From a virus: a DNA stretch of 64,000 nt. Positions 1 through 64,000 of this stretch are shown here, piece by piece (position 1 is the first letter of the stretch; each line of letters opens with the position of its first letter). Location of the stretch: IMG/VR virus record IMGVR_UViG_3300017971_000277, positions 1 through 64,000 of that record; one strand, 5' to 3'. The notes under the pieces were generated by a model. That model made no database searches. It saw nothing but the letters and a program-made list of their open reading frames with translations, and was not told the DNA's origin. A program made the position numbers and the translations under genes.

Positions 1-40
1 GGAGCGCTTCGCGCTTTGCGCTTCTAGCTCGCAAGTCCAT
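1..40 (-). CDS. 5' fragment of a hypothetical protein running off the window (MDLRARSAKREAL...)
   Basis: ATG at 40 overlaps the TGA of the upstream ORF (TGATG coupling). Confidence 0.4.
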   Translation of the reverse strand, partial: MDLRARSAKREAL

Positions 41-372
41 CAGACTCCCTCCCCTGCGAAGCGCTCGCGCAGACTGGCGATGTAGTCTCGAGCGCTCGCG
101 AGGTTATCCGCGCGAGTCTCCCCCCCGTTGAAGCATCGCGACATCTCGTTATCTCGCTGGATGGCTTCTGCGGACTTCGGCATCGCGACGATGTCTAGGA
201 TCGTGACTGCGCAGATGTTGCCACTAGGGGAAAAGGGGGATGCTCCCTCGGATAGCTCATACGCGATGTGGGGAGCAATCCATCCCGTCTCTAGGACTTC
301 TGGGGTAAAGGGATTCGCTCCCTTAAGCGCTTCCCGGATGTAGCGTCGCGCGCTTTTGATCGGACTTCGCAT
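40..372 (-). CDS. hypothetical phage protein
   Basis: 110-aa ORF tightly packed between neighbours. Confidence 0.7.
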   Translation of the reverse strand: MRSPIKSARRYIREALKGANPFTPEVLETGWIAPHIAYELSEGASPFSPSGNICAVTILDIVAMPKSAEAIQRDNEMSRCFNGGETRADNLASARDYIASLRERFAGEGV

Positions 373-374
373 AG

Positions 375-956
375 CTAGTTAGTCCTGTATGCCACGCCAG
401 GGATATACCCTAGCTCGCTCGCAAGCTTGCCAACGCGGTCGATTTCGCGCTCGTTTCCGTCATAGCTCGCCCATTCCTCGTTAGGGACGGTAGCGCACAA
501 GTCAAGCCACTCATCTAGGCTCGAGCAAGCTACAGAACCGGGAGCGTAGGACTGGCCTAGCGCCCATGCGATAAGCGCTTGATCCCCTACCATGCATCGG
601 AATTCGGTGGGATCATTCGCTGCCATATCCGCCCATCGCTCCCTTGCCGCATCCCCTGCGGTTTCCGAATCCTCCGACAAGATGAAGGATTCTCCCTCTT
701 CCGTGTCGATTTCGTGCAAGTCTCCCCATCCGATAGCGCGGCAAGATGTGACGTGGAAGCGCTCCCCATCGATGATGATGCGCTCGTACGTGGAATCCGT
801 TTCCCGCTCGAAATCGAGGGACTCATCGTCATCGAAACCGTAGGAAGGGAACACGCTAGCGAAGTCCATCCCTAGCCTTACTCCCTCCCTTGCTAGCGCT
901 TCTAGCGCTTCTGGATCTCTCGAGCGCTCAAGCGCTCGCATCCTGGCATCTTTCAA
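375..956 (-). CDS. hypothetical acidic protein
   Basis: 193-aa ORF with AAAGGT SD-like sequence upstream of the TTG start. Confidence 0.75.
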   Translation of the reverse strand: MKDARMRALERSRDPEALEALAREGVRLGMDFASVFPSYGFDDDESLDFERETDSTYERIIIDGERFHVTSCRAIGWGDLHEIDTEEGESFILSEDSETAGDAARERWADMAANDPTEFRCMVGDQALIAWALGQSYAPGSVACSSLDEWLDLCATVPNEEWASYDGNEREIDRVGKLASELGYIPGVAYRTN

Positions 957-1002
957 TGGTCTACCTTTCTGCGCTCCCGCGGAATTGCTCGAGCGCTTCG
1001 CT

Positions 1003-1032
1003 ACATCACCATCTCAAGCGCGCGACTGTCAA
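1003..1032 (-). promoter_or_regulatory. possible sigma70-type promoter for the leftward genes
   Basis: Perfect TTGACA at 1032-1027, but only a weak -10 candidate (TGATGT at 18-bp spacing). Confidence 0.35.
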
Positions 1033-1600
1033 GCTTCAAAACCTTAAAACTTCGTGCTCCCCCCTCGAGCGAGTCTCTCATCGCGATGACAGGAAGCGCG
1101 GCATCTCGCTCGAGCGTTGAAGCCAAAGGATTTAAAAGTATCCCTTGCCTTCCCTGATGAGCGCTCCCCTTAGCCTATGAATCCGAGCGAGACTCGCCCG
1201 ATGGGTTTGAGACTCGCGCGCTAATTGGCATTTCGTCGCGCTGCTACCGCTCGAGGGAGGGAGGCTAACCCGCTCCCGCTCGAGCGCGGATAGGCTCCCG
1301 CGGACTCCCGCGGTAGGCTCGAGCCTCCCTCGAGCGCTCGCCTGGTAGGCTGAAAAGATCGTAAACCTTTAAGCTTTTGAAGGTTAACCGATACGCCTAG
1401 ACTTGCGGCTGAAAAGCTACAGGCAAGTCCCGTGCCTGAAACTGAGCGTTTCCGCCCTTTAATATCTTAAACCCTTGATATTGAAGGACTTAACGAGTTT
1501 TAAGGGTTTAAGCGTTTCATTTCACCGAAACTTTTCACCTTTTCGTCGCATGAAAAGAATCGGATTTGAGGCGGGGCCTGGCACGACCCCCCTGGGGCGG

Positions 1601-1745
1601 GAGGGGCCTAAAGCGCGGCGATGCAACAAAATTTCTGGGGATGGGGTGCCCTCACGTTTCCAGGCGGCGCGACCGCGGGATGACGTGATGGGAAGGGGCC
1701 TAAACCTAGAAGATGCAACAAAATTTCTGAGGATGGGGTGGCCTC
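1601..1745. repeat. imperfect ~50-bp direct repeat, two copies ~92 bp apart
   Basis: AGGGGCCTAAA-N7/8-GATGCAACAAAATTTCTG(G/A)GGATGGGGTG(C/G)CCTC at ~1602-1653 and ~1694-1745. Confidence 0.85.
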
Positions 1746-1777
1746 GTACTTTTCGAGGACTCCCATCCGTTCACGAC

Positions 1778-2422
1778 CTAGATCGTGTAGCCGAACCTGT
1801 GGGCGAGGTTGCGAAGCTCTCGGCGCAACCCGTCGTCCTTGCAGTCATCAGCGCTGAGACGAGCAGTGGATCCGCTAGAGCCGACGTTCGAGGGAATTGC
1901 GAACGCTGCCCTCTCCTGCTCTCTGGTCGGCTCGTGACCCAGCAGAAAAGCCATGCGAGCTAGGCGCGTAGTGGGGTCGTCCTCGAGCCTGCCGAACACG
2001 TAGCCTGGGTGGTCCTCGGCCTTCAAGACCAGCTTGTTCCACGCGACCCAGAGCGCAAAACCCTGCGTAGGAGGGTCGTCGTAGCCGACGATCTGAGGGG
2101 CGTGCTGCGCGTGAAACTGACCTCCACGGTGTCCTGCCTGACAAGGTAGGTGCTTGTGGCGCATCATGCTTGCGACCACGCGCAGAGGATTGCGAACCTG
2201 ATGCAAGATCAGCCAGTCTCGAGGGAAGTCGGAGACGAACGGGGCAGCGAAAGCGCTAGATTCAGCTACTCACCCCGCCCCGGCATCGGAAACACCCCCC
2301 GACCGGTCATCGAAGGCTTTCTGGTGTCCGCAAGGAACACCTAGCGCAGAGAGCGTTTCCGCAGAGAACCGGGTGCCCGATCGACCGCACCCAGTTACGA
2401 CCAGCCTGGTGAAGCGGCTCAC
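1778..2422 (-). pseudogene. sulfotransferase-family protein interrupted by one in-frame TGA (2272-2270)
   Basis: GTG at 2422 (GTGA overlap) gives LVVTGCGRSGT (5'-PSB-like loop). The same frame continues past the stop to LILHQVRNPLRVVAS (3'-PB-like R-x-P...S motif). Confidence 0.7.
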
Positions 2423-2667
2423 ACAGCTTCAGCGTAGTCGGGAGGAAGCGTGTCCTCCGGGTTTGCGTCGTCTTCCTGCTGAGATGCCGGGGAACACTCC
2501 CGCAGTTCTGCGATGTCTTTCTCGTCTACCTGCACGAACCTGCTCTTGCTTAGCCTCTCTTTGGCTCGAGAGCGAAGACGACCTAGCTTGCTGGTAGCCG
2601 GTGCGTTCTTCACGTTGCGGATCGCGCCTAGGGCGCGATCGTAGAGTTCGTCGTTTCCGGCGAGCAT
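2419..2667 (-). CDS. hypothetical protein
   Basis: 82-aa ORF with GAGGAG SD, in operon context. Confidence 0.7.
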   Translation of the reverse strand: MLAGNDELYDRALGAIRNVKNAPATSKLGRLRSRAKERLSKSRFVQVDEKDIAELRECSPASQQEDDANPEDTLPPDYAEAV

Positions 2668-2671
2668 GAGA

Positions 2672-3061
2672 CTACTCCTCAGTCGTGGAGGATCCCTGGA
2701 AGATCTTGATGATCTCTCGCATCAGGTTCTCGTTCTTGTCCTGAAGCGCTTTGATCTGCTCTTCCTTCAACTTCGCTTCGGCAAGATGCGCCTCCTCCTG
2801 ATGCTTGATTGCTTCAGCGTGATCCGCGCCGAGCTTGTCGAGCACACTCGACAAGACAGCGTCCTTCTCGGCTAGATGACGGTCCTTGCAGGCGAGACAG
2901 CGATTGCACGTCTCTACCTTTGGGTCGTCGTTCAGCGGGTCCTTGCAGGACTCCTTCGCCTTGTTGTCCTTCCAGAGCGTAATCACCGCAAGAAGCAGGA
3001 CACCAGCCACCGGAGAGGTCGCTGCCACAGCCTTCAGAACACTAATCGTCAGCGGATCCAT
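2672..3061 (-). CDS. membrane protein with N-terminal TM and coiled coil (holin-like candidate)
   Basis: Hydrophobic SPVAGVLLLAVITLW followed by a charged helical tail. Confidence 0.5.
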   Translation of the reverse strand: MDPLTISVLKAVAATSPVAGVLLLAVITLWKDNKAKESCKDPLNDDPKVETCNRCLACKDRHLAEKDAVLSSVLDKLGADHAEAIKHQEEAHLAEAKLKEEQIKALQDKNENLMREIIKIFQGSSTTEE

Positions 3062-3072
3062 GACCCCCCAAA

Positions 3073-3588
3073 CTACTTTCGACCGACCCCGATCGCTAGC
3101 AGGAATCGTTCTCGGTCTACGGTACTGAGGAAATCATCAAGGATGATGATCGCAAAGTCAGCGTCGTCGTGGCAGACGATCAGGTGATTGATGTGCTCCT
3201 GACCGTCCAGAAGGTCGATTAGAGCACTTGTGCGTAGAGCTAGGCAGCTTTTCCAGCGGTTAGCACGAAAGATCAGCAGCGGTTGGAGGGTGTAGCCGGT
3301 TTCTTCCGCACATCGCGCAACATCGTCGATGACCTGGCCCCACCAGTCGAGGACCGGGGACTTACCGCGCAGAATCAGGCTGAGGTCGATCTCCTTGTGG
3401 TGCTTGCACTCCACGATCGCAGGAAACGACTCTGGGGGTAGGAGATCGCCGTACGTGAAAGCAGCGCCCCCCCATCGGAGCGCGCCGCTGTTCGGCATTC
3501 GCCTGAACTCTTCACCCCACCACTCGCTCAGAGTCTTGGCAGTGTCGAGTTCGAAGCGATTCCCCTTGTTCTTGGACTTGCTGGGCAC
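3073..3588 (-). CDS. Holliday junction resolvase, PD-(D/E)xK family
   Basis: SKNKGNRFE...RRMPNSGA...GDL...VECK pattern typical of phage Hjc/T5 D14-like resolvases. Confidence 0.85.
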   Translation of the reverse strand: MPSKSKNKGNRFELDTAKTLSEWWGEEFRRMPNSGALRWGGAAFTYGDLLPPESFPAIVECKHHKEIDLSLILRGKSPVLDWWGQVIDDVARCAEETGYTLQPLLIFRANRWKSCLALRTSALIDLLDGQEHINHLIVCHDDADFAIIILDDFLSTVDRERFLLAIGVGRK

Positions 3589-3885
3589 CTACCACTTGAC
3601 CTTCTTCGCCCAGTAGGCAGCGCTCATCTTGCCCTTTGCGATGTTCTTCGCGTGTCGGTCGTTGAACGCCTTGCGCTTCTTCTTCATCGCAGCGCTCTCG
3701 CCCTTCTTGGCCTTGCCTGCGGTCTTCGCGCCCTGCTCACCGAAGCGGATCAGCTTGTATTGGTCGCCCTCCTTGGCGAGCACGATGTGCGACTTCTTCG
3801 GGTGGTTCGGCGTGCGCTTCGGTTTGTTGACTCCGCTGAGCCCGTGCTTCTTGAGGAGGTTCTTGATGCGTTCCGGATGTGCCAT
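3589..3885 (-). CDS. small highly basic viral protein (98 aa, MAHPERIKN...SAAYWAKKVKW)
   Basis: ATG 3885 overlaps the upstream TGA. KLIRFG...RH...SAAYW pattern resembles uncharacterised phage/giant-virus proteins, from memory. Confidence 0.75.
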   Translation of the reverse strand: MAHPERIKNLLKKHGLSGVNKPKRTPNHPKKSHIVLAKEGDQYKLIRFGEQGAKTAGKAKKGESAAMKKKRKAFNDRHAKNIAKGKMSAAYWAKKVKW

Positions 3886-4253
3886 CAGCGCTTCTTCTTC
3901 CTGCGGGTCGGCTTGACCTTCTTGCCCATGCCGACCTTCTTCTTCTCTGCCTTCTTCCGCTTGAGTTCCGACTTGGACATCTCGCCCTTCGTCTTGGGCG
4001 TCTTCTTGGAGACACGCTTGGTCGGGCGGCAGAATTCGTTCTTGCCTCCCTGCCCGCACGGCTTGCCGGTGCGCGTGTCTACCCAGCCCTCCTTCTGCCA
4101 GCGCTTCAGGTCGCTTCCCGCCTTGGTTTTGCGGGTCTTCCCCTTCTTCTTTCGGCACTGCGCAACCTGTTGGGAGGCTCGAGCGGAAGGCCAGACCTTG
4201 ACCCTGGACTTCACCTTGCGAGCGCAAGCGTCCAACTTCTTCTTCTTTGCCAC
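3885..4253 (-). CDS. highly basic viral protein, DUF5872-like
   Basis: WPSARAS...LKRWQKEGWVD...KPCG...CRPTKRVSKKTPKT motifs; very Lys-rich. Confidence 0.7.
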   Translation of the reverse strand: MAKKKKLDACARKVKSRVKVWPSARASQQVAQCRKKKGKTRKTKAGSDLKRWQKEGWVDTRTGKPCGQGGKNEFCRPTKRVSKKTPKTKGEMSKSELKRKKAEKKKVGMGKKVKPTRRKKKR

Positions 4254-4267
4254 GGCAACTCCGCGAT

Positions 4268-4310
4268 GAGAGAGAGAGAGAGAGAGGGGGGCGCTAGCGC
4301 CCCCCTCTCT
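4268..4310. terminator. perfect 30-bp palindrome with adjoining (GA)9 tract
   Basis: AGAGAGGGGGGCGCTAGCGCCCCCCTCTCT at 4281-4310. On the minus strand it is followed by (UC)n rather than a U-tract. Confidence 0.55.
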
Positions 4311-4323
4311 TGTCCTTGTTGAC

Positions 4324-4428
4324 TCAGCGCTTCTTCTTGGTCTTCTTCTTGTGCTTCATCAGCGCCGCGGGAAGCTTGCCCTTCTTCTTCTTGGCCTTCT
4401 TTTTGGCCTTCTTCTTGCCGTGCATCAT
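4324..4428 (-). CDS. 34-aa protamine-like Lys-rich peptide (MMHGKKKAKKKAKKKKGKLPAALMKHKKKTKKKR)
   Basis: Translated by hand (below the ORF-track cutoff). AGGAG SD upstream; fills the gap between genes. Confidence 0.75.
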   Translation of the reverse strand: MMHGKKKAKKKAKKKKGKLPAALMKHKKKTKKKR

Positions 4429-4440
4429 GGTCGAGATCTC

Positions 4441-4704
4441 CTAGAGACGACGCGCGTCGTTGTTGGTGGTGGTGCGGAGCTTGGGAAGGGTGCCGGTGAC
4501 CTTGGTGTTCGAGCCGATCACCTCGGCTGGATCCCGCGTCTGCTGGAACGCCTGCCGCTTGGCAGCGACCTGATCGCGCATCTCCGCCTCGAGCGGGCCG
4601 ATGGGAGTCTGACCCTGCCGATCGGCCAGCGGAGGAGGACCCTCCGCTCCCATCAGGCTCTCGAGGGTCTTGCTGCGCGTCGTGTTGACCTTGAAGTTCG
4701 CCAT
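4441..4704 (-). CDS. hypothetical protein
   Basis: 87-aa ORF with AGGAGG SD. Confidence 0.75.
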   Translation of the reverse strand: MANFKVNTTRSKTLESLMGAEGPPPLADRQGQTPIGPLEAEMRDQVAAKRQAFQQTRDPAEVIGSNTKVTGTLPKLRTTTNNDARRL

Positions 4705-4713
4705 GTTGGCCTC

Positions 4714-5022
4714 CTAGCCGATGGTGACGCCCGCGGCGTCGAGCTTCTCGATGAGCTTCGCCCGACCCAGCGTGTGCGGATCAGCGATGCTGTGGGTGTT
4801 GGCGAGGGCCAGCAAATCCTCGTCGGGGAGCGTGTCCAGCTTCTCCTTGTTGCTCAGACCGCCGCCGCTGGTGATCGCGGTGCTGGGCTTGGGAGCCGGA
4901 GGAGCGGGAGGAGCCGGAGGCTTGGGCTGCTCGCCCTTCTCGGCGGCTTCCTTCGCCAACTGAGCCTTGACGCGAGCCTGCGCGGCCATCGGGTGGCAGG
5001 CGTTCTGAGGGATACGAGCCAT
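4714..5022 (-). CDS. hypothetical protein, Pro-rich linker plus small C-terminal helical domain
   Basis: AGGAGG SD. The C-terminal DEDLLALANTHSI...GRAKLIEKL resembles Rho_N/HeH-type motifs. Confidence 0.7.
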   Translation of the reverse strand: MARIPQNACHPMAAQARVKAQLAKEAAEKGEQPKPPAPPAPPAPKPSTAITSGGGLSNKEKLDTLPDEDLLALANTHSIADPHTLGRAKLIEKLDAAGVTIG

Positions 5023-5032
5023 GTTTGACCTC

Positions 5033-5572
5033 CTAGGTGACGTGTTTCCACGTTCTTCGTGTGACTACGAAATGCACGAGGTTCAGGGTCACCCCAAAAG
5101 CCCGCGCAAGTTCTGCCTGTGTCTCTCCAGCAGCATAGCGCTTTCGGATCTCTCGCACCTGAGATTCCGTAACCTGTGCAGTGTTTATCGCCTCACCCCT
5201 CCTGAGTCGGAGGTTTCGAACGGCGTCGGATAGTTGGTCTTTCTTAGAGCCCCAATACAAGTTCTCGAGCGTGTTGTTCGTTTTCACATCGTCTCGGTGG
5301 CAGCATTCTAGACCTTCTGAGCATGGACCGACGAAAGCCTCAAGGACAAGACGATGCACGAGTTTCCCGACCCGTTCTCCGTCTTTGTATAGTGTTATCG
5401 ACGGGTAGCCGTTGGTTTTACCGATCCAAAGCTTGCGAAGTCTGGGTTGCTTCCGTGGTCCTCGCGAAGATCGTAGGCTCCTAACCCTACCGTGATCCGA
5501 AACCTCGTATAGATCCTCCCAACCTACAATGGGCTTCCACGCTTCATCGCTGGGCCATTGCACTTCTTGCAT
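5033..5572 (-). CDS. free-standing NUMOD4-HNH homing endonuclease with C-terminal HTH
   Basis: WKPIVGWEDLYEVSDHGRVRS (NUMOD4), VHRLVLEAF...CCHRDDVKTNN...NL (HNH), TQAELARAFGVT (HTH). Start placed at ATG 5572 after GGAG. Confidence 0.9.
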   Translation of the reverse strand: MQEVQWPSDEAWKPIVGWEDLYEVSDHGRVRSLRSSRGPRKQPRLRKLWIGKTNGYPSITLYKDGERVGKLVHRLVLEAFVGPCSEGLECCHRDDVKTNNTLENLYWGSKKDQLSDAVRNLRLRRGEAINTAQVTESQVREIRKRYAAGETQAELARAFGVTLNLVHFVVTRRTWKHVT

Positions 5573-5647
5573 CTCTGCTCCAAAGCAAGCGGGTCGTCCT
5601 CTGGCGCAAGAACGTCCCACTCATAGTTGCATAAGATACAGACGACC

Positions 5648-5911
5648 TCAAGCCTCGAGTCGGTCGATGGCTGCGGTGATGGCTCTGTCTTTGCCTTGGA
5701 GTGTGAGGAGGTAGGTGGCCCGAACTGCCTGAGCGACGACTCTTCGAATGTCACGGTTGAGTTCAGCCGCGAAAGGAACGAGTGCGCGGTCGCCAGAGCC
5801 GCCACTAGCAGAGAGCGGGCGGCAGATCTTATCCACGACATCGGCAAGCTCCTGCTCCGGGGTGTCCTTCTTGGTGACGGGGATGTGGGGAAACAGAGGA
5901 AGCTGGTTCAT
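5648..5911 (-). CDS. hypothetical protein
   Basis: 87-aa ORF with ATGA overlap with the SbcC-like gene. Confidence 0.65.
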   Translation of the reverse strand: MNQLPLFPHIPVTKKDTPEQELADVVDKICRPLSASGGSGDRALVPFAAELNRDIRRVVAQAVRATYLLTLQGKDRAITAAIDRLEA

Positions 5912-7824
5912 GCGCGTATCTCCTCGATCCTGCTGACCCCTCTCTCCTTGATGACCTTCCAGCGCGTCTCGAACAAGGGCTTGAGAACTTCGCTGTGGGA
6001 AATCACGAGAACGGTGCCTGCTCGCGGAACGATGTGCTTGTGGAGGAGCCCGATCACGGCTTCGCAGCCTGGACCATCCAGGCTATCAAAGGGCTCGTCC
6101 AAGAGTCTCAGGTGGACTGGAGCGACGGATCTTGAGGCAGCCAAGTCACCTAGAGCAAACAGGATCGCGATGTCTGCGCGCTTCCGCTCTCCGCCTGACT
6201 TGCCCTTGTACTTCTCGCTCCCGCCTGGGTAGTGGACGGCAAAGGACATCTTCTCGCGTACTGCTCCGCTCTTGAGCTTGGTCTGCGTCTTGATCTCGAC
6301 CCAGGCGTTGCTGCGTGAAAGCTCCTTCATGTAGACGTTGGCGCGGATGTTGAGGAACGGCGTCACTCGAGCAAGGAGTAGGTTCTTCACTCCCTTATGG
6401 CTGAATCCCTTGACCCAGTAGAGAAGGTCGCGCCTGCGTTGCGCAGGAAGCTCGAGGTCACGCAGCACGTCGGCGTGCTCCTGAACCGCTTTCGAGATCT
6501 GCAACTCGACCTGATCGACCAGCTTGCCGTAGGGGTTCTCCTCCGTTTCCGCCTTGGCTAGCTCGCGCTCGACCTCAGCAACTTGCGCTTTCAAGCGCTG
6601 AAACTCCTGCTCCCGGTGCTGTAGTTGGAGCTTCAGGGCTGCTATCTCCGCCTCGAGTTCCGAACTGTCGATGTAGACGCTGGAGGCTTCGTTGAGCTTC
6701 TGCTCGAGGATCGACATCCTTTCCTCTTCCTCAGCGACTTTGGCCTCGAGCGCTTTGCAGTCTTCGGAGAGATCCTGCTTGTTCTGGATCGCCTCCGCGG
6801 CTTCTCGCTCGAAAGAACGGCGGAGTGCATCCCGATCCTCTTCGTCCAGAAGCCGGTCGCACGCAGGACACGTCTGCGCGGCTTCCATCTGCGCTTCCAC
6901 GTCAGGAACGGAGATGGCCGACAGCTTTCCGCGCAGACCAGAAAGCTTGATGCTCCATTGCGTGTGGAGGCTACGCGCCTCGTCGTATTTCACCCTGGCC
7001 TGGTCGATCGCGTGCTGTTGTGTCTCCTTTGCCGCCAGGATCTCGTGGAGTTTGGCTTCCTTCTCGCCAAGCTCGTCAAGTAGCGGTTGGATCACCGGAG
7101 GCTCGATTGCGTCCAGTCGCTCTAGCTCACGCTGAAGGACTTCGATCCGACCAGCACGACCTTCCTCAAATTCCTTCTTCTGCGCCTTCAGATCGTTGCG
7201 GGTCTGCGTGAACGCACCCTTCTTGCTCCCGATGTCTCTGCGCTTCTGCTCAAGCTCAGCGACCTCCTGCTCGACCTCAGCAAGAAGCGCTTTTGCCTTC
7301 GTCTCAGCGGCTCGGAAGCGGTGGAGAGCCAGAACGGTATCCAGTACGCCTTTCGCCTCTTGGTCGCTTCCTGCCGCAATCCCCTCCTTCCCCTGGGGGA
7401 AGAGCACGACCGACGTGAACGCGCTCCAGTCGAGGCGGAGGATCTGGCAAATGAGAATCTGCGTGTCTCTTGAGGTCGCTCCGGTGATGTCGTTTCCATC
7501 GACGCGGAGGTAAAGGTTGTTTCCGTGCTCCTTGTGCTTGCGGTAGCGACGGATCTCTACTTCCTGCCCATCGTTGTTGATGTCGATCTCGACCGCTGTG
7601 TCCTTCGTGCCGACACGACACACGTCGTCGCCGCGGAGCCCTTGATTGGTCTGACCGAACAGCCCCCAGCAGAGAGCTTCGAACAGCGTGCTCTTGCCTG
7701 CTCCGTTGCTTCCGCCTGAGTCTCGGTTCTCTCCTTCGATGAGGATGAGCCCACGGTCCCGCAAGTGAAGCTCGGTGCTCTCGTGGCTGCCGAAATTACG
7801 AAAGGCTAGACGGTCGATCTGCAT
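5908..7824 (-). CDS. SbcC/Rad50-like (gp46-like) recombination ATPase
   Basis: Walker A NGAGKS, coiled coils with CPAC zinc hook, signature KSGGE, Walker B LLDE, ISH. Start placed at MQIDRL. Confidence 0.93.
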   Translation of the reverse strand: MQIDRLAFRNFGSHESTELHLRDRGLILIEGENRDSGGSNGAGKSTLFEALCWGLFGQTNQGLRGDDVCRVGTKDTAVEIDINNDGQEVEIRRYRKHKEHGNNLYLRVDGNDITGATSRDTQILICQILRLDWSAFTSVVLFPQGKEGIAAGSDQEAKGVLDTVLALHRFRAAETKAKALLAEVEQEVAELEQKRRDIGSKKGAFTQTRNDLKAQKKEFEEGRAGRIEVLQRELERLDAIEPPVIQPLLDELGEKEAKLHEILAAKETQQHAIDQARVKYDEARSLHTQWSIKLSGLRGKLSAISVPDVEAQMEAAQTCPACDRLLDEEDRDALRRSFEREAAEAIQNKQDLSEDCKALEAKVAEEEERMSILEQKLNEASSVYIDSSELEAEIAALKLQLQHREQEFQRLKAQVAEVERELAKAETEENPYGKLVDQVELQISKAVQEHADVLRDLELPAQRRRDLLYWVKGFSHKGVKNLLLARVTPFLNIRANVYMKELSRSNAWVEIKTQTKLKSGAVREKMSFAVHYPGGSEKYKGKSGGERKRADIAILFALGDLAASRSVAPVHLRLLDEPFDSLDGPGCEAVIGLLHKHIVPRAGTVLVISHSEVLKPLFETRWKVIKERGVSRIEEIRA

Positions 7825-7951
7825 GTTTGATTCTTGGCGGGCACTGCCTGTGAGCCCAAGCCGGCTTTCCGTTCTTTCTGACCCGCTTGTGATTGCTAGA
7901 GCCAACCAGACCGTTGCAACGGATGCATCGGGCTTGTGGAACACGCACCAT
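7796..7951 (-). CDS. 51-aa mini zinc-finger candidate (MVRVPQARCIRCNG...WAHRQCP...)
   Basis: Hand translation shows CxxC...HxxC spacing; fills the intergenic gap. Confidence 0.5.
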   Translation of the reverse strand: MVRVPQARCIRCNGLVGSSNHKRVRKNGKPAWAHRQCPPRIKHADRPSSLS

Positions 7952-7998
7952 CTAACGAACCCTCACGATGATTCGGCCTGGTGACGGAAGGTGAATCA

Positions 7999-8217
7999 TC
8001 AGTCCCCCAGTCTCACGACCTTGGTGATCTTCCCATTCTTCACATCGCACATCGCGACGGTCGGAGGCCACTGGGAACACGTTCTTGGCCCACCGGCGTG
8101 GACCCCGCGCACACGAAAAGGACCGTAGTGCGTCGGATTCCTTGTCAACCACTCCACTGCCTCATCCAAACTCAGGCCGACCAGCGCCTCGTTGAGCTTA
8201 TTCAAAACCTCCTCCAT
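7999..8217 (-). CDS. hypothetical protein
   Basis: 72-aa ORF, TGATG-coupled, AGGAGG SD. Confidence 0.7.
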   Translation of the reverse strand: MEEVLNKLNEALVGLSLDEAVEWLTRNPTHYGPFRVRGVHAGGPRTCSQWPPTVAMCDVKNGKITKVVRLGD

Positions 8218-9356
8218 CAGTCCTCCTGTAGAAGCTCGAGGCCGAGCTTCACGAGTGTCTCTTCGTCGTGGTCCTTAGTCCCCGCCTCGTCCATGTAGAA
8301 GCGGAGAAGCTCTTCGTCGGTCGCAGAGACGTTCGGCGTCTCGCGGGTCGAGAACTCCCGCTTGTTGACTTCTAGCTCGACTTGGATGTCGTCCATGTTG
8401 AGCCAGTCATGCCCGCGCCAGGTGTCTGCTTCTGCCTCGGTGCAGGAGAGCCGCACGTAGTCCGTATCGGTGCTCACCTTCCCAACCTGGATGTCAGCGA
8501 CCAACTTCTCCGGCTTGGTGTAGCGGTGGAAGCTTGGTGCGTTCGTGTAGATCGGAGTCGGCGCACCATTCCGCGGGTCCTCCCAATACCAGAAGCACTT
8601 CTTCGGGTCCTTGTATTCGGAGAAGGAGTGCTGAAGCGGAGAGCCGCAGAACATGACCGCTTCTTCGTCGGTCGGAGAGATCAGGTTGAAGGCATCAAGC
8701 TGGTATTGACCGACCTCGAGCAGCTTTGCCTGGGGAGCAAGATGCCTGCGCATGAACTGCGTCTTGTGGTAGTGACCTCCGACGCACCACTTCGCCTGGC
8801 CGACCGTTGGGAAGTCTTTCAGCTTGATACTGGCCTTGATCGGAATGTCGAAGCTGCCGACCATCGCCTCGTCAATGCCCTGGTGGAAGAGGAAGAAGTC
8901 CAGCCCTTGAGGGAGCATGTTGACGAAGGTGCGCCACTCCCCGTAGTTGGTTGTGAACGGGTGGGCAGCAAAACCTAGGTAGTGCTCGACTCGAGCAACG
9001 ACCGGCTGGTCGATGACCGTAGCGAAGTCTCGGAAGGCGTCGAGGCTGTGCCGGTTGCCTAGCTTGTCGTATTGGTCGTGATTCCCAACCAAGATGTAGA
9101 GGTGGGGAACAGCCTGCGCGATGCGATGAAATGCCAGCCAAGTCGCCTGGTAGACATCCACATCGATCTTCGTTCTCGAGTGAAAGCAGTCACCAAGAAA
9201 GAACACCACATCAACCGACATCTTCTCGCAGAACGCTCGGATCTCCTCGAGCACGTCAAGAGTCGCCTGAAGGCGAGAGTTCCTGCCGTTGGGGAGCGTC
9301 TGCGCGAACTGCGAGAAGTTGTGGCTGTGGAGATCTGCGAAGCAGACGACTCGCAC
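8217..9356 (-). CDS. SbcD/Mre11-like metallophosphoesterase nuclease
   Basis: DLH, LGDCFH, GNHD, HQ and GHYH motifs; lies near the SbcC-like gene. Confidence 0.92.
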   Translation of the reverse strand: MRVVCFADLHSHNFSQFAQTLPNGRNSRLQATLDVLEEIRAFCEKMSVDVVFFLGDCFHSRTKIDVDVYQATWLAFHRIAQAVPHLYILVGNHDQYDKLGNRHSLDAFRDFATVIDQPVVARVEHYLGFAAHPFTTNYGEWRTFVNMLPQGLDFFLFHQGIDEAMVGSFDIPIKASIKLKDFPTVGQAKWCVGGHYHKTQFMRRHLAPQAKLLEVGQYQLDAFNLISPTDEEAVMFCGSPLQHSFSEYKDPKKCFWYWEDPRNGAPTPIYTNAPSFHRYTKPEKLVADIQVGKVSTDTDYVRLSCTEAEADTWRGHDWLNMDDIQVELEVNKREFSTRETPNVSATDEELLRFYMDEAGTKDHDEETLVKLGLELLQED

Positions 9357-9691
9357 TAGTGGCGGGGCTTCGACTTCATGCGGTTGCGGTAGCGCTCGTT
9401 GTCGGTTGCTGCCTGAGCAGCACGCCCACCGATCGTGAAGTAGACCGAAGGCTCGGACTTGAACTGCTCGCCGTTACGAGGGTCCTTGTAGTTCTTGCCC
9501 TTGCGGATCTTGGGGGTCACCGTGAAGGCGTGGATGAACCGGATGGGTCTGCGATCCATCAGGGCTCGAGCGATCTCGTCCACGACGGCTCGGACGACTC
9601 GGTCTGCTTGCTGCTTCGGAGTGCGGTGCTTGTGCTCCTCCAAGGTGTAGGTGGCTACCTCCTCGAGAGACGCCAGGGTCAGGTTCTTCAT
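9356..9691 (-). CDS. HU/IHF-family DNA-binding protein
   Basis: VVRAVVDEIARAL...IRFIHAFTV...RKGKNYKDPRNGE...VYF. Start ATG 9691 overlaps the RecA stop. Confidence 0.75.
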   Translation of the reverse strand: MKNLTLASLEEVATYTLEEHKHRTPKQQADRVVRAVVDEIARALMDRRPIRFIHAFTVTPKIRKGKNYKDPRNGEQFKSEPSVYFTIGGRAAQAATDNERYRNRMKSKPRH

Positions 9692-10806
9692 TCTTTCTCC
9701 TCTGCTGGGGTGTAGTCGGGGTCGCTCAACTGAGGAACGACCTCGAGCACCTTGGGCCAGTCCTTCTTGCGGAACTTCTTCCAGCCCTCGATGTTCTTCG
9801 TGATGAGTGGATGGAGGTCGTAGTAGCCACCACCCTTGCCAGCCTTCAGCACGTAGGGATGTCGCTTCCCGTCGTGAAAGAAGGTCCGTTCGTTGCTCAA
9901 GTACCACTCGAGCAAAGCTTCGTCCACGTCCACACCAAGCTTGGTGATCTGCCCGGTGAAGGTTGGATGTGGATACTGAGGTTCGGTGTAGAAGGGAAGG
10001 ACGACCCTGCGGAACGCCGGAGCAGCGCGGTTCTTCGTCACCTCTCCCACCAGCCGCTTTCCGATCTCTACACCCGTCTCGTCGTCCACGATGTCCGACG
10101 TGCGATACGTGGTCGTCTGTCCCTTCGGGTTGGCGAAAGCAAGCTGCACCCGCTGGCTGCTGTAGAAAGGCCAGGACTTGCCGCCCGTGCTCTCCTCTCG
10201 AGCCTGACCGCGGGCGTCGAAACTTGCGACGCGGATCTGGTTGCTGGCAATGACTAGAGCCTTCGCCTTGCTCACCAGGCTGATGATGAGTTGGCATCCT
10301 TGCGACATCGTCAGCGCCTTGGAGAGATCGCGCTTCGCCATACCCTTCGCCTGAAGGTGATCGGTCGAGAGAGCAGCGATGGAGTCGAGCGCAATCACGA
10401 CTTCAGGCTCGCCTGGGGCCTCGATGATCTTCTTGAGGAGCTTCTGCACGGCAGTAAAGAAGTCCTCGGTTGTCTCGACCTCTCGGACCAGCAGGTTGTC
10501 TAGATCGCCACCCAGAAGCTCGAACAGGAATGGGTTGAACGCACCCTCGGTTTCGAGAAGGACTGCTACACCACCGTTTTGCTGGCAGGAGATCAGGGTC
10601 AGGTAGAGCATGATCGTCTTGCCCGACCCCCAGTTGCCGTAGATCTCTGCCAGACCTCCGTAACGCCAGCCTCCCCCGAGAGCCCAGTCGAGGCTGGGAA
10701 TCCCGGTCGGCACGAATCCCTTCTGCCAGATGGGTTGGCTCGCGGTCGTTAGACCATCGAGCGCACCCATAAATGCCTTTTGGAGCTTGTCGCTCACACA
10801 GTCCAC
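9688..10806 (-). CDS. recA: RecA/UvsX-like recombinase
   Basis: PTGIPSLDWALGGG, EIYGNWGSGKT, LDSIAAL, NQIR, TGGK..PFYSS.R, KNR motifs. Confidence 0.92.
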   Translation of the reverse strand: MDCVSDKLQKAFMGALDGLTTASQPIWQKGFVPTGIPSLDWALGGGWRYGGLAEIYGNWGSGKTIMLYLTLISCQQNGGVAVLLETEGAFNPFLFELLGGDLDNLLVREVETTEDFFTAVQKLLKKIIEAPGEPEVVIALDSIAALSTDHLQAKGMAKRDLSKALTMSQGCQLIISLVSKAKALVIASNQIRVASFDARGQAREESTGGKSWPFYSSQRVQLAFANPKGQTTTYRTSDIVDDETGVEIGKRLVGEVTKNRAAPAFRRVVLPFYTEPQYPHPTFTGQITKLGVDVDEALLEWYLSNERTFFHDGKRHPYVLKAGKGGGYYDLHPLITKNIEGWKKFRKKDWPKVLEVVPQLSDPDYTPAEEKE

Positions 10807-11486
10807 TTCGCAGCGAGAGCCGACTTGATCTCCTTGGCGAAGGAGATGATGTCCTTGTGATCGAGGTCGGTCTGCTCGCGGATGTATTCGCGCACGACCT
10901 CGGAGGTGAAGCGCATCAGCGCCACGTCGATGCGGACGTAGTCACTGACGCTGAGCGGAGGAACAGCAGTCTCCGCCTGGGTGCGGTTCCACTGAACCTG
11001 CACGCTGGTCTTCGGAGAATCGGTCTTGGTTTCCGCACTCCACGAAGCCAGTTCGACCTTCGTCTCGCCGGAGTCCTCGTCCTCGTCCTCGTCCTCGTCG
11101 GGAGGCGGAGGCGCGGCTGGATGGGACTTCTTGATGATTGCTGCGTTCGCCTTGTCGATCGCTTCCGACTTGCTGTCGGACAGCGGCTCACCGTCATCGC
11201 TGCTTCCCCAGCCGTCATCATCGTCAGCAGGAGGAGGCGGAGGAGGCGGAGGAGGCGCGGGGCTTGGCCTCGGCCCACTCGGCGTCGGCGGAGGAGGCGG
11301 AGGACCGTCCGAGCCACCCATCAGGTCCATGATCTTTGCCAGGTTCTTGCCGCGGGGAGCGCTCTTCCCAAGCTCCCAGTAGCGAATCGTGTTCGGGTTG
11401 ACGCCGATCTCGTCGGCGACATCGGAGCGCTTCTTGCCCTGCTTTTGCCGCCAGGAGATCAGCGCTTCCGGGCTGAAATCTTCCAT
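10794..11486 (-). CDS. XRE-type HTH protein with long polyproline/acidic linker
   Basis: RSDVADEIGVNPNTIRYWELGKSAP HTH. GAGGT SD before ATG 11486. Confidence 0.8.
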   Translation of the reverse strand: MEDFSPEALISWRQKQGKKRSDVADEIGVNPNTIRYWELGKSAPRGKNLAKIMDLMGGSDGPPPPPPTPSGPRPSPAPPPPPPPPPADDDDGWGSSDDGEPLSDSKSEAIDKANAAIIKKSHPAAPPPPDEDEDEDEDSGETKVELASWSAETKTDSPKTSVQVQWNRTQAETAVPPLSVSDYVRIDVALMRFTSEVVREYIREQTDLDHKDIISFAKEIKSALAAKWTV

Positions 11487-11502
11487 TGTGTCTACCTCAA
11501 TA

Positions 11503-11652
11503 GGGGATGGGGAGGGAAGCAGCATTCCCTCTCCCATCAGTGGTCCAAGCTCCCCGACGCCTCCCGCTAAGAGGCGTCCATTAGCGGGCAGGAGCTAGGC
11601 TGCGACCTGTCTTAATGCTCGCCTCAGACACCACACCGGAGCCTGAGACGAG
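11503..11652 (-). ncRNA. candidate structured intergenic/leader RNA
   Basis: Three consecutive predicted stems; the central one contains two competing 8-bp helices. Confidence 0.35.
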
Positions 11653-11658
11653 TTCGGC

Positions 11659-11952
11659 CTAAGCCGGTGTTTCGATGACCGCGACGACCGCGTCCGCATT
11701 GATGCAGACGATCTCGTGCCCACCCACGCTGAACGTGTTGCCAGCCGTCTTCATGTAGTGGACGTGATTCCCGGCCTTCAGGTCGGAGATCTGGTCGCCG
11801 ACCGAAACGATGATGCCCTCTTGGATGTTCTCACCGATCTTGGCCTGCGTGGGCAGCGTCAGCTTCTCGTGCGTCGGAGCCAACCGCTTCAGGTAGCAGT
11901 AGCGGTTGCGCACTCGAACAGGAAGCTGAGGAACGACGATCTTGTCACCCAT
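11659..11952 (-). CDS. groES: GroES-like co-chaperonin
   Basis: 97 aa with LTLP...EGIIVSVG...LKAGNHVHY...G...INADAVVAVI Cpn10 pattern. Confidence 0.8.
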   Translation of the reverse strand: MGDKIVVPQLPVRVRNRYCYLKRLAPTHEKLTLPTQAKIGENIQEGIIVSVGDQISDLKAGNHVHYMKTAGNTFSVGGHEIVCINADAVVAVIETPA

Positions 11953-11954
11953 CG

Positions 11955-13127
11955 CTACTCCTCCAGGGCCGACTCGAGGTCAGCGCGGATGTCGCCGGGA
12001 GGCGGAGGAGGCGGCGATCCTCCGGCCTGCGGAACGAAGCCGACCTCGGTCGCCGACTTCCACCCGTGAGACTGGTCGAGGGGCATGATCTTGAGCTTCT
12101 CCCCGTGACCCTTGTCCACGTAGCCAGTCTGGATCTGCTCTCCGCTGAGCTTGACCGTCTGCCCGTTGACGCCAGCCCAGAACTCTGCCTCGAGCAGAGC
12201 CGAGTCGGTCGGGGTCGGAGGCGGCTTGGGAGCGCTGGGGTGGGCAGGGAGGCCGGCAGCCTTGGCAGCCTGAGCGTTCTTGCGCCGGATCTCCTCCATC
12301 TGCGAATCGACCGACTTGGCCTGCGCGGGCGGCTTGCTTTCCCGCTGCGGCTCGCTGTTGGTCGGCGCAGGCGCGTCTCCGCTCTCTCGGTCAGCCTCCC
12401 GCTGCGCCTGGCGAGCCTTGCGGTAAGCCTCCTCGGTGCCCTCGAGACAGGCACGAATGTAGTCCGGCTCGTCGGCCTCGAGCACGTAGTTCTTGGCGAA
12501 CAGGTCTTCTTCGACCCACGAGGGATCGCCAAGCGGAGTCGGCTTCGGCTTCGGCACGACCTTCCACGCCGGGAACCCGTCAGCCGTCTTGGTCTTGGGC
12601 GTGTAGACCACCGTGATGTCGTGGCCCTCGTCCGCGTCGGTGATGTCACCGTAGTCCGGGTCGAGGATGATGGAGAGGATCTCGCGCAGGACGGTGCGGT
12701 TGGTATCCCACTGTAGCGGACCCTTGCTCTGCCAGGACTCCCCTTCTGCGTCCTTGTCTTGATCTCCGATGGTTCGCGCGACTGCGAACATGATGATGCG
12801 CTTGGCCATCCGCATGAACTTCGCCCGCTTCTTGTCAGCCTCACTTCCAGCCTTTAGGCGCTGAAGCTCCTCGATCATCGGGTCTTCCGCATCCGGGTCG
12901 AACTGGCTCGGAGGAACGATGACGTTCTTGTTCGGCCCGACGTTAAAGCACTTCGTGACCTCTTCGTAGAAGATGTCGCGATCTCCGGTCGGAGGACAGA
13001 TGCGGATGACATTCCGACCCTCCGCGAGCTTGAGGTAACCGGACTTCCCGCCCTTCGACCTCTCGGCTTCTTCACGGGCGAGAGCAGCCTCCTGCTCCCG
13101 CACCTTGTCCAAATTCAGCTTGCCCAT
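11955..13127 (-). CDS. single-stranded DNA-binding protein (gp32-like) with extended C-terminus
   Basis: YLKLAEGRNVIRICPP...DYGDITDADEGHDITV motifs; lies next to the UvsY-like and Pol genes. Start ATG 13127 (TAATG). Confidence 0.75.
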   Translation of the reverse strand: MGKLNLDKVREQEAALAREEAERSKGGKSGYLKLAEGRNVIRICPPTGDRDIFYEEVTKCFNVGPNKNVIVPPSQFDPDAEDPMIEELQRLKAGSEADKKRAKFMRMAKRIIMFAVARTIGDQDKDAEGESWQSKGPLQWDTNRTVLREILSIILDPDYGDITDADEGHDITVVYTPKTKTADGFPAWKVVPKPKPTPLGDPSWVEEDLFAKNYVLEADEPDYIRACLEGTEEAYRKARQAQREADRESGDAPAPTNSEPQRESKPPAQAKSVDSQMEEIRRKNAQAAKAAGLPAHPSAPKPPPTPTDSALLEAEFWAGVNGQTVKLSGEQIQTGYVDKGHGEKLKIMPLDQSHGWKSATEVGFVPQAGGSPPPPPPGDIRADLESALEE

Positions 13128-13762
13128 TAGCTCCTCTTTGCCTTGCGGATTGCCTTGTAGCGGTCTGCCCACGCCTCCATCTCGGCGTCGGTCACTGGTT
13201 TCTTGTTGGTTTCGTCGGTCCCTCGCCCATCGGTGGACGGTTCGAACCAAGCGCGCTCGCCCTCGGTCAACTCAGCAGAGAAGGTCTTGTTCGGCTTGTC
13301 GATCGGAAGCGACTCAAGCTCGACTCGCTGCCTGCTGTTAAGCGACTGGAGCATATCCTTCCGCTGCCGAAACGCTTCTTCGACTCGCTTCATCACCGCT
13401 GCGGTCTGCTGTAGCTTCTCGAGCAGCTTGACCGCAACGGTATATTCTGGATCGGACATCGCGATGTCGTTCATGTTCTGCACGGTCGCTCGCCGGCCAT
13501 TCTCTGCGCAGACAGCTTCCGCACGAACACGAGCCCTTGGCAGGATCTCCTCCTCGACCACACGCTTCTGCCGCTTGGCAGCCTGATCTGCGTGTGCGTG
13601 GAGGATTGCCCAATGCATGAAGATCTCAGCCTGACGGACCATATCCGACAGCATGTTCTGCTGGTCGATTCTGATTGCGTCCGCTAGGTCGCACTCGAGA
13701 AGTTCCGGGTGCTTCTGATAGCGGTTGAGGATTTCGCTGTAGCTCACGCGAGTTGTCTCCAC
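13127..13762 (-). CDS. UvsY-like recombination mediator
   Basis: Helical protein with IRID...EAFRQRKDMLQSL pattern; context between Pol and SSB. Confidence 0.6.
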   Translation of the reverse strand: METTRVSYSEILNRYQKHPELLECDLADAIRIDQQNMLSDMVRQAEIFMHWAILHAHADQAAKRQKRVVEEEILPRARVRAEAVCAENGRRATVQNMNDIAMSDPEYTVAVKLLEKLQQTAAVMKRVEEAFRQRKDMLQSLNSRQRVELESLPIDKPNKTFSAELTEGERAWFEPSTDGRGTDETNKKPVTDAEMEAWADRYKAIRKAKRS

Positions 13763-16317
13763 TCACCTTTTGATGTTTTAACCCTTCGTCCGTCAATGTC
13801 AAGCTCGCGAAGATTTCCCCAGGACTTTCCGACCTCAAAGTCCACAGTGAGAGGGACTTCGCCCATGAAAGAAAACCCAAGGTTCTCCATCACGTCTCGG
13901 CAGACACCGCAGAGTTTAAAAAGGTCGCTTGGCTTAACTTCCCACAGGATCGAGTCGTAGACCGTCAGGACCATATGCGCGTCGAATCCAAGCTCGCGCA
14001 CGATACGCCCTAGACGCACGATCGCAAACAGAGTGAAGTCGCTAGCCGTGCTTTGGACCGGGAAGTTAAGCGCTGCTCGCTTGGCTTCGTTGTTGATCCT
14101 AGGGTAGTAGCGACGCCGACCAAACTCCGTCTCTTGGTAGCCGTGTTCGGTGATGATGGCGATCTGCTGACGCATCCACGCCCAAACTTGCGGGTGTGCT
14201 TGCTTGTGCGCAGAAAGGAAGTCGAGAGCGGCCTCTTCCGCCTCCCTCTCCATCTCCAGCATCTTGCGCTGCGACAGCTTGAGCTTCCTAGCTTTGGACC
14301 TCGCCTCTTTCACGAAGTCGTTGATGAGGCTCTGCTCGCTCTTGCCGTAGATGATGCCGAAGTTCACTGCTTTGGCTCGAGAGCGCTGCGCCTTCGTTAC
14401 CTCCTCGAGAGAGCACCCGTAAACGCGAGCAGCGGTCGCTGTGTGAACGTCCAGACCATCCATGTAGATCTGGATGAGATTCACGTCGCCAGAAAGCATC
14501 GCTAGTGTGCGTAGCTCAGCCTGGCTGTAGTCCACCTGAACGTAGACGTAGCCGTCTCGAGGCACGAAGCACGCCTTCAGAATCCGGCCATCCTCCAGCC
14601 CAGCACGCTCCACGGTGTCCTTCCGAACCTGATTCAGAAGGTTCGGGTCGCTCGAGCTAGGTCGTCCGGTGACCGTTCCGTTCATGCGGATAGACGTGTG
14701 GACGAATTCGGAAAGCTCGCTGGCTTTGGTCAACGAGCCGTAGTAGGTCTTGTAGAGCTTCCCGACGCGACGAAGCCGCAGGAGCCAAAAGCAGAAGGGC
14801 TCCTCCTCGTAGTGCTCGAGAACGTCCTTGTCGGTGCAGTAGCCTCCGGTGCCTGTCTCTTTGATCTTCGGCAGATGGAAGTAGTTCTGCATCAGGTCCG
14901 CAATCTGGTGCGGAGCATCGAAGGACAGGCTCTTGTTGTTCTTGAATTCCCAAGACTGCACTTGGGGAAGTGTGCGGATTTCCTTCTCGGCTTCCTCGAG
15001 CATCCCCTCAAGAACGGAGCCAAGCTCTAGGAGCGCTTCGGTGTTGAGTCGAAGCCCACGAGTCTCCATCCTGCGGAACTCGTGCCCCAGCGGAAGCTGA
15101 AGCTCGTGATGGAGCCACTGCTGCGCTTCGTTTAGCTCCGGCTCAAGCTTGAGGCGAACGCGCCAAGTTGCGTCAACGTCGTAGGCTCCATACTCACAGA
15201 GCTTTCGCGTGTCTCGCAGGTTGAACATATCCTTCCACGGAGGGATGGTCGTGTAGCGTCCTGCAAGGTAGCGCAGACCAGAACATCCGACATCGCTTCG
15301 AATGAGGTGCGCCGCATACATGGTGTCGAAGTCGAGCTTGAGCGTCTCTCCGGGCCAGTAGGCTTTCCGCCACCGCTCATCGAACTGCACCGCGTTCTGC
15401 CCAAAGAAGGTGTGCTTCGGCCAGAACTCAGCAAAGAGAGCATGGATCTGGCGTAGCTCGTCATCGCTCCAGTAGGTGAGGCTCGAGATCCCACGCGCCT
15501 CGTAGGGGATCATGCGAGCGTGGCCTGGACCAGCAGAGAAGCAGAGAAGGACCAGCCGCGTGCCTGGGTGGGGGAAGGTCGTCTTCTCGAGGTCTGCTGT
15601 TCCGGTTTCGAAGTCGAAGCAGATAGTCGAGCCTTCGGGGAACTCGTCAAGGAACCTCTTCACGTCCTCGACGGTGTTGGCGCGCTGGTAGTCGGTCTTG
15701 ATCTCGTCTCCCACGCGCAAGTCTCTCGCAATCGCTTTCTCTCTCAGCCAGATCAGATCGCTGACCATACGCGCACGGATCGAGTCATATTCGTCCGGGT
15801 CTGCGTGCATGAGCGAAAGCGGCTGTTCAAACGCATAGACAGGGATCTTCGGATCTAGCGTGCAGGGAAGCCCTACGCGCCGAAAGCGATCCACACCGCT
15901 GAACCCAGTCAGCCAGTGAAGTGCCTTCCCACCCATCGCCACGATCGCTTTTGGACGGATGTCTCGGATCTCCTTTGCGAGATGTCCCTTGCAGCGCTTC
16001 CACCACGAGTCCTTGGGATCCGCGCCAAAGGGGCTGCACTTGACGCAGTTGGTCAGGTAGCAGTCCTGCACGTCGATCGATGAGGCGGAAAGCAGCCCGC
16101 GGAAGATCCTGCCGTTTGCTCCAGTGAACGATGACCCGATCTCGTCGTCCTCCGCTCCTGGCGCAAACCCGCAGAAAAACAAGAACGGATCTTGCGGTCC
16201 CGAACCGCGCATCAGGTTCGTGCGGAGATCAGGGTTGTCGCATAGCTCGCACGAAGTACATCTCAGGTCGGTGCGGGCATTTCCGCCGACGATTCTGACC
16301 AGATCGAATTCAGGCAC
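13744..16317 (-). CDS. polA: family A DNA polymerase with N-terminal UDG-like domain and 3'-5' exonuclease
   Basis: CTSCELC/APG/TNCVKC UDG family-4-like domain; DFET and YGAYD exonuclease motifs; TGRPSS, DYSQAELR, RSRAKAVNFGIIYG, VYDS polymerase motifs. Confidence 0.95.
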   Translation of the reverse strand: MPEFDLVRIVGGNARTDLRCTSCELCDNPDLRTNLMRGSGPQDPFLFFCGFAPGAEDDEIGSSFTGANGRIFRGLLSASSIDVQDCYLTNCVKCSPFGADPKDSWWKRCKGHLAKEIRDIRPKAIVAMGGKALHWLTGFSGVDRFRRVGLPCTLDPKIPVYAFEQPLSLMHADPDEYDSIRARMVSDLIWLREKAIARDLRVGDEIKTDYQRANTVEDVKRFLDEFPEGSTICFDFETGTADLEKTTFPHPGTRLVLLCFSAGPGHARMIPYEARGISSLTYWSDDELRQIHALFAEFWPKHTFFGQNAVQFDERWRKAYWPGETLKLDFDTMYAAHLIRSDVGCSGLRYLAGRYTTIPPWKDMFNLRDTRKLCEYGAYDVDATWRVRLKLEPELNEAQQWLHHELQLPLGHEFRRMETRGLRLNTEALLELGSVLEGMLEEAEKEIRTLPQVQSWEFKNNKSLSFDAPHQIADLMQNYFHLPKIKETGTGGYCTDKDVLEHYEEEPFCFWLLRLRRVGKLYKTYYGSLTKASELSEFVHTSIRMNGTVTGRPSSSDPNLLNQVRKDTVERAGLEDGRILKACFVPRDGYVYVQVDYSQAELRTLAMLSGDVNLIQIYMDGLDVHTATAARVYGCSLEEVTKAQRSRAKAVNFGIIYGKSEQSLINDFVKEARSKARKLKLSQRKMLEMEREAEEAALDFLSAHKQAHPQVWAWMRQQIAIITEHGYQETEFGRRRYYPRINNEAKRAALNFPVQSTASDFTLFAIVRLGRIVRELGFDAHMVLTVYDSILWEVKPSDLFKLCGVCRDVMENLGFSFMGEVPLTVDFEVGKSWGNLRELDIDGRRVKTSKGEWRQLA

Positions 16318-17332
16318 CGTGCATCAACGCCATGCAGTGCTCTGCGCGGTCGTTGTAGAAGCGCAGCATTCTTCCCGCTCCTTCGATCACGTCAGAGAAG
16401 TCCATGCGGGTTGGCTTGAACGAGCGGAAGCACGCTGCGAGAGACTGCGCCTTGACCCAGATCTTGAATGGTGTCTCGAACGGAGCGATGAGCGTTTCGC
16501 TGGCGTCTCCGTATTCTGCTCGAGCTTGGACCGTCAACGTGACCCCATCGCAGTCAAGGCAGATTCGCGATTCGTCCTTGTCGGACATCGTTGCGACTCG
16601 AGCTACCGCGTTCTCGAGCCCCGGAGGGGTCGGGACGACGTGCGTCTTCTTCTCCGCAAAGCAAGTGTCGATCGCGGAGAAGGGCATGGACGTAGCAAGC
16701 TCGCTCGAGATCACCATGAGCCCAGACTCGTTGTAGGTAGCACCGAAGCGCGAACCTTCCCGCCAGAGCAGGTCAGGCTCTCCCGCTCGAGTGATCTGCT
16801 GGGCTGCGTCTCGGCTGATGAGGAAAGGCTTTTCGACCTGGCCTGGGATCAGCGATCTCGCAAGACGACGACCGTCCAGACCGTAGACGTGAGCACCGCG
16901 GAAGCCGATCGCGTAGAACTCAGGTCGATCCTTGGCGCTCGAGACGCAGAACAGAACATCGTGGATCGCGTCCTTGATGTTCACACCACGGAGCACAACC
17001 TCTGGTGCTTTGGGTTGAAGCTCGGGAAAGTCCCACGGTTGCGTCATCGGTAGCTTCGCCACCATCTGATCGCAGGCGATCTCGACCCAGTCTCCGTGCT
17101 GCTCGAGGTCTACCCACAGGTCGTCATCGAAGTCCTTGATGAGCGCGGATAGCTTTAACGCGTTGAGGCATCCGGTGAACGGAACCTCGAGCGGAACGAC
17201 TGACCCTGCTACACCGTTGAAGCTGGTCAGGAAGCCGTCCCGGAAACAGAGGTAGTCCCAAAGCTCCCCGTCCTTTGCGCCGCTCGTACCCATGACCGCT
17301 TTCACGGCTTTCTGAAGGACTCCGATCTCCAC
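16310..17332 (-). CDS. dnaN: DNA polymerase III beta-type sliding clamp
   Basis: 340 aa with FPEL, VLFCVS...RPEFYAI, GLDGRRLA, AVARVA and terminal ALM patterns. Confidence 0.8.
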   Translation of the reverse strand: MEIGVLQKAVKAVMGTSGAKDGELWDYLCFRDGFLTSFNGVAGSVVPLEVPFTGCLNALKLSALIKDFDDDLWVDLEQHGDWVEIACDQMVAKLPMTQPWDFPELQPKAPEVVLRGVNIKDAIHDVLFCVSSAKDRPEFYAIGFRGAHVYGLDGRRLARSLIPGQVEKPFLISRDAAQQITRAGEPDLLWREGSRFGATYNESGLMVISSELATSMPFSAIDTCFAEKKTHVVPTPPGLENAVARVATMSDKDESRICLDCDGVTLTVQARAEYGDASETLIAPFETPFKIWVKAQSLAACFRSFKPTRMDFSDVIEGAGRMLRFYNDRAEHCMALMHGA

Positions 17333-17553
17333 TAGGTGTTCGAGACGATCTGCACGTAGGCAATCCGAGACTTACGAAAGTAGTGCTGAACGAGGTCCGC
17401 GTCCACGAGAGCGATGAACTCCGGGACTGGCTTCATAAGCTGAGCAGCGACTCGGTCAGCCTCGTCATCCGGCACCACGAACGTCCAGATCCCCTTTCCG
17501 TGTTTGGAGTTTGGAGCCGGAGCAGACTCTTCCACGATTCGAATGCTGCGCAT
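17332..17553 (-). CDS. hypothetical protein
   Basis: TGATG-coupled 73-aa ORF. Confidence 0.65.
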   Translation of the reverse strand: MRSIRIVEESAPAPNSKHGKGIWTFVVPDDEADRVAAQLMKPVPEFIALVDADLVQHYFRKSRIAYVQIVSNT

Positions 17554-18473
17554 CACCAACTGCCGATCTGCTCGAGAACGCTTTCCAGTTCGTAGCGCTC
17601 AAGCTGCTGAATGAAGTTCTTGAGGTCTAGCTTCCGTTCGGTCAGCCAACCGTCGCAGATCTCCACGATCTGCTGAGGTGTGTATTCCACCTCGTGCCAA
17701 GCCTTTGGAAGCTGCATGAGTTTGAGGTTGCGCACGACGACATCGCTCATCTTCTGAGCTTTGAGGAAGTAGTTGCGCGTGCCGTTGAAGTCAGCATCCT
17801 CGGTGGCGACAAGCTTTCCCTTCTCGAGATAGGCGTAGCCGGCGATCGTTCCGGCACGCTTGCGTCCGACCTGCGGAATGCCTGGAATGTTGTCGCTACT
17901 GTCACCAGAAAGAGCCTTGGCGAGAGGAATCTTGCTCATTGAGCAGCAAAACGCCTCTTCAGCCATAGGCACGCTGACCTGGCCCTTCTTCGGATCGTGG
18001 ACCTCGATCCGCTCCCCAATGATCTGCCAGAAGTCGTGGTCGCCTGTGTAGACGACGACCGAATGCCTACCGTCGTCTACGATCAGGTGCGCGAGGACCG
18101 AAATGATGTCGTCGGCTTCGGTACCTGCCACCTTGATCTGCTTGACATCGGTGAAAGACAGGATCTCCTCGAGCGCGGAGAGTGTCTTCTGGTAGTCCTC
18201 CTTGTCCTTGCGCTCTTTCTCGTCCTTCGGCTCCTTGAGCGTGCGCCCACCCTTGTAGTCGGGGAACAGCTTCTCGCGGAAGGCTGCGCGTCCGTGGTCC
18301 CAAACGACCGCAGTGTGATGACCTGAGATGGCGAGGTTGTTCCGCAGCCAGGACAAGCTGCGCAAGAACCCAAGCAAGCCTCCGGTCGGAAACCCCTCAC
18401 TGCTATAGAGTTCCCGCGAAGCGTAGAAGCACCTGGCGCACAGGTTGTTGGCGTCGATGAGGAGGTATTTCAC
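17553..18473 (-). CDS. 5'-3' exonuclease / flap endonuclease
   Basis: LLIDANNL, FR...PDYKGGR, EADDII, TGDHD, GDSSDNIPGIPQVG motifs. GTG 18473 with GGAGG SD. Confidence 0.93.
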   Translation of the reverse strand: MKYLLIDANNLCARCFYASRELYSSEGFPTGGLLGFLRSLSWLRNNLAISGHHTAVVWDHGRAAFREKLFPDYKGGRTLKEPKDEKERKDKEDYQKTLSALEEILSFTDVKQIKVAGTEADDIISVLAHLIVDDGRHSVVVYTGDHDFWQIIGERIEVHDPKKGQVSVPMAEEAFCCSMSKIPLAKALSGDSSDNIPGIPQVGRKRAGTIAGYAYLEKGKLVATEDADFNGTRNYFLKAQKMSDVVVRNLKLMQLPKAWHEVEYTPQQIVEICDGWLTERKLDLKNFIQQLERYELESVLEQIGSW

Positions 18474-18760
18474 CCCTCCTCCGACCAAGCGTCAGGCCGC
18501 TTCGGCTTGGGTCCGATAGAGATGTCGAAGTAGCCGGCCTTCTTCTTGTGGTGGATCTTGGTGATGCCGCCAACCTCGCAGATCGAACGGGCTAGCTCTG
18601 CGAGCGTAATCGAGCTATCCGGTAGCAGAATCACCCTGCGCTGCCCGTCTACCTGCGCCACCAAGCAGATCTTGTTCGGTTGGTTGGCGATCACGGCAAC
18701 CGCCAACTCCGCGTCGTCACCGGACGCGTCGAAGATCTTGACTTCCTTCGGTTCGTTCAC
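18470..18760 (-). CDS. hypothetical protein
   Basis: 96-aa ORF with GTGA overlaps at both ends. Confidence 0.7.
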   Translation of the reverse strand: MNEPKEVKIFDASGDDAELAVAVIANQPNKICLVAQVDGQRRVILLPDSSITLAELARSICEVGGITKIHHKKKAGYFDISIGPKPKRPDAWSEEG

Positions 18761-18948
18761 TCGACCTCCTCGACGTTGAGTTCGTGAATCTCTGCGTCCT
18801 CTGCCTCACTCGAGCACTGGTGGCAGAGGAAGCAGCCGATCTCAAGCTCATCGAAAGCCTTCTGCTCGGCCTCCTCGGCGTTCGCAGCTTCGACCTCTCC
18901 GAGATACTTCGACCCCGTCACCACTCCGTAGACGCGATACTTCTTCAT
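18757..18948 (-). CDS. small hypothetical protein (MKKYRVYG...EVEAANAEEA)
   Basis: ATGA overlap with the primase stop; AGGAGG SD. Confidence 0.7.
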   Translation of the reverse strand: MKKYRVYGVVTGSKYLGEVEAANAEEAEQKAFDELEIGCFLCHQCSSEAEDAEIHELNVEEVE

Positions 18949-19931
18949 GCCATCCTCCTGATCTCCATCTCGGTCAGATCCCACTCCGTTTTGATTTGCA
19001 CGAGAGAGGATCGGAGAGCCGAACTGCACCATGCCGTTCCAAGGCTGTTTGGATCTTCCCGGTCGGGAATGGGTAGAACGAAGTTGCGGAACAACCCAAA
19101 GGTCTTGCGGATCGCTTTCTTCGTGCTTTCCCATGCGTCTCCATCCCACGCCCATATCAAGTCGGAAACGCCAAGCTCAAAGAGCGCAAGCACCTGACCG
19201 TCGTGCAGGTTTGAGCCGTAGGTTCCTACTGCGTTCTCGACACCAAAGAACGTCTCCGCGTCGAACACGCTTTCGGTGACGACGACTCTCGAGCTAGTCG
19301 GATCCCAACGCTTGCTGGTGTAGACCGTCTGCTCCGTTGGCATCCACGCTGGATAGAGCGTCTTCGGGCTCTGGCTTGGGGTCGTCGCCTTCGCCTCGAA
19401 TCCGTGGTCCTCGTCCAGAAACGAGCAAGGGATGATGACCCGTTCGAAGTAGTCGCTGTTTGCGTCGAGGCAGAGACTCGCAGACTGGATTAGGTGCGCT
19501 ACGCCTCGCGTCTCGAGCAGTTTGACCGACCGCTCTTCGGGTCCAAGATCCAGCAGTCTGAAGAGATCGTTTGGCAGTCGTGGTGCGACCTTCTCCTTGG
19601 GCTGCCACGCAGGCTCGGGGACTCCGGCCAACTCGTAGACCATGCGGAAAGCGTCGCGCCACTCGCATTGCTCCACGATTTTGATGAAGCGAAGAAGGTT
19701 GGCTCCCCCACTCCAGATGTCTCCACCATGACCACCCTCTCTGCACTTGAAGCAGTGGAATAGACCTCGACCGCGATCGATGCTCAACTTCTTCTTGGCC
19801 CGACACATCGGGCAGTCCGCGTAGATCTGCTGCCCGCCACGGTCGTAGACCGTGACGTGCCTACTCAGCCACCCCACCACCGGGAACTGGTCGATGGCGA
19901 GGTTTAGGGATTCACGAGATTCACGCATCAT
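18945..19931 (-). CDS. DnaG-type DNA primase
   Basis: CPMC...FHCFKC zinc finger; RVIIP, VVTESVFDA and WDGD TOPRIM motifs. Confidence 0.9.
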   Translation of the reverse strand: MMRESRESLNLAIDQFPVVGWLSRHVTVYDRGGQQIYADCPMCRAKKKLSIDRGRGLFHCFKCREGGHGGDIWSGGANLLRFIKIVEQCEWRDAFRMVYELAGVPEPAWQPKEKVAPRLPNDLFRLLDLGPEERSVKLLETRGVAHLIQSASLCLDANSDYFERVIIPCSFLDEDHGFEAKATTPSQSPKTLYPAWMPTEQTVYTSKRWDPTSSRVVVTESVFDAETFFGVENAVGTYGSNLHDGQVLALFELGVSDLIWAWDGDAWESTKKAIRKTFGLFRNFVLPIPDREDPNSLGTAWCSSALRSSLVQIKTEWDLTEMEIRRMA

Positions 19932-20643
19932 TATTACTCTGTCCCAAGGAGGTAGGCGAGTGCCCTTGCAGCCACGACCGGAACGACTCCATTTCCACAG
20001 AGCCGACGCCGATAGCTGTCCAGCCCTGGGGAATAGCCATCATCCACTCGCACCACGCTGCCGGGAGGTTCGTCACGCCAGGGAACAAATCCTGAAGGAG
20101 CGCATAGGCGGGCCACTTCCGCATACTTGGAGCGAGCGCATTCGCCTTGGCCGTAGGAGTAGGCAAGAAGCCACCTTCTGTTCCGCTCATGCGGCGCACC
20201 CAGCGCGGCGGCGGAAGCTTCGAGAATTGGGGTCGAGAGGTATCCTTCACGCCGCAGTTCTTCACGAAGCTGTTCCAACCGATCCCGGCTTCCTCCGACG
20301 TTTTCGATGAAAACGAGTGGGGATAGGCACTCGGCTGCGACCCGCACAACGTGAGGAAGGAGGTCTTCTGCGACCTTTCGGCCTCGAGAGGCTGTTGAGA
20401 AAGGCTGGCACGGCGCTCCCGCTGTCGTAATATCCACGACTCCAGCCCACTCCTTACCGTCGAAGGTTCTGAGGTCAGAGTGGATCGGAGCGGAGTCAAG
20501 AAAACCTTCGCCCATACGCGAGGCCAAGACCGCTGCCGCAGTAATTTCCCGTTCCACGTAGCAGACGGCATGGGAGGAAGATCCAAAGAGGAGTTTGAGC
20601 CCAAGCTCGATTCCTCCATACCCGGCACAAAGAGCCAAGACAT
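19921..20643 (-). CDS. C5-MTase beta chain (motif IX) encoded in an overlapping frame
   Basis: LPTPTA and NLPAAWCEWMMAIPQGWT (motif IX variant). ATG lies 4 nt after the alpha GTG. Confidence 0.8.
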   Translation of the reverse strand: MSWLFVPGMEESSLGSNSSLDLPPMPSATWNGKLLRQRSWPRVWAKVFLTPLRSTLTSEPSTVRSGLESWILRQRERRASLSQQPLEAERSQKTSFLTLCGSQPSAYPHSFSSKTSEEAGIGWNSFVKNCGVKDTSRPQFSKLPPPRWVRRMSGTEGGFLPTPTAKANALAPSMRKWPAYALLQDLFPGVTNLPAAWCEWMMAIPQGWTAIGVGSVEMESFRSWLQGHSPTSLGQSNNDA

Positions 20644-20647
20644 TCAC
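19934..20647 (-). CDS. C5-cytosine DNA methyltransferase, catalytic (alpha) chain lacking motif IX
   Basis: LCAGYGG (I), GAPCQPFS (IV), ENV (VI), HERNRRW (VIII), LCGNGV (X). GTG 20647 after AAGGAG. Confidence 0.88.
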   Translation of the reverse strand: MNVLALCAGYGGIELGLKLLFGSSSHAVCYVEREITAAAVLASRMGEGFLDSAPIHSDLRTFDGKEWAGVVDITTAGAPCQPFSTASRGRKVAEDLLPHVVRVAAECLSPLVFIENVGGSRDRLEQLREELRREGYLSTPILEASAAALGAPHERNRRWLLAYSYGQGECARSKYAEVARLCAPSGFVPWRDEPPGSVVRVDDGYSPGLDSYRRRLCGNGVVPVVAARALAYLLGTE

Positions 20648-20657
20648 GGTGCTCCTT

Positions 20658-22979
20658 TCAGGAGACTGCATGTTTGTAGAACGCTTGCCGCGCAAGATCG
20701 GACTTGATGGTGATGGTGCGTCGTGCGTTGGGGCGATTTCTTGCCTTGCTGATGAACAAGGTCGTCAGCCCTTCCGCGTGCTCCTTCTTGGTCCGGTTGA
20801 GAGAGATGATGATGTCGGCGATCTGGACCTTCGCGATCGAGCCGCCGATGTGCTCTTGGTCCGCTACTGTCGCCTCAGAGCCGCCGCGGTTTGCGTGAGC
20901 GCCTGTCCAAATGGACAACTCCTCCTCGACTGCCCATCCACGAACGTTGGTGTAGATCTCCTTGCCAGCCGCGTAAAGCTGATCGCCGCGAAACTGACCC
21001 TCTGGGGCTAACTCCTCAGCCTGGTCCAAGATGATGAGGTGGGGGTAGAAGTTCTCGGTGTTGCGGACGATCTCGAGGTGTCGCTTCAGGTCGCTGAGGC
21101 GCGTTGATCCACCAGGGAATTGCTTGATCCGCACGTCTCCACCGAAGCGGAACCAAGTCCGCATCGCCCTCGAGATCTCCGCCTCGTTGCTGAGTTGCTT
21201 CTTCGTCAGGCCAGCTACGCGTTGATCGATGCGGTCTTGGTAGTCTTCTTCGCTCTCCTCGAGCGTGTAGACCATGACCCGCTTTCCCTGCATCACAGCG
21301 GCTACGAGAAGGTGAACCATCGCAGTCGTGTTATGCGTGACGATGTGGTCGTCCGTCACGTATAGCCTGTCTGCTGCGGAGACAGAGATGCACTGCACCT
21401 CCTTCTCACCGACCAACTCAATGGACCTAACGAAGAGCTTCTTCTCCCGCACCTTCTTCAAGCGAACGCGAGAAGCTTTCCGCTCCAGCCAAAACGGGTT
21501 GTCCGTTAGACCAAAGAGGGTAACGCGGTAGGACTTGCGCCCATTTCGCTTCTCCCCGTTGTGTGTATAGGTCGTCGTGCGGCTTGCGATGGAAGCCTGC
21601 ATTCCCAGACCTCGAATCAGGTCTAGAACTTGCTCGGCTAGAACTTCGCTGGTGGTCGTCCATGTAGGAGTTCCTTCTTTCCCACACGTCCCATCCGAGT
21701 CCATGAGTCCACGCAAGAACTCAAGACGCTGCTCACGCGAAGCCACCAGATAGTCGTGTGGTGCGTGTTTCTCCCACGAGCGCTTCCCCGTAAGGCCGAG
21801 TTTGCGCAGTTGTTGCAGAAGCTCATTCGTATGCGGTCCGGAGTTCACGCACTCTGCGTTTGAGATACGCCAGTCCACGCCCTGAACCCATTTGATGCTT
21901 AGACCAACGGACGCGACATTGTCCTGCACCCGGTCAAGAACATCCTGATCCGGGTTTGAGAGTCGGATGCCGTCTTTCGCGATGTGTGCATCTCCGAGAA
22001 GAATACCCAAGAGCCACGGATCGATGGGTAATTCCCTCTCTCGCCCCCACTGACCGGAATGAACCGGGATGGTGATCGGTCGGCTGGACGAACGATCCAA
22101 CTTCTCTCGTATCTCGTCAGTAGAAAGAACCTTCACCTCTGTCCACGACGAGCGCTCAACCTGCCACAAGTGCTCGCCGCAGCACTCCGTGCTTCGACCG
22201 TCCGAAAACAGGACACGGTAGACCGGCTTCTTTCCTTGCGGAAACACTCCAGTTACCGCACTCAATCGACCATCCGTGGAAGCGACGACATCACCGACCT
22301 CGATGTCTCCCATCGTCTTCCATCCGTCGTCCGTAAGGATCTTGCTCGCTAGCGGCTGTGCTTTGCCGATACTCGAACGCTGCGAGAGGAGCACACCTAG
22401 CTCACCCGGCTTGATGCCATCGATCAGGCGATCTAGCTCTGGAATCAGAGTCCAGATCGACTCCTTGTGCTGCTCCTCTCTCCGCTTGATGCGTGCAGCA
22501 ACATCGCGCATCCCCTGTCCGAGAGAAAAGCTCCTCTCCGCCCGATAGACGACAAGCTCGTGAAGGATCTTCTCCGCATTCTCGAACTCACCCTGCTTGA
22601 TGTGCTTCGCGAGACTGGGAAGCCTGCGCTGGAACTTTTGGTTCCGAAAGAAGCGCGCATGGGCACGGAGAAGAAAACTACGGTTCTGAAGCTCAAGCGC
22701 GAAGATCCGATCGAGGTACTCCCGAATCGGACCTAGGTCGATCGTGTTGACCTTCTGGCCTAGACGCTCAAGCTCGGTGTAGATCAACTCCCCGGGAGGA
22801 GAGCCGTGCTCGAGCCCAAACGCCTGAGCGACACGAACGACTCTCTGCGCGTTGTCCGACGTGAAAAGCTCGGGGACAACGTCTTCGCGAACCTCCTGAT
22901 AGAAGGTGTTGTCGCGAAGGAAGTGCGAGACGTAGTGGCGCTGGAAGTGCTCGTCAAAGCCCCAGGTCTGCTGTTCCAT
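20658..22979 (-). CDS. DnaB-like replicative helicase containing an intein
   Basis: GIKPGELGVL..RSSIGK|intein|TTAMVH, YTLE, IILDQ, ADIIISL and KARN motifs. Confidence 0.9.
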   Translation of the reverse strand: MEQQTWGFDEHFQRHYVSHFLRDNTFYQEVREDVVPELFTSDNAQRVVRVAQAFGLEHGSPPGELIYTELERLGQKVNTIDLGPIREYLDRIFALELQNRSFLLRAHARFFRNQKFQRRLPSLAKHIKQGEFENAEKILHELVVYRAERSFSLGQGMRDVAARIKRREEQHKESIWTLIPELDRLIDGIKPGELGVLLSQRSSIGKAQPLASKILTDDGWKTMGDIEVGDVVASTDGRLSAVTGVFPQGKKPVYRVLFSDGRSTECCGEHLWQVERSSWTEVKVLSTDEIREKLDRSSSRPITIPVHSGQWGRERELPIDPWLLGILLGDAHIAKDGIRLSNPDQDVLDRVQDNVASVGLSIKWVQGVDWRISNAECVNSGPHTNELLQQLRKLGLTGKRSWEKHAPHDYLVASREQRLEFLRGLMDSDGTCGKEGTPTWTTTSEVLAEQVLDLIRGLGMQASIASRTTTYTHNGEKRNGRKSYRVTLFGLTDNPFWLERKASRVRLKKVREKKLFVRSIELVGEKEVQCISVSAADRLYVTDDHIVTHNTTAMVHLLVAAVMQGKRVMVYTLEESEEDYQDRIDQRVAGLTKKQLSNEAEISRAMRTWFRFGGDVRIKQFPGGSTRLSDLKRHLEIVRNTENFYPHLIILDQAEELAPEGQFRGDQLYAAGKEIYTNVRGWAVEEELSIWTGAHANRGGSEATVADQEHIGGSIAKVQIADIIISLNRTKKEHAEGLTTLFISKARNRPNARRTITIKSDLARQAFYKHAVS
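21330..22361 (-). mobile_element. 344-aa LAGLIDADG intein (Ala1, class 3-type) in the helicase P-loop
   Basis: AQPL start, HLW (block B), LLGILLGDA and FLRGLMDSDG, VQCISV (block F), VTHN|T end. Confidence 0.92.
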
Positions 22980-23010
22980 ATTTCTCGGTCTGCTTAGGTC
23001 TGCGGGTCAG

Positions 23011-23039
23011 ACTATACTGCCGCACCGACAGCGAAGCAA
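23011..23039 (-). promoter_or_regulatory. sigma70-type promoter for the replication operon
   Basis: TTGCTT-N17-TATAGT upstream of the helicase. Confidence 0.7.
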
Positions 23040-23070
23040 GTATCCTTCTAACTCTTAAAGGTGAAGCGAG

Positions 23071-23607
23071 ATGGGCAGAGAGAACTTCAGCGACAAAGAG
23101 GCACAGCGCTGCGATTGGCAGACCCCGCCTGAACTTCTCCAGCCGATTCGAAAGTATTTCGGTGGTCCGATTCCGCTCGACCCCGCTACCGCACCCGACA
23201 ACCCCACCGAAGCCTTGCTCTTCTACACGGAAGAGAACAACGGACTAGCGCAGGAGTGGAACTCGCCTTGGTTCTGCAACCCGCCATTCTCGACCGGGCT
23301 AAAGGACTGGCTCAAGAAGTTCCACGAGGAAAGCGTGACCTATGGTCGTCCTGGGATAGCCGTCCTTCCTTGCGGATCCGGCAGGCCAGGAACCCGTTAC
23401 TACTACGACCACTTCTGGGGATGCGACGAGATCGACATCATCTGCTGGGTCAAGGGCAGGATCAGCTTTCTTTTGCCGGACGGAACGCCTGGTCCACGGA
23501 ACAACTACCCCACCAAGATCGTCGGTTACTGCGTCGAGGATCCCGGCCATTTCGTCTCGTGCTTTGGGCACTTAGGGCGATGCACGGGAATCACGTTGCT
23601 CGACTAA
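23071..23607 (+). CDS. phage Dam-family DNA N6-adenine methyltransferase
   Basis: DWQTPPE, LDPA, NGLAQEW, WFCNPPFS and GRISF motifs. Confidence 0.88.
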   Translation: MGRENFSDKEAQRCDWQTPPELLQPIRKYFGGPIPLDPATAPDNPTEALLFYTEENNGLAQEWNSPWFCNPPFSTGLKDWLKKFHEESVTYGRPGIAVLPCGSGRPGTRYYYDHFWGCDEIDIICWVKGRISFLLPDGTPGPRNNYPTKIVGYCVEDPGHFVSCFGHLGRCTGITLLD

Positions 23608-23643
23608 AGTAGACATCCACGCTGCCCGATAAGGGCGTAGGAG

Positions 23644-23880
23644 GTGTCTATGAGCTTGCTTTCTTCGCCGCCCGAGTGGGCTTCGTGGTGGACCTACCGA
23701 CAGATCGCTGCGTTCTTTTCGGAGCAGCTTTCTCCGCTGACGATCTGCCAACTGATGGTGGCTCGAGCAGACTTCGAAGGTCGCGATCCGCTCGTCAGCC
23801 AGATGTGGCACAAGCTCGATTTCTGCGCGCAAGCCGAGATCGCTCAGGCTGTTTGCGAGTTCGAAGAGGATATGCCGTAG
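23644..23880 (+). CDS. hypothetical protein
   Basis: AGGAGG SD; start may be ATG 23650. Confidence 0.6.
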   Translation: MSMSLLSSPPEWASWWTYRQIAAFFSEQLSPLTICQLMVARADFEGRDPLVSQMWHKLDFCAQAEIAQAVCEFEEDMP

Positions 23881-23907
23881 GTTCTTACGAAAATTCTCGT
23901 TCTTGTC

Positions 23908-23936
23908 TTGCGTAGGTTTCAAACATTTAATACTGT
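23908..23936 (+). promoter_or_regulatory. sigma70-type promoter
   Basis: TTGCGT-N17-TACTGT followed by GGAGG SD. Confidence 0.6.
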
Positions 23937-23955
23937 TTGGAGCACGGAGGACGAA

Positions 23956-24225
23956 ATGACTGGACGAGACGTAGAATTCGAGAACTCGATCATCGCCGCG
24001 CATGGAGCAGCGACGTTCAATCTTGTCAGCATCGGGCATACGCTTGCACTCGCAGTAGCGGAAAACCCGAACCTACTAAACAACTTTCGGGTCGAGGACG
24101 CGCTTGAGACTGTTCGAAAGGCTCTGCTTGAGGAAGAGCGTCTGAGCCCGTTCGAGTCGAGGTTCGTCCGCGACTACCGGCAGAAGATCGAGACGATCCT
24201 CTACACGGGGGAGAGGGTCCTTTGA
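23956..24225 (+). CDS. hypothetical protein
   Basis: ATG 23956 with GGAGG SD. Confidence 0.7.
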   Translation: MTGRDVEFENSIIAAHGAATFNLVSIGHTLALAVAENPNLLNNFRVEDALETVRKALLEEERLSPFESRFVRDYRQKIETILYTGERVL

Positions 24226-24626
24226 AGACGAGAGAAGAGCTTCGCTGTGACTTCTGCCAGAAGTTCGGCCCTCGGTGGCAGTTCCCTGTCGAGCAGGAGC
24301 AGATCCATCTTGTCACCTACGTCGAAAACGACAGGCAGAAGAAGCACTACGCCCTAGGCTGCTGGTGCGCTTGCACACCGTGCTCGCAGTTGGTCATGCG
24401 CGGAAACATCCAGAGACTCGCTGAGAAGGCTGTAGACGGCATAATGGAGCGGAAGGGGGAGCACACGTTCCCGAAGCCTCTGATGGTCGAGGCGTTCAAG
24501 GGGATCATGGCGAAGCTGCTTGAGCACCTAGGGGAACGTGAGCCACTCCAAATCAAGGAGGGCTACGGAGACACCTATCATCTCGAGATCGACCCTAACG
24601 ACACCAACAACGCGGAGAACAACTAG
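24222..24626 (+). CDS. hypothetical protein with Cys pairs (CDFC...CTPC)
   Basis: 134-aa coupled ORF. Confidence 0.7.
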   Translation: MKTREELRCDFCQKFGPRWQFPVEQEQIHLVTYVENDRQKKHYALGCWCACTPCSQLVMRGNIQRLAEKAVDGIMERKGEHTFPKPLMVEAFKGIMAKLLEHLGEREPLQIKEGYGDTYHLEIDPNDTNNAENN

Positions 24627-24871
24627 TGAAGCAATTCAGCCTAGGGGAGCTTTTCAGCGACGAGGTCTTGCTTCGCGCTTACTGCATCGGCCCGAACTTC
24701 TACCAGCTTCTCGAGGAGATCGTGAAGCCACGCATGAGCGAGATCAACGAAGTCACGGGTCAGGAAAACGACCCGCACTACGTCACCCACGTCCTGATCC
24801 ACGCTCTCGGCGTCTACACCGTCGCGATGGCTGTCGAGAACGCGGAGAATCAGAACCCGGAGCTAAATTAG
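24626..24871 (+). CDS. hypothetical protein
   Basis: 81-aa coupled ORF. Confidence 0.65.
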   Translation: MKQFSLGELFSDEVLLRAYCIGPNFYQLLEEIVKPRMSEINEVTGQENDPHYVTHVLIHALGVYTVAMAVENAENQNPELN

Positions 24872-25315
24872 CCCCATGCGGGCTTTGATCCCCCCGCGGT
24901 CAGCGATCTCGGGACGGAGCACTTCAGCATAGAGACTCTGAAGCTCCTCGTCGGAGCGTTCGTCGGCACTGCCAACTTCCCCCCGGCTGCCGCGGATGAA
25001 ACCGGCGAGGAGCTTCTTATTTCGAAGCTGACCGACGTGCGGACAGAGCGGAGCAAGCTCCTCGAACGCGTGCTCGATGAACCCTCGCCAGTTGGCGTCA
25101 TCCCATCGCACGGTCCAGCCCTCGATCTCAAGCCAGGCTACAACCGTCCGCGCCTGCTTGAAGATCGCCCTCTTTCGGACATCTTCCGTCAGGTTGTGCG
25201 CCCACTCACGAAGAGCCTGGTAGCCTTTCTGGCCGGCTTCTCGTCGGCAATCCTCATATACCTTGATGAAAAGCAGGACGCGCTTCTCGTCGTCGCTAAA
25301 GCCGTCGAAGATCAC
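24863..25315 (-). CDS. hypothetical protein
   Basis: 150-aa ORF coupled to the helicase by GTGA. Confidence 0.7.
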   Translation of the reverse strand: MIFDGFSDDEKRVLLFIKVYEDCRREAGQKGYQALREWAHNLTEDVRKRAIFKQARTVVAWLEIEGWTVRWDDANWRGFIEHAFEELAPLCPHVGQLRNKKLLAGFIRGSRGEVGSADERSDEELQSLYAEVLRPEIADRGGIKARMGLI

Positions 25316-26760
25316 AGCGGATACTTCCGCCAGGGCAGGATCTCGTAGCCCTCTCGGTAGCCTTCCTGTTCAAGCGTGTTGAGGCGCTCAAGAGAGGCGG
25401 AAGCCAGAATCCGGTGCGTGGTATCGGAGAAGTCCACGTAGTCCACGTAGTCCTTCTCAGGGGCCGGCCTGAGCCCACGTCCAAGGATCTGCACGGTGAC
25501 GCGTCCAACTTCGTGAGCTACACCGCTCTTCTTTGATCCGCCGCCCTTCGTCCCTGTGGCGTTGATGATGGCTCGGATACCGGGAAGGTCTACACCCTCA
25601 CCCATGATCTCCCGCATCGCGATTACTGCATCGAGATCACCGGACCACAGGTTGCCGAGATGTTCGTCTCTAGCGTTCTGGCTGAGCTTGCCGTTGATGA
25701 AAGCCGTCTTGACCCCACCTTTGTCGAGTTGCTTCTTGAGCGCCTCTCCGTGCTTGATGCGATTCACCAGAATCAGCGTTGGCTTGTCCTCCTCCGCAAA
25801 CAGGCAGGCTGCTTGGAGGATCTTGCTGTTGCGAAACTCGTTCTGAACGACACCTCTTGAGTAGACGTGTGAGTAGGCATCGCTCTCGAACTTGGCTGAG
25901 TCCTTGGGGACTTTGACGATCCAGATACGTGGAGGCACGAGCTTCCCAAGCTCGATCAAGTCCCTAGTGGTCATGTTGAAGATCAGAGGTCCGGTCATGC
26001 CGATCAGACCAAGACCAGGCCCCTGGAAGCTTGGGGTCGCGGTCAACCCGAAACGGTAGAGGGCCGGAATCTGGTCGAAGATTCCGTGCCACTGCTTGCT
26101 CTCGAGGTGGTGGATCTCGTCTCCGATGACGACCTCGCAGGGTCCTAGAACCTTCTGCGTGCGTTTAGCGCGTTGGTGAGCATGAAGCGTCTGCACCATC
26201 GCGACGGTGACCTTCGCAGGTTCCCAAATACCGTCCCCTACACGTCCTACTACATCCCGCCCGAGCAACTCAGAGAGCACATCCGCAGTCTGGTGAAGCA
26301 GAGCCTTGCGGTGGGTGAGCCAGATCGCAGGACGGTCGTAGGAGGCCAGAATGGCTGCTCCTAGAACCGTCTTCCCTCCGCCAGTTGGAAGCTTGATGAC
26401 GCCACGACAGTTGGTGAGGGCTGCCTCGAGAGCCTCAGCCTGGTACTGGCGAAGCTCCTTGTCTCCCAGCTTGGTCACCCAGGTATCTGGGATCTCGACC
26501 TCGCGCTCGTCGTATAGCTCGTAGGGGAACTCAATCAGGTCGAGTTCCCGGCACACGTCCTCGAGAAAGCCAGTGGGGAAGTAGTAACAGCGACGGCTGT
26601 TGTCAAAAGAACGGAAGCGTTTGATCCCGTCCCAGTGCCCCTTCTTGTAGCTTTTGGCGAACCATCTTCCGTGGACCTTGTAGCTGGTCACGGAGTCGAT
26701 CGTCTTGGCAGGAAAAGCACCTTCGATGTAGGTGCGGGTCGGTCCAACGCGTAGCTTCAC
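25312..26760 (-). CDS. superfamily 2 DExH helicase (UvsW-like)
   Basis: LRQYQ, PTGGGKT, DEIH, GLTATP, EGVDLP and QILGRGLR motifs. Confidence 0.93.
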   Translation of the reverse strand: MKLRVGPTRTYIEGAFPAKTIDSVTSYKVHGRWFAKSYKKGHWDGIKRFRSFDNSRRCYYFPTGFLEDVCRELDLIEFPYELYDEREVEIPDTWVTKLGDKELRQYQAEALEAALTNCRGVIKLPTGGGKTVLGAAILASYDRPAIWLTHRKALLHQTADVLSELLGRDVVGRVGDGIWEPAKVTVAMVQTLHAHQRAKRTQKVLGPCEVVIGDEIHHLESKQWHGIFDQIPALYRFGLTATPSFQGPGLGLIGMTGPLIFNMTTRDLIELGKLVPPRIWIVKVPKDSAKFESDAYSHVYSRGVVQNEFRNSKILQAACLFAEEDKPTLILVNRIKHGEALKKQLDKGGVKTAFINGKLSQNARDEHLGNLWSGDLDAVIAMREIMGEGVDLPGIRAIINATGTKGGGSKKSGVAHEVGRVTVQILGRGLRPAPEKDYVDYVDFSDTTHRILASASLERLNTLEQEGYREGYEILPWRKYPL

Positions 26761-26766
26761 GCGTCA

Positions 26767-26795
26767 AAGGTAGTTTCAAACCTTTAGGAAGTCAA
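26767..26795 (-). promoter_or_regulatory. sigma70-type promoter, probably giving a leaderless helicase mRNA
   Basis: TTGACT-N17-TACCTT, then 6 nt to GTG 26760 with no SD. Confidence 0.65.
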
Positions 26796-26798
26796 GCT

Positions 26799-27293
26799 CT
26801 ACGGAATCGACCCTAGGTTGTCTTGGAACCTAGAGTTGTATAGGTAGGAGAACTCAAACGAATCTCCGGGAGCGACCGGAATCGGAACACTGAAGTTCCC
26901 ACCACCCCAAAGCTGGTCAACGGCTGGGTTTGAGTTGGGGAACAAGCCAGCGTAGGAGACAAGCGCGCCGCCGATGATGTTCCCAGTCCCGGTAATGTCG
27001 AGAACGGTCGAGCCAAACCAAGAGAACTCGCTTGCGCTCAACTCCGCAAAGAAGGTCTTCGTGTGGTTGAAGAACGTCGTGACCCCGTTGGACTGCGCGG
27101 TCGAGTTGATCGTGATTGCGCCCGCGGTGAAGATCAGCGGGTACCACAAGTTGAAGTTGTTAGTCTGCGTGCGGTCACCAAAGACCGTGCGAGTTAGCCC
27201 TTGAAGCGTGACCACGTTGTGGGTGTAGCGCGAAGCGATCTGCCGACCATCGCGCATGACCCGCACGTAGATACCGGGGCGCTTAGGGCGCAT
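26799..27293 (-). CDS. putative tail-tip/structural protein
   Basis: Thr/Gly/Phe-rich beta-type composition at the end of the tail module. Confidence 0.6.
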   Translation of the reverse strand: MRPKRPGIYVRVMRDGRQIASRYTHNVVTLQGLTRTVFGDRTQTNNFNLWYPLIFTAGAITINSTAQSNGVTTFFNHTKTFFAELSASEFSWFGSTVLDITGTGNIIGGALVSYAGLFPNSNPAVDQLWGGGNFSVPIPVAPGDSFEFSYLYNSRFQDNLGSIP

Positions 27294-27984
27294 TCTTCAC
27301 CCTGATCGACGCAACGATGGTCAGGTTGGTCGCCGTTCCCACGTCGGTAAACGCAGAGCCGAACTCGACGCCGAACCACAGTGCTGCCCCGGTCGTGTTG
27401 ACGAACGTCGTTGCTGTCGTTGGCGTGGTGAGGTTGGTGATTAGACGCAGGTTGGTGAAGACTGCACCGGCAGGGGACGACTGGTTCGGGAGGTCGATGA
27501 TCGCGTTGCCCTGGAACCTGTAGTGCGCCTCGCTCAGAGACGGAGAGTTGGTCAGGATCGAGAATCCGCCAAACCCGGTCAGGTTGTTTGCCGACAAGAA
27601 GATGACCGGGTCATTGGGAAAGTAGGTGTAGGACGGGCTGTTGATCGAAGTGGAGCGATCAAACGTTGCATTCGACAGTAGGTAACAGTTTCGTCGCTGA
27701 ATCTGCCCTGTCATCGCTGCGCGCGTGATCTGCTCCAACCCCTCCGCAAAGAAGAACCAGTTGGTGCAGGGAATCACCTCGAACGGGGTGTTGGGGAACG
27801 CAGATGTTGGGTCGAAGTGATTGGCGACAGGAGCGGAGAGGCTCAGATACTCAACGGTGTCTCCAAGCGTGCGGATGTTGGTTTCGTCCTGTAGACGTTG
27901 CCGCGCTCCTACCCCACCAGCCAGCAGACTACGAACATGCGCCCCCAGGAGGGATCTTCCGTCTCCGTATGGAATGTAGGTCAT
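27283..27984 (-). CDS. putative tail-tip/structural protein
   Basis: Composition and module position. Confidence 0.6.
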   Translation of the reverse strand: MTYIPYGDGRSLLGAHVRSLLAGGVGARQRLQDETNIRTLGDTVEYLSLSAPVANHFDPTSAFPNTPFEVIPCTNWFFFAEGLEQITRAAMTGQIQRRNCYLLSNATFDRSTSINSPSYTYFPNDPVIFLSANNLTGFGGFSILTNSPSLSEAHYRFQGNAIIDLPNQSSPAGAVFTNLRLITNLTTPTTATTFVNTTGAALWFGVEFGSAFTDVGTATNLTIVASIRVKNAP

Positions 27985-28766
27985 GCAGGAAGCACAGCCC
28001 AGACGCGACTGTTCACGTTGTTGTCCTGCCAGACGATTCCGGGAAGGCCGGTCCCACCAGGCGGCTGCGAGATGAACAGGATGTCGTAGTCCTCAATGTA
28101 GTCGGGAGTGACGCGCCAGTCCTCGGTATCGCTTCCGTCCGTGGCTTGTAGCGCGTCCTGTCCCGTCCAAGTGAACGTGACCCCGTTGACCGTCTGCCCA
28201 TCGATTCGCGTGCGCTGAAGATCAGGAGGACGCGCTACGACCACCGTTCCGATCTCGGTGCCTGCGTTGTCGAGAAGCTGGCAGACGATTGTGTCGTCCC
28301 CGTTCTCCTTCAGGAGCGCTCTGCGAGTCGCGCCACCAGACGACGAGAAGAGCCCATAGCGGCTCGTGCTGAACGGAGTGTCTTCATAGACCCCGGTGAA
28401 GACCGCAAGGACGATGTCGCCGACACTTGGGGCTGGGACGTTCGCCGGGAAGGTGATGGTGATCGCTTTCGTGGTGAAGTCTGGGTCTTCGATCCAAAGC
28501 GAACTTGCCTCCGGGATCAGCCTCCTACCGCTGCAAAGCTGCGATGACTCGTCCACAGCATCGACTTGGACAGGCCAGTAGAAGTGCGTGTCGTTGCCGA
28601 CCGACTGCGGCGCCTTCTCGAGCCCGAACTCACCCGCCTCGTTGTCCTCTTCCCGGACCTGAAGGGTGATCTGTCTCTCGAGACGCTTGACTCGGTCCAG
28701 CAGACGACCGATGTGCGCTGCGATGAGTTCTTGTCCGAGAAGAGCCGGGAGTTCAGGTTCAGCCAT
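27981..28766 (-). CDS. putative tail/baseplate protein
   Basis: N-terminal coiled segment (LLDRVKRLERQ) then beta-rich domains; follows the hub-like gene. Confidence 0.55.
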   Translation of the reverse strand: MAEPELPALLGQELIAAHIGRLLDRVKRLERQITLQVREEDNEAGEFGLEKAPQSVGNDTHFYWPVQVDAVDESSQLCSGRRLIPEASSLWIEDPDFTTKAITITFPANVPAPSVGDIVLAVFTGVYEDTPFSTSRYGLFSSSGGATRRALLKENGDDTIVCQLLDNAGTEIGTVVVARPPDLQRTRIDGQTVNGVTFTWTGQDALQATDGSDTEDWRVTPDYIEDYDILFISQPPGGTGLPGIVWQDNNVNSRVWAVLPA

Positions 28767-31111
28767 TAGGTGTTCAGCAGGCCAGCCGTATCGCTGGTCA
28801 GGTTGAGGGTGCTAAGACCACGCTTGCCGAAATTGTAGATGTACTCGGTCAGGAACGCGTCGATGGACTCAATCCCCGTCTTCTTGGTCGGGTGCTGCAC
28901 GCGCACCTTTGCGTTCAGTTCGATGAACTGCTCGATCGGATCGCCACCGATCGGAACGTCTCCCTCGACCACCACGTCCTTGTAGAGATTGAGACGCCCG
29001 ACTGCGTTCTCGATCGTGACCTCATCTCGACTAACCGTCTCGTAGAGAACCCGCTCGACTCCGTACTGCGTGAACGCGGTGCCGGTGAAGCCCGCGGTGG
29101 GGAACCGCACCGAAGTCAGCAAATCCTGCTGAGGGATCGTCGTGACGATCGTGATTGACGTCCCGGCACTCGTGATGGTGGTGACCGACGACGGGTTGTT
29201 GAAGAACCCACCTCGCTGGTAGTAGGTCAGCGTGACCTCTTCAGGACCGATCACGTCGCCGGGGATGTAGGGGTCGCCGCGGGTGAAGACGTGGAAGCGC
29301 GCGATGAACAGGCGTCGGTTTTCGATCAGGCGTCCGTTGATCGGAACCCAACGCTCCTCCCCTCCCCAGTACTTGATCTTCGCGCGCAGGTTCGCAGGCG
29401 TGCCGGGGAGACGATCGATGTCCTGATCGAACGTCCAGCGCCGGTAGACCCAGGTGTACTCGTTCTCGAGTGTGAACGGATTCGGCTGATTAGCCGTCAG
29501 CAGGTTCCAGTCGTCCTCGAGTTCCGGCAGCCAGAGAGGCCGGAGGCTGATCTCCGCGCGCTGAAGCTGAAGACCCGACTCGAGCAGCCCTTCTTCTTGA
29601 TAGAGGATCGAGTTGTCTTGCTCGTCCTCCTGCTCGGTGTAGAGCACGATCGCGGTGAACCTATCCTGCGTGCTCACGTCGAAATTCAACGACTCGACGT
29701 TGACCGAGCAGACGTTCACGATGTTCGTCGGAGCCGTCAGCAGGTTGTGGAACTGCCACGTCTGCGATGCGTCGTCGTAGTAGAGCTTGACGCCAGATTC
29801 GCCACTCGCAAGCTGCTGGACCGCACTAGCGAAGCCGACATTATTCAGCCGAACCGTATCGCTGATGAAGCCGGAGAACTGCTCGAGGCCGGGGTTGCCG
29901 ATCGTGGCCGGAATCCCTGCGGCAGCCAGGTCAGGAGACGCACGCTCGAACACCTCCTGAATTGCAGTAGCAATCGGAATGGTGAACGTCTGGCGAATCT
30001 CTGCACCGAACGGAGTGACCGTAGTGACCGTAGTCCCTGCGGTGAAGATGATGTCGGGTCGTCCGGCAGTGTTGAGGACCGTGATTTCGTTTGCGATCTG
30101 GTAGAAGCCAAGAGCCTCGTATTCGATCGCCTCGTTGTTGTTTTCTCCGACGTGCGTCCGGTTCTTGATCTTCCCCGTGAAGATCCGCTGGAACATACTT
30201 CCGGTGCCGGTGAAGTCGAAGTCGAGAGTGACCTCATCCTCCGGGTCGAAGGTGGGAAACCCGATCTCCGGGGTAGCGATCTCGCTGAAGTTGAGGCTCT
30301 TACCGTCGTAGCTGATGCGGAGGCTGTCGAGGTTGAAGAAGCAGTTCGTGCCTAGGTCGATCGGCGTCCCCGCAACCGTGAACAGCAAGCTGTTCGGGTC
30401 CGCTGGGTTGATGAGGTCGCCGGCAAGGGGAGGGTTGACCACCGGGCGATAGAGTTGTTCCTCGAGCCCGAAGGTGGCCTTCCCGACCCAGGGGAAGGTG
30501 AAGATCGTCTTCTTGCGTCCGGTGAACTCAAGCTCAGCCTCACCGACCATCTGGAAGCTAGACGGGGGGTTTGGGTTGAACTGCGCCTGGGCATTTCCTT
30601 CGAAGCCGAACTCGCCGAAGAGCTTGACCACCCCATTGAATTCAAGGTCTGCGTTGGCCTCGAGTTCGAAGCCTGCTGTCCTACGCACGAACCCGCTGAA
30701 CCCAGACTCCGCTTCACCCTCCAACGCGAAGGTGAAGATCTTGGTGTAAGCCCACTCCATCGTCGCTTCGCCTTCGAAGGCGAAAGTCTGAGGAATCGTG
30801 ATCTCGGGACGGTATTGAGAATCTGCGACGCCTTCCCAGCGCCAGCTAGGAGGGACGAAGGTGTAGACACCCGTGTATTCGCCGAGCGCTTCTCCCTGCC
30901 ACTGCCAGAACGGAATCGTGTCGTTGTTGGCTACGTCCACGGCACTAGCGCCGGGAAGAACACCACCAGGCGCGGCGAGGTAAACATCCACGGCACTAGC
31001 ACCACCGGATATTCCTCCCGTGTCCGCTAGCGCTACATCAACCGCACTGGCTCCATTGACGGTGTCGTCAAGGATCGCAGTGAGTTCAACGATTCCCGAG
31101 AGGTGAGGCAT
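28766..31111 (-). CDS. large minor tail / baseplate hub-like protein with N-terminal repeats
   Basis: 781 aa; GASAVDV x3 and about 8 F/W-x-F/W/L-EGxA-like repeats; RIFTGKI hub-like motif. Confidence 0.65.
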   Translation of the reverse strand: MPHLSGIVELTAILDDTVNGASAVDVALADTGGISGGASAVDVYLAAPGGVLPGASAVDVANNDTIPFWQWQGEALGEYTGVYTFVPPSWRWEGVADSQYRPEITIPQTFAFEGEATMEWAYTKIFTFALEGEAESGFSGFVRRTAGFELEANADLEFNGVVKLFGEFGFEGNAQAQFNPNPPSSFQMVGEAELEFTGRKKTIFTFPWVGKATFGLEEQLYRPVVNPPLAGDLINPADPNSLLFTVAGTPIDLGTNCFFNLDSLRISYDGKSLNFSEIATPEIGFPTFDPEDEVTLDFDFTGTGSMFQRIFTGKIKNRTHVGENNNEAIEYEALGFYQIANEITVLNTAGRPDIIFTAGTTVTTVTPFGAEIRQTFTIPIATAIQEVFERASPDLAAAGIPATIGNPGLEQFSGFISDTVRLNNVGFASAVQQLASGESGVKLYYDDASQTWQFHNLLTAPTNIVNVCSVNVESLNFDVSTQDRFTAIVLYTEQEDEQDNSILYQEEGLLESGLQLQRAEISLRPLWLPELEDDWNLLTANQPNPFTLENEYTWVYRRWTFDQDIDRLPGTPANLRAKIKYWGGEERWVPINGRLIENRRLFIARFHVFTRGDPYIPGDVIGPEEVTLTYYQRGGFFNNPSSVTTITSAGTSITIVTTIPQQDLLTSVRFPTAGFTGTAFTQYGVERVLYETVSRDEVTIENAVGRLNLYKDVVVEGDVPIGGDPIEQFIELNAKVRVQHPTKKTGIESIDAFLTEYIYNFGKRGLSTLNLTSDTAGLLNT

Positions 31112-32595
31112 TAGGACTTAGAGGCGCTCGCGTACCACGCGGTCGGATCACCCGCGGGGATCGAGTCGTCGATGGTCTTGTGGATGACGCTGAGCGTAGA
31201 CGTTCCGTCCGCATCCCAGTCCTCTACGACCCAGACGCCAGGACTCTCCTCGACCAAGGAAGCACCAGCTTGCCCAAGTCCCCCAGAAGGGACTTCCAGC
31301 GTCGCCTGGTTGTCTGGTGCGCCTGGGGGGTAGTCGTAGTAGAGGCGAATCTTGGTGTCCGCGTTACCAGGGTCCCCGCCGATGCGGTAGGTACGCTGGA
31401 CGCCATCCTGAACCGGGGTAGGGAGTGCCGTCTGAAGCACCCACAGGTTGCCGTCCGTCCATTGGACGTGATTTCCGTAGTAGGGGCAGTTGAGCGAGCC
31501 GTGAATCTCGGAGTTGAACTCCGTGTTCCCTACGAACGTCACCCCGCTGCCGGTGTGCTCGAACAGGATGATCCCCGCACCGCTCGACGCTAGGCCGAAA
31601 CGGAGTTGGATGAAGCACCGCTCATCCCCAAGCGGCGTCTGGAGATCGTAGTAGTTTGAGAAGCCCCAGTTGAGGCTGCTCACCGTGCTATTTAGCCCAC
31701 CACCAGGGCGTAGGAGCGGATCGAGCAGCGTGTTGGTGACATCCGTGATCGTTCCGAGTCCTGGGTCATACTCGAATAGCCCAGCCCCACCTCCGGTTGC
31801 AGGAGCGCAGATGTAGAGCAGGCTTCCGCGCGCCCAGAGCCCAACAATCCCCTGCGGAGCACCAAGGGTGAAAGCAGGGACGGTGATCGTAGGGACGGTG
31901 ATGACATCCACCCACGCGCCACCAAGGATGACTTGTAGCGTATACGAGCCACCGGACGTTGTTCCGTTTACCCGGTACACGTTGTTGTTGATGGTGGCGA
32001 GGCAACTTTGAACGATGGATCCCGACCCGCCAGACACGTCCGTAATCGACGCGTCCTCGATGTTGAAGATCTTGGTGAACACTCCTGTTCCGGAAGATGA
32101 ACGCGCAGCGTTGGCGTAGAACAGCGCCCCGACAACGAGCGCGGGCGGAGAATCGAGCGTCCTCGAGACCTCCCCACTAGAAGTAGTCGTCTGCACGACT
32201 CCGGGGGTGTTGTAAAACCAGCGCAGGTAGATAGGGATGCTGTTCCCGAAGCTGTTGGCCCCAGCAACACGCGCAACCAAACCGGGGCCGTTCGAACTCA
32301 AGAACGGGTGAAATCCGGTGAACGCCGCAGAGGAAGTCGTGTTGCGCGTGTAGAGGGTTTGCCAAGTGAACGGCGGGCTGCCGGTAATTACCGCGTTCAC
32401 CGCTCGCCACTCGTTGTTCATAACGTGGATGTAGCCACCCATATGAGCAGCGACGTTGTAGTTGTTCTGTTTGTAGGACGAAGTCGTGAGAAGCGACCCA
32501 CCGGGGTTGTCAACGACTTGGAGGAACCTCCCTGCGACTGCACGCAGCAGGCTCGTGGTGCCGGTCCTGTAGACCGTGTTTAGGAAGTTTCCCAT
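31111..32595 (-). CDS. putative receptor-binding/tail protein (beta-propeller-like)
   Basis: 494 aa, Gly/Thr/Ser-rich; apparent paralog of 32852-34378. Confidence 0.55.
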   Translation of the reverse strand: MGNFLNTVYRTGTTSLLRAVAGRFLQVVDNPGGSLLTTSSYKQNNYNVAAHMGGYIHVMNNEWRAVNAVITGSPPFTWQTLYTRNTTSSAAFTGFHPFLSSNGPGLVARVAGANSFGNSIPIYLRWFYNTPGVVQTTTSSGEVSRTLDSPPALVVGALFYANAARSSSGTGVFTKIFNIEDASITDVSGGSGSIVQSCLATINNNVYRVNGTTSGGSYTLQVILGGAWVDVITVPTITVPAFTLGAPQGIVGLWARGSLLYICAPATGGGAGLFEYDPGLGTITDVTNTLLDPLLRPGGGLNSTVSSLNWGFSNYYDLQTPLGDERCFIQLRFGLASSGAGIILFEHTGSGVTFVGNTEFNSEIHGSLNCPYYGNHVQWTDGNLWVLQTALPTPVQDGVQRTYRIGGDPGNADTKIRLYYDYPPGAPDNQATLEVPSGGLGQAGASLVEESPGVWVVEDWDADGTSTLSVIHKTIDDSIPAGDPTAWYASASKS

Positions 32596-32604
32596 TTGAG
32601 TACC

Positions 32605-32844
32605 CTATCTGCTGAGGGTGATGATGTTAATAGAGCCGTCGTCTTGCACGTCGGCTCGCTTGACTTCGGCGATGGTGGCGCGCACGCCATTGATGCAGAT
32701 CTCGTCGCCAGCGACTACGTTTTCCGCCAGCTTGGTCGTAACGAGATCGCACATCGTGATCGCAGTTCCCAGCGGCGCAGCCGCAGAACCATCGGACGGG
32801 CCATCCACGAAGACGAAGATGATGTTGGTTTCGACCGTAGGCAT
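32605..32844 (-). CDS. small tail-module protein
   Basis: 79 aa with AGGAG SD. Confidence 0.6.
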   Translation of the reverse strand: MPTVETNIIFVFVDGPSDGSAAAPLGTAITMCDLVTTKLAENVVAGDEICINGVRATIAEVKRADVQDDGSINIITLSR

Positions 32845-32851
32845 GACGCTC

Positions 32852-34378
32852 CTATGGGGCTGGCATGTTTGCTGCTTCAGTTAGCAGCAGATCAATGTAG
32901 ACATCGCCGGGGAAGTCTAGGCCAAGATCAGCGACGCGATCCCAGATGATGGCACTGGCTGTTCCTGAAGGCGAGCTTGTGACGTTGTCGATGCGCTTCT
33001 GCCCGCTATTGAGCGCTCCAGTAGGGCCGGAGAACCCGATCGGCGTCCCAGAGTTTTGCGGAAGCCTCGAGCCATCTCCGTTGCTCGGCCCTGCCCCGCG
33101 AGCACGGTAGTAGACCCGCGACGAGAGGAACGTGGACGCCACATCGAAAGCGTAGTAGGAGAGCCGCACAGCACCGGGGTTGACGGTTTCGTCTGGAGCC
33201 ACCAAGTAGGGAAGGATCTTCCGGTTGTAGTTGATGATCTCCGGGCCAAGTCCGAACCCACTGCTGTAGCTGACCCCACCAGGCGTAGCAGGGTTGTTGA
33301 CGATTGCGCCGACGCCACCCGTGGTCGCGAGAGGGGCGGAGATCATCGGGATCAGGAATGGAACCGTCGCAGGGTTCACTCCGTTGTTTCCCCGATGGAA
33401 GTAGAGACGATGCTGCGTGTCTAGGCCCGGAGCCGTGTCGCTGTCCGAGATCACGTTCACAGCCGCAGTGGTGGAGAACTGGTTCGTACTGGCGAACGTG
33501 TGGCTGACGTTGGTGACCGTGAGCGCGGAATACAACGTCTCCGTGGCCTCCACCCTGTAGATGTTCAGCGTGAACCCGCTGGTCTGCGGCCACAGAACGA
33601 GGACGTTGGTAGCCGACTTCGCAACTGCGAACGTTCCCCCAGGCGCCAGTCCGAACGATCCCAGCGTCGTCGGAGAAGCCCAGTTTGGACCCTCCCACAT
33701 CTGGAGACTTCCTAAGTTGAGCCCGACGAGGAACAACCTCCGACCGAGCACGAAAAACGTGTCTCGTGGATCGTTCGTCTTGGTGGGGCGGGGGATCTCC
33801 TCGACCACGTTCTGCTCAGGATCGAAGGTACACATCAAACCTTCGGCAGAGAGGTAGAGTTTGCCTCGATACGCCACCGGAACCGTCATGGCAGTCACAG
33901 CGACGGACACCGAAGTCGTGAACGAACTCCACGTTCCAGCAAGAACGTCCAACACGACCACACCAATAGCGTTGCCCGTCGCCTTGTAGAACCCAGCGAC
34001 GTAGTACTTCCCGTCTCGACCGAAGAAATCGTAGAGCCCGGTGTGGATACCGTACCCCAGTGCGGTATCTTGGTTCGTCGTCGTGTGAACGACAGCCCAT
34101 CCGGGAGTCGGCGCACCGTCTGCTCGCCAGATCTGGTTGCCTTGGTAGATAAACGCACCGTAGCCGTTCGCCAGGTTCCTACCTGGCGTCGGCATCATGA
34201 TGACGCGGTCGTAGGCATAGTAGTTGTTGCTGAGCCCTGGGTTCTCCTGCGTGTATCCGCTCAACGTCGGGAAGAACCCCGTGTTTGACCACAGGGTTCC
34301 ATTGTTGACGTAGGTCCCCGGCGTGACGGTCGGGGACGACATTGGACCAGTGACAGGACGAAACCAAGGCGTCGGCAT
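32852..34378 (-). CDS. putative receptor-binding/tail protein (beta-propeller-like)
   Basis: 508 aa with repeated beta-hairpin-like W/G motifs. Confidence 0.55.
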   Translation of the reverse strand: MPTPWFRPVTGPMSSPTVTPGTYVNNGTLWSNTGFFPTLSGYTQENPGLSNNYYAYDRVIMMPTPGRNLANGYGAFIYQGNQIWRADGAPTPGWAVVHTTTNQDTALGYGIHTGLYDFFGRDGKYYVAGFYKATGNAIGVVVLDVLAGTWSSFTTSVSVAVTAMTVPVAYRGKLYLSAEGLMCTFDPEQNVVEEIPRPTKTNDPRDTFFVLGRRLFLVGLNLGSLQMWEGPNWASPTTLGSFGLAPGGTFAVAKSATNVLVLWPQTSGFTLNIYRVEATETLYSALTVTNVSHTFASTNQFSTTAAVNVISDSDTAPGLDTQHRLYFHRGNNGVNPATVPFLIPMISAPLATTGGVGAIVNNPATPGGVSYSSGFGLGPEIINYNRKILPYLVAPDETVNPGAVRLSYYAFDVASTFLSSRVYYRARGAGPSNGDGSRLPQNSGTPIGFSGPTGALNSGQKRIDNVTSSPSGTASAIIWDRVADLGLDFPGDVYIDLLLTEAANMPAP

Positions 34379-34384
34379 CGGCTA

Positions 34385-34792
34385 CTAGTCCAGACGGATG
34401 TAGAAGTTCCCGGAGGGGACCTCGAACACGTCGTCGGTCTGGATCGTGCGGACGCTGGTCGGCTCTCCCCAGTAGAGGAGGTTGCCAGACCCAATAGCCT
34501 CGGAGTCGAACACCGCTCCCGCCACGATGGCACCCCACGGGGTGGTAGCCGGGGAGAAGGTCAGCGTAGCACTATTCACGCACGACCAGTCCGGGCCGCT
34601 CGTAGGCTCGCTGAACTCCACCAGCTTGCGCTCGTAGCCAAGACCAGAAGCGACCTCGGTGAAGTTGACCTCACTGCCGGTCGTGGTGATCGCGGTGCCG
34701 AGAGCGAAGTAGAGCGTGCTCGGGCTGGTGAAGGTGGACCCGAGCAGCGTAGCGCCGAGAAGCTGCTGCTCGAGGTAGTCGCTGAAGTTCAT
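34385..34792 (-). CDS. phage tail structural protein (MxFSDYLE...GNLLYWG family)
   Basis: FSDYLE, TEVASG.GYER, FSPAT.PWG.I, FD...GNLLYWG: a widespread phage tail family. Confidence 0.75.
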   Translation of the reverse strand: MNFSDYLEQQLLGATLLGSTFTSPSTLYFALGTAITTTGSEVNFTEVASGLGYERKLVEFSEPTSGPDWSCVNSATLTFSPATTPWGAIVAGAVFDSEAIGSGNLLYWGEPTSVRTIQTDDVFEVPSGNFYIRLD

Positions 34793-35244
34793 GGAGTCCT
34801 CGTAGGCTTGACGTTCCCAACGAACGTGAGTCTGAAGTAGCCGGCTCGAAACAGTCCGAGATCGGTCGGGTCTTCTTGGCGGAAGTCCTCGAGATAGCAG
34901 CCACCATAGCTGATCTCGCTGAACCCAGTCACGCTGGCAACGCTGCTGACCAGCGTCAGAGTCGCCACGTCCGACATAATCAGGTCTTCCAAGTCGTAGC
35001 CGAACTGGACGAACTCCCCTCGAGACGCCTCCTCGCGGTAGACCTTGAACTCGTGGCGGAAGATCTGCGCGGGGTAGCGCCCGTCGAGAAGCACGTCAGG
35101 GCACCAGAAGTTCTGCCGCTCTGCGATCGGGGTAAGTCGCGCAGCCTGCGCCAGACGGAAGTCCTGCACGAAGTCCCCAACAACGGCAGTCGAGAACACC
35201 AGGGTCATGTTTCCGGCGAACACCGGCTCGAGGTTGTTAGGCAT
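34789..35244 (-). CDS. putative distal tail protein
   Basis: 151 aa immediately after the tape measure. Confidence 0.5.
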   Translation of the reverse strand: MPNNLEPVFAGNMTLVFSTAVVGDFVQDFRLAQAARLTPIAERQNFWCPDVLLDGRYPAQIFRHEFKVYREEASRGEFVQFGYDLEDLIMSDVATLTLVSSVASVTGFSEISYGGCYLEDFRQEDPTDLGLFRAGYFRLTFVGNVKPTRTP

Positions 35245-38200
35245 TAGCGCGGTGCTCCACCAGTGCGAGAGTTCAGCGACCGGACGAGAAGGTTGCGCTG
35301 ACCGACGAGAATCTCACGCACCGTTTGCGCGATGACTTGGTCTTGGATCTGGAACTCGTCTCCGATGTTCTTGAGGTTTCGGGCGAGAAGCTGCTGAAGC
35401 TCGGTGAGTCCCTTGGTGACCTTCTTCTGTCGGTTGACGACCTCACTTCCGGTATCGTCCAACTCCTTGCGCTGCGCCGCGATTTCCTTCGTGATGGAGT
35501 CTCCGATTCCGGTGTCGGTCGGTAGAGCGTCGATTGCGCCAAATCGTTCCGCAGCCGTCGTCGCCCCAGCCCTCCGCTTGCGAACAGCCTCGAGTGCCTT
35601 CTCCTCGAGAGAAAGCTCCTCACGCTTGAGCCGGTTGAGTTCCTTCTGGTCCTCGACCAACTGTTGAACAGCCGCTCGCTGCTTGTCGGCTAGCGTCGAG
35701 AAGGACTCCTCGATCTGACGTACCTCGTCGTTCAGCGCCTTCTGGCTGCGCTGGCTCTCACGGATCTTCTTCTCGAGTTCCTCTTCCTGCGCGTTGAGCT
35801 TGGCGCGATCCTCTGCCTCGAGACGGGAGATCTCTCGGCGAGCGGTCTGTTGATCCACACCAGCCTCGAAAAGCTCGTTGAGTCGCCGCTGCCGCTCGAG
35901 GCGCTGATCACGCTCTTGTGTGCGTCGGCCCCCAGTGCGGAACGCCTCAAGCTGCTCACGCAGACCACGAAGCTCGTTTCGACTCTGCACGATTCGATCG
36001 CGCAGGGTGAAGGCGAAGGCTCGCTCAAGCTGCTGAATCTGCTGAGGACTGGATGCACGCTCGAGCGTCTGCCGGAACTGCTCAACCGTCTGCGTCAGAT
36101 CAGAGAATCCGGGAATTGCCACGTCTCGCGTGCTTCGGCGGATGAGGTCGATCCGACGAGAGAACACGTCGATGTCGTTCGAGAGAGCCGTCCCGAGCCC
36201 GCGCTCAGAAAGCTCTGCACGGAACTGGCGGAGGAAGTTCTGAACCTCGAGCCCTTGCTGGCGAGCTTGGCGGATCGAGCGGTTCAGCCCCTCGAAACTG
36301 CGGTCTGGGGTTTCGTCCTCAAGTTCACCCGCGGCGCGGATCTTGCGGACCCGGTTCAGAATCCGCTGTTCTTCCTGTTCGATGCGACGGAAGTCTTCCT
36401 CGATCCTCTTCCGCGTCTGGTCGGCAAGCTGAGCACGCCGGTTCTCGATCTCGGTGAAGGACTCCTCCTGTAGACGCTGTGCCTCCTCAAGTGCGTTGCG
36501 GAGCTTCCGAAGCTGCGGATCAGAAACGCCAAGAGCAGCAGCGAGAGCCGAATCCCCTTCTGCACGATCCTGAAGCTGTAGCTCTCGCTTTCTGATCTGG
36601 TTGTCCAAACGTGCGATGGCGATCTGAAGACCGTTGACGGAGCGGATCGACTCCTCTCGTGCCTTAGCAAGCTGCTCGTTCAACTTGATGAGACGAGGGC
36701 TCACACCAGCAGCTTGAAGCTCTTGCGTCTCGATAAGCGCTTGAAGCTCTTGCCGCTGTCGCGAAAGCCGCTGATTGACGATGTCGATGGAGAGTGCTTC
36801 TGCGTCAAGGATCGCTTCCCGCTGTCGCGTTCCCTCGCTGACGATGTTGGTCGCCTGCTCTTCAATACGCTCAAGCGTGCGAACCCGCTCCCGCCGAGCA
36901 TTGCTGAGAGCCTTCTCGCGCTTATCGAGATCCTCGATGGCGAGCGCCTGACGCTGCTTCGACTGGAACGTTGCCTCCGCTTCCGCCTCCTGCGCCTCAC
37001 GGAAGGTGTTTGCGGCATCTCGAAGCTCGGAGTCCGTCTTGACTGCTTCAGTTCGAAGCGCTTGCTGCTGCTGGGTGAAGTCCAGAAGGATCCGCGCGTT
37101 CGTGTTCTTGAACAGGTTGCGTCGTTGGGTCTGGAGCTTCTTCGTCTCGTTGATCGCAAGGTTGGCAGCCTGCTGAAGAACCTTGAGTTCAGCATCAACC
37201 TGCTGCGCGTCAGCGAAAAGCTGGGCACGCTCCGCGCCCTCAAGAGCCTCTCGAGCTTCAATCGCCGCACGAGCAGCACCGCGAAGCAGAGGCTCAGCCT
37301 CCAAAAGCTCCTTGTTTTGACGGGCGAAGACTTCAGCGCCCTGCTCAACAGCCGTATTCAACTGAGATTGCACCGCTCGCTGCGCCTCGAGAACTCTGTT
37401 GCTCTTGATGCTAAGCACCAACCCATCACGCTTGACGCGGTCGGTGAGTTCTAGATTTCGAGCCTCGCGTTCGCGCAGGTTGAGCGTCTGCTCAAGTTCG
37501 TTACGAAACGTCTGCTCGGCAGCAGCAAGCTGCGTCTGGAGTTCCTGAACGTCACCCTGAGAGGTTTGCAGAGCACGGGGAAGCTGCACACCGAAGAACG
37601 CCTCAAGCTCAGCGATGCTTCCGGTTTCGCGAATTGCCTCAAGCTCCTTGCGGAACTGCGGAAAGCGAAGCGCAAGTCTCTGAACGAAGGAGTCGAAGCG
37701 AGCAGCGTCCTCGCTAAGCGTCTCGAACGCAGTCTCGCCGCCAAGATCCTGTAGGTCCCTGCGGGTGTCGAACACGCTTTGCGAGAACTCACGCTGGGTG
37801 CTCTTGAGTTCGTTGAGTTCCTTGCGGTAGTTCTCCGCCTCGATCGTGGCGTCAACGAACGCAGTCGCGGCCAGAGCACCAAGACCAACAACCGCAGCAC
37901 TCAGAAGACCGATCGGACCAGTCAGTGCGGTCAGCGCCCCAAACGCCACGGTCAGGAGCTTGACGCTCCCTGCGGCTGCGCCAAGACCTACGACAGCCGT
38001 TCCGAACGTAATGATGTTCGCCACGGCTCGAGGAGTGATGAACGCGCCTCCGCTGGGGAAAGCCTTCAGGAAGTCACTGACCGCGGAGACACCTTCGCGG
38101 AGAACCGGAAGGAACTGGTTGCCGACCGCGACCGTCGCCTCCTCAGTGAGTCGGGGCAGCGAGGAGATCTGCTTACCGACATCCTGAAGGGCAGCCTCGT

Positions 38201-38882
38201 AGGTGCCTGCGATCAGCCGACCCTTGTCAAGCACTTCGTTCAGGACAAGCTGCCGCTTCTCGAATGCGGTCAGGCTCTTCGTCGTGCGTCCCGTCTCCTG
38301 AGCAAAGCGTGCATAGACGTTGTTCAGGTTGATGACGATGCCCAGGTTGCGGAGGAGCCGAACGTCGTTTCGCTGGATCGCGAGAACGAGGCGCTCGAAA
38401 GCCTGCGAGGAGTTGACACCCGCGATGACCGCAGCGTCCTGAGCGACGCGGGTAAGCTCCGCGGCGCGGCTCAGGTCGATGTTCGCCTGGGCAAGCTGGG
38501 TGAGCGACCGACGAGCGGCCTGGGTCGTAATACCCAGTCGCTTGACGTTCCGCTCGAGAACACCAAGCTGGGTTCCGCTCTGCCCAGCAATACGACCGAC
38601 GTTGTTGAGGACAGTCGCCAGATTCTCTACGCGAGCGGCAAGCAGCGCAGCGTCACGACCAAAGGCAGCTAGTCGAGCAGCACCCAGCGCGGCTCCCACA
38701 GCCGCAATAGCTGTGGGAAGCGCACCGATCTGCTGCGTGAGGTTCCGAGTCTCGTTCTCGGTGTCGCTGAGCGTCCGATTGAAGCGGAGGAGGTTCCGCT
38801 GCGTGTTCGAAAGCTCTTGACGAGCACCTCGACCATCGACCCGAATACTCAGGTTGATGCCGCCGATGTTCACGCCGGCCAT
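35244..38882 (-). CDS. tape measure protein
   Basis: 1212-aa Ala/Leu/Gln/Arg-rich helical protein with hydrophobic segments, downstream of the TAC genes. Confidence 0.9.
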   Translation of the reverse strand: MAGVNIGGINLSIRVDGRGARQELSNTQRNLLRFNRTLSDTENETRNLTQQIGALPTAIAAVGAALGAARLAAFGRDAALLAARVENLATVLNNVGRIAGQSGTQLGVLERNVKRLGITTQAARRSLTQLAQANIDLSRAAELTRVAQDAAVIAGVNSSQAFERLVLAIQRNDVRLLRNLGIVINLNNVYARFAQETGRTTKSLTAFEKRQLVLNEVLDKGRLIAGTYEAALQDVGKQISSLPRLTEEATVAVGNQFLPVLREGVSAVSDFLKAFPSGGAFITPRAVANIITFGTAVVGLGAAAGSVKLLTVAFGALTALTGPIGLLSAAVVGLGALAATAFVDATIEAENYRKELNELKSTQREFSQSVFDTRRDLQDLGGETAFETLSEDAARFDSFVQRLALRFPQFRKELEAIRETGSIAELEAFFGVQLPRALQTSQGDVQELQTQLAAAEQTFRNELEQTLNLREREARNLELTDRVKRDGLVLSIKSNRVLEAQRAVQSQLNTAVEQGAEVFARQNKELLEAEPLLRGAARAAIEAREALEGAERAQLFADAQQVDAELKVLQQAANLAINETKKLQTQRRNLFKNTNARILLDFTQQQQALRTEAVKTDSELRDAANTFREAQEAEAEATFQSKQRQALAIEDLDKREKALSNARRERVRTLERIEEQATNIVSEGTRQREAILDAEALSIDIVNQRLSRQRQELQALIETQELQAAGVSPRLIKLNEQLAKAREESIRSVNGLQIAIARLDNQIRKRELQLQDRAEGDSALAAALGVSDPQLRKLRNALEEAQRLQEESFTEIENRRAQLADQTRKRIEEDFRRIEQEEQRILNRVRKIRAAGELEDETPDRSFEGLNRSIRQARQQGLEVQNFLRQFRAELSERGLGTALSNDIDVFSRRIDLIRRSTRDVAIPGFSDLTQTVEQFRQTLERASSPQQIQQLERAFAFTLRDRIVQSRNELRGLREQLEAFRTGGRRTQERDQRLERQRRLNELFEAGVDQQTARREISRLEAEDRAKLNAQEEELEKKIRESQRSQKALNDEVRQIEESFSTLADKQRAAVQQLVEDQKELNRLKREELSLEEKALEAVRKRRAGATTAAERFGAIDALPTDTGIGDSITKEIAAQRKELDDTGSEVVNRQKKVTKGLTELQQLLARNLKNIGDEFQIQDQVIAQTVREILVGQRNLLVRSLNSRTGGAPR

Positions 38883-39205
38883 TAGATGAAGCCTCTACCA
38901 GTCCGGTTGACGTGTCGCATGTATTCCTCTCCGGTCATCTTAGCGAAAGGCTTCTTCTGCGACTTCTTCGGCTTAGGTTCGGCTTGCTTTCTTGGCTGAT
39001 CGCCTTGGAGCCAGGCTTGATACCTGCGGAAACCCACGGAGAGGAGGAGGATTTGTCCTTCCGTGTGTCTCGAGATCAGGTCATCGAAGCTGGTCCCAAA
39101 GCGCTCAGTTAGAACAGCCCAGCGAGCGTGCTCCTCAAGCGGACGGACCTGATCTCTGCTTGCCGCATGAGCGTCACCAACATGCGCAAGCCGGTTAGCA
39201 AAAAA
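38882..39205 (-). CDS. tail assembly chaperone frameshift extension (gpGT-like)
   Basis: The -1 frame is open from slippery T TTT TTG (39205-39199) to the TAA overlapping the tape measure ATG. Confidence 0.7.
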   Translation of the reverse strand, partial: FFANRLAHVGDAHAASRDQVRPLEEHARWAVLTERFGTSFDDLISRHTEGQILLLSVGFRRYQAWLQGDQPRKQAEPKPKKSQKKPFAKMTGEEYMRHVNRTGRGFI

Positions 39206-39657
39206 TCGTTGTCTGCCTGGAGCGTCGTCTGGCGCACAACGAGATCCTGCACCTCGCCGAGAGTGATCTCCTCCTCCTCGAGAGCCGCCTTCACGTCCTC
39301 CCACTGGTAGTAGGTGACCAGCACGTCGGCGATGTCGAAGAGCACCTTCAGGATGTGCTCCTCGTTCACGTCTTCGGCGTCGGCCTTCTTCGCGATCTGG
39401 TCTTGGATCGCGCGCCCAACCTGATCTTGGAAGGGCTTGACGAGAGCGTGGATCTGCTTCGACCACTTGATCGGAAGTGGGCGGAGCTTCCGCGGCTTGT
39501 CGAGGATGACGATCTCACGAACGTCGGTGTCCGGGAACAGAACCTTGGAGAGTGCGGCTCGCTCGTCTTCAGCAAGCCGCACGATCTCCTCAGCGGTCGT
39601 GTCCCGAAGGCTCTCCGCAACCGAAGCTGCGGCAGAGCCCTGAAGATCATCGGTCAT
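39109..39657 (-). CDS. tail assembly chaperone (gpG-like)
   Basis: 182 aa between tail tube and tape measure; AGGAGG SD. Confidence 0.8.
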   Translation of the reverse strand: MTDDLQGSAAASVAESLRDTTAEEIVRLAEDERAALSKVLFPDTDVREIVILDKPRKLRPLPIKWSKQIHALVKPFQDQVGRAIQDQIAKKADAEDVNEEHILKVLFDIADVLVTYYQWEDVKAALEEEEITLGEVQDLVVRQTTLQADNDFLLTGLRMLVTLMRQAEIRSVRLRSTLAGLF

Positions 39658-39707
39658 GTTTCTCCTCCTAGTGCTTAGGTCAGAGGTGTTGTGCTAGCCC
39701 GTTAGGA

Positions 39708-40568
39708 CTAGCAGTCGCCGAGCGTCGGGAAGTAAACGCGACGAGCGATGACGAGTTGGTTCTTGCCACCAGCGCCGGGAATGTCGTCTCGGCTGACGCC
39801 GAAAGCGTTGAAGTTCAGCGGGATCCGCTCATTCTCGGTCGGACGAATCTCCTCGGTGAACTCGTCGCCGGGGGTCACCTTGAAGAACTGGTGGATCACC
39901 TGGCTGCCGTCGATGAAGTCGGTCACGCCGAGCAGCATCGATTCACGGATTTCGTTGGTGCCGACGAAAGCCTCCACGAAGTCGTAGATGCCGACGAAGT
40001 CGCCAGCAGCGATCGTGTTGAGGGGGGTGATCGCGAAGGCGACGGTCAGACCGTCGTCCGTGATCGACCCGATCCGCGTCTCGACCGTGTCCGGGTTGTC
40101 GAAGTCCGCGACCGCGGTAGCGATGGCGATCTGGCGACCGACCGCGAGCGACTGGAGGTCGGTCGTGTTCGCGAAGGTGACGACGTTCTGGTTCGTCACG
40201 CTGGCGATGGTCGCGACCGCAGTCGTGCTCGAGACGTTGCTGTAGTTGCCGAAGGCGAACTGCACCTTGCGCCACGAGTTCGAGTGCAGACTGAGTTCGA
40301 AGGTGCCCTCGAGCCCGATCACAGCCTCGAACTGTCGAACCGCAGGCAGGCCGGCATCGAGTTGGAACTTGGTCCGGGTGACCGCGAAAGAGGGGGTGTC
40401 CTCTACCACGGCTCCAAGATCGAAGAAGCCTGCGGGCAGGCTACCCAGGTCGATACGACCCTGAGTCTCCGGCTCCCAGGTGGCGGGAAGGTCAGCGATC
40501 AGAAGCCGCTGGATACCCAGCGAGACTTCGACCTCGTTGATTTGGTTCGTGAAAGTCTTATCGGCCAT
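39708..40568 (-). CDS. major tail (tube) protein
   Basis: 286 aa between tail terminator and TAC; FFDLGAV tube-like motif. Confidence 0.75.
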   Translation of the reverse strand: MADKTFTNQINEVEVSLGIQRLLIADLPATWEPETQGRIDLGSLPAGFFDLGAVVEDTPSFAVTRTKFQLDAGLPAVRQFEAVIGLEGTFELSLHSNSWRKVQFAFGNYSNVSSTTAVATIASVTNQNVVTFANTTDLQSLAVGRQIAIATAVADFDNPDTVETRIGSITDDGLTVAFAITPLNTIAAGDFVGIYDFVEAFVGTNEIRESMLLGVTDFIDGSQVIHQFFKVTPGDEFTEEIRPTENERIPLNFNAFGVSRDDIPGAGGKNQLVIARRVYFPTLGDC

Positions 40569-40580
40569 CGCGCAATCCTC

Positions 40581-40970
40581 CTAGCGCTGGGTCGTCGTGA
40601 CGATCACGTAGTTGAGCGGGTAGTTAACCCGTCCCGCGTCGTCCTTGAAGTAGGTTCCTGGCTCAGCAGTTGCCGTGATTCGTCCAGGCCACTTGGGCAG
40701 GACGTTCCACTTGTTGTCCAGCAGATTATTGATTTCCACCGCTTTTGCCAAGCCCGCCTCGGCATTCACGTTGCGGACGACGACCTGAAACGCCGGTCGT
40801 CGGGTCGGATCGTCTGGGAAGGAGACGCCGCCTGTATGCACGACGACGACCCCATTCTCCGATTCGACCGGAAGTGCTTGGATCCAAAGGTCTTCGCCAA
40901 GCACACCTACGCTATTGGCAGCCAGATAGGCTGCCAATAGCTCGAGCAGTAGGTTGCTGTCTTTGGGCAC
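40581..40970 (-). CDS. tail terminator / minor capsid-family protein
   Basis: LAAYLAANSVG, PAFQVVVR, DDAGR..Y.LNY pattern. Confidence 0.75.
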   Translation of the reverse strand: MPKDSNLLLELLAAYLAANSVGVLGEDLWIQALPVESENGVVVVHTGGVSFPDDPTRRPAFQVVVRNVNAEAGLAKAVEINNLLDNKWNVLPKWPGRITATAEPGTYFKDDAGRVNYPLNYVIVTTTQR

Positions 40971-40972
40971 TA

Positions 40973-41083
40973 CTAGCGCTTCTTGCGGATCTTCAAGCGC
41001 TTGTTGCGCTTACGGCTGAAGGACTTGTTGCGATTGCCGATTCGCTTGGCTTTACGGCCCACGCCTTTGGGGAGCTTCGTCAC
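40973..41083 (-). CDS. 36-aa Lys/Arg-rich peptide (MTKLPKGVGRKAKRIGNRNKSFSRKRNKRLKIRKKR)
   Basis: Hand translation; GGAGG SD before GTG; fills the gap. Confidence 0.65.
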   Translation of the reverse strand: MTKLPKGVGRKAKRIGNRNKSFSRKRNKRLKIRKKR

Positions 41084-41237
41084 CTTGATCCTCCAGCTTG
41101 ATGGATTCGGTCTTCACCACCCGCAGGATGTTTCCCGCTTGGATGTCCACCTCCACCTTCCCGAAGAACTGCCGCTCCTGCAAGGTGCGAATGAAGTCTA
41201 CTAGCCTTTCCCGCTGCTTTTCGTGGTCTTGGTTCAC
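41052..41237 (-). CDS. small DUF2292/YezD-like protein
   Basis: FFGKVEVDIQAGNILRVVKTESIKL; GTGA-coupled start at 41237. Confidence 0.6.
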   Translation of the reverse strand: MNQDHEKQRERLVDFIRTLQERQFFGKVEVDIQAGNILRVVKTESIKLEDQGDEAPQRRGP

Positions 41238-44200
41238 CGCAGCCTGCCCGTCTTCGTGTGAATCGCGTTGGTGCCCATCTCGAGCAGCTTTGCGGCCTCG
41301 GGCGGGTAGGCGGCTTCGATCGGCTTGAACTCCTTGGTCTGCTGCTTGTAGTCGTCCATGCCCTGAGCACCAAGACGCACGAGCATCTGGCCGACCTGAG
41401 TGCCGAAGAAGGCGCGGCACTCGTGACGGTCGAGGAACCATCGGTCGTCAGCTTCGACACCCTTGTTCGCCTGCTTGCCCATGCTGGCGGAGAGCCCGAG
41501 AGCAATCGAGAAGGGAGGACAGGGGCGATCTGCGTAGCAGAGCTTGTTCTCGCTGAGCATCGCCAAAGCCTCCTGATACATCGGAAAGGCAAGCTTGTTG
41601 TAGACGTGCGAGGGGTCTGCCAGGTGCGTCAGGTAGAGCCTGATCGCTGCCTCGAGATGCTTGTGTGCAGGACTTCCTGGGAGAATCCTCTGCTGCTTCT
41701 CCCGCTCCTTGCTCCATTTGGCGACGTTGATGTGGTCGCGCTGGATCAGGACCCAGGTCAACTGCCGACCCGGATACACGTCGTGGTCCCTTTGGAGAAG
41801 AGCCATGTTCCGGTTCGAGCACTTGTCCCTGCGCTGCCGCTCGTGCAGGTAGCCGTAGTGCGCGAGATTCACGTCGGGGATCAGCATCGTCGGGCGGATC
41901 GGGTTGTCGTAGCCGCCCTTCGACGTGTCCTCGCAGTGCTCGTGAATGCAGCCGACGAAGCGGTAGTGCTCACGATTCCGTAGAACGCGAATCGGCATAT
42001 CGAAGGTGCCGTGAACGTCGAGCATGAGGTGGCACTGCTTGATGCCGAAGCCCTCGAGCATGGTCGTGTGGAGGTAGCGACGAAGCTTGGCTGGGTCGGT
42101 CACGATCTCGTCGGTGTCCAGCCAGAAGATCCAGTCCTCCGTCACGCCCTCGATGCTGGCGTTGCGCATCTGCGCAAAATGGTCGAACTCGACCTCGCGG
42201 ATCTCGAGCTTCTCCTGCGGAACGTGCCACTCGAAAAGCTGCCTGGTGTGGTCGCTGGTACGCGTGTCGAACGCGACCACGATCTTGTCGGCGATCGGCT
42301 CGACGTGCTTGAGGCACTTCGCCAGGTAGTCCTCTCCGTCCCGCACGATCATGCAGACAGCAAGGCTCTGGTAGGGGCGAGTGATCTCGACCCTGCGGAC
42401 GGTGTTGAGGGGCTGCGCCTTGAACCCGCCGTTCTCGACACCGAACACGCAAACCCACGAACCCTGGATGTCTCCACCGTCGCTGATGTCCTCCTCCACG
42501 AAGGCGAGGCGCGCAGCGACCTCGGTGCCGACCATCTCGGAGTAGTCCTCTTGGGTCAGGCTCCAGAGACGTGGCGCACCATCCTCAAGCGTCGCCGAAG
42601 TCGCTCCGGTCTTCGACGTGACGACGAGCACCCCATCGTTCTGAGGAATGCGACTGAGCCACTCGAACTCTTCCCACGGTCGGAGGAGGCTCTCCAAGTA
42701 CCCGCCGACGAACACCACATCGGCCTTCTTGTGGTAATCGCCTGGGATCGAGGTCGCGACGTGGACCTGAACACGATCCCCAAGCCCCATCTGCTCGATC
42801 GACCTCGCGTGCAGGCTGACGATCTCCTCGTCGGCGTCGAACATAACGACCTGGGCTTCAGGGAACATCTTGGCTGCCACCAAGCCGAAACCCTCGACCC
42901 CGCTGGCAAAGTCGATGATGTAGTTCGGAGTGCGCTCGAGAGAACGAGCTACGAGTTCGGCTGCGCGCTTGAAGCGAGGCAGCGCGTCTTGAATCATCCT
43001 CGTGATGTTCTCGGGGTCGATCGGGTCCTGCCTGGTGACCTCGGCGAGTTCCTCTTCGGCACGAGCGAGCAGCCCATGACCCGGAACGCTCTTGGCGGAG
43101 TCCACCGCGGTCATCACGTTGCCGGAGCGCAGAAGCTCCGAAACGATCTCGGTGGGCTTGGTCGCGACACGGTGAGCGAGCTTCTCCCGGAAGTGAGCCG
43201 TCCAGTTCTCCGCGACTGCATCCCAGGTGTAGCCACGCTGCATGATCCACTGGGGACCATCGTCCTGCATGGACTTCGCGATGTCTGGGTTGGAGAGCAG
43301 GAAGTCCAGCCTGCGCACGAACTTTGCCGTGTACTCCTCCGTCCCCGGCTTGCCGCGGATTAGGAACCCGTTGACGCTGTTCCCGACCGTCTCCCGCAGA
43401 GCGAAGTCATCAGTCGTGATGATCGGCGTCTTGCAGGCGGCAGCCTCCATAGCCGTGATGCAGGAGATCTCAGGGAAGTCGGTCGGGTAGAGGAGCGCTT
43501 GTGCTTTGGACATCTCCTCGTAGAGCCGGTCCTTCGTGAGATGTCCGACGTTCACGACCGAGTCGCCGAAGCGCTGGGTGAGTTCCTTGCACATCGCGTT
43601 GATCTGCGTGACGTGCTCTGGAACCTGCATCCCTCCCAGGCTGTAGTTGCAGTAGTGCAAGGTCGCCTGCGGATACTTCTCGAGCACCTTCGGCCAGATG
43701 TCGCGCAGAAGCCAGTGCAGTCCGCGCTCCGGTCGGCTCGAGTAGAAGAACCGCAACGGCACCTTCTCCTGCCGGTGCTTCTCGATCAGGTCGAGGTCGA
43801 TGCCGTTGCTCGTCTTCCACATGAACTGCCGGAACTCGGCGATCTTGTTCTCCTTCTCGTCTTTCTCGTTCGTCCCGACCGTGTAGTTGTCGATGTGGAA
43901 GTCGGAGAGGAGGAAGATCTCGTCCGTCTGGTAGAGGTTCCCGCAGAGCCGACCCTTGTCTTGGATCGTGTCGTGCAGCCAGAGCACTCGCCAGGCAGCC
44001 TTGTTCGGCTGCGTGAGGAATTCCGGCCAGCGGCTCGCGATGAACACGTCCCACGCGATCGTGCGGTTCATCGCGGCGAACTTGTCAACCCCGTAGTAGG
44101 AGACACCGTCGAACACACCCTCCTCTTCGCAGTTGCAGAACACCATGACCCGGTGCCCAAGCTTGGCGAGCGATCGAGCAACAGAGATCGCAGCAGTCTC

Positions 44201-44287
44201 GGAACCTCCGAGTCCGCGCTTCTCAAGAGTGTTGCCGGTGAAGGGAAGGCCGAGCGTAGCCAGGCCAATCGTCAGGGGTCGGTTCAT
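41234..44287 (-). CDS. GT4 glycosyltransferase - SAM methyltransferase - GT2 glycosyltransferase fusion
   Basis: GLGGSE...YSSRPERGL...EISCITAMEA (GT-B); IIDFASG...VMFDAD (class I MTase); CMIVRD...WIFWLDTDE...IHE...HYGY (GT-A). Confidence 0.88.
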   Translation of the reverse strand: MNRPLTIGLATLGLPFTGNTLEKRGLGGSETAAISVARSLAKLGHRVMVFCNCEEEGVFDGVSYYGVDKFAAMNRTIAWDVFIASRWPEFLTQPNKAAWRVLWLHDTIQDKGRLCGNLYQTDEIFLLSDFHIDNYTVGTNEKDEKENKIAEFRQFMWKTSNGIDLDLIEKHRQEKVPLRFFYSSRPERGLHWLLRDIWPKVLEKYPQATLHYCNYSLGGMQVPEHVTQINAMCKELTQRFGDSVVNVGHLTKDRLYEEMSKAQALLYPTDFPEISCITAMEAAACKTPIITTDDFALRETVGNSVNGFLIRGKPGTEEYTAKFVRRLDFLLSNPDIAKSMQDDGPQWIMQRGYTWDAVAENWTAHFREKLAHRVATKPTEIVSELLRSGNVMTAVDSAKSVPGHGLLARAEEELAEVTRQDPIDPENITRMIQDALPRFKRAAELVARSLERTPNYIIDFASGVEGFGLVAAKMFPEAQVVMFDADEEIVSLHARSIEQMGLGDRVQVHVATSIPGDYHKKADVVFVGGYLESLLRPWEEFEWLSRIPQNDGVLVVTSKTGATSATLEDGAPRLWSLTQEDYSEMVGTEVAARLAFVEEDISDGGDIQGSWVCVFGVENGGFKAQPLNTVRRVEITRPYQSLAVCMIVRDGEDYLAKCLKHVEPIADKIVVAFDTRTSDHTRQLFEWHVPQEKLEIREVEFDHFAQMRNASIEGVTEDWIFWLDTDEIVTDPAKLRRYLHTTMLEGFGIKQCHLMLDVHGTFDMPIRVLRNREHYRFVGCIHEHCEDTSKGGYDNPIRPTMLIPDVNLAHYGYLHERQRRDKCSNRNMALLQRDHDVYPGRQLTWVLIQRDHINVAKWSKEREKQQRILPGSPAHKHLEAAIRLYLTHLADPSHVYNKLAFPMYQEALAMLSENKLCYADRPCPPFSIALGLSASMGKQANKGVEADDRWFLDRHECRAFFGTQVGQMLVRLGAQGMDDYKQQTKEFKPIEAAYPPEAAKLLEMGTNAIHTKTGRLR

Positions 44288-44306
44288 AGAAACTCCGTGC
44301 TAGTGC

Positions 44307-44789
44307 TTAGCTGCGGGTTGGCTCGATGGTCCGTGCGGTGATCCTGATTCGTGAGGTCGCCGACACGCCACGCTGAACATACGCTGCGAGTCCGTCACGA
44401 ATCCGATCGACGTTCAAGAAAGCGGCGCGGCGCAAGTAAGCACCACCGACTCCACCTTCTGGAGTAAGAGGCTGGCGAATCGAGACAGGTCCAAGCTGCC
44501 AGGGTCCTGAAGGGGTAAGCAGCGTGTGTTGGGTGAGGGCATACCGCTCACCAGCCACCACGAGGACGGAGTATTCTCCTCCCGCCTGCTCTCGAGGAAG
44601 CTCAGCACGAATCGAGCGGCGCAGAGGTCCGCGGAGGATTGGTGCGTTCTGCTGCGCTCGCTCAGCGACGAAGTTTCCGACAGCCTGGACTCCGGCTAGA
44701 AGCGCTTGATCGAAGTTGGATCCGACATTGTTCAGCCAGCCCTGGAGACGTGGGTCGATCTCCACGTTGATTTCGATGCCAACAGCCAT
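44307..44789 (-). CDS. HK97 gp10-like tail completion/neck protein
   Basis: AQQNAPILRGPLRRSI, YA..QH and YLRRA motifs. Confidence 0.75.
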   Translation of the reverse strand: MAVGIEINVEIDPRLQGWLNNVGSNFDQALLAGVQAVGNFVAERAQQNAPILRGPLRRSIRAELPREQAGGEYSVLVVAGERYALTQHTLLTPSGPWQLGPVSIRQPLTPEGGVGGAYLRRAAFLNVDRIRDGLAAYVQRGVSATSRIRITARTIEPTRS

Positions 44790-45781
44790 CAGATGAACTT
44801 GATCTCGTCGGGAAGCGTGCCCTTGCGCTCAGCCTCCCAGTAGTTGCGAATCACCCGGTTCGGCGAATCCTCGTTGGGCTCCATGAGGAAGCGCGGGTCG
44901 GTATTTGCTCTCTCCTCATTCTCTTCAGGTGTGTGGAAAGCTGGAACGTAGATCCCAATGCCGTGTTTGCACCAAGGATGGAACGGAGGACCACCGTTCG
45001 GAAGAGCAGCCAGCGGTGGGAAGACCGGATCGCTCCCGCTGATCGAGTAGACGCGTCCGCGGTAAGCGTCGCAGTAGTCACCTACCGTGCTCGGGTTGAC
45101 GGTGACGCGGACGAGGTCAAACCCTGCCTGCTTCGCCCGCTCGAGCGTGGCAACGGACCTAGCCTGAGCCTTCACGTTCTGAGCCACCATGCCCGCGTAG
45201 AAGTCCAGCGGGAAGAACATGCGCCTGCCGTTCTTGGCGAGAACCGAGACGACCCCGTCCTCGAACCGCTCCCGGAGCAGACCTTGGATCCTGCTCCGGA
45301 TGCGGAAGTCCTCCTCAAGTGCGCTAAGTCCAACACCCACTTCGGCTTGTGCCTTCTGAGCAAGGTCCGGGAACTCCTGCTCGAGTGCCAGACCCCTGAA
45401 GATCCGCTGCGCCAGGGTAGCGATCGACTCACGTCCCTTCGCCAGATTGCCCGTCAGGCTGTCAGCGAGCGCCCGTACGGCGCGCTCATCGATCGGTGCG
45501 AAGAGAGTGGTGGAAGTCGCTCCCGCGGCCTGTAGGACGCTCACAGCTTCCGCGCTCGCCTCGTCCACGAACTGCCGCACGTAGGTAGCGCTCCAGGCGT
45601 CCGTCTCCTTCTCCAGACGGCTAAGGATCTCAAGCACTTGCTGGAAAAGGAGTAAGCGCTGCGCACCCCTGTCTTCCGTCAGCAAGTTGCTCAAACGGCG
45701 TCTCAGGATGTCTGCCCCATTTAGGTAGATCGCGACCAGAAGGTCCAGGCGCTCATCGTCTAGGGGCGGAATCTCAGCCAC
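44789..45781 (-). CDS. minor capsid / head morphogenesis protein (SPP1 gp7-like)
   Basis: NGRR.F.LD.YA.M, C..YRGRVYS, PPFHPWCKH motifs. Confidence 0.8.
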   Translation of the reverse strand: MAEIPPLDDERLDLLVAIYLNGADILRRRLSNLLTEDRGAQRLLLFQQVLEILSRLEKETDAWSATYVRQFVDEASAEAVSVLQAAGATSTTLFAPIDERAVRALADSLTGNLAKGRESIATLAQRIFRGLALEQEFPDLAQKAQAEVGVGLSALEEDFRIRSRIQGLLRERFEDGVVSVLAKNGRRMFFPLDFYAGMVAQNVKAQARSVATLERAKQAGFDLVRVTVNPSTVGDYCDAYRGRVYSISGSDPVFPPLAALPNGGPPFHPWCKHGIGIYVPAFHTPEENEERANTDPRFLMEPNEDSPNRVIRNYWEAERKGTLPDEIKFI

Positions 45782-45789
45782 GGGCAGAC

Positions 45790-46158
45790 CTACGTGGACA
45801 GGTCGAGGTCGAGCCGCACCCGTAGAAAGCGGGTCCCGTGGAACGGGTCGTTGTAGGCAACGATCTCATCGATCCGCCCACCCTCGAGCAGCGCATTCCC
45901 AAACTGATCCACTACGTTGCGGATCTCGTCTCCCTGCCGCGGGACAGACGAGCTAGGGATGCAGGCGAAGTGGCGGATGCTCGTGTCCATCGCTGGCGCG
46001 GAGATGAGCGTCTGATCCTGCTCTTGGTAGAGCACAAGGTTGATGGTCGTGATCGAGGTGATCGAGGTGTCTCCGTAGCTAGAGCGCACCCGTCTCCCAA
46101 GCTGTCCGACCTGGGTGAAGTACTTGTCGTTCTGGATCAGTCCGCGGTTTCGGCTCAT
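45790..46158 (-). CDS. putative head closure protein
   Basis: 122 aa following the head-tail adaptor. Confidence 0.55.
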   Translation of the reverse strand: MSRNRGLIQNDKYFTQVGQLGRRVRSSYGDTSITSITTINLVLYQEQDQTLISAPAMDTSIRHFACIPSSSVPRQGDEIRNVVDQFGNALLEGGRIDEIVAYNDPFHGTRFLRVRLDLDLST

Positions 46159-46691
46159 GCGCGGTAGATCCTACGCCCAACCATCCACTCTTGGAGAAGC
46201 TGAAGAGCTTCGTGGCTGAAACGTGCGCTCGAGACGCGGGCGTGCTTGCCATACTGGACGAACTCACGGATCGGCCCGACCGACTCGCTGATCGAGACGA
46301 TCCCGTTCTGGATGTTCTCCGCGTCCTTGTTCCGCCCACCATTGCGAGCGATGTAGTTCGCCTGCTGAGCGCACGCTTCCTGCACCGTCTCGCGCATCCG
46401 CTTCTGGACAACGTCCTGGGTAAGCGTCTCGGTGGAGGCCCGGTCGTAGGGGAAGGCCGAGCGAATCTGCCGCGGAAACTCGAGACGCTGTTCGTAGTAG
46501 TAGCGAGTTCCCAGGTAGGTCCTGCTGTCGATGTCCCGGCTAGCCTGAATGAGCGCAGCCTGCTTCTGCGCGCTGGTCAGAGCGATCCACGCAGCGTTGT
46601 CGATGATCGCAGTGCGGATGAAGGAGTTCGCCTGGGTCACGTCGATGTAGCTGTTGGAGTCGGGTCCTCCGTAAGAAGCGATGAGGGTCAT
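46155..46691 (-). CDS. head-tail adaptor (phage DnaT-like family)
   Basis: SNSYIDV..AN, ALIQASRDID, QRLEFPR, ESVGPI motifs. Confidence 0.75.
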   Translation of the reverse strand: MTLIASYGGPDSNSYIDVTQANSFIRTAIIDNAAWIALTSAQKQAALIQASRDIDSRTYLGTRYYYEQRLEFPRQIRSAFPYDRASTETLTQDVVQKRMRETVQEACAQQANYIARNGGRNKDAENIQNGIVSISESVGPIREFVQYGKHARVSSARFSHEALQLLQEWMVGRRIYRA

Positions 46692-46700
46692 GCTGCGCTC

Positions 46701-47033
46701 CTATGCGAACGGGGTGCAGATGTTGGAGAACACCTCGAACTCCCGCACCGCGGAGTGGAAGATCGAACCGTTGGGGAAGGAGATCACGCCTTGCCAGGAC
46801 CACCCGCCGACCTCATCGATGTCGTTGGCGACGGTCGTGTACTGGATCAACCCGTCCGTCCCGACATTGGTGAACGTCGCGACCGCGGTCAGGACTTCCT
46901 GGCTTGGCTTCAAGAAGCAGATCGCGAGACTGGTAGCCGTGCTGACATCGACAGGCGTGCCGCAGTCGGTTAGCTCGAGACGGAACACGGTCCCGATGTC
47001 GAACTGGTGGATTTCCTGATCGCAGCTTGCCAT
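46701..47033 (-). CDS. BppU N-terminal-like virion protein
   Basis: DIGT.F...PVDVSTA...KPS...DGLIQY...DIDEVG.W pattern. Confidence 0.65.
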   Translation of the reverse strand: MASCDQEIHQFDIGTVFRLELTDCGTPVDVSTATSLAICFLKPSQEVLTAVATFTNVGTDGLIQYTTVANDIDEVGGWSWQGVISFPNGSIFHSAVREFEVFSNICTPFA

Positions 47034-47387
47034 TTACCGCTCCGTCTCTCGCTCGTAGACCAGGGTCAGAGAAGACGCCTGCTCCTCAGTCCGCGCGACC
47101 GGGGCGTTGACTTGCTTCAGGATCGCCACCGGAACCTGCTCAAACACTACCTCTGCCACTACAATCGACTCCTGAGCCTCTCGCGCGATGCTAACACTTG
47201 CTGCCTGCTGCCGAGCGAGTGGTTCAATCGAGACGACAAGCCGTGAGATTTCGGCCTGAGCGGTAGACACTCTGGCGATTGGGACAGACTCAAAGACAAT
47301 CTCGGGCTGTGGAGGAGCGAGAGTAAGCGCGTCCAACCCAGCGAAGATGAACTGGAGTCGGAGGATGTCTCTGACCGCTCCGGCCAC
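47034..47387 (-). CDS. hypothetical virion protein with short (V/I)ARx repeats
   Basis: 117 aa in the structural block. Confidence 0.55.
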   Translation of the reverse strand: MAGAVRDILRLQFIFAGLDALTLAPPQPEIVFESVPIARVSTAQAEISRLVVSIEPLARQQAASVSIAREAQESIVVAEVVFEQVPVAILKQVNAPVARTEEQASSLTLVYERETER

Positions 47388-47390
47388 AGG

Positions 47391-47969
47391 CTAGTCCGTG
47401 TTGGCTTCAACGATCGGCTCAGCGTTGGGGTTCGTCGTAAGCGACTGCTCGTAGCTGACGGTCGTGTCGTCGGTTTCATAGACCTCGAGCTTGGTCCCAT
47501 CGACCCGAACTCGGTTGGTGAGCTTCTGAATTGCGCCGCCAAGACTACGTTCGGTCGGAAGGCTCTCCGCGTCCGCGAGGTTGCGCTGTAGAAGATCCTT
47601 GTTCTGGTCGTAGACGCTAGTCCGCAGCAAGATCGTGTCGATCGTCGTCCCGCTCACCGCACCGCTGACGATGTATTCAGCGCTGAGGTAGTTCGTAGCA
47701 GCAGGTAGGTTCGTGATCGAACCGATGTCCAACCCACCAGACAGCACGTAGAGTCCGTCGCCGAGATCCAGCAGAGACGCTTGCTTCGTCGTCCACCCGG
47801 AAGTCTTGAACGTGCTATCCGCAAAGTCGAGATAGCTGTCTGGAGTAGACGCGTCTCGAATCTGCAAGACGCACGTCAATCCAGCGACCCCACCGTCCGA
47901 CGCTCGAGTAACGGCGAGCGTCAGCGGAAGAGCAGACTCGTCCCGTTCTGCCTGGATGGTGACACTCAC
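47391..47969 (-). CDS. hypothetical virion protein
   Basis: 192 aa, beta-rich, structural context. Confidence 0.6.
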   Translation of the reverse strand: MSVTIQAERDESALPLTLAVTRASDGGVAGLTCVLQIRDASTPDSYLDFADSTFKTSGWTTKQASLLDLGDGLYVLSGGLDIGSITNLPAATNYLSAEYIVSGAVSGTTIDTILLRTSVYDQNKDLLQRNLADAESLPTERSLGGAIQKLTNRVRVDGTKLEVYETDDTTVSYEQSLTTNPNAEPIVEANTD

Positions 47970-47971
47970 GG

Positions 47972-48271
47972 CTAGATCTTGAACTCTCCCTTGTGAACCT
48001 TGGCGAGCACAGGAATCAGAGCCTTCAGGACCGACGCCGCGACGGGGTCGATGACCGAGTCCGGTCCCCAGAAGTCCGTGTTCTCGAGGACGTAGTCGAT
48101 CAGCATCTCAGCCGTCTCGTGCTTCTCCTCGTTGGTCATCTCATCGACCTGACCAGTGATCTCCATGACCATCGGCGTGATAAGGACGATGTCCGACCAC
48201 TGGAAACCATCGTCCAGCGTCGCGATGACCTTCTCGCCGTACTCACGGATCTGTTGGGGGGTGAACTTCAT
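47972..48271 (-). CDS. hypothetical helical protein
   Basis: ATG 48271 with AGGAGG SD. Confidence 0.65.
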   Translation of the reverse strand: MKFTPQQIREYGEKVIATLDDGFQWSDIVLITPMVMEITGQVDEMTNEEKHETAEMLIDYVLENTDFWGPDSVIDPVAASVLKALIPVLAKVHKGEFKI

Positions 48272-48686
48272 GCTCTTCCTCCTGCGGCATTCCTTGCGGC
48301 CAGTATCGGGCACCAACAAAGAATCCGACCACGAGCGCTACGAGGTTAGCGTAGTCGAAGCCAGGCATCTCGACAGATTGATTCGCCAAGTCGCGCAGTA
48401 GCACGGCTACTGTCGCGGGGACGACAACCGAAAAGAAGATCCGCCGCCGCTCTTCTTTCGATTTACGTTGTTCTGCGGGTTGGTTCCAGAACAGATGTCC
48501 GACCACGATGCCAAACACGAACGGGATCGAATACCAAGCGTGGCTCAGGTCACGAAAGATCTCGCTGATCGTGTCGCCCTCGACATCGTTGTGGGCGACG
48601 TAGACATCCCACAACGCTCCGACGCTGAAGAAGATCACCAGAAACGCGGAGGTGATCCTTCGCAGCCCTAGTGCCTTCTCGTTCAT
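48243..48686 (-). CDS. multi-pass membrane protein (holin candidate)
   Basis: Four hydrophobic segments in 147 aa. Confidence 0.55.
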   Translation of the reverse strand: MNEKALGLRRITSAFLVIFFSVGALWDVYVAHNDVEGDTISEIFRDLSHAWYSIPFVFGIVVGHLFWNQPAEQRKSKEERRRIFFSVVVPATVAVLLRDLANQSVEMPGFDYANLVALVVGFFVGARYWPQGMPQEEEHEVHPPTDP

Positions 48687-48693
48687 AGCTTGC

Positions 48694-49461
48694 CTACCGG
48701 GTCTTGACCCTTGCAGTGTAGAGAAGAATCCGGCACTGCGTAGGGGTCGCTTCTGGACCCTTCTTCAACGTGAATCGCCAGAGCCAGTGAGGCAACACCT
48801 TCTTGCCTTGGATGCCCGCGGCTGGCGTGACCTCCCCGTCCTTGACGGGATACTTGTTCGCTTGGCGAACAGCGACGATCTCGACCGCAAACAAGTGGTA
48901 GGCACCATCCTGATTCGGAGCCGGAGTGATGGACGGGTTCTGGGTCGGATCCCAATTCCAAAAGCCGGTATTGTCTTCCGCAGCCGGGACCGGGCAGAGG
49001 TTCTGATTGATCGTCCCGACTTCCAAGGTCGAGCCGTCCACCGTGAAGTCACCGTTTTCTGCTGGATAGAAGAACCCTAGCTCTGGATGGAGCGATGCGT
49101 TGCCGACACCAGGGGTGCTAGCAGGAGCGCTGGCGGGGAAGACGGTGTCCAGCGAAACCTCGTCGTTGACGCTGCTCGCCCACGCGCAGATCCGCCCACC
49201 CAGGATGTAGACGTAGTCGTGAAATCGCCCTTCGATCACGACCACGTCGTCGGGCGTGGACGTGTTAAAGATGATGGCGCCGCCTTCCCCGATCTCCTGG
49301 GACTGGTCGTCCTGATCGAAGCGCGAGGTTCCGTAGAACAAGTGCCCTGGCGGGACGACGCTCGGTTGGAAGATTGGAGTCTTGCGTGTCGTCTGTGGGA
49401 AGTTCGCGAGCGTCTCGTCCTCGTTGACGATGTAGGTCTTGACCTCGGGCTGGATCGGCAT
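48694..49461 (-). CDS. hypothetical virion protein
   Basis: 255 aa in the post-capsid block. Confidence 0.6.
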   Translation of the reverse strand: MPIQPEVKTYIVNEDETLANFPQTTRKTPIFQPSVVPPGHLFYGTSRFDQDDQSQEIGEGGAIIFNTSTPDDVVVIEGRFHDYVYILGGRICAWASSVNDEVSLDTVFPASAPASTPGVGNASLHPELGFFYPAENGDFTVDGSTLEVGTINQNLCPVPAAEDNTGFWNWDPTQNPSITPAPNQDGAYHLFAVEIVAVRQANKYPVKDGEVTPAAGIQGKKVLPHWLWRFTLKKGPEATPTQCRILLYTARVKTR

Positions 49462-49463
49462 AT

Positions 49464-50174
49464 CTACTCCGTAGCCGCTGCGAACGCGATGGCGCTGGCT
49501 GGGTTGGTCAGGCTGCCTGCCGTCGCGGGCAGGGTCGCCCCGGCAACGCTCTGCCTACGAACCGGCGCGTAGTTCTCGCGGTAGACCGCGCCGGTCACGA
49601 TCAGCTTGAGCGACGCGCTGTCCACCACGATGGCGACCCAGTAGAAGCCGGACTCTGGAACCGTGTAGGTTGATGTTAGGGGTAGGCTAAAGTAGGTTCC
49701 GTCAGGGACGCCCCCGGTTGGCGTCGAGTTACTCTGGGCAAGCCGATTGACGGGGTCGCCCTGAGTGTCGCCTGGATCTGCTTGGTCGTAGAGGCCGACG
49801 CGGATCGACCGGTTGGCGTTGCCGCCCGAGTCCACGAAGACTTCGACGGCGCTGATCTGGAGGCCCGCGAGCAAAAAGATTCGTGTATATTGGATCTCGC
49901 CCGAGGGCAGGCCACCCGCTATCGAGTAGCCGAGGCTCGTGCCCAGGAGGTAGAGTCCTGGGCTGTCGGTGTTGTCGATGGTGTTAGTTGTTTGCACCCA
50001 GACAGCTGCACCGTTTGTGCTATCTGCGCAGACAAAGACACGTCGCGGTGACGCGCCGTTATTCAACCAAAGAGCACCAACCTCGTAACCAGCTGCGAAG
50101 TCGTCACTTGACGTAGGATCGACTGTCGTGATTCGGTTGAATCTAACAGTCTGTTCTCCACGAATATCAGACAT
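49464..50174 (-). CDS. putative head fibre/decoration protein
   Basis: DPTSSDD..AGYEVGALWLN...VFVCADST.GAAVW fibre-like motif. Confidence 0.6.
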   Translation of the reverse strand: MSDIRGEQTVRFNRITTVDPTSSDDFAAGYEVGALWLNNGASPRRVFVCADSTNGAAVWVQTTNTIDNTDSPGLYLLGTSLGYSIAGGLPSGEIQYTRIFLLAGLQISAVEVFVDSGGNANRSIRVGLYDQADPGDTQGDPVNRLAQSNSTPTGGVPDGTYFSLPLTSTYTVPESGFYWVAIVVDSASLKLIVTGAVYRENYAPVRRQSVAGATLPATAGSLTNPASAIAFAAATE

Positions 50175-51274
50175 TAGTAGCTACTCGGCATCTCCCAGCT
50201 GGTTCGCTCGCCCACGAACAGGCGCTTGGCGAAGTAGAACTGTGTCGTGCTGACCCAAATGACATCTTGCTGCTTGGATTGCAGGACGCCGTTCCGCCAA
50301 ATCTTGATGCGGTTGTCGTCACGGAAGTCGTTTCCGTTGGCGGGAAGGGCGGGCGTTCCGAACGAGGCAACACCCGTCTGAGCACCCGCAGTCGTGAACA
50401 CGCCAGTCGTGACGTTGACCGGATCGTTCGCTGCTGGACCCAGGATCGCGCCGGGAGCCGAGATGTCGTACTCCCGCCAGGGAAGACGGACGAGTTGCGT
50501 GCCGGGGTCGATCACGTCGGGCAGCGCACCCGCGCCTGCGATCAGACCACCGGGAGGGAGGTTGAACAGGTTCGTGCAGCGGCGGAAGTTGTAGTTGTAG
50601 GTTCCGGCAGGGAGGCTGACCGAGACGACCGCGTTCGTGCCGGGATCGACCTTCACGAAGCTGATCTGAAGGTTCTCGCTCAGAGCAGCCGCGATAGCGG
50701 TTCCGTCACCCGTGCCGTTGATCGTCTGCGCGAGGCCGAAGACCACCGCTCCACCATCCAGCGGAGGATCGTTGGTGGAGTCATCGATGATGTCCACCTT
50801 GTTCAGCACGATGCCACCGGAGTCCACGAGTTGCGTCAGGCCGACACCGAGCGTGCCTGCGACGGTGAAGTTGGGCTCGGGAGCAGCCGCGACACCACCC
50901 GTAGCCGTCGAAGCGGCGAGGACCGCGAGAATCTTCGGAGTGCGGGAAACGAGGCTGGCGTCCACCAGAACACCAGCAGCCGCAGCACCCAGGACGACTT
51001 GCTGGACTGCCGTATCGAAGGGATCGACGTAGAACAGCTTCTTGTCGTGGATCTGCTTGATGCCGAAGTTGTCGAACCCAGCAGCCGCGATGTCTTGGAA
51101 CCAGTCGCCTGACCCCGTTCCGTCGTAGAGACGGTTGATCTGCGACCGCAGGTTGTTGAGATCCCACTCAACGAACGGATCGGTCGCTGGCGGGGTTTCC
51201 ATGCCAGCGCCCGCAGCCTGGGTGTCGGTGTAGAACCGCGAATTGCGGATCTGCTCTTGCTCGATGTCAGACAC
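50174..51274 (-). CDS. putative head decoration protein
   Basis: 366 aa; the C-terminal domain resembles the 51283-51633 product. Confidence 0.55.
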   Translation of the reverse strand: MSDIEQEQIRNSRFYTDTQAAGAGMETPPATDPFVEWDLNNLRSQINRLYDGTGSGDWFQDIAAAGFDNFGIKQIHDKKLFYVDPFDTAVQQVVLGAAAAGVLVDASLVSRTPKILAVLAASTATGGVAAAPEPNFTVAGTLGVGLTQLVDSGGIVLNKVDIIDDSTNDPPLDGGAVVFGLAQTINGTGDGTAIAAALSENLQISFVKVDPGTNAVVSVSLPAGTYNYNFRRCTNLFNLPPGGLIAGAGALPDVIDPGTQLVRLPWREYDISAPGAILGPAANDPVNVTTGVFTTAGAQTGVASFGTPALPANGNDFRDDNRIKIWRNGVLQSKQQDVIWVSTTQFYFAKRLFVGERTSWEMPSSY

Positions 51275-51282
51275 AGGTGCTC

Positions 51283-51633
51283 CTAGTCAATCGGGGCTCT
51301 GATGGTGAGTTTGTTGCCGGAGAAGATCCGCTTCCCTGGCAATCGGACTTGCGTTGTGGACACCCACTCGACTGAGCAAGCATCCGTTCCACCCTTGTCG
51401 AGCAGAACACCGTTGAGGCTTATCTCCGTGCGCGCTTCGTCGTTGAACGCTGCCGCGCTCGGAGAGAGGACGACGTTGGTGTCGCCTTTGACGGTGGCCG
51501 GAGAACCTACCCCGGCGTAGACACCCGTCTGGATGTTGATCGTGGTGTTGGCAGGAAGTGGCGTTGTGGCACCCGCGAAGACGAGCACCACCTCACGTAG
51601 TTCGAATGGAGCATCGACCTCGAGAGTCGCCAC
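51283..51633 (-). CDS. putative head decoration protein
   Basis: 116 aa downstream of the capsid gene; NGVL..K...WVSTTQ motif. Confidence 0.55.
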   Translation of the reverse strand: MATLEVDAPFELREVVLVFAGATTPLPANTTINIQTGVYAGVGSPATVKGDTNVVLSPSAAAFNDEARTEISLNGVLLDKGGTDACSVEWVSTTQVRLPGKRIFSGNKLTIRAPID

Positions 51634-51642
51634 AGCTTAGTC

Positions 51643-51855
51643 CTAGCCGCAAAGCTCGTTGAGCTTGTCCTCGATCAGCTTCGCGTCCTGACACCACCGC
51701 TCGTAGACCCGCATCTTGAAGCGGTGTCGCACGTTCGTCCCGACCATCTCCTTGCGGAGAGTCCGCATCAGGTCACGAATCTCCTCGACCTGTTCGAGAG
51801 GAACAGCCGGGGGCGGCGGGGGCGGAAGAATGGTGTCGGTCATTTCGTTCGGCAT
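51643..51855 (-). CDS. small protein with LPPPPPP motif
   Basis: 70 aa, AGGAGG SD. Confidence 0.65.
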   Translation of the reverse strand: MPNEMTDTILPPPPPPAVPLEQVEEIRDLMRTLRKEMVGTNVRHRFKMRVYERWCQDAKLIEDKLNELCG

Positions 51856-51873
51856 AGAAGCCTCCTAGTGAAT

Positions 51874-51905
51874 GGGGGCTGAGAGCCGAAAAGCCCTCAG
51901 CCCCC
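51874..51905 (-). terminator. GC-rich hairpin after the major capsid gene
   Basis: GGGGGCTGAG...CTCAGCCCCC stem with no U-tract. Confidence 0.6.
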
Positions 51906-51930
51906 GAGTTCGGTCCTAGTCGGTCGAGGT

Positions 51931-53079
51931 CTAGCCGACGAAGAGTTGGCTCATGCCCTCCTCGTTGTGGACCTCGACGGTGTACTCGCCGATGACCATG
52001 CCCTTCTCGGCGTCGCCCGTCCGCGAGACGGACTGGAACTGGAAGGACCGACCGCGCAGCGGGACGACGTGGACGCGCTGGCTGCTGACGATCATCAGCG
52101 AGTTCTGGGGCATCCAGCGACCCAACACGACCTCGAGATCACCGTAGGTGCTCTCGAACATGCTGACGCGCTGGTGGAAGCGCTCGTCGCGGTTCATCAC
52201 CTCGACGCGCGTGTCGTTGAAGCTGTCGATCTGCTGCTTCAGGTTGGCGTCCGCGACGATCACGTCGATGTCGGTGCCACCGTTGTCCCAGGCCAGACGG
52301 ATCGCACTGTTCAGGGCATCGACGGTGAGCCCGCCGACCGAACCGATCGTCGCGATGTTGGTCGCGATCTGAGCCAGGATGCCGTCGAAGGTGCGGTACG
52401 CGGTGCTGCTGCCGAGCGTGTTGCCCGAAGAGCGTCCGCGGATCACTGCCTTCTCGAGATCGCGCAGCGACTCACGGAGACGCTGCGTGCGCTGGTAGTC
52501 CATCTCGTCCGAGATGCCACCAAGCTGCTGGGTCGCCTGCACGGTGCCGCTGACGATCAGATCCTTCTTGAAGATCTGGGTGTAGTTCGTCTTGCGGACG
52601 CGCGGACGGCTGATGTCCGCGACCACGTCGGCACCCTCGAGCGAGGCGTCCGAGATCACGTAGAGCGCGGTGCCCGCGGCGATCGTGGCCGCGGTGGTGC
52701 CGCCGAACTGACGATCGACGGTGATGAAGTCACCGCTCTTGCCGGTGATCTGGAGGTACTCCCCGGTGGACTCCACCTGAAGGACCGCACCGACCTGAAG
52801 GAACTGCGTCACGGCACCCCCGGTGAGGGTGTCCTTCTGAAGCTCGATCGAGGTCGCGCCGGTCGCCGCGGTAGCGAGCGCGGAGGTGGCGACGGTGTTG
52901 GGGTTGAGAGCGTCCTCGAGCCACTCGTGGAGGACGTTGAACGCGGGCCGCGGGGCCTGCGCCATTCGGTCCAGCACGGGGGTTTCGAAAGGCGAAATCA
53001 TGGAGATCACGTCGGAGACATCCTCCGCGATCCCGTCGAAAACGCCCGTGTCATAGACGGCGCGTCCAGTGAAAGCCAT
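51931..53079 (-). CDS. major capsid protein (DUF5309/SU10-like, HK97 fold) with inserted domain
   Basis: EDVSDVI.MISP.ETP, HEWLED.L, NYTQIF.K...VSGT, RDLEKA and GEYT motifs. Confidence 0.9.
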   Translation of the reverse strand: MAFTGRAVYDTGVFDGIAEDVSDVISMISPFETPVLDRMAQAPRPAFNVLHEWLEDALNPNTVATSALATAATGATSIELQKDTLTGGAVTQFLQVGAVLQVESTGEYLQITGKSGDFITVDRQFGGTTAATIAAGTALYVISDASLEGADVVADISRPRVRKTNYTQIFKKDLIVSGTVQATQQLGGISDEMDYQRTQRLRESLRDLEKAVIRGRSSGNTLGSSTAYRTFDGILAQIATNIATIGSVGGLTVDALNSAIRLAWDNGGTDIDVIVADANLKQQIDSFNDTRVEVMNRDERFHQRVSMFESTYGDLEVVLGRWMPQNSLMIVSSQRVHVVPLRGRSFQFQSVSRTGDAEKGMVIGEYTVEVHNEEGMSQLFVG

Positions 53080-53113
53080 ATCCGATTCTCTTTCTTCTGC
53101 GCGCCGACTGGCG

Positions 53114-53929
53114 CTACTTCATGGAGTTGAGCTTCTGCTCCAGGCTGCTCACCAACCGCTTCTGGCGGTTGTATTCCTGCAAAGCCGCGCCGCTGTTCGT
53201 GCGGCTGACCTTCTGCTTGATCTGCTCGAGCTTCGCGCGCTCGCGCTCCAAGTCCTTCTGGACCGCAGCGCGGCGGGGAGGCGCACCATTCGTGGTGCCG
53301 GCGCCTCCGCGGCTCGTCTTGGGGCTACGGAAGATGTCCAGCATCTCCTCAGCAACGCCCTCGTGGATGGGGACGAAGTTCCCACCCTTGGTCTTGTAGT
53401 ACCACTCCCCGTCGATGTCGTCCCACTCGATGTTGTGGAGGAAGTGGCGGGTCGCCGGGACCTTCGCCTTCTCGGCGACGCCCGCAAGTTGAAGCGCTTC
53501 GGAGAGCAGACGGTCACGCTCGACGGTGCGACGCTTCTTGCGCTCTTGGGTGGCCTCGCTCGTGAGGAGTTCGATCTGCTCCTTGAGGTTCTGGACCTCT
53601 CGCTCGTGCCGCTTCTGGAGAAGCTCGAGTTGACCCGCGACGTTGGGGTCACCGATCGCACCCGGATTCGGCTCCGGGTCGGGAGCGGGCTGGCTAAGGT
53701 TGGAGATCTTCTCCTCGAGAGCAGCCATCCGCTGCTCCTGCTCCTTCAGCTTCCGCTCGTAGGAACGACGAAGAGCGGCCTCTCGCCGGTTCGCCTCCTT
53801 CTCGGTGATGGTCGGCTCCGCAGGCTCCGGGGGCGGAGGGGGCGGAGCGGTGCCAGTAGCGGACGAGCCTTCGCCGCCAGGGTCGTCAGGCGACATCAGC
53901 CGCCAAATCAGGATGCTCTTCAGAAACAT
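53114..53929 (-). CDS. capsid scaffolding protein
   Basis: Coiled-coil, charged protein between portal and capsid genes. Confidence 0.75.
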   Translation of the reverse strand: MFLKSILIWRLMSPDDPGGEGSSATGTAPPPPPPEPAEPTITEKEANRREAALRRSYERKLKEQEQRMAALEEKISNLSQPAPDPEPNPGAIGDPNVAGQLELLQKRHEREVQNLKEQIELLTSEATQERKKRRTVERDRLLSEALQLAGVAEKAKVPATRHFLHNIEWDDIDGEWYYKTKGGNFVPIHEGVAEEMLDIFRSPKTSRGGAGTTNGAPPRRAAVQKDLERERAKLEQIKQKVSRTNSGAALQEYNRQKRLVSSLEQKLNSMK

Positions 53930-53946
53930 GATCTTCTCCCCGCGCT

Positions 53947-55641
53947 TTAGGCCGCGGTTACCTCACCCGGATCGGCTCCGGTTGCCGTCCCCGAGTCCTC
54001 GTCGGGTGCAGACGCCTCAGTTCCCTCTGGTTCCGGCTGGGGAGGAGTCGTCCCACCGGGAGGTCGTGTTTGGAAGATCGACTCGAGCGAAGCATCTTGC
54101 TCCGCGTCTTCGATCTCTTGCTCGATCACCTGTCGAAGCATGGTGGAGTCGCTGGCGAACAGCTTGCGAGCCACCTTCTTCTCGAGTTCCTTGATAGCCG
54201 TCTCGGAGGTCAGTGAGCCGCGAGCCAGGGTCATTCCCTGGAACAGCATCAGTTCATCCTCGACACCGAACTCAGAAGGATACGTGATTGTGCCGTCGAA
54301 TCTTTCACCCATCCAGCGGGCGATCATCCGGTGGACACGCGTTTCCGCCTGTTGAAGTCCAAGTGCCTTGGCTGCAAGGGATTGGTTCGTTTCGAGGAAC
54401 TGGAAGGCGTGGGCGATTCCACTGCTCGCTTGGCGCACGTCTCCTAGACCACCAGACGGGCGAACCTTCGCCAGCCGTCGGATCTCGTCTCGAGCTTCCT
54501 TCATCCACTCTTGGATCAGCTTGAGTGCAGTCTCGCCAGGAACGAGGTACTCCGGCTTGTTGCCACCCGGCTCATACTCGAGCACGTTGCCGTGTGAAAG
54601 CTGCGCCGGAGCATCGCCCTCGCCGCGCTCCATCGCCAGCACGTTGAGGCAGCGTTCGAAGATCTCCTCGTCGCCGAGCGAACTCCAGTTCAGGATCGCG
54701 ATGTTGATGTCGCTGATGTCGCGGACGCTCGAGACACCGAACCAAGGGTGATCCGCCTGCTTCTGCATCCGCAGGATGACGAGCGGAACGACCCCAAGAC
54801 CGTGCTCCTGACTGCGGACGAGGAATGCAGTCTCTCCGACGCTGCTGGTCGGGTCGTCTGGAGGAGTCACCGACGGGTTGCGCTTGACGAGCTTCCACTC
54901 CTCGAACTTCTCGCGATCCCAGATGACGAAGTTGCGGACTTCTTCCTCGACCGGCTGCTTCCAGTCACGCTCTTCGTCGGGACGGACGATCTCGACCTTG
55001 ACCCACTTGAAATTCCCGTAGTCGTCAAGCTCCCAGTCGAGGATCTGCTTGGCGTGTAGGAGAGTCAGGTAGGGGCGGAAGTTGGCTTCCTTGCGATCCG
55101 CTTCGGTGTCGAACTCCTCGACCGGCGTCTCTGGCATATCCACGAGGATTCCGACGTGACCCTCGACCTGAGCATAGGTACAGGCTTCTTGCCAGAATAC
55201 GTCCCACAAGGTGCCGTTGAAGTCGGCGTCCTTGTAGATCTCTTCGAAGTCCTCAGCCAGCGTTCCGGGGTTGCGGTCGATCGGCGCGTGGAACAAGAAC
55301 GCGGTGAACGTATCGACCACGTCCTCGACGTAATTGTAAAAGTACCCTCTTTCGACCCTCTTCTTCCACGTTGCGTCGTCTTCGCGAAGGTGGCGATGGA
55401 TGTACTCGTAGACATCCTTGCCTTCGTAGAGGTTGAGGTACTTCTGCCACTTGAGGGCTTGGTCGTCGTAGGTCGGGTTCGTGTACTCGAGCGCTTCGGC
55501 TTCCGACAGGATGTTCGGAGGCGTGATCGTCGGGTTGACGTTGCGATCACGGTCGAGATCGATGGCAGCATTTGCCCCTACGGCTTGCGTCACCGCACCG
55601 TAGACACCTCGCTGTAGATCGTCTTCGCCGAAGATACCCAT
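53947..55641 (-). CDS. portal protein
   Basis: 564 aa after TerL; HGLGVVPLV, SGIA and YPSEFG motifs; acidic tail. Confidence 0.88.
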   Translation of the reverse strand: MGIFGEDDLQRGVYGAVTQAVGANAAIDLDRDRNVNPTITPPNILSEAEALEYTNPTYDDQALKWQKYLNLYEGKDVYEYIHRHLREDDATWKKRVERGYFYNYVEDVVDTFTAFLFHAPIDRNPGTLAEDFEEIYKDADFNGTLWDVFWQEACTYAQVEGHVGILVDMPETPVEEFDTEADRKEANFRPYLTLLHAKQILDWELDDYGNFKWVKVEIVRPDEERDWKQPVEEEVRNFVIWDREKFEEWKLVKRNPSVTPPDDPTSSVGETAFLVRSQEHGLGVVPLVILRMQKQADHPWFGVSSVRDISDINIAILNWSSLGDEEIFERCLNVLAMERGEGDAPAQLSHGNVLEYEPGGNKPEYLVPGETALKLIQEWMKEARDEIRRLAKVRPSGGLGDVRQASSGIAHAFQFLETNQSLAAKALGLQQAETRVHRMIARWMGERFDGTITYPSEFGVEDELMLFQGMTLARGSLTSETAIKELEKKVARKLFASDSTMLRQVIEQEIEDAEQDASLESIFQTRPPGGTTPPQPEPEGTEASAPDEDSGTATGADPGEVTAA

Positions 55642-55682
55642 CGCGCTTACCCTAGCTGCTTGATTCCGTTAGGTCTACAGCT

Positions 55683-56033
55683 TCAAGACTGGAGGCTACC
55701 GGCAAGCGACCTGGCAGCAAGCTTGATCCCCTCGGTGACCGCGGTCGCAGCAATGGCGAGAAGGGTGTCGATCAGAGCGTCTCGCCAAGCCCGAAGTTCA
55801 AGCCACGCACGGGCTTCCACCGAGAACTTGGTCAGCGAGAACTCGGCCTGAAGGGCAACTTTGGCGCGCTCATCTCCACTGAGGGCGCGGGCGATTTGGT
55901 CCGCGGTCGCGTGGAAATCGGCCTTCTGGAGAGCATCGAGGGCTTCCGCGCCCTTCGCCTTGGCCCGAGCGACCGCGTCCTCGCGGATGCTCTTCGCGAG
56001 CCCCTCGACGGTGGTCACTGGTCCTCCGTCCAC
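55683..56033 (-). CDS. hypothetical helical protein
   Basis: 116 aa between TerL and portal. Confidence 0.6.
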   Translation of the reverse strand: MDGGPVTTVEGLAKSIREDAVARAKAKGAEALDALQKADFHATADQIARALSGDERAKVALQAEFSLTKFSVEARAWLELRAWRDALIDTLLAIAATAVTEGIKLAARSLAGSLQS

Positions 56034-56248
56034 TTGCCCTCGGCCTTCAGCACCTCAACCGCGTTGTCGTTCGCGATATAGAGCTTGGAGAGCACGGGAG
56101 CCGCAGTCGCGTCGGGCTTGTAGTGGCCGGTCTTGATCTCGAGCTTGAGGAACTTCTCGAAATCCTTCTGCGCCTTCACGTAGCTGGTCTGGAGGTTGGT
56201 GCAACAACCTCCGACCACCATCACCATCAGCAGCAAAGCCTTCTTCAT
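56015..56248 (-). CDS. putative lipoprotein
   Basis: MKKALLLMVMVVGG-C signal peptide II-like N-terminus. Confidence 0.65.
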   Translation of the reverse strand: MKKALLLMVMVVGGCCTNLQTSYVKAQKDFEKFLKLEIKTGHYKPDATAAPVLSKLYIANDNAVEVLKAEGKWTEDQ

Positions 56249-58839
56249 ATCCCCGTCATCTTTCGCACGCGGTAGCGAGGACCACGTCTCGTCTTACTCG
56301 AGTAGAGAGCATAGCGCAAAGCGTCCATGCAGTTGTGGGAGACTACGCCCGACTTCAGCAAAAAGCAATGAAGCTCAGGAACATTCAGGCACCAGACTGG
56401 TGAGCATCCGGCAAATCGGACTTCGCTGACTTCGACCGTCTCGCCCGTAATGCTCTCGCCTTGCACTTCGCAGAGCAGAAGCGGCTCCTGCTTGGGAAGA
56501 AGGTTTCGTAGCTGGTTTCGCAGACTTCGCACGTCTTGGTAGTTGTGGTCCTTCGTTCCCACGTCTCCTTGCCGTGCTGCTTGTGCCACTCCCGGCCCTC
56601 CTCTGAAGCGTGCCACGCGCAAGCCGCAGGTAGTGCTTTGTTCAGCATGTTCTCGCGCAACTGCTTCCGCCTCTGCTCGTTTATGTGCTCGTTTGAGTGC
56701 TGCTTCGGCGACAGCAAGCAGAGGTTGTCCAAGTTGTTGTTTGAAGTGTCCTCGTCTACGTGATGAACATGAAACCCAGGCTTGATCTCCCCGCGGCTCG
56801 CTTCCCACACCGAGCGATGAAGATACTCCCGTCCCCCGCCCTTCTTTGGTCTGCTGAAATACCTTCCGCACTTCCAGTAGGGAACGCCAAGGAATACCTG
56901 CTTCGTCTCGCTTACGACTACTGGATTCAGGTCCATGCCTCACCTTCAAAAGCCGACTACCGGGATGGAGATCGGCTACCGAAGCGTAACGCATAGAGTC
57001 CAGTAGAAACAGGTGGTTTTCAGTCGCGAGGTGTGTTTCACCGTTTGACAGTACCACCTCGTAGACCTCAGCATTCGACTGCGTTTGGCGTGCTCGGTTA
57101 TATGGGCGGAATCCGACCGGGGTAAGGATCTCCCCGTCCTTGCCATCTAGGGTCTGAATCTCGACCCATCCGTGTCCCCGTGTGCAGACCAGCGTATCTG
57201 GTGCAAGGCAGTGATCGTCCACCTTCATCGGCTTCCCGGTGCGATCGACCCTACCATCTGCGTAGGTCGGCCATCGATAGCTTCCGAATTCGCTGAGGAC
57301 GTGCTTGCAGTCTTCCCAGACGTAGAGCATCGGTTCTTCAGCCGGAGGAAAACCGCGAAGAAGGCTAGAGACGTGGTCGATTCCCATCAACACGTCCTTG
57401 TGAGCCTGCTTCGTCGGAACACCGAGAGCCTTAAGCTCGAGCCGGTCCTGTGCGCTCCAGTCAGCGTAGATCGGCTCGGAGCGAGTCCAGAACGGTGAGC
57501 GCTTGACTGCATTGGCGTGGTCACGGATGAGTCGCTGCTCCGCCACGTATTCAAAGAACACGAGCCAAGCACCAGTCGGCATCTGCGTGACCTTCAGATA
57601 GACGAACGGGTGACCAGGGCTAGAGCCGAAGTCCATGCCACCAACTCGAGGCCAAGTGATCTGAGGGTGATGGCAGCGAGTCATCTCGTAGAGCTTCTTG
57701 CGGGTCATAACGTGCCGACCGTTGTCGAACATGCTGTAGACCAGCTTTTCGCGGGACGGACGCTTATTGAGCCACTCGACTTCGAAGCGCTCGCGGTCGA
57801 TCAGACGGACCTTGTCGATGAAGTCCTCGATCGGAAAGAAGCCCGCGGACCCGTGAGCCTTACCCTTGCAGAACGTGTAGACCGGGCAGTCTCCATGCTC
57901 CGGGTCAGCGAAGCAGCGTCGAGTGCAGCGCTCCACCATCTCCCAGACGTTCCACTCGTAGATCTCAATGCCCTTGTTTGAAGCCTCGTCCAGCATTCGC
58001 TGCATGGAGCCGTTCTGAAGCTGTCGCGTCGAGGTGAACACGTTCTGCCCAACGATCCCCTTTGCCTTGCTCGAGTGAGCCATCGAGAGTGCGGTCTGAA
58101 GGATCTCCCACTCGATTAGGTCGATCTCATCGATGCGCGCCTTATGCGGGTGAGGCGAGCGCAGACCCTTTTCCGTGCCGGTGATGATCTCGAGCTTCGA
58201 TCCGTTGGCGTAGCTCGTCTCCTCCTGAATCTCCTTCTTCACGAAGGGTCGTCCAGTCACCTCGGCGAACTTCTCGCAGAACGAGATGAACCAAGGCATC
58301 TGCATGAAGTCTTGCAGGTAACCGTAAGCCTTCTTCGCCTGCGCCTTGACCGCTCCCGCGGACGCGATCTCGCACCCCGACTTAAATAGGAGGTCGAGAT
58401 GGTTGAGGATCGCTACCCCGAACGTCTTCCCGCCGCTTCGATTTGCGAAGGCTAGGGCATTGCGAGTCCGCTCAAAGAACAGGTCCGCGATGAACTCAAA
58501 AGGTGCGCGGTGCCCTGGCTCGATCGCCTTCCGCGGGATGTTTGCGTTGTAAGCGATCTGGATGAACTCGTGGAGTTCGTCATCTGTGGACGGGGGGTTC
58601 TTGAACTTGCCCTTCGCGTCGATCTCGAGGTAGTGCCAGAGGATCTGCCGGTTAATCGCCTCGAGCACACGAGGATCTTCTACCGCGACATCAAGCCCGA
58701 GAACGTGCTCATCGACCGCGACATCAAGCCGGACAACGTCCTCCTCAACGACCGGAAGAGGAGTTGGTTCCCTAGGCGCGGGCGGAGGAGGTAGCTGGTC
58801 GCTATCCGATGGCGGAGGCGGAGGAGGAAGCATCACCAC
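56245..58839 (-). CDS. terL: terminase large subunit with intein
   Basis: ANRSGGKT Walker A, RIDE Walker B, GGMDFG and DDH|intein|CMDALRY nuclease motifs. Confidence 0.92.
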   Translation of the reverse strand: MVMLPPPPPPSDSDQLPPPPAPREPTPLPVVEEDVVRLDVAVDEHVLGLDVAVEDPRVLEAINRQILWHYLEIDAKGKFKNPPSTDDELHEFIQIAYNANIPRKAIEPGHRAPFEFIADLFFERTRNALAFANRSGGKTFGVAILNHLDLLFKSGCEIASAGAVKAQAKKAYGYLQDFMQMPWFISFCEKFAEVTGRPFVKKEIQEETSYANGSKLEIITGTEKGLRSPHPHKARIDEIDLIEWEILQTALSMAHSSKAKGIVGQNVFTSTRQLQNGSMQRMLDEASNKGIEIYEWNVWEMVERCTRRCFADPEHGDCPVYTFCKGKAHGSAGFFPIEDFIDKVRLIDRERFEVEWLNKRPSREKLVYSMFDNGRHVMTRKKLYEMTRCHHPQITWPRVGGMDFGSSPGHPFVYLKVTQMPTGAWLVFFEYVAEQRLIRDHANAVKRSPFWTRSEPIYADWSAQDRLELKALGVPTKQAHKDVLMGIDHVSSLLRGFPPAEEPMLYVWEDCKHVLSEFGSYRWPTYADGRVDRTGKPMKVDDHCLAPDTLVCTRGHGWVEIQTLDGKDGEILTPVGFRPYNRARQTQSNAEVYEVVLSNGETHLATENHLFLLDSMRYASVADLHPGSRLLKVRHGPESSSRKRDEAGIPWRSLLEVRKVFQQTKEGRGTGVSSSLGVGSEPRGDQAWVSCSSRRRGHFKQQLGQPLLAVAEAALKRAHKRAEAEAVAREHAEQSTTCGLRVARFRGGPGVAQAARQGDVGTKDHNYQDVRSLRNQLRNLLPKQEPLLLCEVQGESITGETVEVSEVRFAGCSPVWCLNVPELHCFLLKSGVVSHNCMDALRYALYSSKTRRGPRYRVRKMTGI
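56332..57210 (-). mobile_element. 293-aa intein in the TerL nuclease domain
   Basis: CLAPDTLV (block A), ATENHLF (B), VWCLNV (F), SGVVSHN|C (G). Confidence 0.92.
56385..56936 (-). CDS. HNH homing endonuclease nested in the +1 frame inside the TerL intein
   Basis: YLHRSVWE...HVHHVDEDTSNNNLDNL...H (HNH) and CEVC...RFCSAKC zinc ribbon; own ATG preceded by AAGGTGAGG. Confidence 0.88.
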   Translation of the reverse strand: MDLNPVVVSETKQVFLGVPYWKCGRYFSRPKKGGGREYLHRSVWEASRGEIKPGFHVHHVDEDTSNNNLDNLCLLSPKQHSNEHINEQRRKQLRENMLNKALPAACAWHASEEGREWHKQHGKETWERRTTTTKTCEVCETSYETFFPSRSRFCSAKCKARALRARRSKSAKSDLPDAHQSGA

Positions 58840-59494
58840 CTCGTAGGATACGCTTCACAGCGGACGGATCTGACTGGCCGCTCAGAGAATTGCGCAACTT
58901 GCGCAGTTCGCTGATCGACATCTCACGGTCTTCCTCGTCCTCGATGGACGGCTTGCCCTCATCGGCAGCCCTGAGCTTGTCCATCATATCCTGAACCATC
59001 TTCATGCCGCGGATAGCGTGATCCATGCTGGTCACGTTCAAACCCTTGCGGTATTGGGTCAGGATCTCCTCTGCCTTGTGGTCACCGTAATCCAAAGGGA
59101 TTCCGGTCGCGTGGTAGAAGAGCTTGCTCCAGAGCCACTCAAGGTGCGCAAGACGCTCGCTGACGGTGCGGCTGATCGGGTAGTCCGAGCCAAGGACGTT
59201 CGTCGTCAGCGTCTCGATCGCGTTGCTGGTCGCCTTGGCGTGGCTGATCGGACTGACCACGTCGGCCTCGAGCAGCCGTCTGCGCGTGACGAGGGCTGCT
59301 TCATGCTCTGCCATCAGCGCGTCGTATCCGTGAAACGGGCAGTCGTAGGGACAGGAGAAGTCCGGCTTGCTCCAGTTCTTCGCTGTCTCCCAGTTCATCC
59401 CGAACTTGCGTGCGACCTCGGCGAAGTTCTGGGTCTTGAGATAGATCTCCCAGGCTTCCTTGTGTTGCTCAGGAGTATAGATAGTCCGACCCAT
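58802..59494 (-). CDS. putative terminase small subunit (N-terminal HTH)
   Basis: NFAEVARKFGMNWETAKNW HTH, directly upstream of TerL. Confidence 0.6.
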   Translation of the reverse strand: MGRTIYTPEQHKEAWEIYLKTQNFAEVARKFGMNWETAKNWSKPDFSCPYDCPFHGYDALMAEHEAALVTRRRLLEADVVSPISHAKATSNAIETLTTNVLGSDYPISRTVSERLAHLEWLWSKLFYHATGIPLDYGDHKAEEILTQYRKGLNVTSMDHAIRGMKMVQDMMDKLRAADEGKPSIEDEEDREMSISELRKLRNSLSGQSDPSAVKRILRGGDASSSASAIG

Positions 59495-59497
59495 GCA

Positions 59498-60334
59498 TCA
59501 CGCTACCTGCCCGATGTCTACGGACGGCTTCGCACGCACGTCGAGCACGATTTCGTGGGCGATCAAGAACGCACGCACCTTGGCGAGATGCACGTAGTAC
59601 TCGATCAAGAAGTCCCACCACCTACCTCCGACGTGTCGTGCTTCGATCACTTGAACGTCGAAACCCGACTGGTCGATAAGGTAACGGTTTAACTCTTTAG
59701 CCACAACGGCTGAATCCGCCTCGTCGCGGACTTCGACCTGAATGCAGCAGCGGAAGGACTTCTTGGTGAAGTCCTTCTCGCGCGGAGTCAGCCCGTAGGT
59801 CTTTCCCATCTTCTCCGGTGGTGAGGGGACCTCGCCAGGGCTCTTGCCCATCTCGATGGTTTCGTCCCAGTGCTGCTGAAGCACTTCTCCCATCGATGCG
59901 GGAGGAGGGGGAGGAGGTAGAGGAAGCTCTACGCTGTCCGGGGGAGGAGGAGGCGGAGGAGGAAGTTCGTAGTCGCTCGGTGGAGGAGGAGGAGGCGGAG
60001 GAGGAAGTTCAGGGATCGGTTTCTCTGGCACGCCTGGATGGTCCTTGCGCTTGACGCGCTTGCGGTTCTTCCGCTTTGGCCTTTTGACCGGCCAGCGGTT
60101 TTCTAGCCAAGTCAGCAGACCCTTCCGGCCTCGGTCGGACAGGCTCTCCGCCCGACGGTACATGTTCCTGCATTCCTTGGTGAAGTCCTCGTCCACCACG
60201 AGGCACAAGGACTGCGCCTTGATGAGTGCGGAGATCTTCTCCCGCTCAAAGAAGCGCATTCCTTGCCGCTCTGCTCTGGGGTAGAGATCCCGGAGCAGAT
60301 CGTCTCTCCAACTCTTTTGCTTACGCTTCGGCAT
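59498..60334 (-). CDS. hypothetical protein with three polyproline tracts
   Basis: EL(PL)-polyPro repeated three times between a basic and a folded domain. Confidence 0.7.
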   Translation of the reverse strand: MPKRKQKSWRDDLLRDLYPRAERQGMRFFEREKISALIKAQSLCLVVDEDFTKECRNMYRRAESLSDRGRKGLLTWLENRWPVKRPKRKNRKRVKRKDHPGVPEKPIPELPPPPPPPPPSDYELPPPPPPPPDSVELPLPPPPPPASMGEVLQQHWDETIEMGKSPGEVPSPPEKMGKTYGLTPREKDFTKKSFRCCIQVEVRDEADSAVVAKELNRYLIDQSGFDVQVIEARHVGGRWWDFLIEYYVHLAKVRAFLIAHEIVLDVRAKPSVDIGQVA

Positions 60335-60938
60335 CTGCCTTTCGAAGCCTCACTCCCCACCCTTGCGGGTATCCGTTGACGAAGCTGTAGCCGAGCGGCT
60401 CCCTGGAGATAACCTCGAACCCGGTTTGCTTGAAGAGGTCAGCAAGCATCTCGTCGGTCCACACCGTCTGGTGCCAGACGGTGATGTCGTGGCCTGTCTC
60501 ACCTTCGACCCACACCTTCAGAAGATGCTTTGCGTGCTGCTTCTCCTTCGGACGACCATCCAAAGGGAAGGTCAGCACGAGAACCCCATCGTCGGCTAGG
60601 ACGTAGCGCATTTGCTCGAGGCTCTTGATCGCCGCAGGCATCGTGCAGTGCTCAAGATACTCTCCAAGGATCACTGCGGCGAACTGGCCTTCTGAGAAGG
60701 TGTCCGCGGCCTTGAGCACGCTGCCGAGAATGAAACGGGGAAGATCGGTCAGACGCTTGCCAGTCTGCTCGTCCAACTCGCAGATGTCGAAGTTGATGAC
60801 CCCGTATTGGCTGAGGTTGCCTGGGTCTTCCTTGCAAGCAGCGTTGAGTATCGCGCCATTCTCGCGAAGCTCCGCGCAGGCTTCGCGCTGGTAGTTGTGG
60901 CAGTTCCTCAAGTTCAGTTGTCCCATTGCTATATCCAC
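60321..60938 (-). CDS. class I SAM-dependent methyltransferase (non-DNA type)
   Basis: ILNAAC, INFDI, FAAVILGEYLEH, L.DDGVLVLTFP motifs. Confidence 0.75.
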   Translation of the reverse strand: MDIAMGQLNLRNCHNYQREACAELRENGAILNAACKEDPGNLSQYGVINFDICELDEQTGKRLTDLPRFILGSVLKAADTFSEGQFAAVILGEYLEHCTMPAAIKSLEQMRYVLADDGVLVLTFPLDGRPKEKQHAKHLLKVWVEGETGHDITVWHQTVWTDEMLADLFKQTGFEVISREPLGYSFVNGYPQGWGVRLRKADAEA

Positions 60939-61969
60939 TTGATGCCGAGTGCTCGCGCGTCAGCGCGTTGAATCAGGAAGTTAAGCGCAACCTCCCACGA
61001 TCTTCTGACCGGAATGATGCGCTTGGTCCCGTCGTCCTCAAACACAGATTCGTGCGGAAGACCGAAGTCGTTCAAGCGCGGCGTGATTCGTTGCCATCGC
61101 CTCGAGCTTGCTTCCGGTGTCCCGTGAGCAAAAGCAGCATACTTCGCACGGGTGTCGTGGCCTTGCAGGACTAGGTCGATCAGTTCGCGAAAGGTTTCCT
61201 GTCTGCGTTTCTGCATCCTATCGACTTCGAACAAGAAGTCGGTGTAGTGCTCTAGCAGACCATTCGGATCGTAGGAATCGCGAATCGCGATCGGGTAGCG
61301 AACAAAGGCGCTGATGAAGTTCTTGCGCTCCAGCAGGATGATCCCGCGTCGTGCGCCGCCGAGTGCGCCGCCGAGTGTCTTTGTCCACTCGACGGTCGTT
61401 ACGCTGTAGCCGTAGCGACGCCTGTATGCGCGACGAATCTGCCACGTCTGTCGATCGACCAGCAAAAGCTCTGCGTTGTTCTTGTGCTCCTTGTGAAGAA
61501 GGTGCCCGTCACACCGGATGCAGTACTTGAGCCCTTGCTTGAATCCGGTCGCTTCCTTGGGAAGCCCGCACAAGCACCTCTTGTTGCGCGTTCCCTTCTG
61601 CCAGCAGGGCTCGCATCGCGTGTAGGAGAGCATCTTCGTCTCTTCCTCTTGCCTCGGACAGTAGCGGCAATATTCGCCTCCATGCGTCCCACGCGGGTTG
61701 TGATAGGTCTTCAAGCACGTCGTTGAGCAGAACCTTCGATGCGGCTGACCCGACGTGTCCTCAAACTCCTGCTGGCACTGCGGGCAGACCCGCTTCTTTG
61801 GGTTGCGCTTAAGCCACGCCTTCCAGCACTGGATGTCGCAGAAACGCTTCCTGCGCTTCGGGTAGCCGCGGACGGCTAGGTCGATCTGATCGCCGCACGC
61901 CTGGCAGTGGTTAGTTGCCGGTTGAGCCAAACCCACCAGACCCCCTGTCGCTGTCGTCCAAGTCTTCAA
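60929..61969 (-). CDS. multi-zinc-ribbon protein (start uncertain)
   Basis: Two CxxC...RFCxxxC units plus further CxxC pairs. Confidence 0.65.
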   Translation of the reverse strand: MKTWTTATGGLVGLAQPATNHCQACGDQIDLAVRGYPKRRKRFCDIQCWKAWLKRNPKKRVCPQCQQEFEDTSGQPHRRFCSTTCLKTYHNPRGTHGGEYCRYCPRQEEETKMLSYTRCEPCWQKGTRNKRCLCGLPKEATGFKQGLKYCIRCDGHLLHKEHKNNAELLLVDRQTWQIRRAYRRRYGYSVTTVEWTKTLGGALGGARRGIILLERKNFISAFVRYPIAIRDSYDPNGLLEHYTDFLFEVDRMQKRRQETFRELIDLVLQGHDTRAKYAAFAHGTPEASSRRWQRITPRLNDFGLPHESVFEDDGTKRIIPVRRSWEVALNFLIQRADARALGIKWI

Positions 61970-62345
61970 CCTCGAGCACCGGAGGCGTGAGGACGGGAGT
62001 GAGGATCCCCTGCGCGATCCGGTCGCCTTCTCGCAAAGTGACCGACCTTCCGCCTAGATTGACGAGAACGATCTGGACCTCACCTCGGTAACCCTCGTCC
62101 ACCACACCAGCCAGCCGGTGCAGACCATGCTTCGCAGCCAAGCCGGAGCGATCCCACAGCAGAAGCGCAGACCCTTCCGGGCAAGCGACTGCGATGCCGG
62201 TGCGAAACTTGTGGATCCCACCGACTGGAAGCGTCTTCGTCTCGAGGCTGTAGAAGTCGTAGCCCGCGTCCGTCTCGTGAGCACGACTGGGGAGCGTAGC
62301 TCGCTCGTCCAGCTTCTTGACGGGCAGGAAGAGGGGTTCGGTCAT
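61911..62345 (-). CDS. dut: trimeric dUTPase
   Basis: AGYD, RSGLA, GVVDEGYRGE, RIAQ and RGSGGFGSTG motifs. Confidence 0.96.
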   Translation of the reverse strand: MTEPLFLPVKKLDERATLPSRAHETDAGYDFYSLETKTLPVGGIHKFRTGIAVACPEGSALLLWDRSGLAAKHGLHRLAGVVDEGYRGEVQIVLVNLGGRSVTLREGDRIAQGILTPVLTPPVLEVEDLDDSDRGSGGFGSTGN

Positions 62346-62367
62346 AGCGTTCTCCTTGGGGGAGAAC

Positions 62368-62396
62368 ACCCTACGGGAGATCCTACGCGGGGTCAA
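62368..62396 (-). promoter_or_regulatory. sigma70-type promoter for dut and downstream genes
   Basis: TTGACC-N17-TAGGGT. Confidence 0.55.
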
Positions 62397-62669
62397 TGTC
62401 AAAACATTAAAAGCCCGCCGAATAGGATTTCGCCCCCGGATGCGAAAAGCCGCGAAACGCTAAATTTCGCGGCTGATGGTTTTCGTGCGAAAAGCGAAAT
62501 TGCGGTCTGCGAAAACCTACCCCCTTAAGAATCCCCCAGGGATCGCTCGGGCCGACGCTTGTGGAACGTCGCAAAGGACCGAGCGTAATCCTCCTTCGGA
62601 GGTAATCAAGAGTAAAATGAAAAAAGAATATCGTCGTTCTAAGCTATTAAATTTCAGCGAAATGCGCAG

Positions 62670-62999
62670 ATGATGGAAATCGGTCAGGTGTACCGAGAGT
62701 CAAATGGGTCACTTTGGCTCGCTGTCTCCCAAACAATGGTCGTCTCGTTTATCGAAGGTCGTCTGGTCGAGAAGCCTGCTACCGATGGCATCGCCACCCG
62801 GAAGCTCTCCGTTGGGGAAATCATCGAGGTCTGGTGCATTTCTCTCGCCGACCTAGATGCGCTCAGCCTTGAGTATCTCGACCCTGTTTCCCACAGGTCT
62901 ACGAACACCAGAAACCGCTCCAAATCCAAGCTCTCCCCCAAAGAAGCTATTGAGGAGACAAGGTCACGACTTCTGCATCGCTTATCATTTGACCTTTGA
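62670..62999 (+). CDS. hypothetical protein
   Basis: 109-aa ORF after the divergent intergenic region. Confidence 0.65.
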   Translation: MMEIGQVYRESNGSLWLAVSQTMVVSFIEGRLVEKPATDGIATRKLSVGEIIEVWCISLADLDALSLEYLDPVSHRSTNTRNRSKSKLSPKEAIEETRSRLLHRLSFDL

Positions 63000-63017
63000 T
63001 ACTTTTGAGTGTAGTCT
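62989..63017 (+). promoter_or_regulatory. sigma70-type promoter
   Basis: TTGACC-N17-TAGTCT followed by AAGGAGG SD. Confidence 0.65.
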
Positions 63018-63035
63018 CCCTCCAAGGAGGACCAT

Positions 63036-63404
63036 ATGCCAAAGGTCGCCAAGAAGACTCGTAAGCGTCCAGCGAAGCAAAAGAAGTCGGTTCGTCGCTG
63101 CCATCACCGCAAGCATGAGGTGTTCGAGGGCGAGGACGGCTACTGGGCTCAGTGCAAAACCTGCGGAGCCTACACGTCCGAAGTCGGATCCCCAGAGGAA
63201 GCAGTCGAGAAGCTGAAGCTGCTCTACCGTGCTGCTCCAGCCGCAGGAAGCGGTCGAGGCAAGAACCTTCCGCCTGGTCAGAAGATCTCGGGCTACGTCC
63301 TCTGCGACATCCACCGCGAGAAGCTGCGGCTCTACAAGGAGCGCAACGAACTCGACGGCTTCTCGGCTGCTCTGCGGCACATCCTCGAGCAGCTTGAAGT
63401 CTGA
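63036..63404 (+). CDS. zinc-ribbon protein, Lar (restriction alleviation)-like N-terminus
   Basis: YWAQCKTCGA...SPEEAVE pattern. Confidence 0.5.
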   Translation: MPKVAKKTRKRPAKQKKSVRRCHHRKHEVFEGEDGYWAQCKTCGAYTSEVGSPEEAVEKLKLLYRAAPAAGSGRGKNLPPGQKISGYVLCDIHREKLRLYKERNELDGFSAALRHILEQLEV

Positions 63405-64000
63405 GCGTCCTCTTCAACGAGGACTGCTTCGCTCTCCTAGCCGACTTCGTTGCCGCTGGCGTTCTCTTCGACCTCATCCTCACGGATCCCCCCTACAACA
63501 TCTCCCGCCCCAACAACTTCAAGACGATGGGGCGGGAGGGTTTCGATTGGGGGTGGGATCACACCTTCGATAACCCCAGGCTGATTGAGCTTTGCGCGAA
63601 GCTCCTTCGGCCTGGCGGGTCGTTGCTCTACTGGACCGACTGGAAGCTACTCGGAACGCTTACATCGGTCGCTGTAGCTTGCGGGCTCGAGGAGAAGGAT
63701 CCGCTGGTCCTCGAGAAGCCATCGCCGCAGCCGCGGAACATCAAGCGACGCTACGTCAGCGACAAGGAGTTTGGCTTCTGGTGCGTGAAGCCGAAAGCCA
63801 AGTGGACGTTCACGCCTGCGGAGAAGGGCTACCGTCGCACGCTCTTCCGCTACGACACGCCGCGGGGCAAGAGGCGGGTCCACCCGACTCAGAAGCCGCT
63901 CCAGCTCTTCACCGATCTCATTGCAATTCACTCCAACCCTGGTGATCTTGTTCTTGACCCCTGCATGGGATCGGGAACTACCGCTGTTGCCGCGAAGAAT
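63401..64000 (+). CDS. beta-class N4/N6 DNA methyltransferase, truncated by the window end; apparent CTG start
   Basis: Hand translation gives FNEDC...DLILTDPPY...HPTQKP...VLDPCMGSGTT. Confidence 0.88.
   Translation, partial: MSVLFNEDCFALLADFVAAGVLFDLILTDPPYNISRPNNFKTMGREGFDWGWDHTFDNPRLIELCAKLLRPGGSLLYWTDWKLLGTLTSVAVACGLEEKDPLVLEKPSPQPRNIKRRYVSDKEFGFWCVKPKAKWTFTPAEKGYRRTLFRYDTPRGKRRVHPTQKPLQLFTDLIAIHSNPGDLVLDPCMGSGTTAVAAKN

Follow-up and report, generated by a model that had tools for sequence, protein, structure and literature searches.

Can a single stretch of phage DNA, read in two frames, encode the two parts of one DNA methyltransferase? The locus that raises this question lies on the minus strand of the window, the whole 64,000-nt stretch of DNA analysed here, and consists of two ORFs on the same strand with start codons 4 nt apart (Table 1). 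The layout claimed in the sequence-only reading, two such ORFs sharing one Shine-Dalgarno sequence and overlapping for ~710 nt, is borne out: the order is AAGGAG-CACC-GTG-A-ATG and the products are 237 and 240 aa long. AAGGAG lies directly 3' of the helicase stop and is followed by the spacer CACC, with the GTG 4 nt on and the ATG 8 nt on. Frame B is offset by +1 relative to frame A, the overlap extends over 19934-20643, and according to the ORF list both frames are open end to end. Public gene calls for the window phage include only frame B, whose product is recorded in identical form for 5 contigs; they contain no frame-A product of this phage. We consider it probable that the locus encodes a two-chain C5 methyltransferase of the M.EcoHK31I kind, in which the frame-B product (beta) would supply the whole small domain missing from the frame-A product (alpha).

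Table 1. Features of the dual-frame locus, with positions in the window.
Feature	Position	Strand	Basis
Stop codon TGA of the upstream helicase	20658-20660	-	read from sequence
Shine-Dalgarno-like AAGGAG, common to both frames	20652..20657	-	read from sequence; presumed ribosome-binding site
Frame A ORF (putative alpha), 237 aa, GTG start at 20645-20647	19934..20647	-	ORF list and sequence
Frame B ORF (putative beta), 240 aa, ATG start at 20641-20643	19921..20643	-	ORF list and sequence
Frame A informative: alpha residues 1-165 (LCAGYGG, PCQ, ENV, R155/R157)	20153..20647	-	invariant columns and pLDDT
Frame B informative: beta residues 157-212 (FLPTPTAKAN..SMRKWPAY..EWMMAIPQGWT)	20008..20175	-	invariant columns, pLDDT and tblastn
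Frame A informative again: alpha residues 213-237, GNGVVP helix	19937..20011	-	conserved columns and pLDDT

By family match, motifs and predicted fold, frame A is the catalytic domain of a DNA cytosine-C5 methyltransferase. Its product contains LCAGYGG, PCQ, ENV, R-x-R and GNGVVP. PF00145 matches with 59.5 bits (cut-off 22, E 4.8e-16), a match restricted to residues 2-164, which correspond to profile positions 2-162 of 324, and phrog_363 ('DNA methyltransferase') covers residues 2-235 (E 6.5e-35). Ten positions are invariant in 48 aligned homologues (G9, G11, P79, C80, Q81, E115, N116, V117, R155 and R157), and in the C-terminal GNGVVP of these 48 sequences G218 never varies and N219 and P223 hardly do. 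We take these to be the AdoMet-binding G-x-G, the catalytic cysteine of PCQ, the ENV and the R-x-R motifs; the numbers I, IV, VI, VIII, IX and X are assigned to the segments of the two frames on the nomenclature as we assume it, and the GNGVVP helix is presumably motif X. The AF2 model of alpha (mean pLDDT 80.8) reaches 86-97 over residues 1-165, with a dip at 81-90, and 95/84 over residues 213-237. It superimposes on M.HhaI with a Z of 19.1 and an rmsd of 3.0 over 188 residues, with model 1..237 aligned to chain 12..322, and Foldseek relates it to DNMT2, M.HaeIII and M.HhaI at E values of ~1e-10 to 1e-9.

Between motifs VIII and X, the alpha model has only a low-confidence linker of ~48 residues (pLDDT 45-69 over residues 161-220, with residues 165-212 predicted to be disordered). 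Matches of the alpha profile to solved enzymes are confined to positions 2 to ~160 and a weak piece at motif X. None of the solved enzymes aligns in sequence to alpha 165-212, and in the structure alignment, where 188 of 327 residues are paired, the small-domain part of M.HhaI has no counterpart in alpha. A single-chain enzyme requires a variable target-recognition region and motif IX between VIII and X; neither is found there in alpha, and the candidate segment is in frame B.

Frame B contains FLPTPTAKAN and EWMMAIPQGWT. The product has 49 database relatives, and a profile of frame B matches 17,740 representative proteins (protein clusters) at E<=1e-3. The positions invariant in 32 sequences are P161, T162, P163, T164, A165, N168, S173, M174, K176, W177, P178, A179, Y180 and P205; frame A varies radically over the codons of the core that holds these 14 columns. 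Pfam and NCBIfam models each match beta in 0 of 32 members, and the comparison with solved structures gave neither a sequence relative nor a fold match for beta. The family phrog_1008 ('DNA methyltransferase') matches 16 of the 32 members, and there is one modest profile match (E 1.1e-4, probability 57%). On our reading, the EWMM..P.GW segment is a candidate motif IX, judging from its position, the consensus that we take motif IX to have, phrog_1008 and this one modest match. The N-terminal 150-160 residues of beta are best explained as mostly a by-product of the alpha coding sequence.

The pLDDT of beta is 78-93 over the core at residues 157-212 and 40-63 over residues 1-160; strong conservation and confident prediction coincide at residues 161-210. 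Order and disorder are complementary in the two models: alpha is ordered where beta is of low confidence, and the reverse. The DNA that encodes the beta core (20008..20175) also codes for the alpha linker. Modelling of the two chains as a complex, which had been proposed from the sequence, was carried out for alpha with beta 140-240 on alignments made within the analysis, and gave ipSAE values of 0.83, 0.83 and 0.89 versus 0.00 for the best of 3 controls, with a partner pLDDT of at least 76 and a contact agreement of at least 84%. The score mark is reached by 58 of 80 solved complexes and by 2 of 110 mismatched pairs, counts that are only rough for our own alignments. In the predicted interface, beta 198-211 faces the GNGVVP helix, motif I and motif VIII of alpha, and the tightest contacts join alpha 216-224 with beta 198-209. 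The high score may reflect likeness to solved single-chain enzymes.

A tblastn search with the B product matched the alternative frame of the homologous gene in 9 phage records, representing 6 phages, over B residues 135-239 (37-44% identity, E 2e-10 to 8e-6). The N-terminal half of B aligned only in phiRSP (2 of the 9 records), though frame A is well conserved there; this provides an internal control. A TPT-type segment and a (W/C)(L/M)MG(F/W/L)(P/D)-type segment are present in the +1 frame of all 11 phage loci read, which include gene 58 of phage N15 and a Vibrio phage of 46% GC in which B is open for 235 codons. Paenibacillus phage Leyra is also among the 11, and its annotators name both ORFs methyltransferases. 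In 46 of 77 rows of the comparison (window row excluded), an IX-like motif in the +1 frame and a GN-type motif in frame 0 are 41-59 nt apart, and the distance of 50 nt at the window locus falls within this pattern. Frame B is open from near the start of A to near its end in ~46 of 77 rows, window included; the rows open in this way include marine contigs of 44-47% GC with 313-463 codons. The start codon of B stands beside that of A in most rows.

This arrangement varies among the relatives. In the Leyra, KBG and N15 phages the start of frame B is internal, and frame B is interrupted or internally started in some relatives overall (L011/L050 along with these three), which argues that neither the N-terminal part of beta nor, as a consequence, the shared start is essential. 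Of 68 complete rows, 8 have a frame A that ends shortly behind motif VIII, and in two of these 8 (L019 and L076) it is frame B that contains the GN-type motif. Frame A also stops after VIII in Streptomyces-phage relatives, where frame B holds the IX-like motif together with GNGVVP. In long relatives, B contains as many as 7 TPT-type repeats.

The openness of the two frames was compared with a null of within-gene synonymous-codon shuffles that keep each gene's own codon composition; the rows include several near-identical ones. For the window, frame A stays free of stops across the B core in 15% of the shuffles, and frame B does so over A codons 1-155 in ~20%, the latter a rough figure as the observed count includes the TGA before the ATG of B. 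Second-frame openness is not significant by codon shuffle for the window gene alone (about 0.15-0.2). Among the 40 rows without a stop in B over A codons 1-155, P(open)<=0.05 is found in 28. Across the B-informative part, 19 of 50 rows had frame A open in 0 of 1000 shuffles, the mean number of stops expected there being 5-12. The dual-frame signal in these sequences is weak for the window alone, and its strength lies in the comparison across relatives; in low-GC genomes, this comparison gives clear statistical support for dual coding.

The precedent invoked by the sequence-only reading, M.EcoHK31I as an alpha/beta heterodimer with motif IX from an alternative frame, is as stated in the passages of PMC2836561 on this enzyme: its beta lies wholly within alpha in another frame, alpha has motifs I-VIII, X and the target-recognition domain (TRD), and beta has motif IX. 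The architecture described there resembles the one proposed here in its two polypeptides, with beta in an alternative frame inside the alpha gene and motifs I-VIII and X in alpha; EWMMAIPQGWT of beta is a candidate motif IX. However, the alpha of M.EcoHK31I keeps the TRD, whereas here the conserved TPT-type segment at the TRD place is in beta; its beta is smaller and internal, whereas the present ORFs are almost coextensive (237/240 aa), with starts 4 nt apart and one putative ribosome-binding site. Of the earlier claims, the division of motifs between the frames is real and conserved across relatives. LPTP and an IX-like motif are indeed in the second frame, but beta would supply more than motif IX, given the TPT-type segment. 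The same design in a phage is supported but is family-wide and not peculiar to the window phage, and end-to-end dual coding is common but not obligatory, as the internal beta starts of Leyra, KBG and N15 demonstrate.

Part of PMC3404938 names M.AquI and M.EcoHK31I as two-chain C5 methyltransferases and places fragment complementation of such enzymes on record. M.AquI, as described there, is likewise divided within the variable region into two polypeptides, but its beta has both IX and X. In the present locus, X remains with alpha; the Streptomyces-phage relatives, with their A frame ending after VIII, are closer to M.AquI. M.HhaI and M.HaeIII share with alpha the catalytic fold and the PF00145 match. 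M.HhaI differs in its small domain, for which beta would, on our reading, provide the counterpart that alpha lacks. Viral overprinting, in which long genes overlap on the same strand, for example in phiX174 (passages of PMC8227390), is similar in that one DNA gives two proteins, each disordered where the other is constrained, but the second frame here appears to code for the missing domain of the same enzyme and not for an unrelated de novo protein. In that overlapping-gene review, the passages on methyltransferases and bacteriophages deal with the replicase domain of a tymovirus and with phiX174; none of them is about a DNA methyltransferase.

We propose that one ribosome-binding site serves both ORFs, which overlap almost fully from starts 4 nt apart. 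Alpha would comprise the catalytic large domain (AdoMet-binding and PCQ through motif VIII), a poorly ordered linker and the GNGVVP helix, and beta a poorly ordered N-terminus followed by a compact conserved core. Encoded at the DNA place between VIII and X, this core would be equivalent to the small domain of single-chain enzymes (target recognition region and motif IX) and may dock on the motif I, VIII and X surfaces of alpha, completing the enzyme as beta does in M.EcoHK31I. We infer that both frames are translated, that alpha and beta bind each other and that both are needed for activity; as a pure speculation, the subunit ratio might be set by the initiation ratio at the two start codons.

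Alternatively, one canonical polypeptide could result from a pair of programmed frame changes, a +1 change behind VIII and a -1 change behind the IX-like motif, which would join A(1-~158), B(~159-212) and A(213-237). We find this very unlikely, even though the three informative segments follow one another in the canonical order of I-VIII, variable region, IX and X, and a single +1 change would do in the Streptomyces-phage relatives, where A stops after VIII and B has both IX-like motif and GNGVVP. Frame changes give no reason for A to stay open through 100-300 linker codons or B through ~150 upstream codons, yet both frames are open far more often than the codon shuffles allow, at 44-47% GC too, and a separate B start codon stands beside that of A in most rows. 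Inspection of the window by eye revealed no X_XXY_YYZ heptamer between the IX-like motif and motif X, and the AGA AGG pair at A157-158 lacks conservation among relatives. A frameshift gene is expected to have an early zero-frame stop and a closed upstream alternative frame, whereas both frames are open in the window and in ~46 of 77 rows. Two polypeptides are favoured over a frameshifted chain by the openness of both ORFs in relatives, including those with low-GC genomes, by the complementary predicted order and disorder, and by the score of the predicted complex (0.83 versus 0.00 for the best control).

It is also highly improbable that only frame A is expressed, as a complete small methyltransferase, with B a conserved-looking shadow left as an ancestral-frame relic or as a by-product of constraint on A. 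Consistent with such a shadow, phrog_363 spans A residues 2-235 as one 'DNA methyltransferase' family, many records annotate A alone, the frame openness of the window itself is not significant, and much of the N-terminal similarity of B mirrors, on our reading, conserved A motifs. However, B is the better conserved frame in the core, with its 14 invariant columns over codons where A varies radically; the core region is predicted to be ordered in B and disordered in A, B is free of stops in low-GC relatives, and A has nothing at the place of the small domain. We give equally little credence to the last alternative, that both products are made but beta does not belong to the enzyme structure, being for instance an independent protein with a DNA-binding or regulatory role, or a dispensable specificity modulator: beta is without a recognisable family or fold and the up to 7 TPT-type repeats of long relatives are more suggestive of a modular binding array than of a fixed domain, but the predicted contacts of beta 198-211 fall where single-chain enzymes hold their own C-terminal half, and in 46 of 77 rows the core keeps a constant place between VIII and X.

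Provided that both chains are produced and required, the two-chain reading would change how a common phage gene is understood, and a family of thousands of members would join the two-chain C5 methyltransferases. A bolder generalization seems possible to us, though we stop short of calling it probable: a very large class of the 'Dcm-like' methyltransferases of phages and prophages, thousands of 50%-identity clusters, would be obligate two-chain enzymes whose ORFs overlap end to end for 0.7 to ~1.5 kb from one ribosome-binding site and interleaved starts (GTGAATG, ATGAATG, ATGTG), one frame giving the catalytic domain and the other the entire DNA-recognition half, and with 1-7 W-x-T-P-x-A modules of beta acting as tandem recognition units that set or multiply specificity. 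Few conserved dual-coding arrangements in dsDNA phages would be longer or more widespread than these loci, which would be a rare natural case of an overlapping frame that codes for the missing domain of the same enzyme; they would also be a good model for the upkeep of dual coding and its origin from a single-frame ancestor. Natural split methyltransferases serve as scaffolds for targeted methylation, according to passages of PMC2836561, and a large natural set of alpha-beta pairs with a modular beta could, if real, serve such engineering. As gene callers retain one frame and lose the other, predictions of methylomes and of anti-restriction would be incomplete, and many 'hypothetical proteins' in databases would be beta subunits. 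The record of phage Gerry lists frame B as a hypothetical protein, and most other records keep only frame A.

The methyltransferase gene belongs to a phage whose portal, large terminase, tape measure, DNA polymerase and helicases are also in the window. It is on the minus strand, between two replication genes, a DnaB-like helicase and a primase-like gene. Two frames are read across it, frame A (product alpha) and frame B (product beta), and their start codons are interleaved behind one putative ribosome binding site. The sequence-only reading had described both ORFs, their starts and the AAGGAG; re-read, this description is right in every particular. Scanned for promoters and terminators, the locus showed no promoter-like site and one terminator-like hairpin, which is inside the gene and at chance level. 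Residues 416-488 of the upstream helicase (773 aa) match a LAGLIDADG homing endonuclease (PF14528, E 3.5e-11, together with PF05204), and the helicase is therefore probably interrupted by an intein.

Features of the methyltransferase locus and the large terminase ORF
Feature	Coordinates	Strand	Remarks
DnaB-like helicase	20658-22979	-	upstream neighbour
AAGGAG	20652-20657	-	directly after the helicase stop, then CACC
Frame A start, GTG	20645-20647	-	opens the 237 aa ORF
Frame A ORF (alpha)	19934-20647	-	stop 2 nt ahead of the primase-like gene ATG
Frame B start, ATG	20641-20643	-	opens the 240 aa ORF, +1 of A
Frame B ORF (beta)	19921-20643	-	3' end overlaps the primase-like gene by 11 nt (19921-19931)
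Primase-like gene	18945-19931	-	downstream neighbour, ATG at 19931
Large terminase ORF	56245-58839	-	unusually long (864 aa); terminase matches at residues 113-545 only; separate match of unknown function at residues 784-853

The PF00145 match is limited to residues 2-164 of the frame A product (E 4.8e-16), and a match to phrog_363, annotated as 'DNA methyltransferase', covers residues 2-235. An alignment of 48 frame-A homologues shows no variation at the residues of G-x-G, PCQ, ENV and R-x-R or at G218 of GNGVVP. The AF2 model of alpha is confident over residues 1-160 and 221-237 and poor over 161-220 (pLDDT 45-69). Superposed on the monomeric enzyme M.HhaI, it matches chain residues 12 to 322 (Z 19.1, rmsd 3.0). 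Because only 188 of the 327 M.HhaI residues are aligned even though the match spans this range, alpha as modelled is the catalytic domain without its middle part.

The beta model is poor over residues 1-160 (pLDDT 40-63) and confident over 161-210 (78-93), and an alignment of 32 beta relatives has 14 invariant columns from P161 to P205. Order and conservation are complementary between the two products, running from A (1-165) to B (157-212) and then to A (213-237). There are four grounds for assigning the beta segment EWMMAIPQGWT to motif IX: its position, matches to phrog_1008 (found in 16 of the 32 relatives), a modest profile match of beta to a Streptomyces-phage protein (E 1.1e-4, probability 57%), and predicted contacts. 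In that Streptomyces-phage protein, the equivalent segment is followed by GNGVVP in the same frame. The motif numbers, including IX for this segment, are our own reading of the usual nomenclature.

None of the 32 beta members matched PF00145 or any NCBIfam model; we found no Pfam family for frame B, and a Pfam search of the frame-B products of three other phages found nothing. The beta profile had no match at E<=1 among sequences of solved structures, Foldseek returned nothing against the PDB at E<=0.001, and the best hit in a wide VIA-align search (Z of only 3.3) fell on a low-confidence helix at residues 54-95. The absence of fold matches in these searches is no proof of a new fold. We found no longer protein (421 aa or more) with the beta core, a weak piece of evidence, and only two plasmid records matched beta.

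A complex of alpha with beta residues 140-240 was predicted alongside three controls, using our own alignments. The ipSAE values were 0.83, 0.83 and 0.89, versus 0.00 for the best of the three controls, with a partner pLDDT of at least 76 and a contact agreement of at least 84%. Of 80 solved complexes, 58 reach the mark, as do 2 of 110 mismatched pairs, counts that are rough because the alignments were our own. The tightest contacts join alpha residues 216-224 (GNGVVP), 10-19, 36-49 and 142-155 to beta residues 198-211. The score may derive from likeness to solved single-chain enzymes; the prediction shows that alpha and beta together look like one methyltransferase, and binding is not implied by the score.

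We compared 77 rows (76 loci and the window; 9 are cut at the 3' end, and the counts are without de-duplication, several rows being near-identical). Frame A is open through the GN-type motif in about 60 of the 68 complete rows and closes soon after motif VIII in the other 8. An IX-like motif in the +1 frame, 41-59 nt from a GN-type motif in frame 0, was counted in 46 of the 77 rows; the window is uncounted there, and its spacing of 50 nt fits. Frame B is open from near the start of A to near its end in about 46 rows, the window included, and rows with both frames open include marine contigs of 44-47% GC and 313-463 codons.

As the null, the synonymous codons of each gene were shuffled 1000 times per row. 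Among the 40 rows without a B stop over A codons 1-155, openness of B has P<=0.05 in 28. Across the B-informative part, where a mean of 5-12 stops is expected, frame A was open in none of the 1000 shuffles in 19 of 50 rows. The window's own values are unimpressive (about 0.2 for B openness and about 0.15 for A openness), and the dual-frame case is therefore carried by the family and not by the single gene. By our reading of the sequences, much of the conservation in the N-terminal two-thirds of B would mirror the A motifs, and much of the A linker would mirror B.

Several of the longer loci (L009/L010, L015/L016/L059, L022 and L007) have 3-7 W-x-T-P-x-A-type repeats in frame B, the DNA of which encodes an R/G/D/E-rich low-complexity insert in frame A; the number of repeats varies widely between relatives. 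In L011/L050 (46% GC), a single frame-B stop lies about 355 nt after the start, with an ATG at +373, and frame B is open throughout in the near relatives L052-L054. The stop is either a natural loss of the N-terminal part of beta or a sequencing error.

A tblastn search of phages with the B product matched the alternative frame of a homologous gene in 9 records, representing 6 phages (37-44% identity, E 2e-10 to 8e-6). The matches cover the C-terminal part only, except in Ralstonia phage phiRSP (2 of the 9 records). As an internal control, the conserved N-terminal domain of frame A gave no +1-frame signal in the other 7 records. A TPT-type and a (W/C)(L/M)MG-type segment are present in the +1 frame of all 11 phage loci read directly. 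Frame B is open end to end in Pseudomonas PS-1, Ralstonia phiRSP and Gerry, Klebsiella BUCT711 and Pseudomonas Marin, for 235 codons in Vibrio ZQ26 (46% GC), and over a span similar to that of A (annotated as 433 aa) in Burkholderia phi1026b. It is open from an internal point only in Paenibacillus Leyra, Mycobacterium KBG and gene 58 of E. coli phage N15. In Streptomyces Sebastisaurus, A stops after motif VIII and B holds both the IX-like motif and GNGVVP. In the phi1026b locus (L022, from about 1190 to the locus end), no stop closes frame B where the methyltransferase gene ends, and it runs on by about 500 nt into the frame of the following, ParB-like gene. The beta profile matched 17,740 representative proteins at E<=1e-3, 6,881 at E<=1e-10 and 423 at E<=1e-30 (among 1.84 billion).

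The simplest account would be two polypeptides, alpha from frame A and beta from frame B, with the frame B chain completing the enzyme of frame A. A two-chain methyltransferase is, with good though incomplete confidence, the best explanation. The rival reading is a single chain made by two frame changes, first +1 and later -1, along the A-B-A order; it offers no reason for either frame to stay open outside its informative part. A sequencing error or pseudogene is rejected, since both frame changes recur in 46 of the 77 rows, from unrelated sources.

Frame switching part-way (an A-frame start with a B-frame remainder, or extra switches) is seen in L006, L033 and L035 and in the database proteins P0033, P0035, P0037, P0042 and P0050. 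With both frames open, a long chimeric ORF results from any indel or sequencing error. Five PF00145-bearing matches among the frame-B relatives looked like such chimeras, starting in the A frame and continuing in the B frame, and unlike single-chain enzymes.

For the two-chain reading, the starts take several forms: the window, L007 and L022 have GTGAATG, PS-1 and the Vibrio phage have ATGAATG, and many marine and soil contigs have ATGTGG, with B on the ATG and A on the GTG two bases later. In the longer forms, judged by eye, substitutions in the opening residues of B (M-W-[LI]-x-[VI]-P) are conservative, and read in A these bases change the residue radically (A, D or V), a hint that the start of B may itself be under selection. 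The N-terminal 150 residues of beta and the shared start are dispensable, given the stop in L011/L050 and the internal starts in Leyra, KBG and N15. Stoichiometry set by start-codon choice would thus be one variant of the design at most.

According to PMC3404938, C5 methyltransferases that have been characterised are almost all monomers, the exceptions with two polypeptides being M.AquI and M.EcoHK31I. M.EcoHK31I beta lies wholly within another frame of alpha, which holds motifs I-VIII along with X and the TRD, according to PMC2836561. We propose that the present gene would work in the manner of M.EcoHK31I. The earlier two-chain reading of this type is supported, with three corrections: beta has the TPT-type segment as well as the putative motif IX, the design belongs to the family as a whole, and full overlap, though common, is not required. 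Unlike in M.EcoHK31I, beta here bears all of the stretch that separates VIII from X, the two ORFs cover nearly the same span, both starts share one site, and the design is spread over phages of Proteobacteria, Firmicutes and Actinobacteria as well as metagenomes. M.AquI is the closer parallel for the Streptomyces-phage variant. We found no description of the overlapping two-frame design in phage methyltransferases in the literature covered, which is incomplete, and an earlier description elsewhere is possible. Gene tables of Paenibacillus phages, in the parts available, list cytosine methyltransferase genes (PMC6070908, PMC5056774), two of them adjacent in PMC6070908, with no mention of overlap found in those parts. 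A routine-looking phage gene is a case of conserved end-to-end dual coding, statistically well supported at the family level, in which the second frame is proposed to complete the enzyme of the first.

Annotation systematically misses one of the two chains, and frame B is often the one picked by gene callers. Public gene calls for this phage hold the 240-aa frame-B product only, on 5 contigs; the frame-A product is absent in both its 237-aa (GTG) and its 253-aa (TTG) form, so the catalytic chain is unannotated. Frame B alone is called in Gerry, and in Leyra both ORFs are annotated as methyltransferases.
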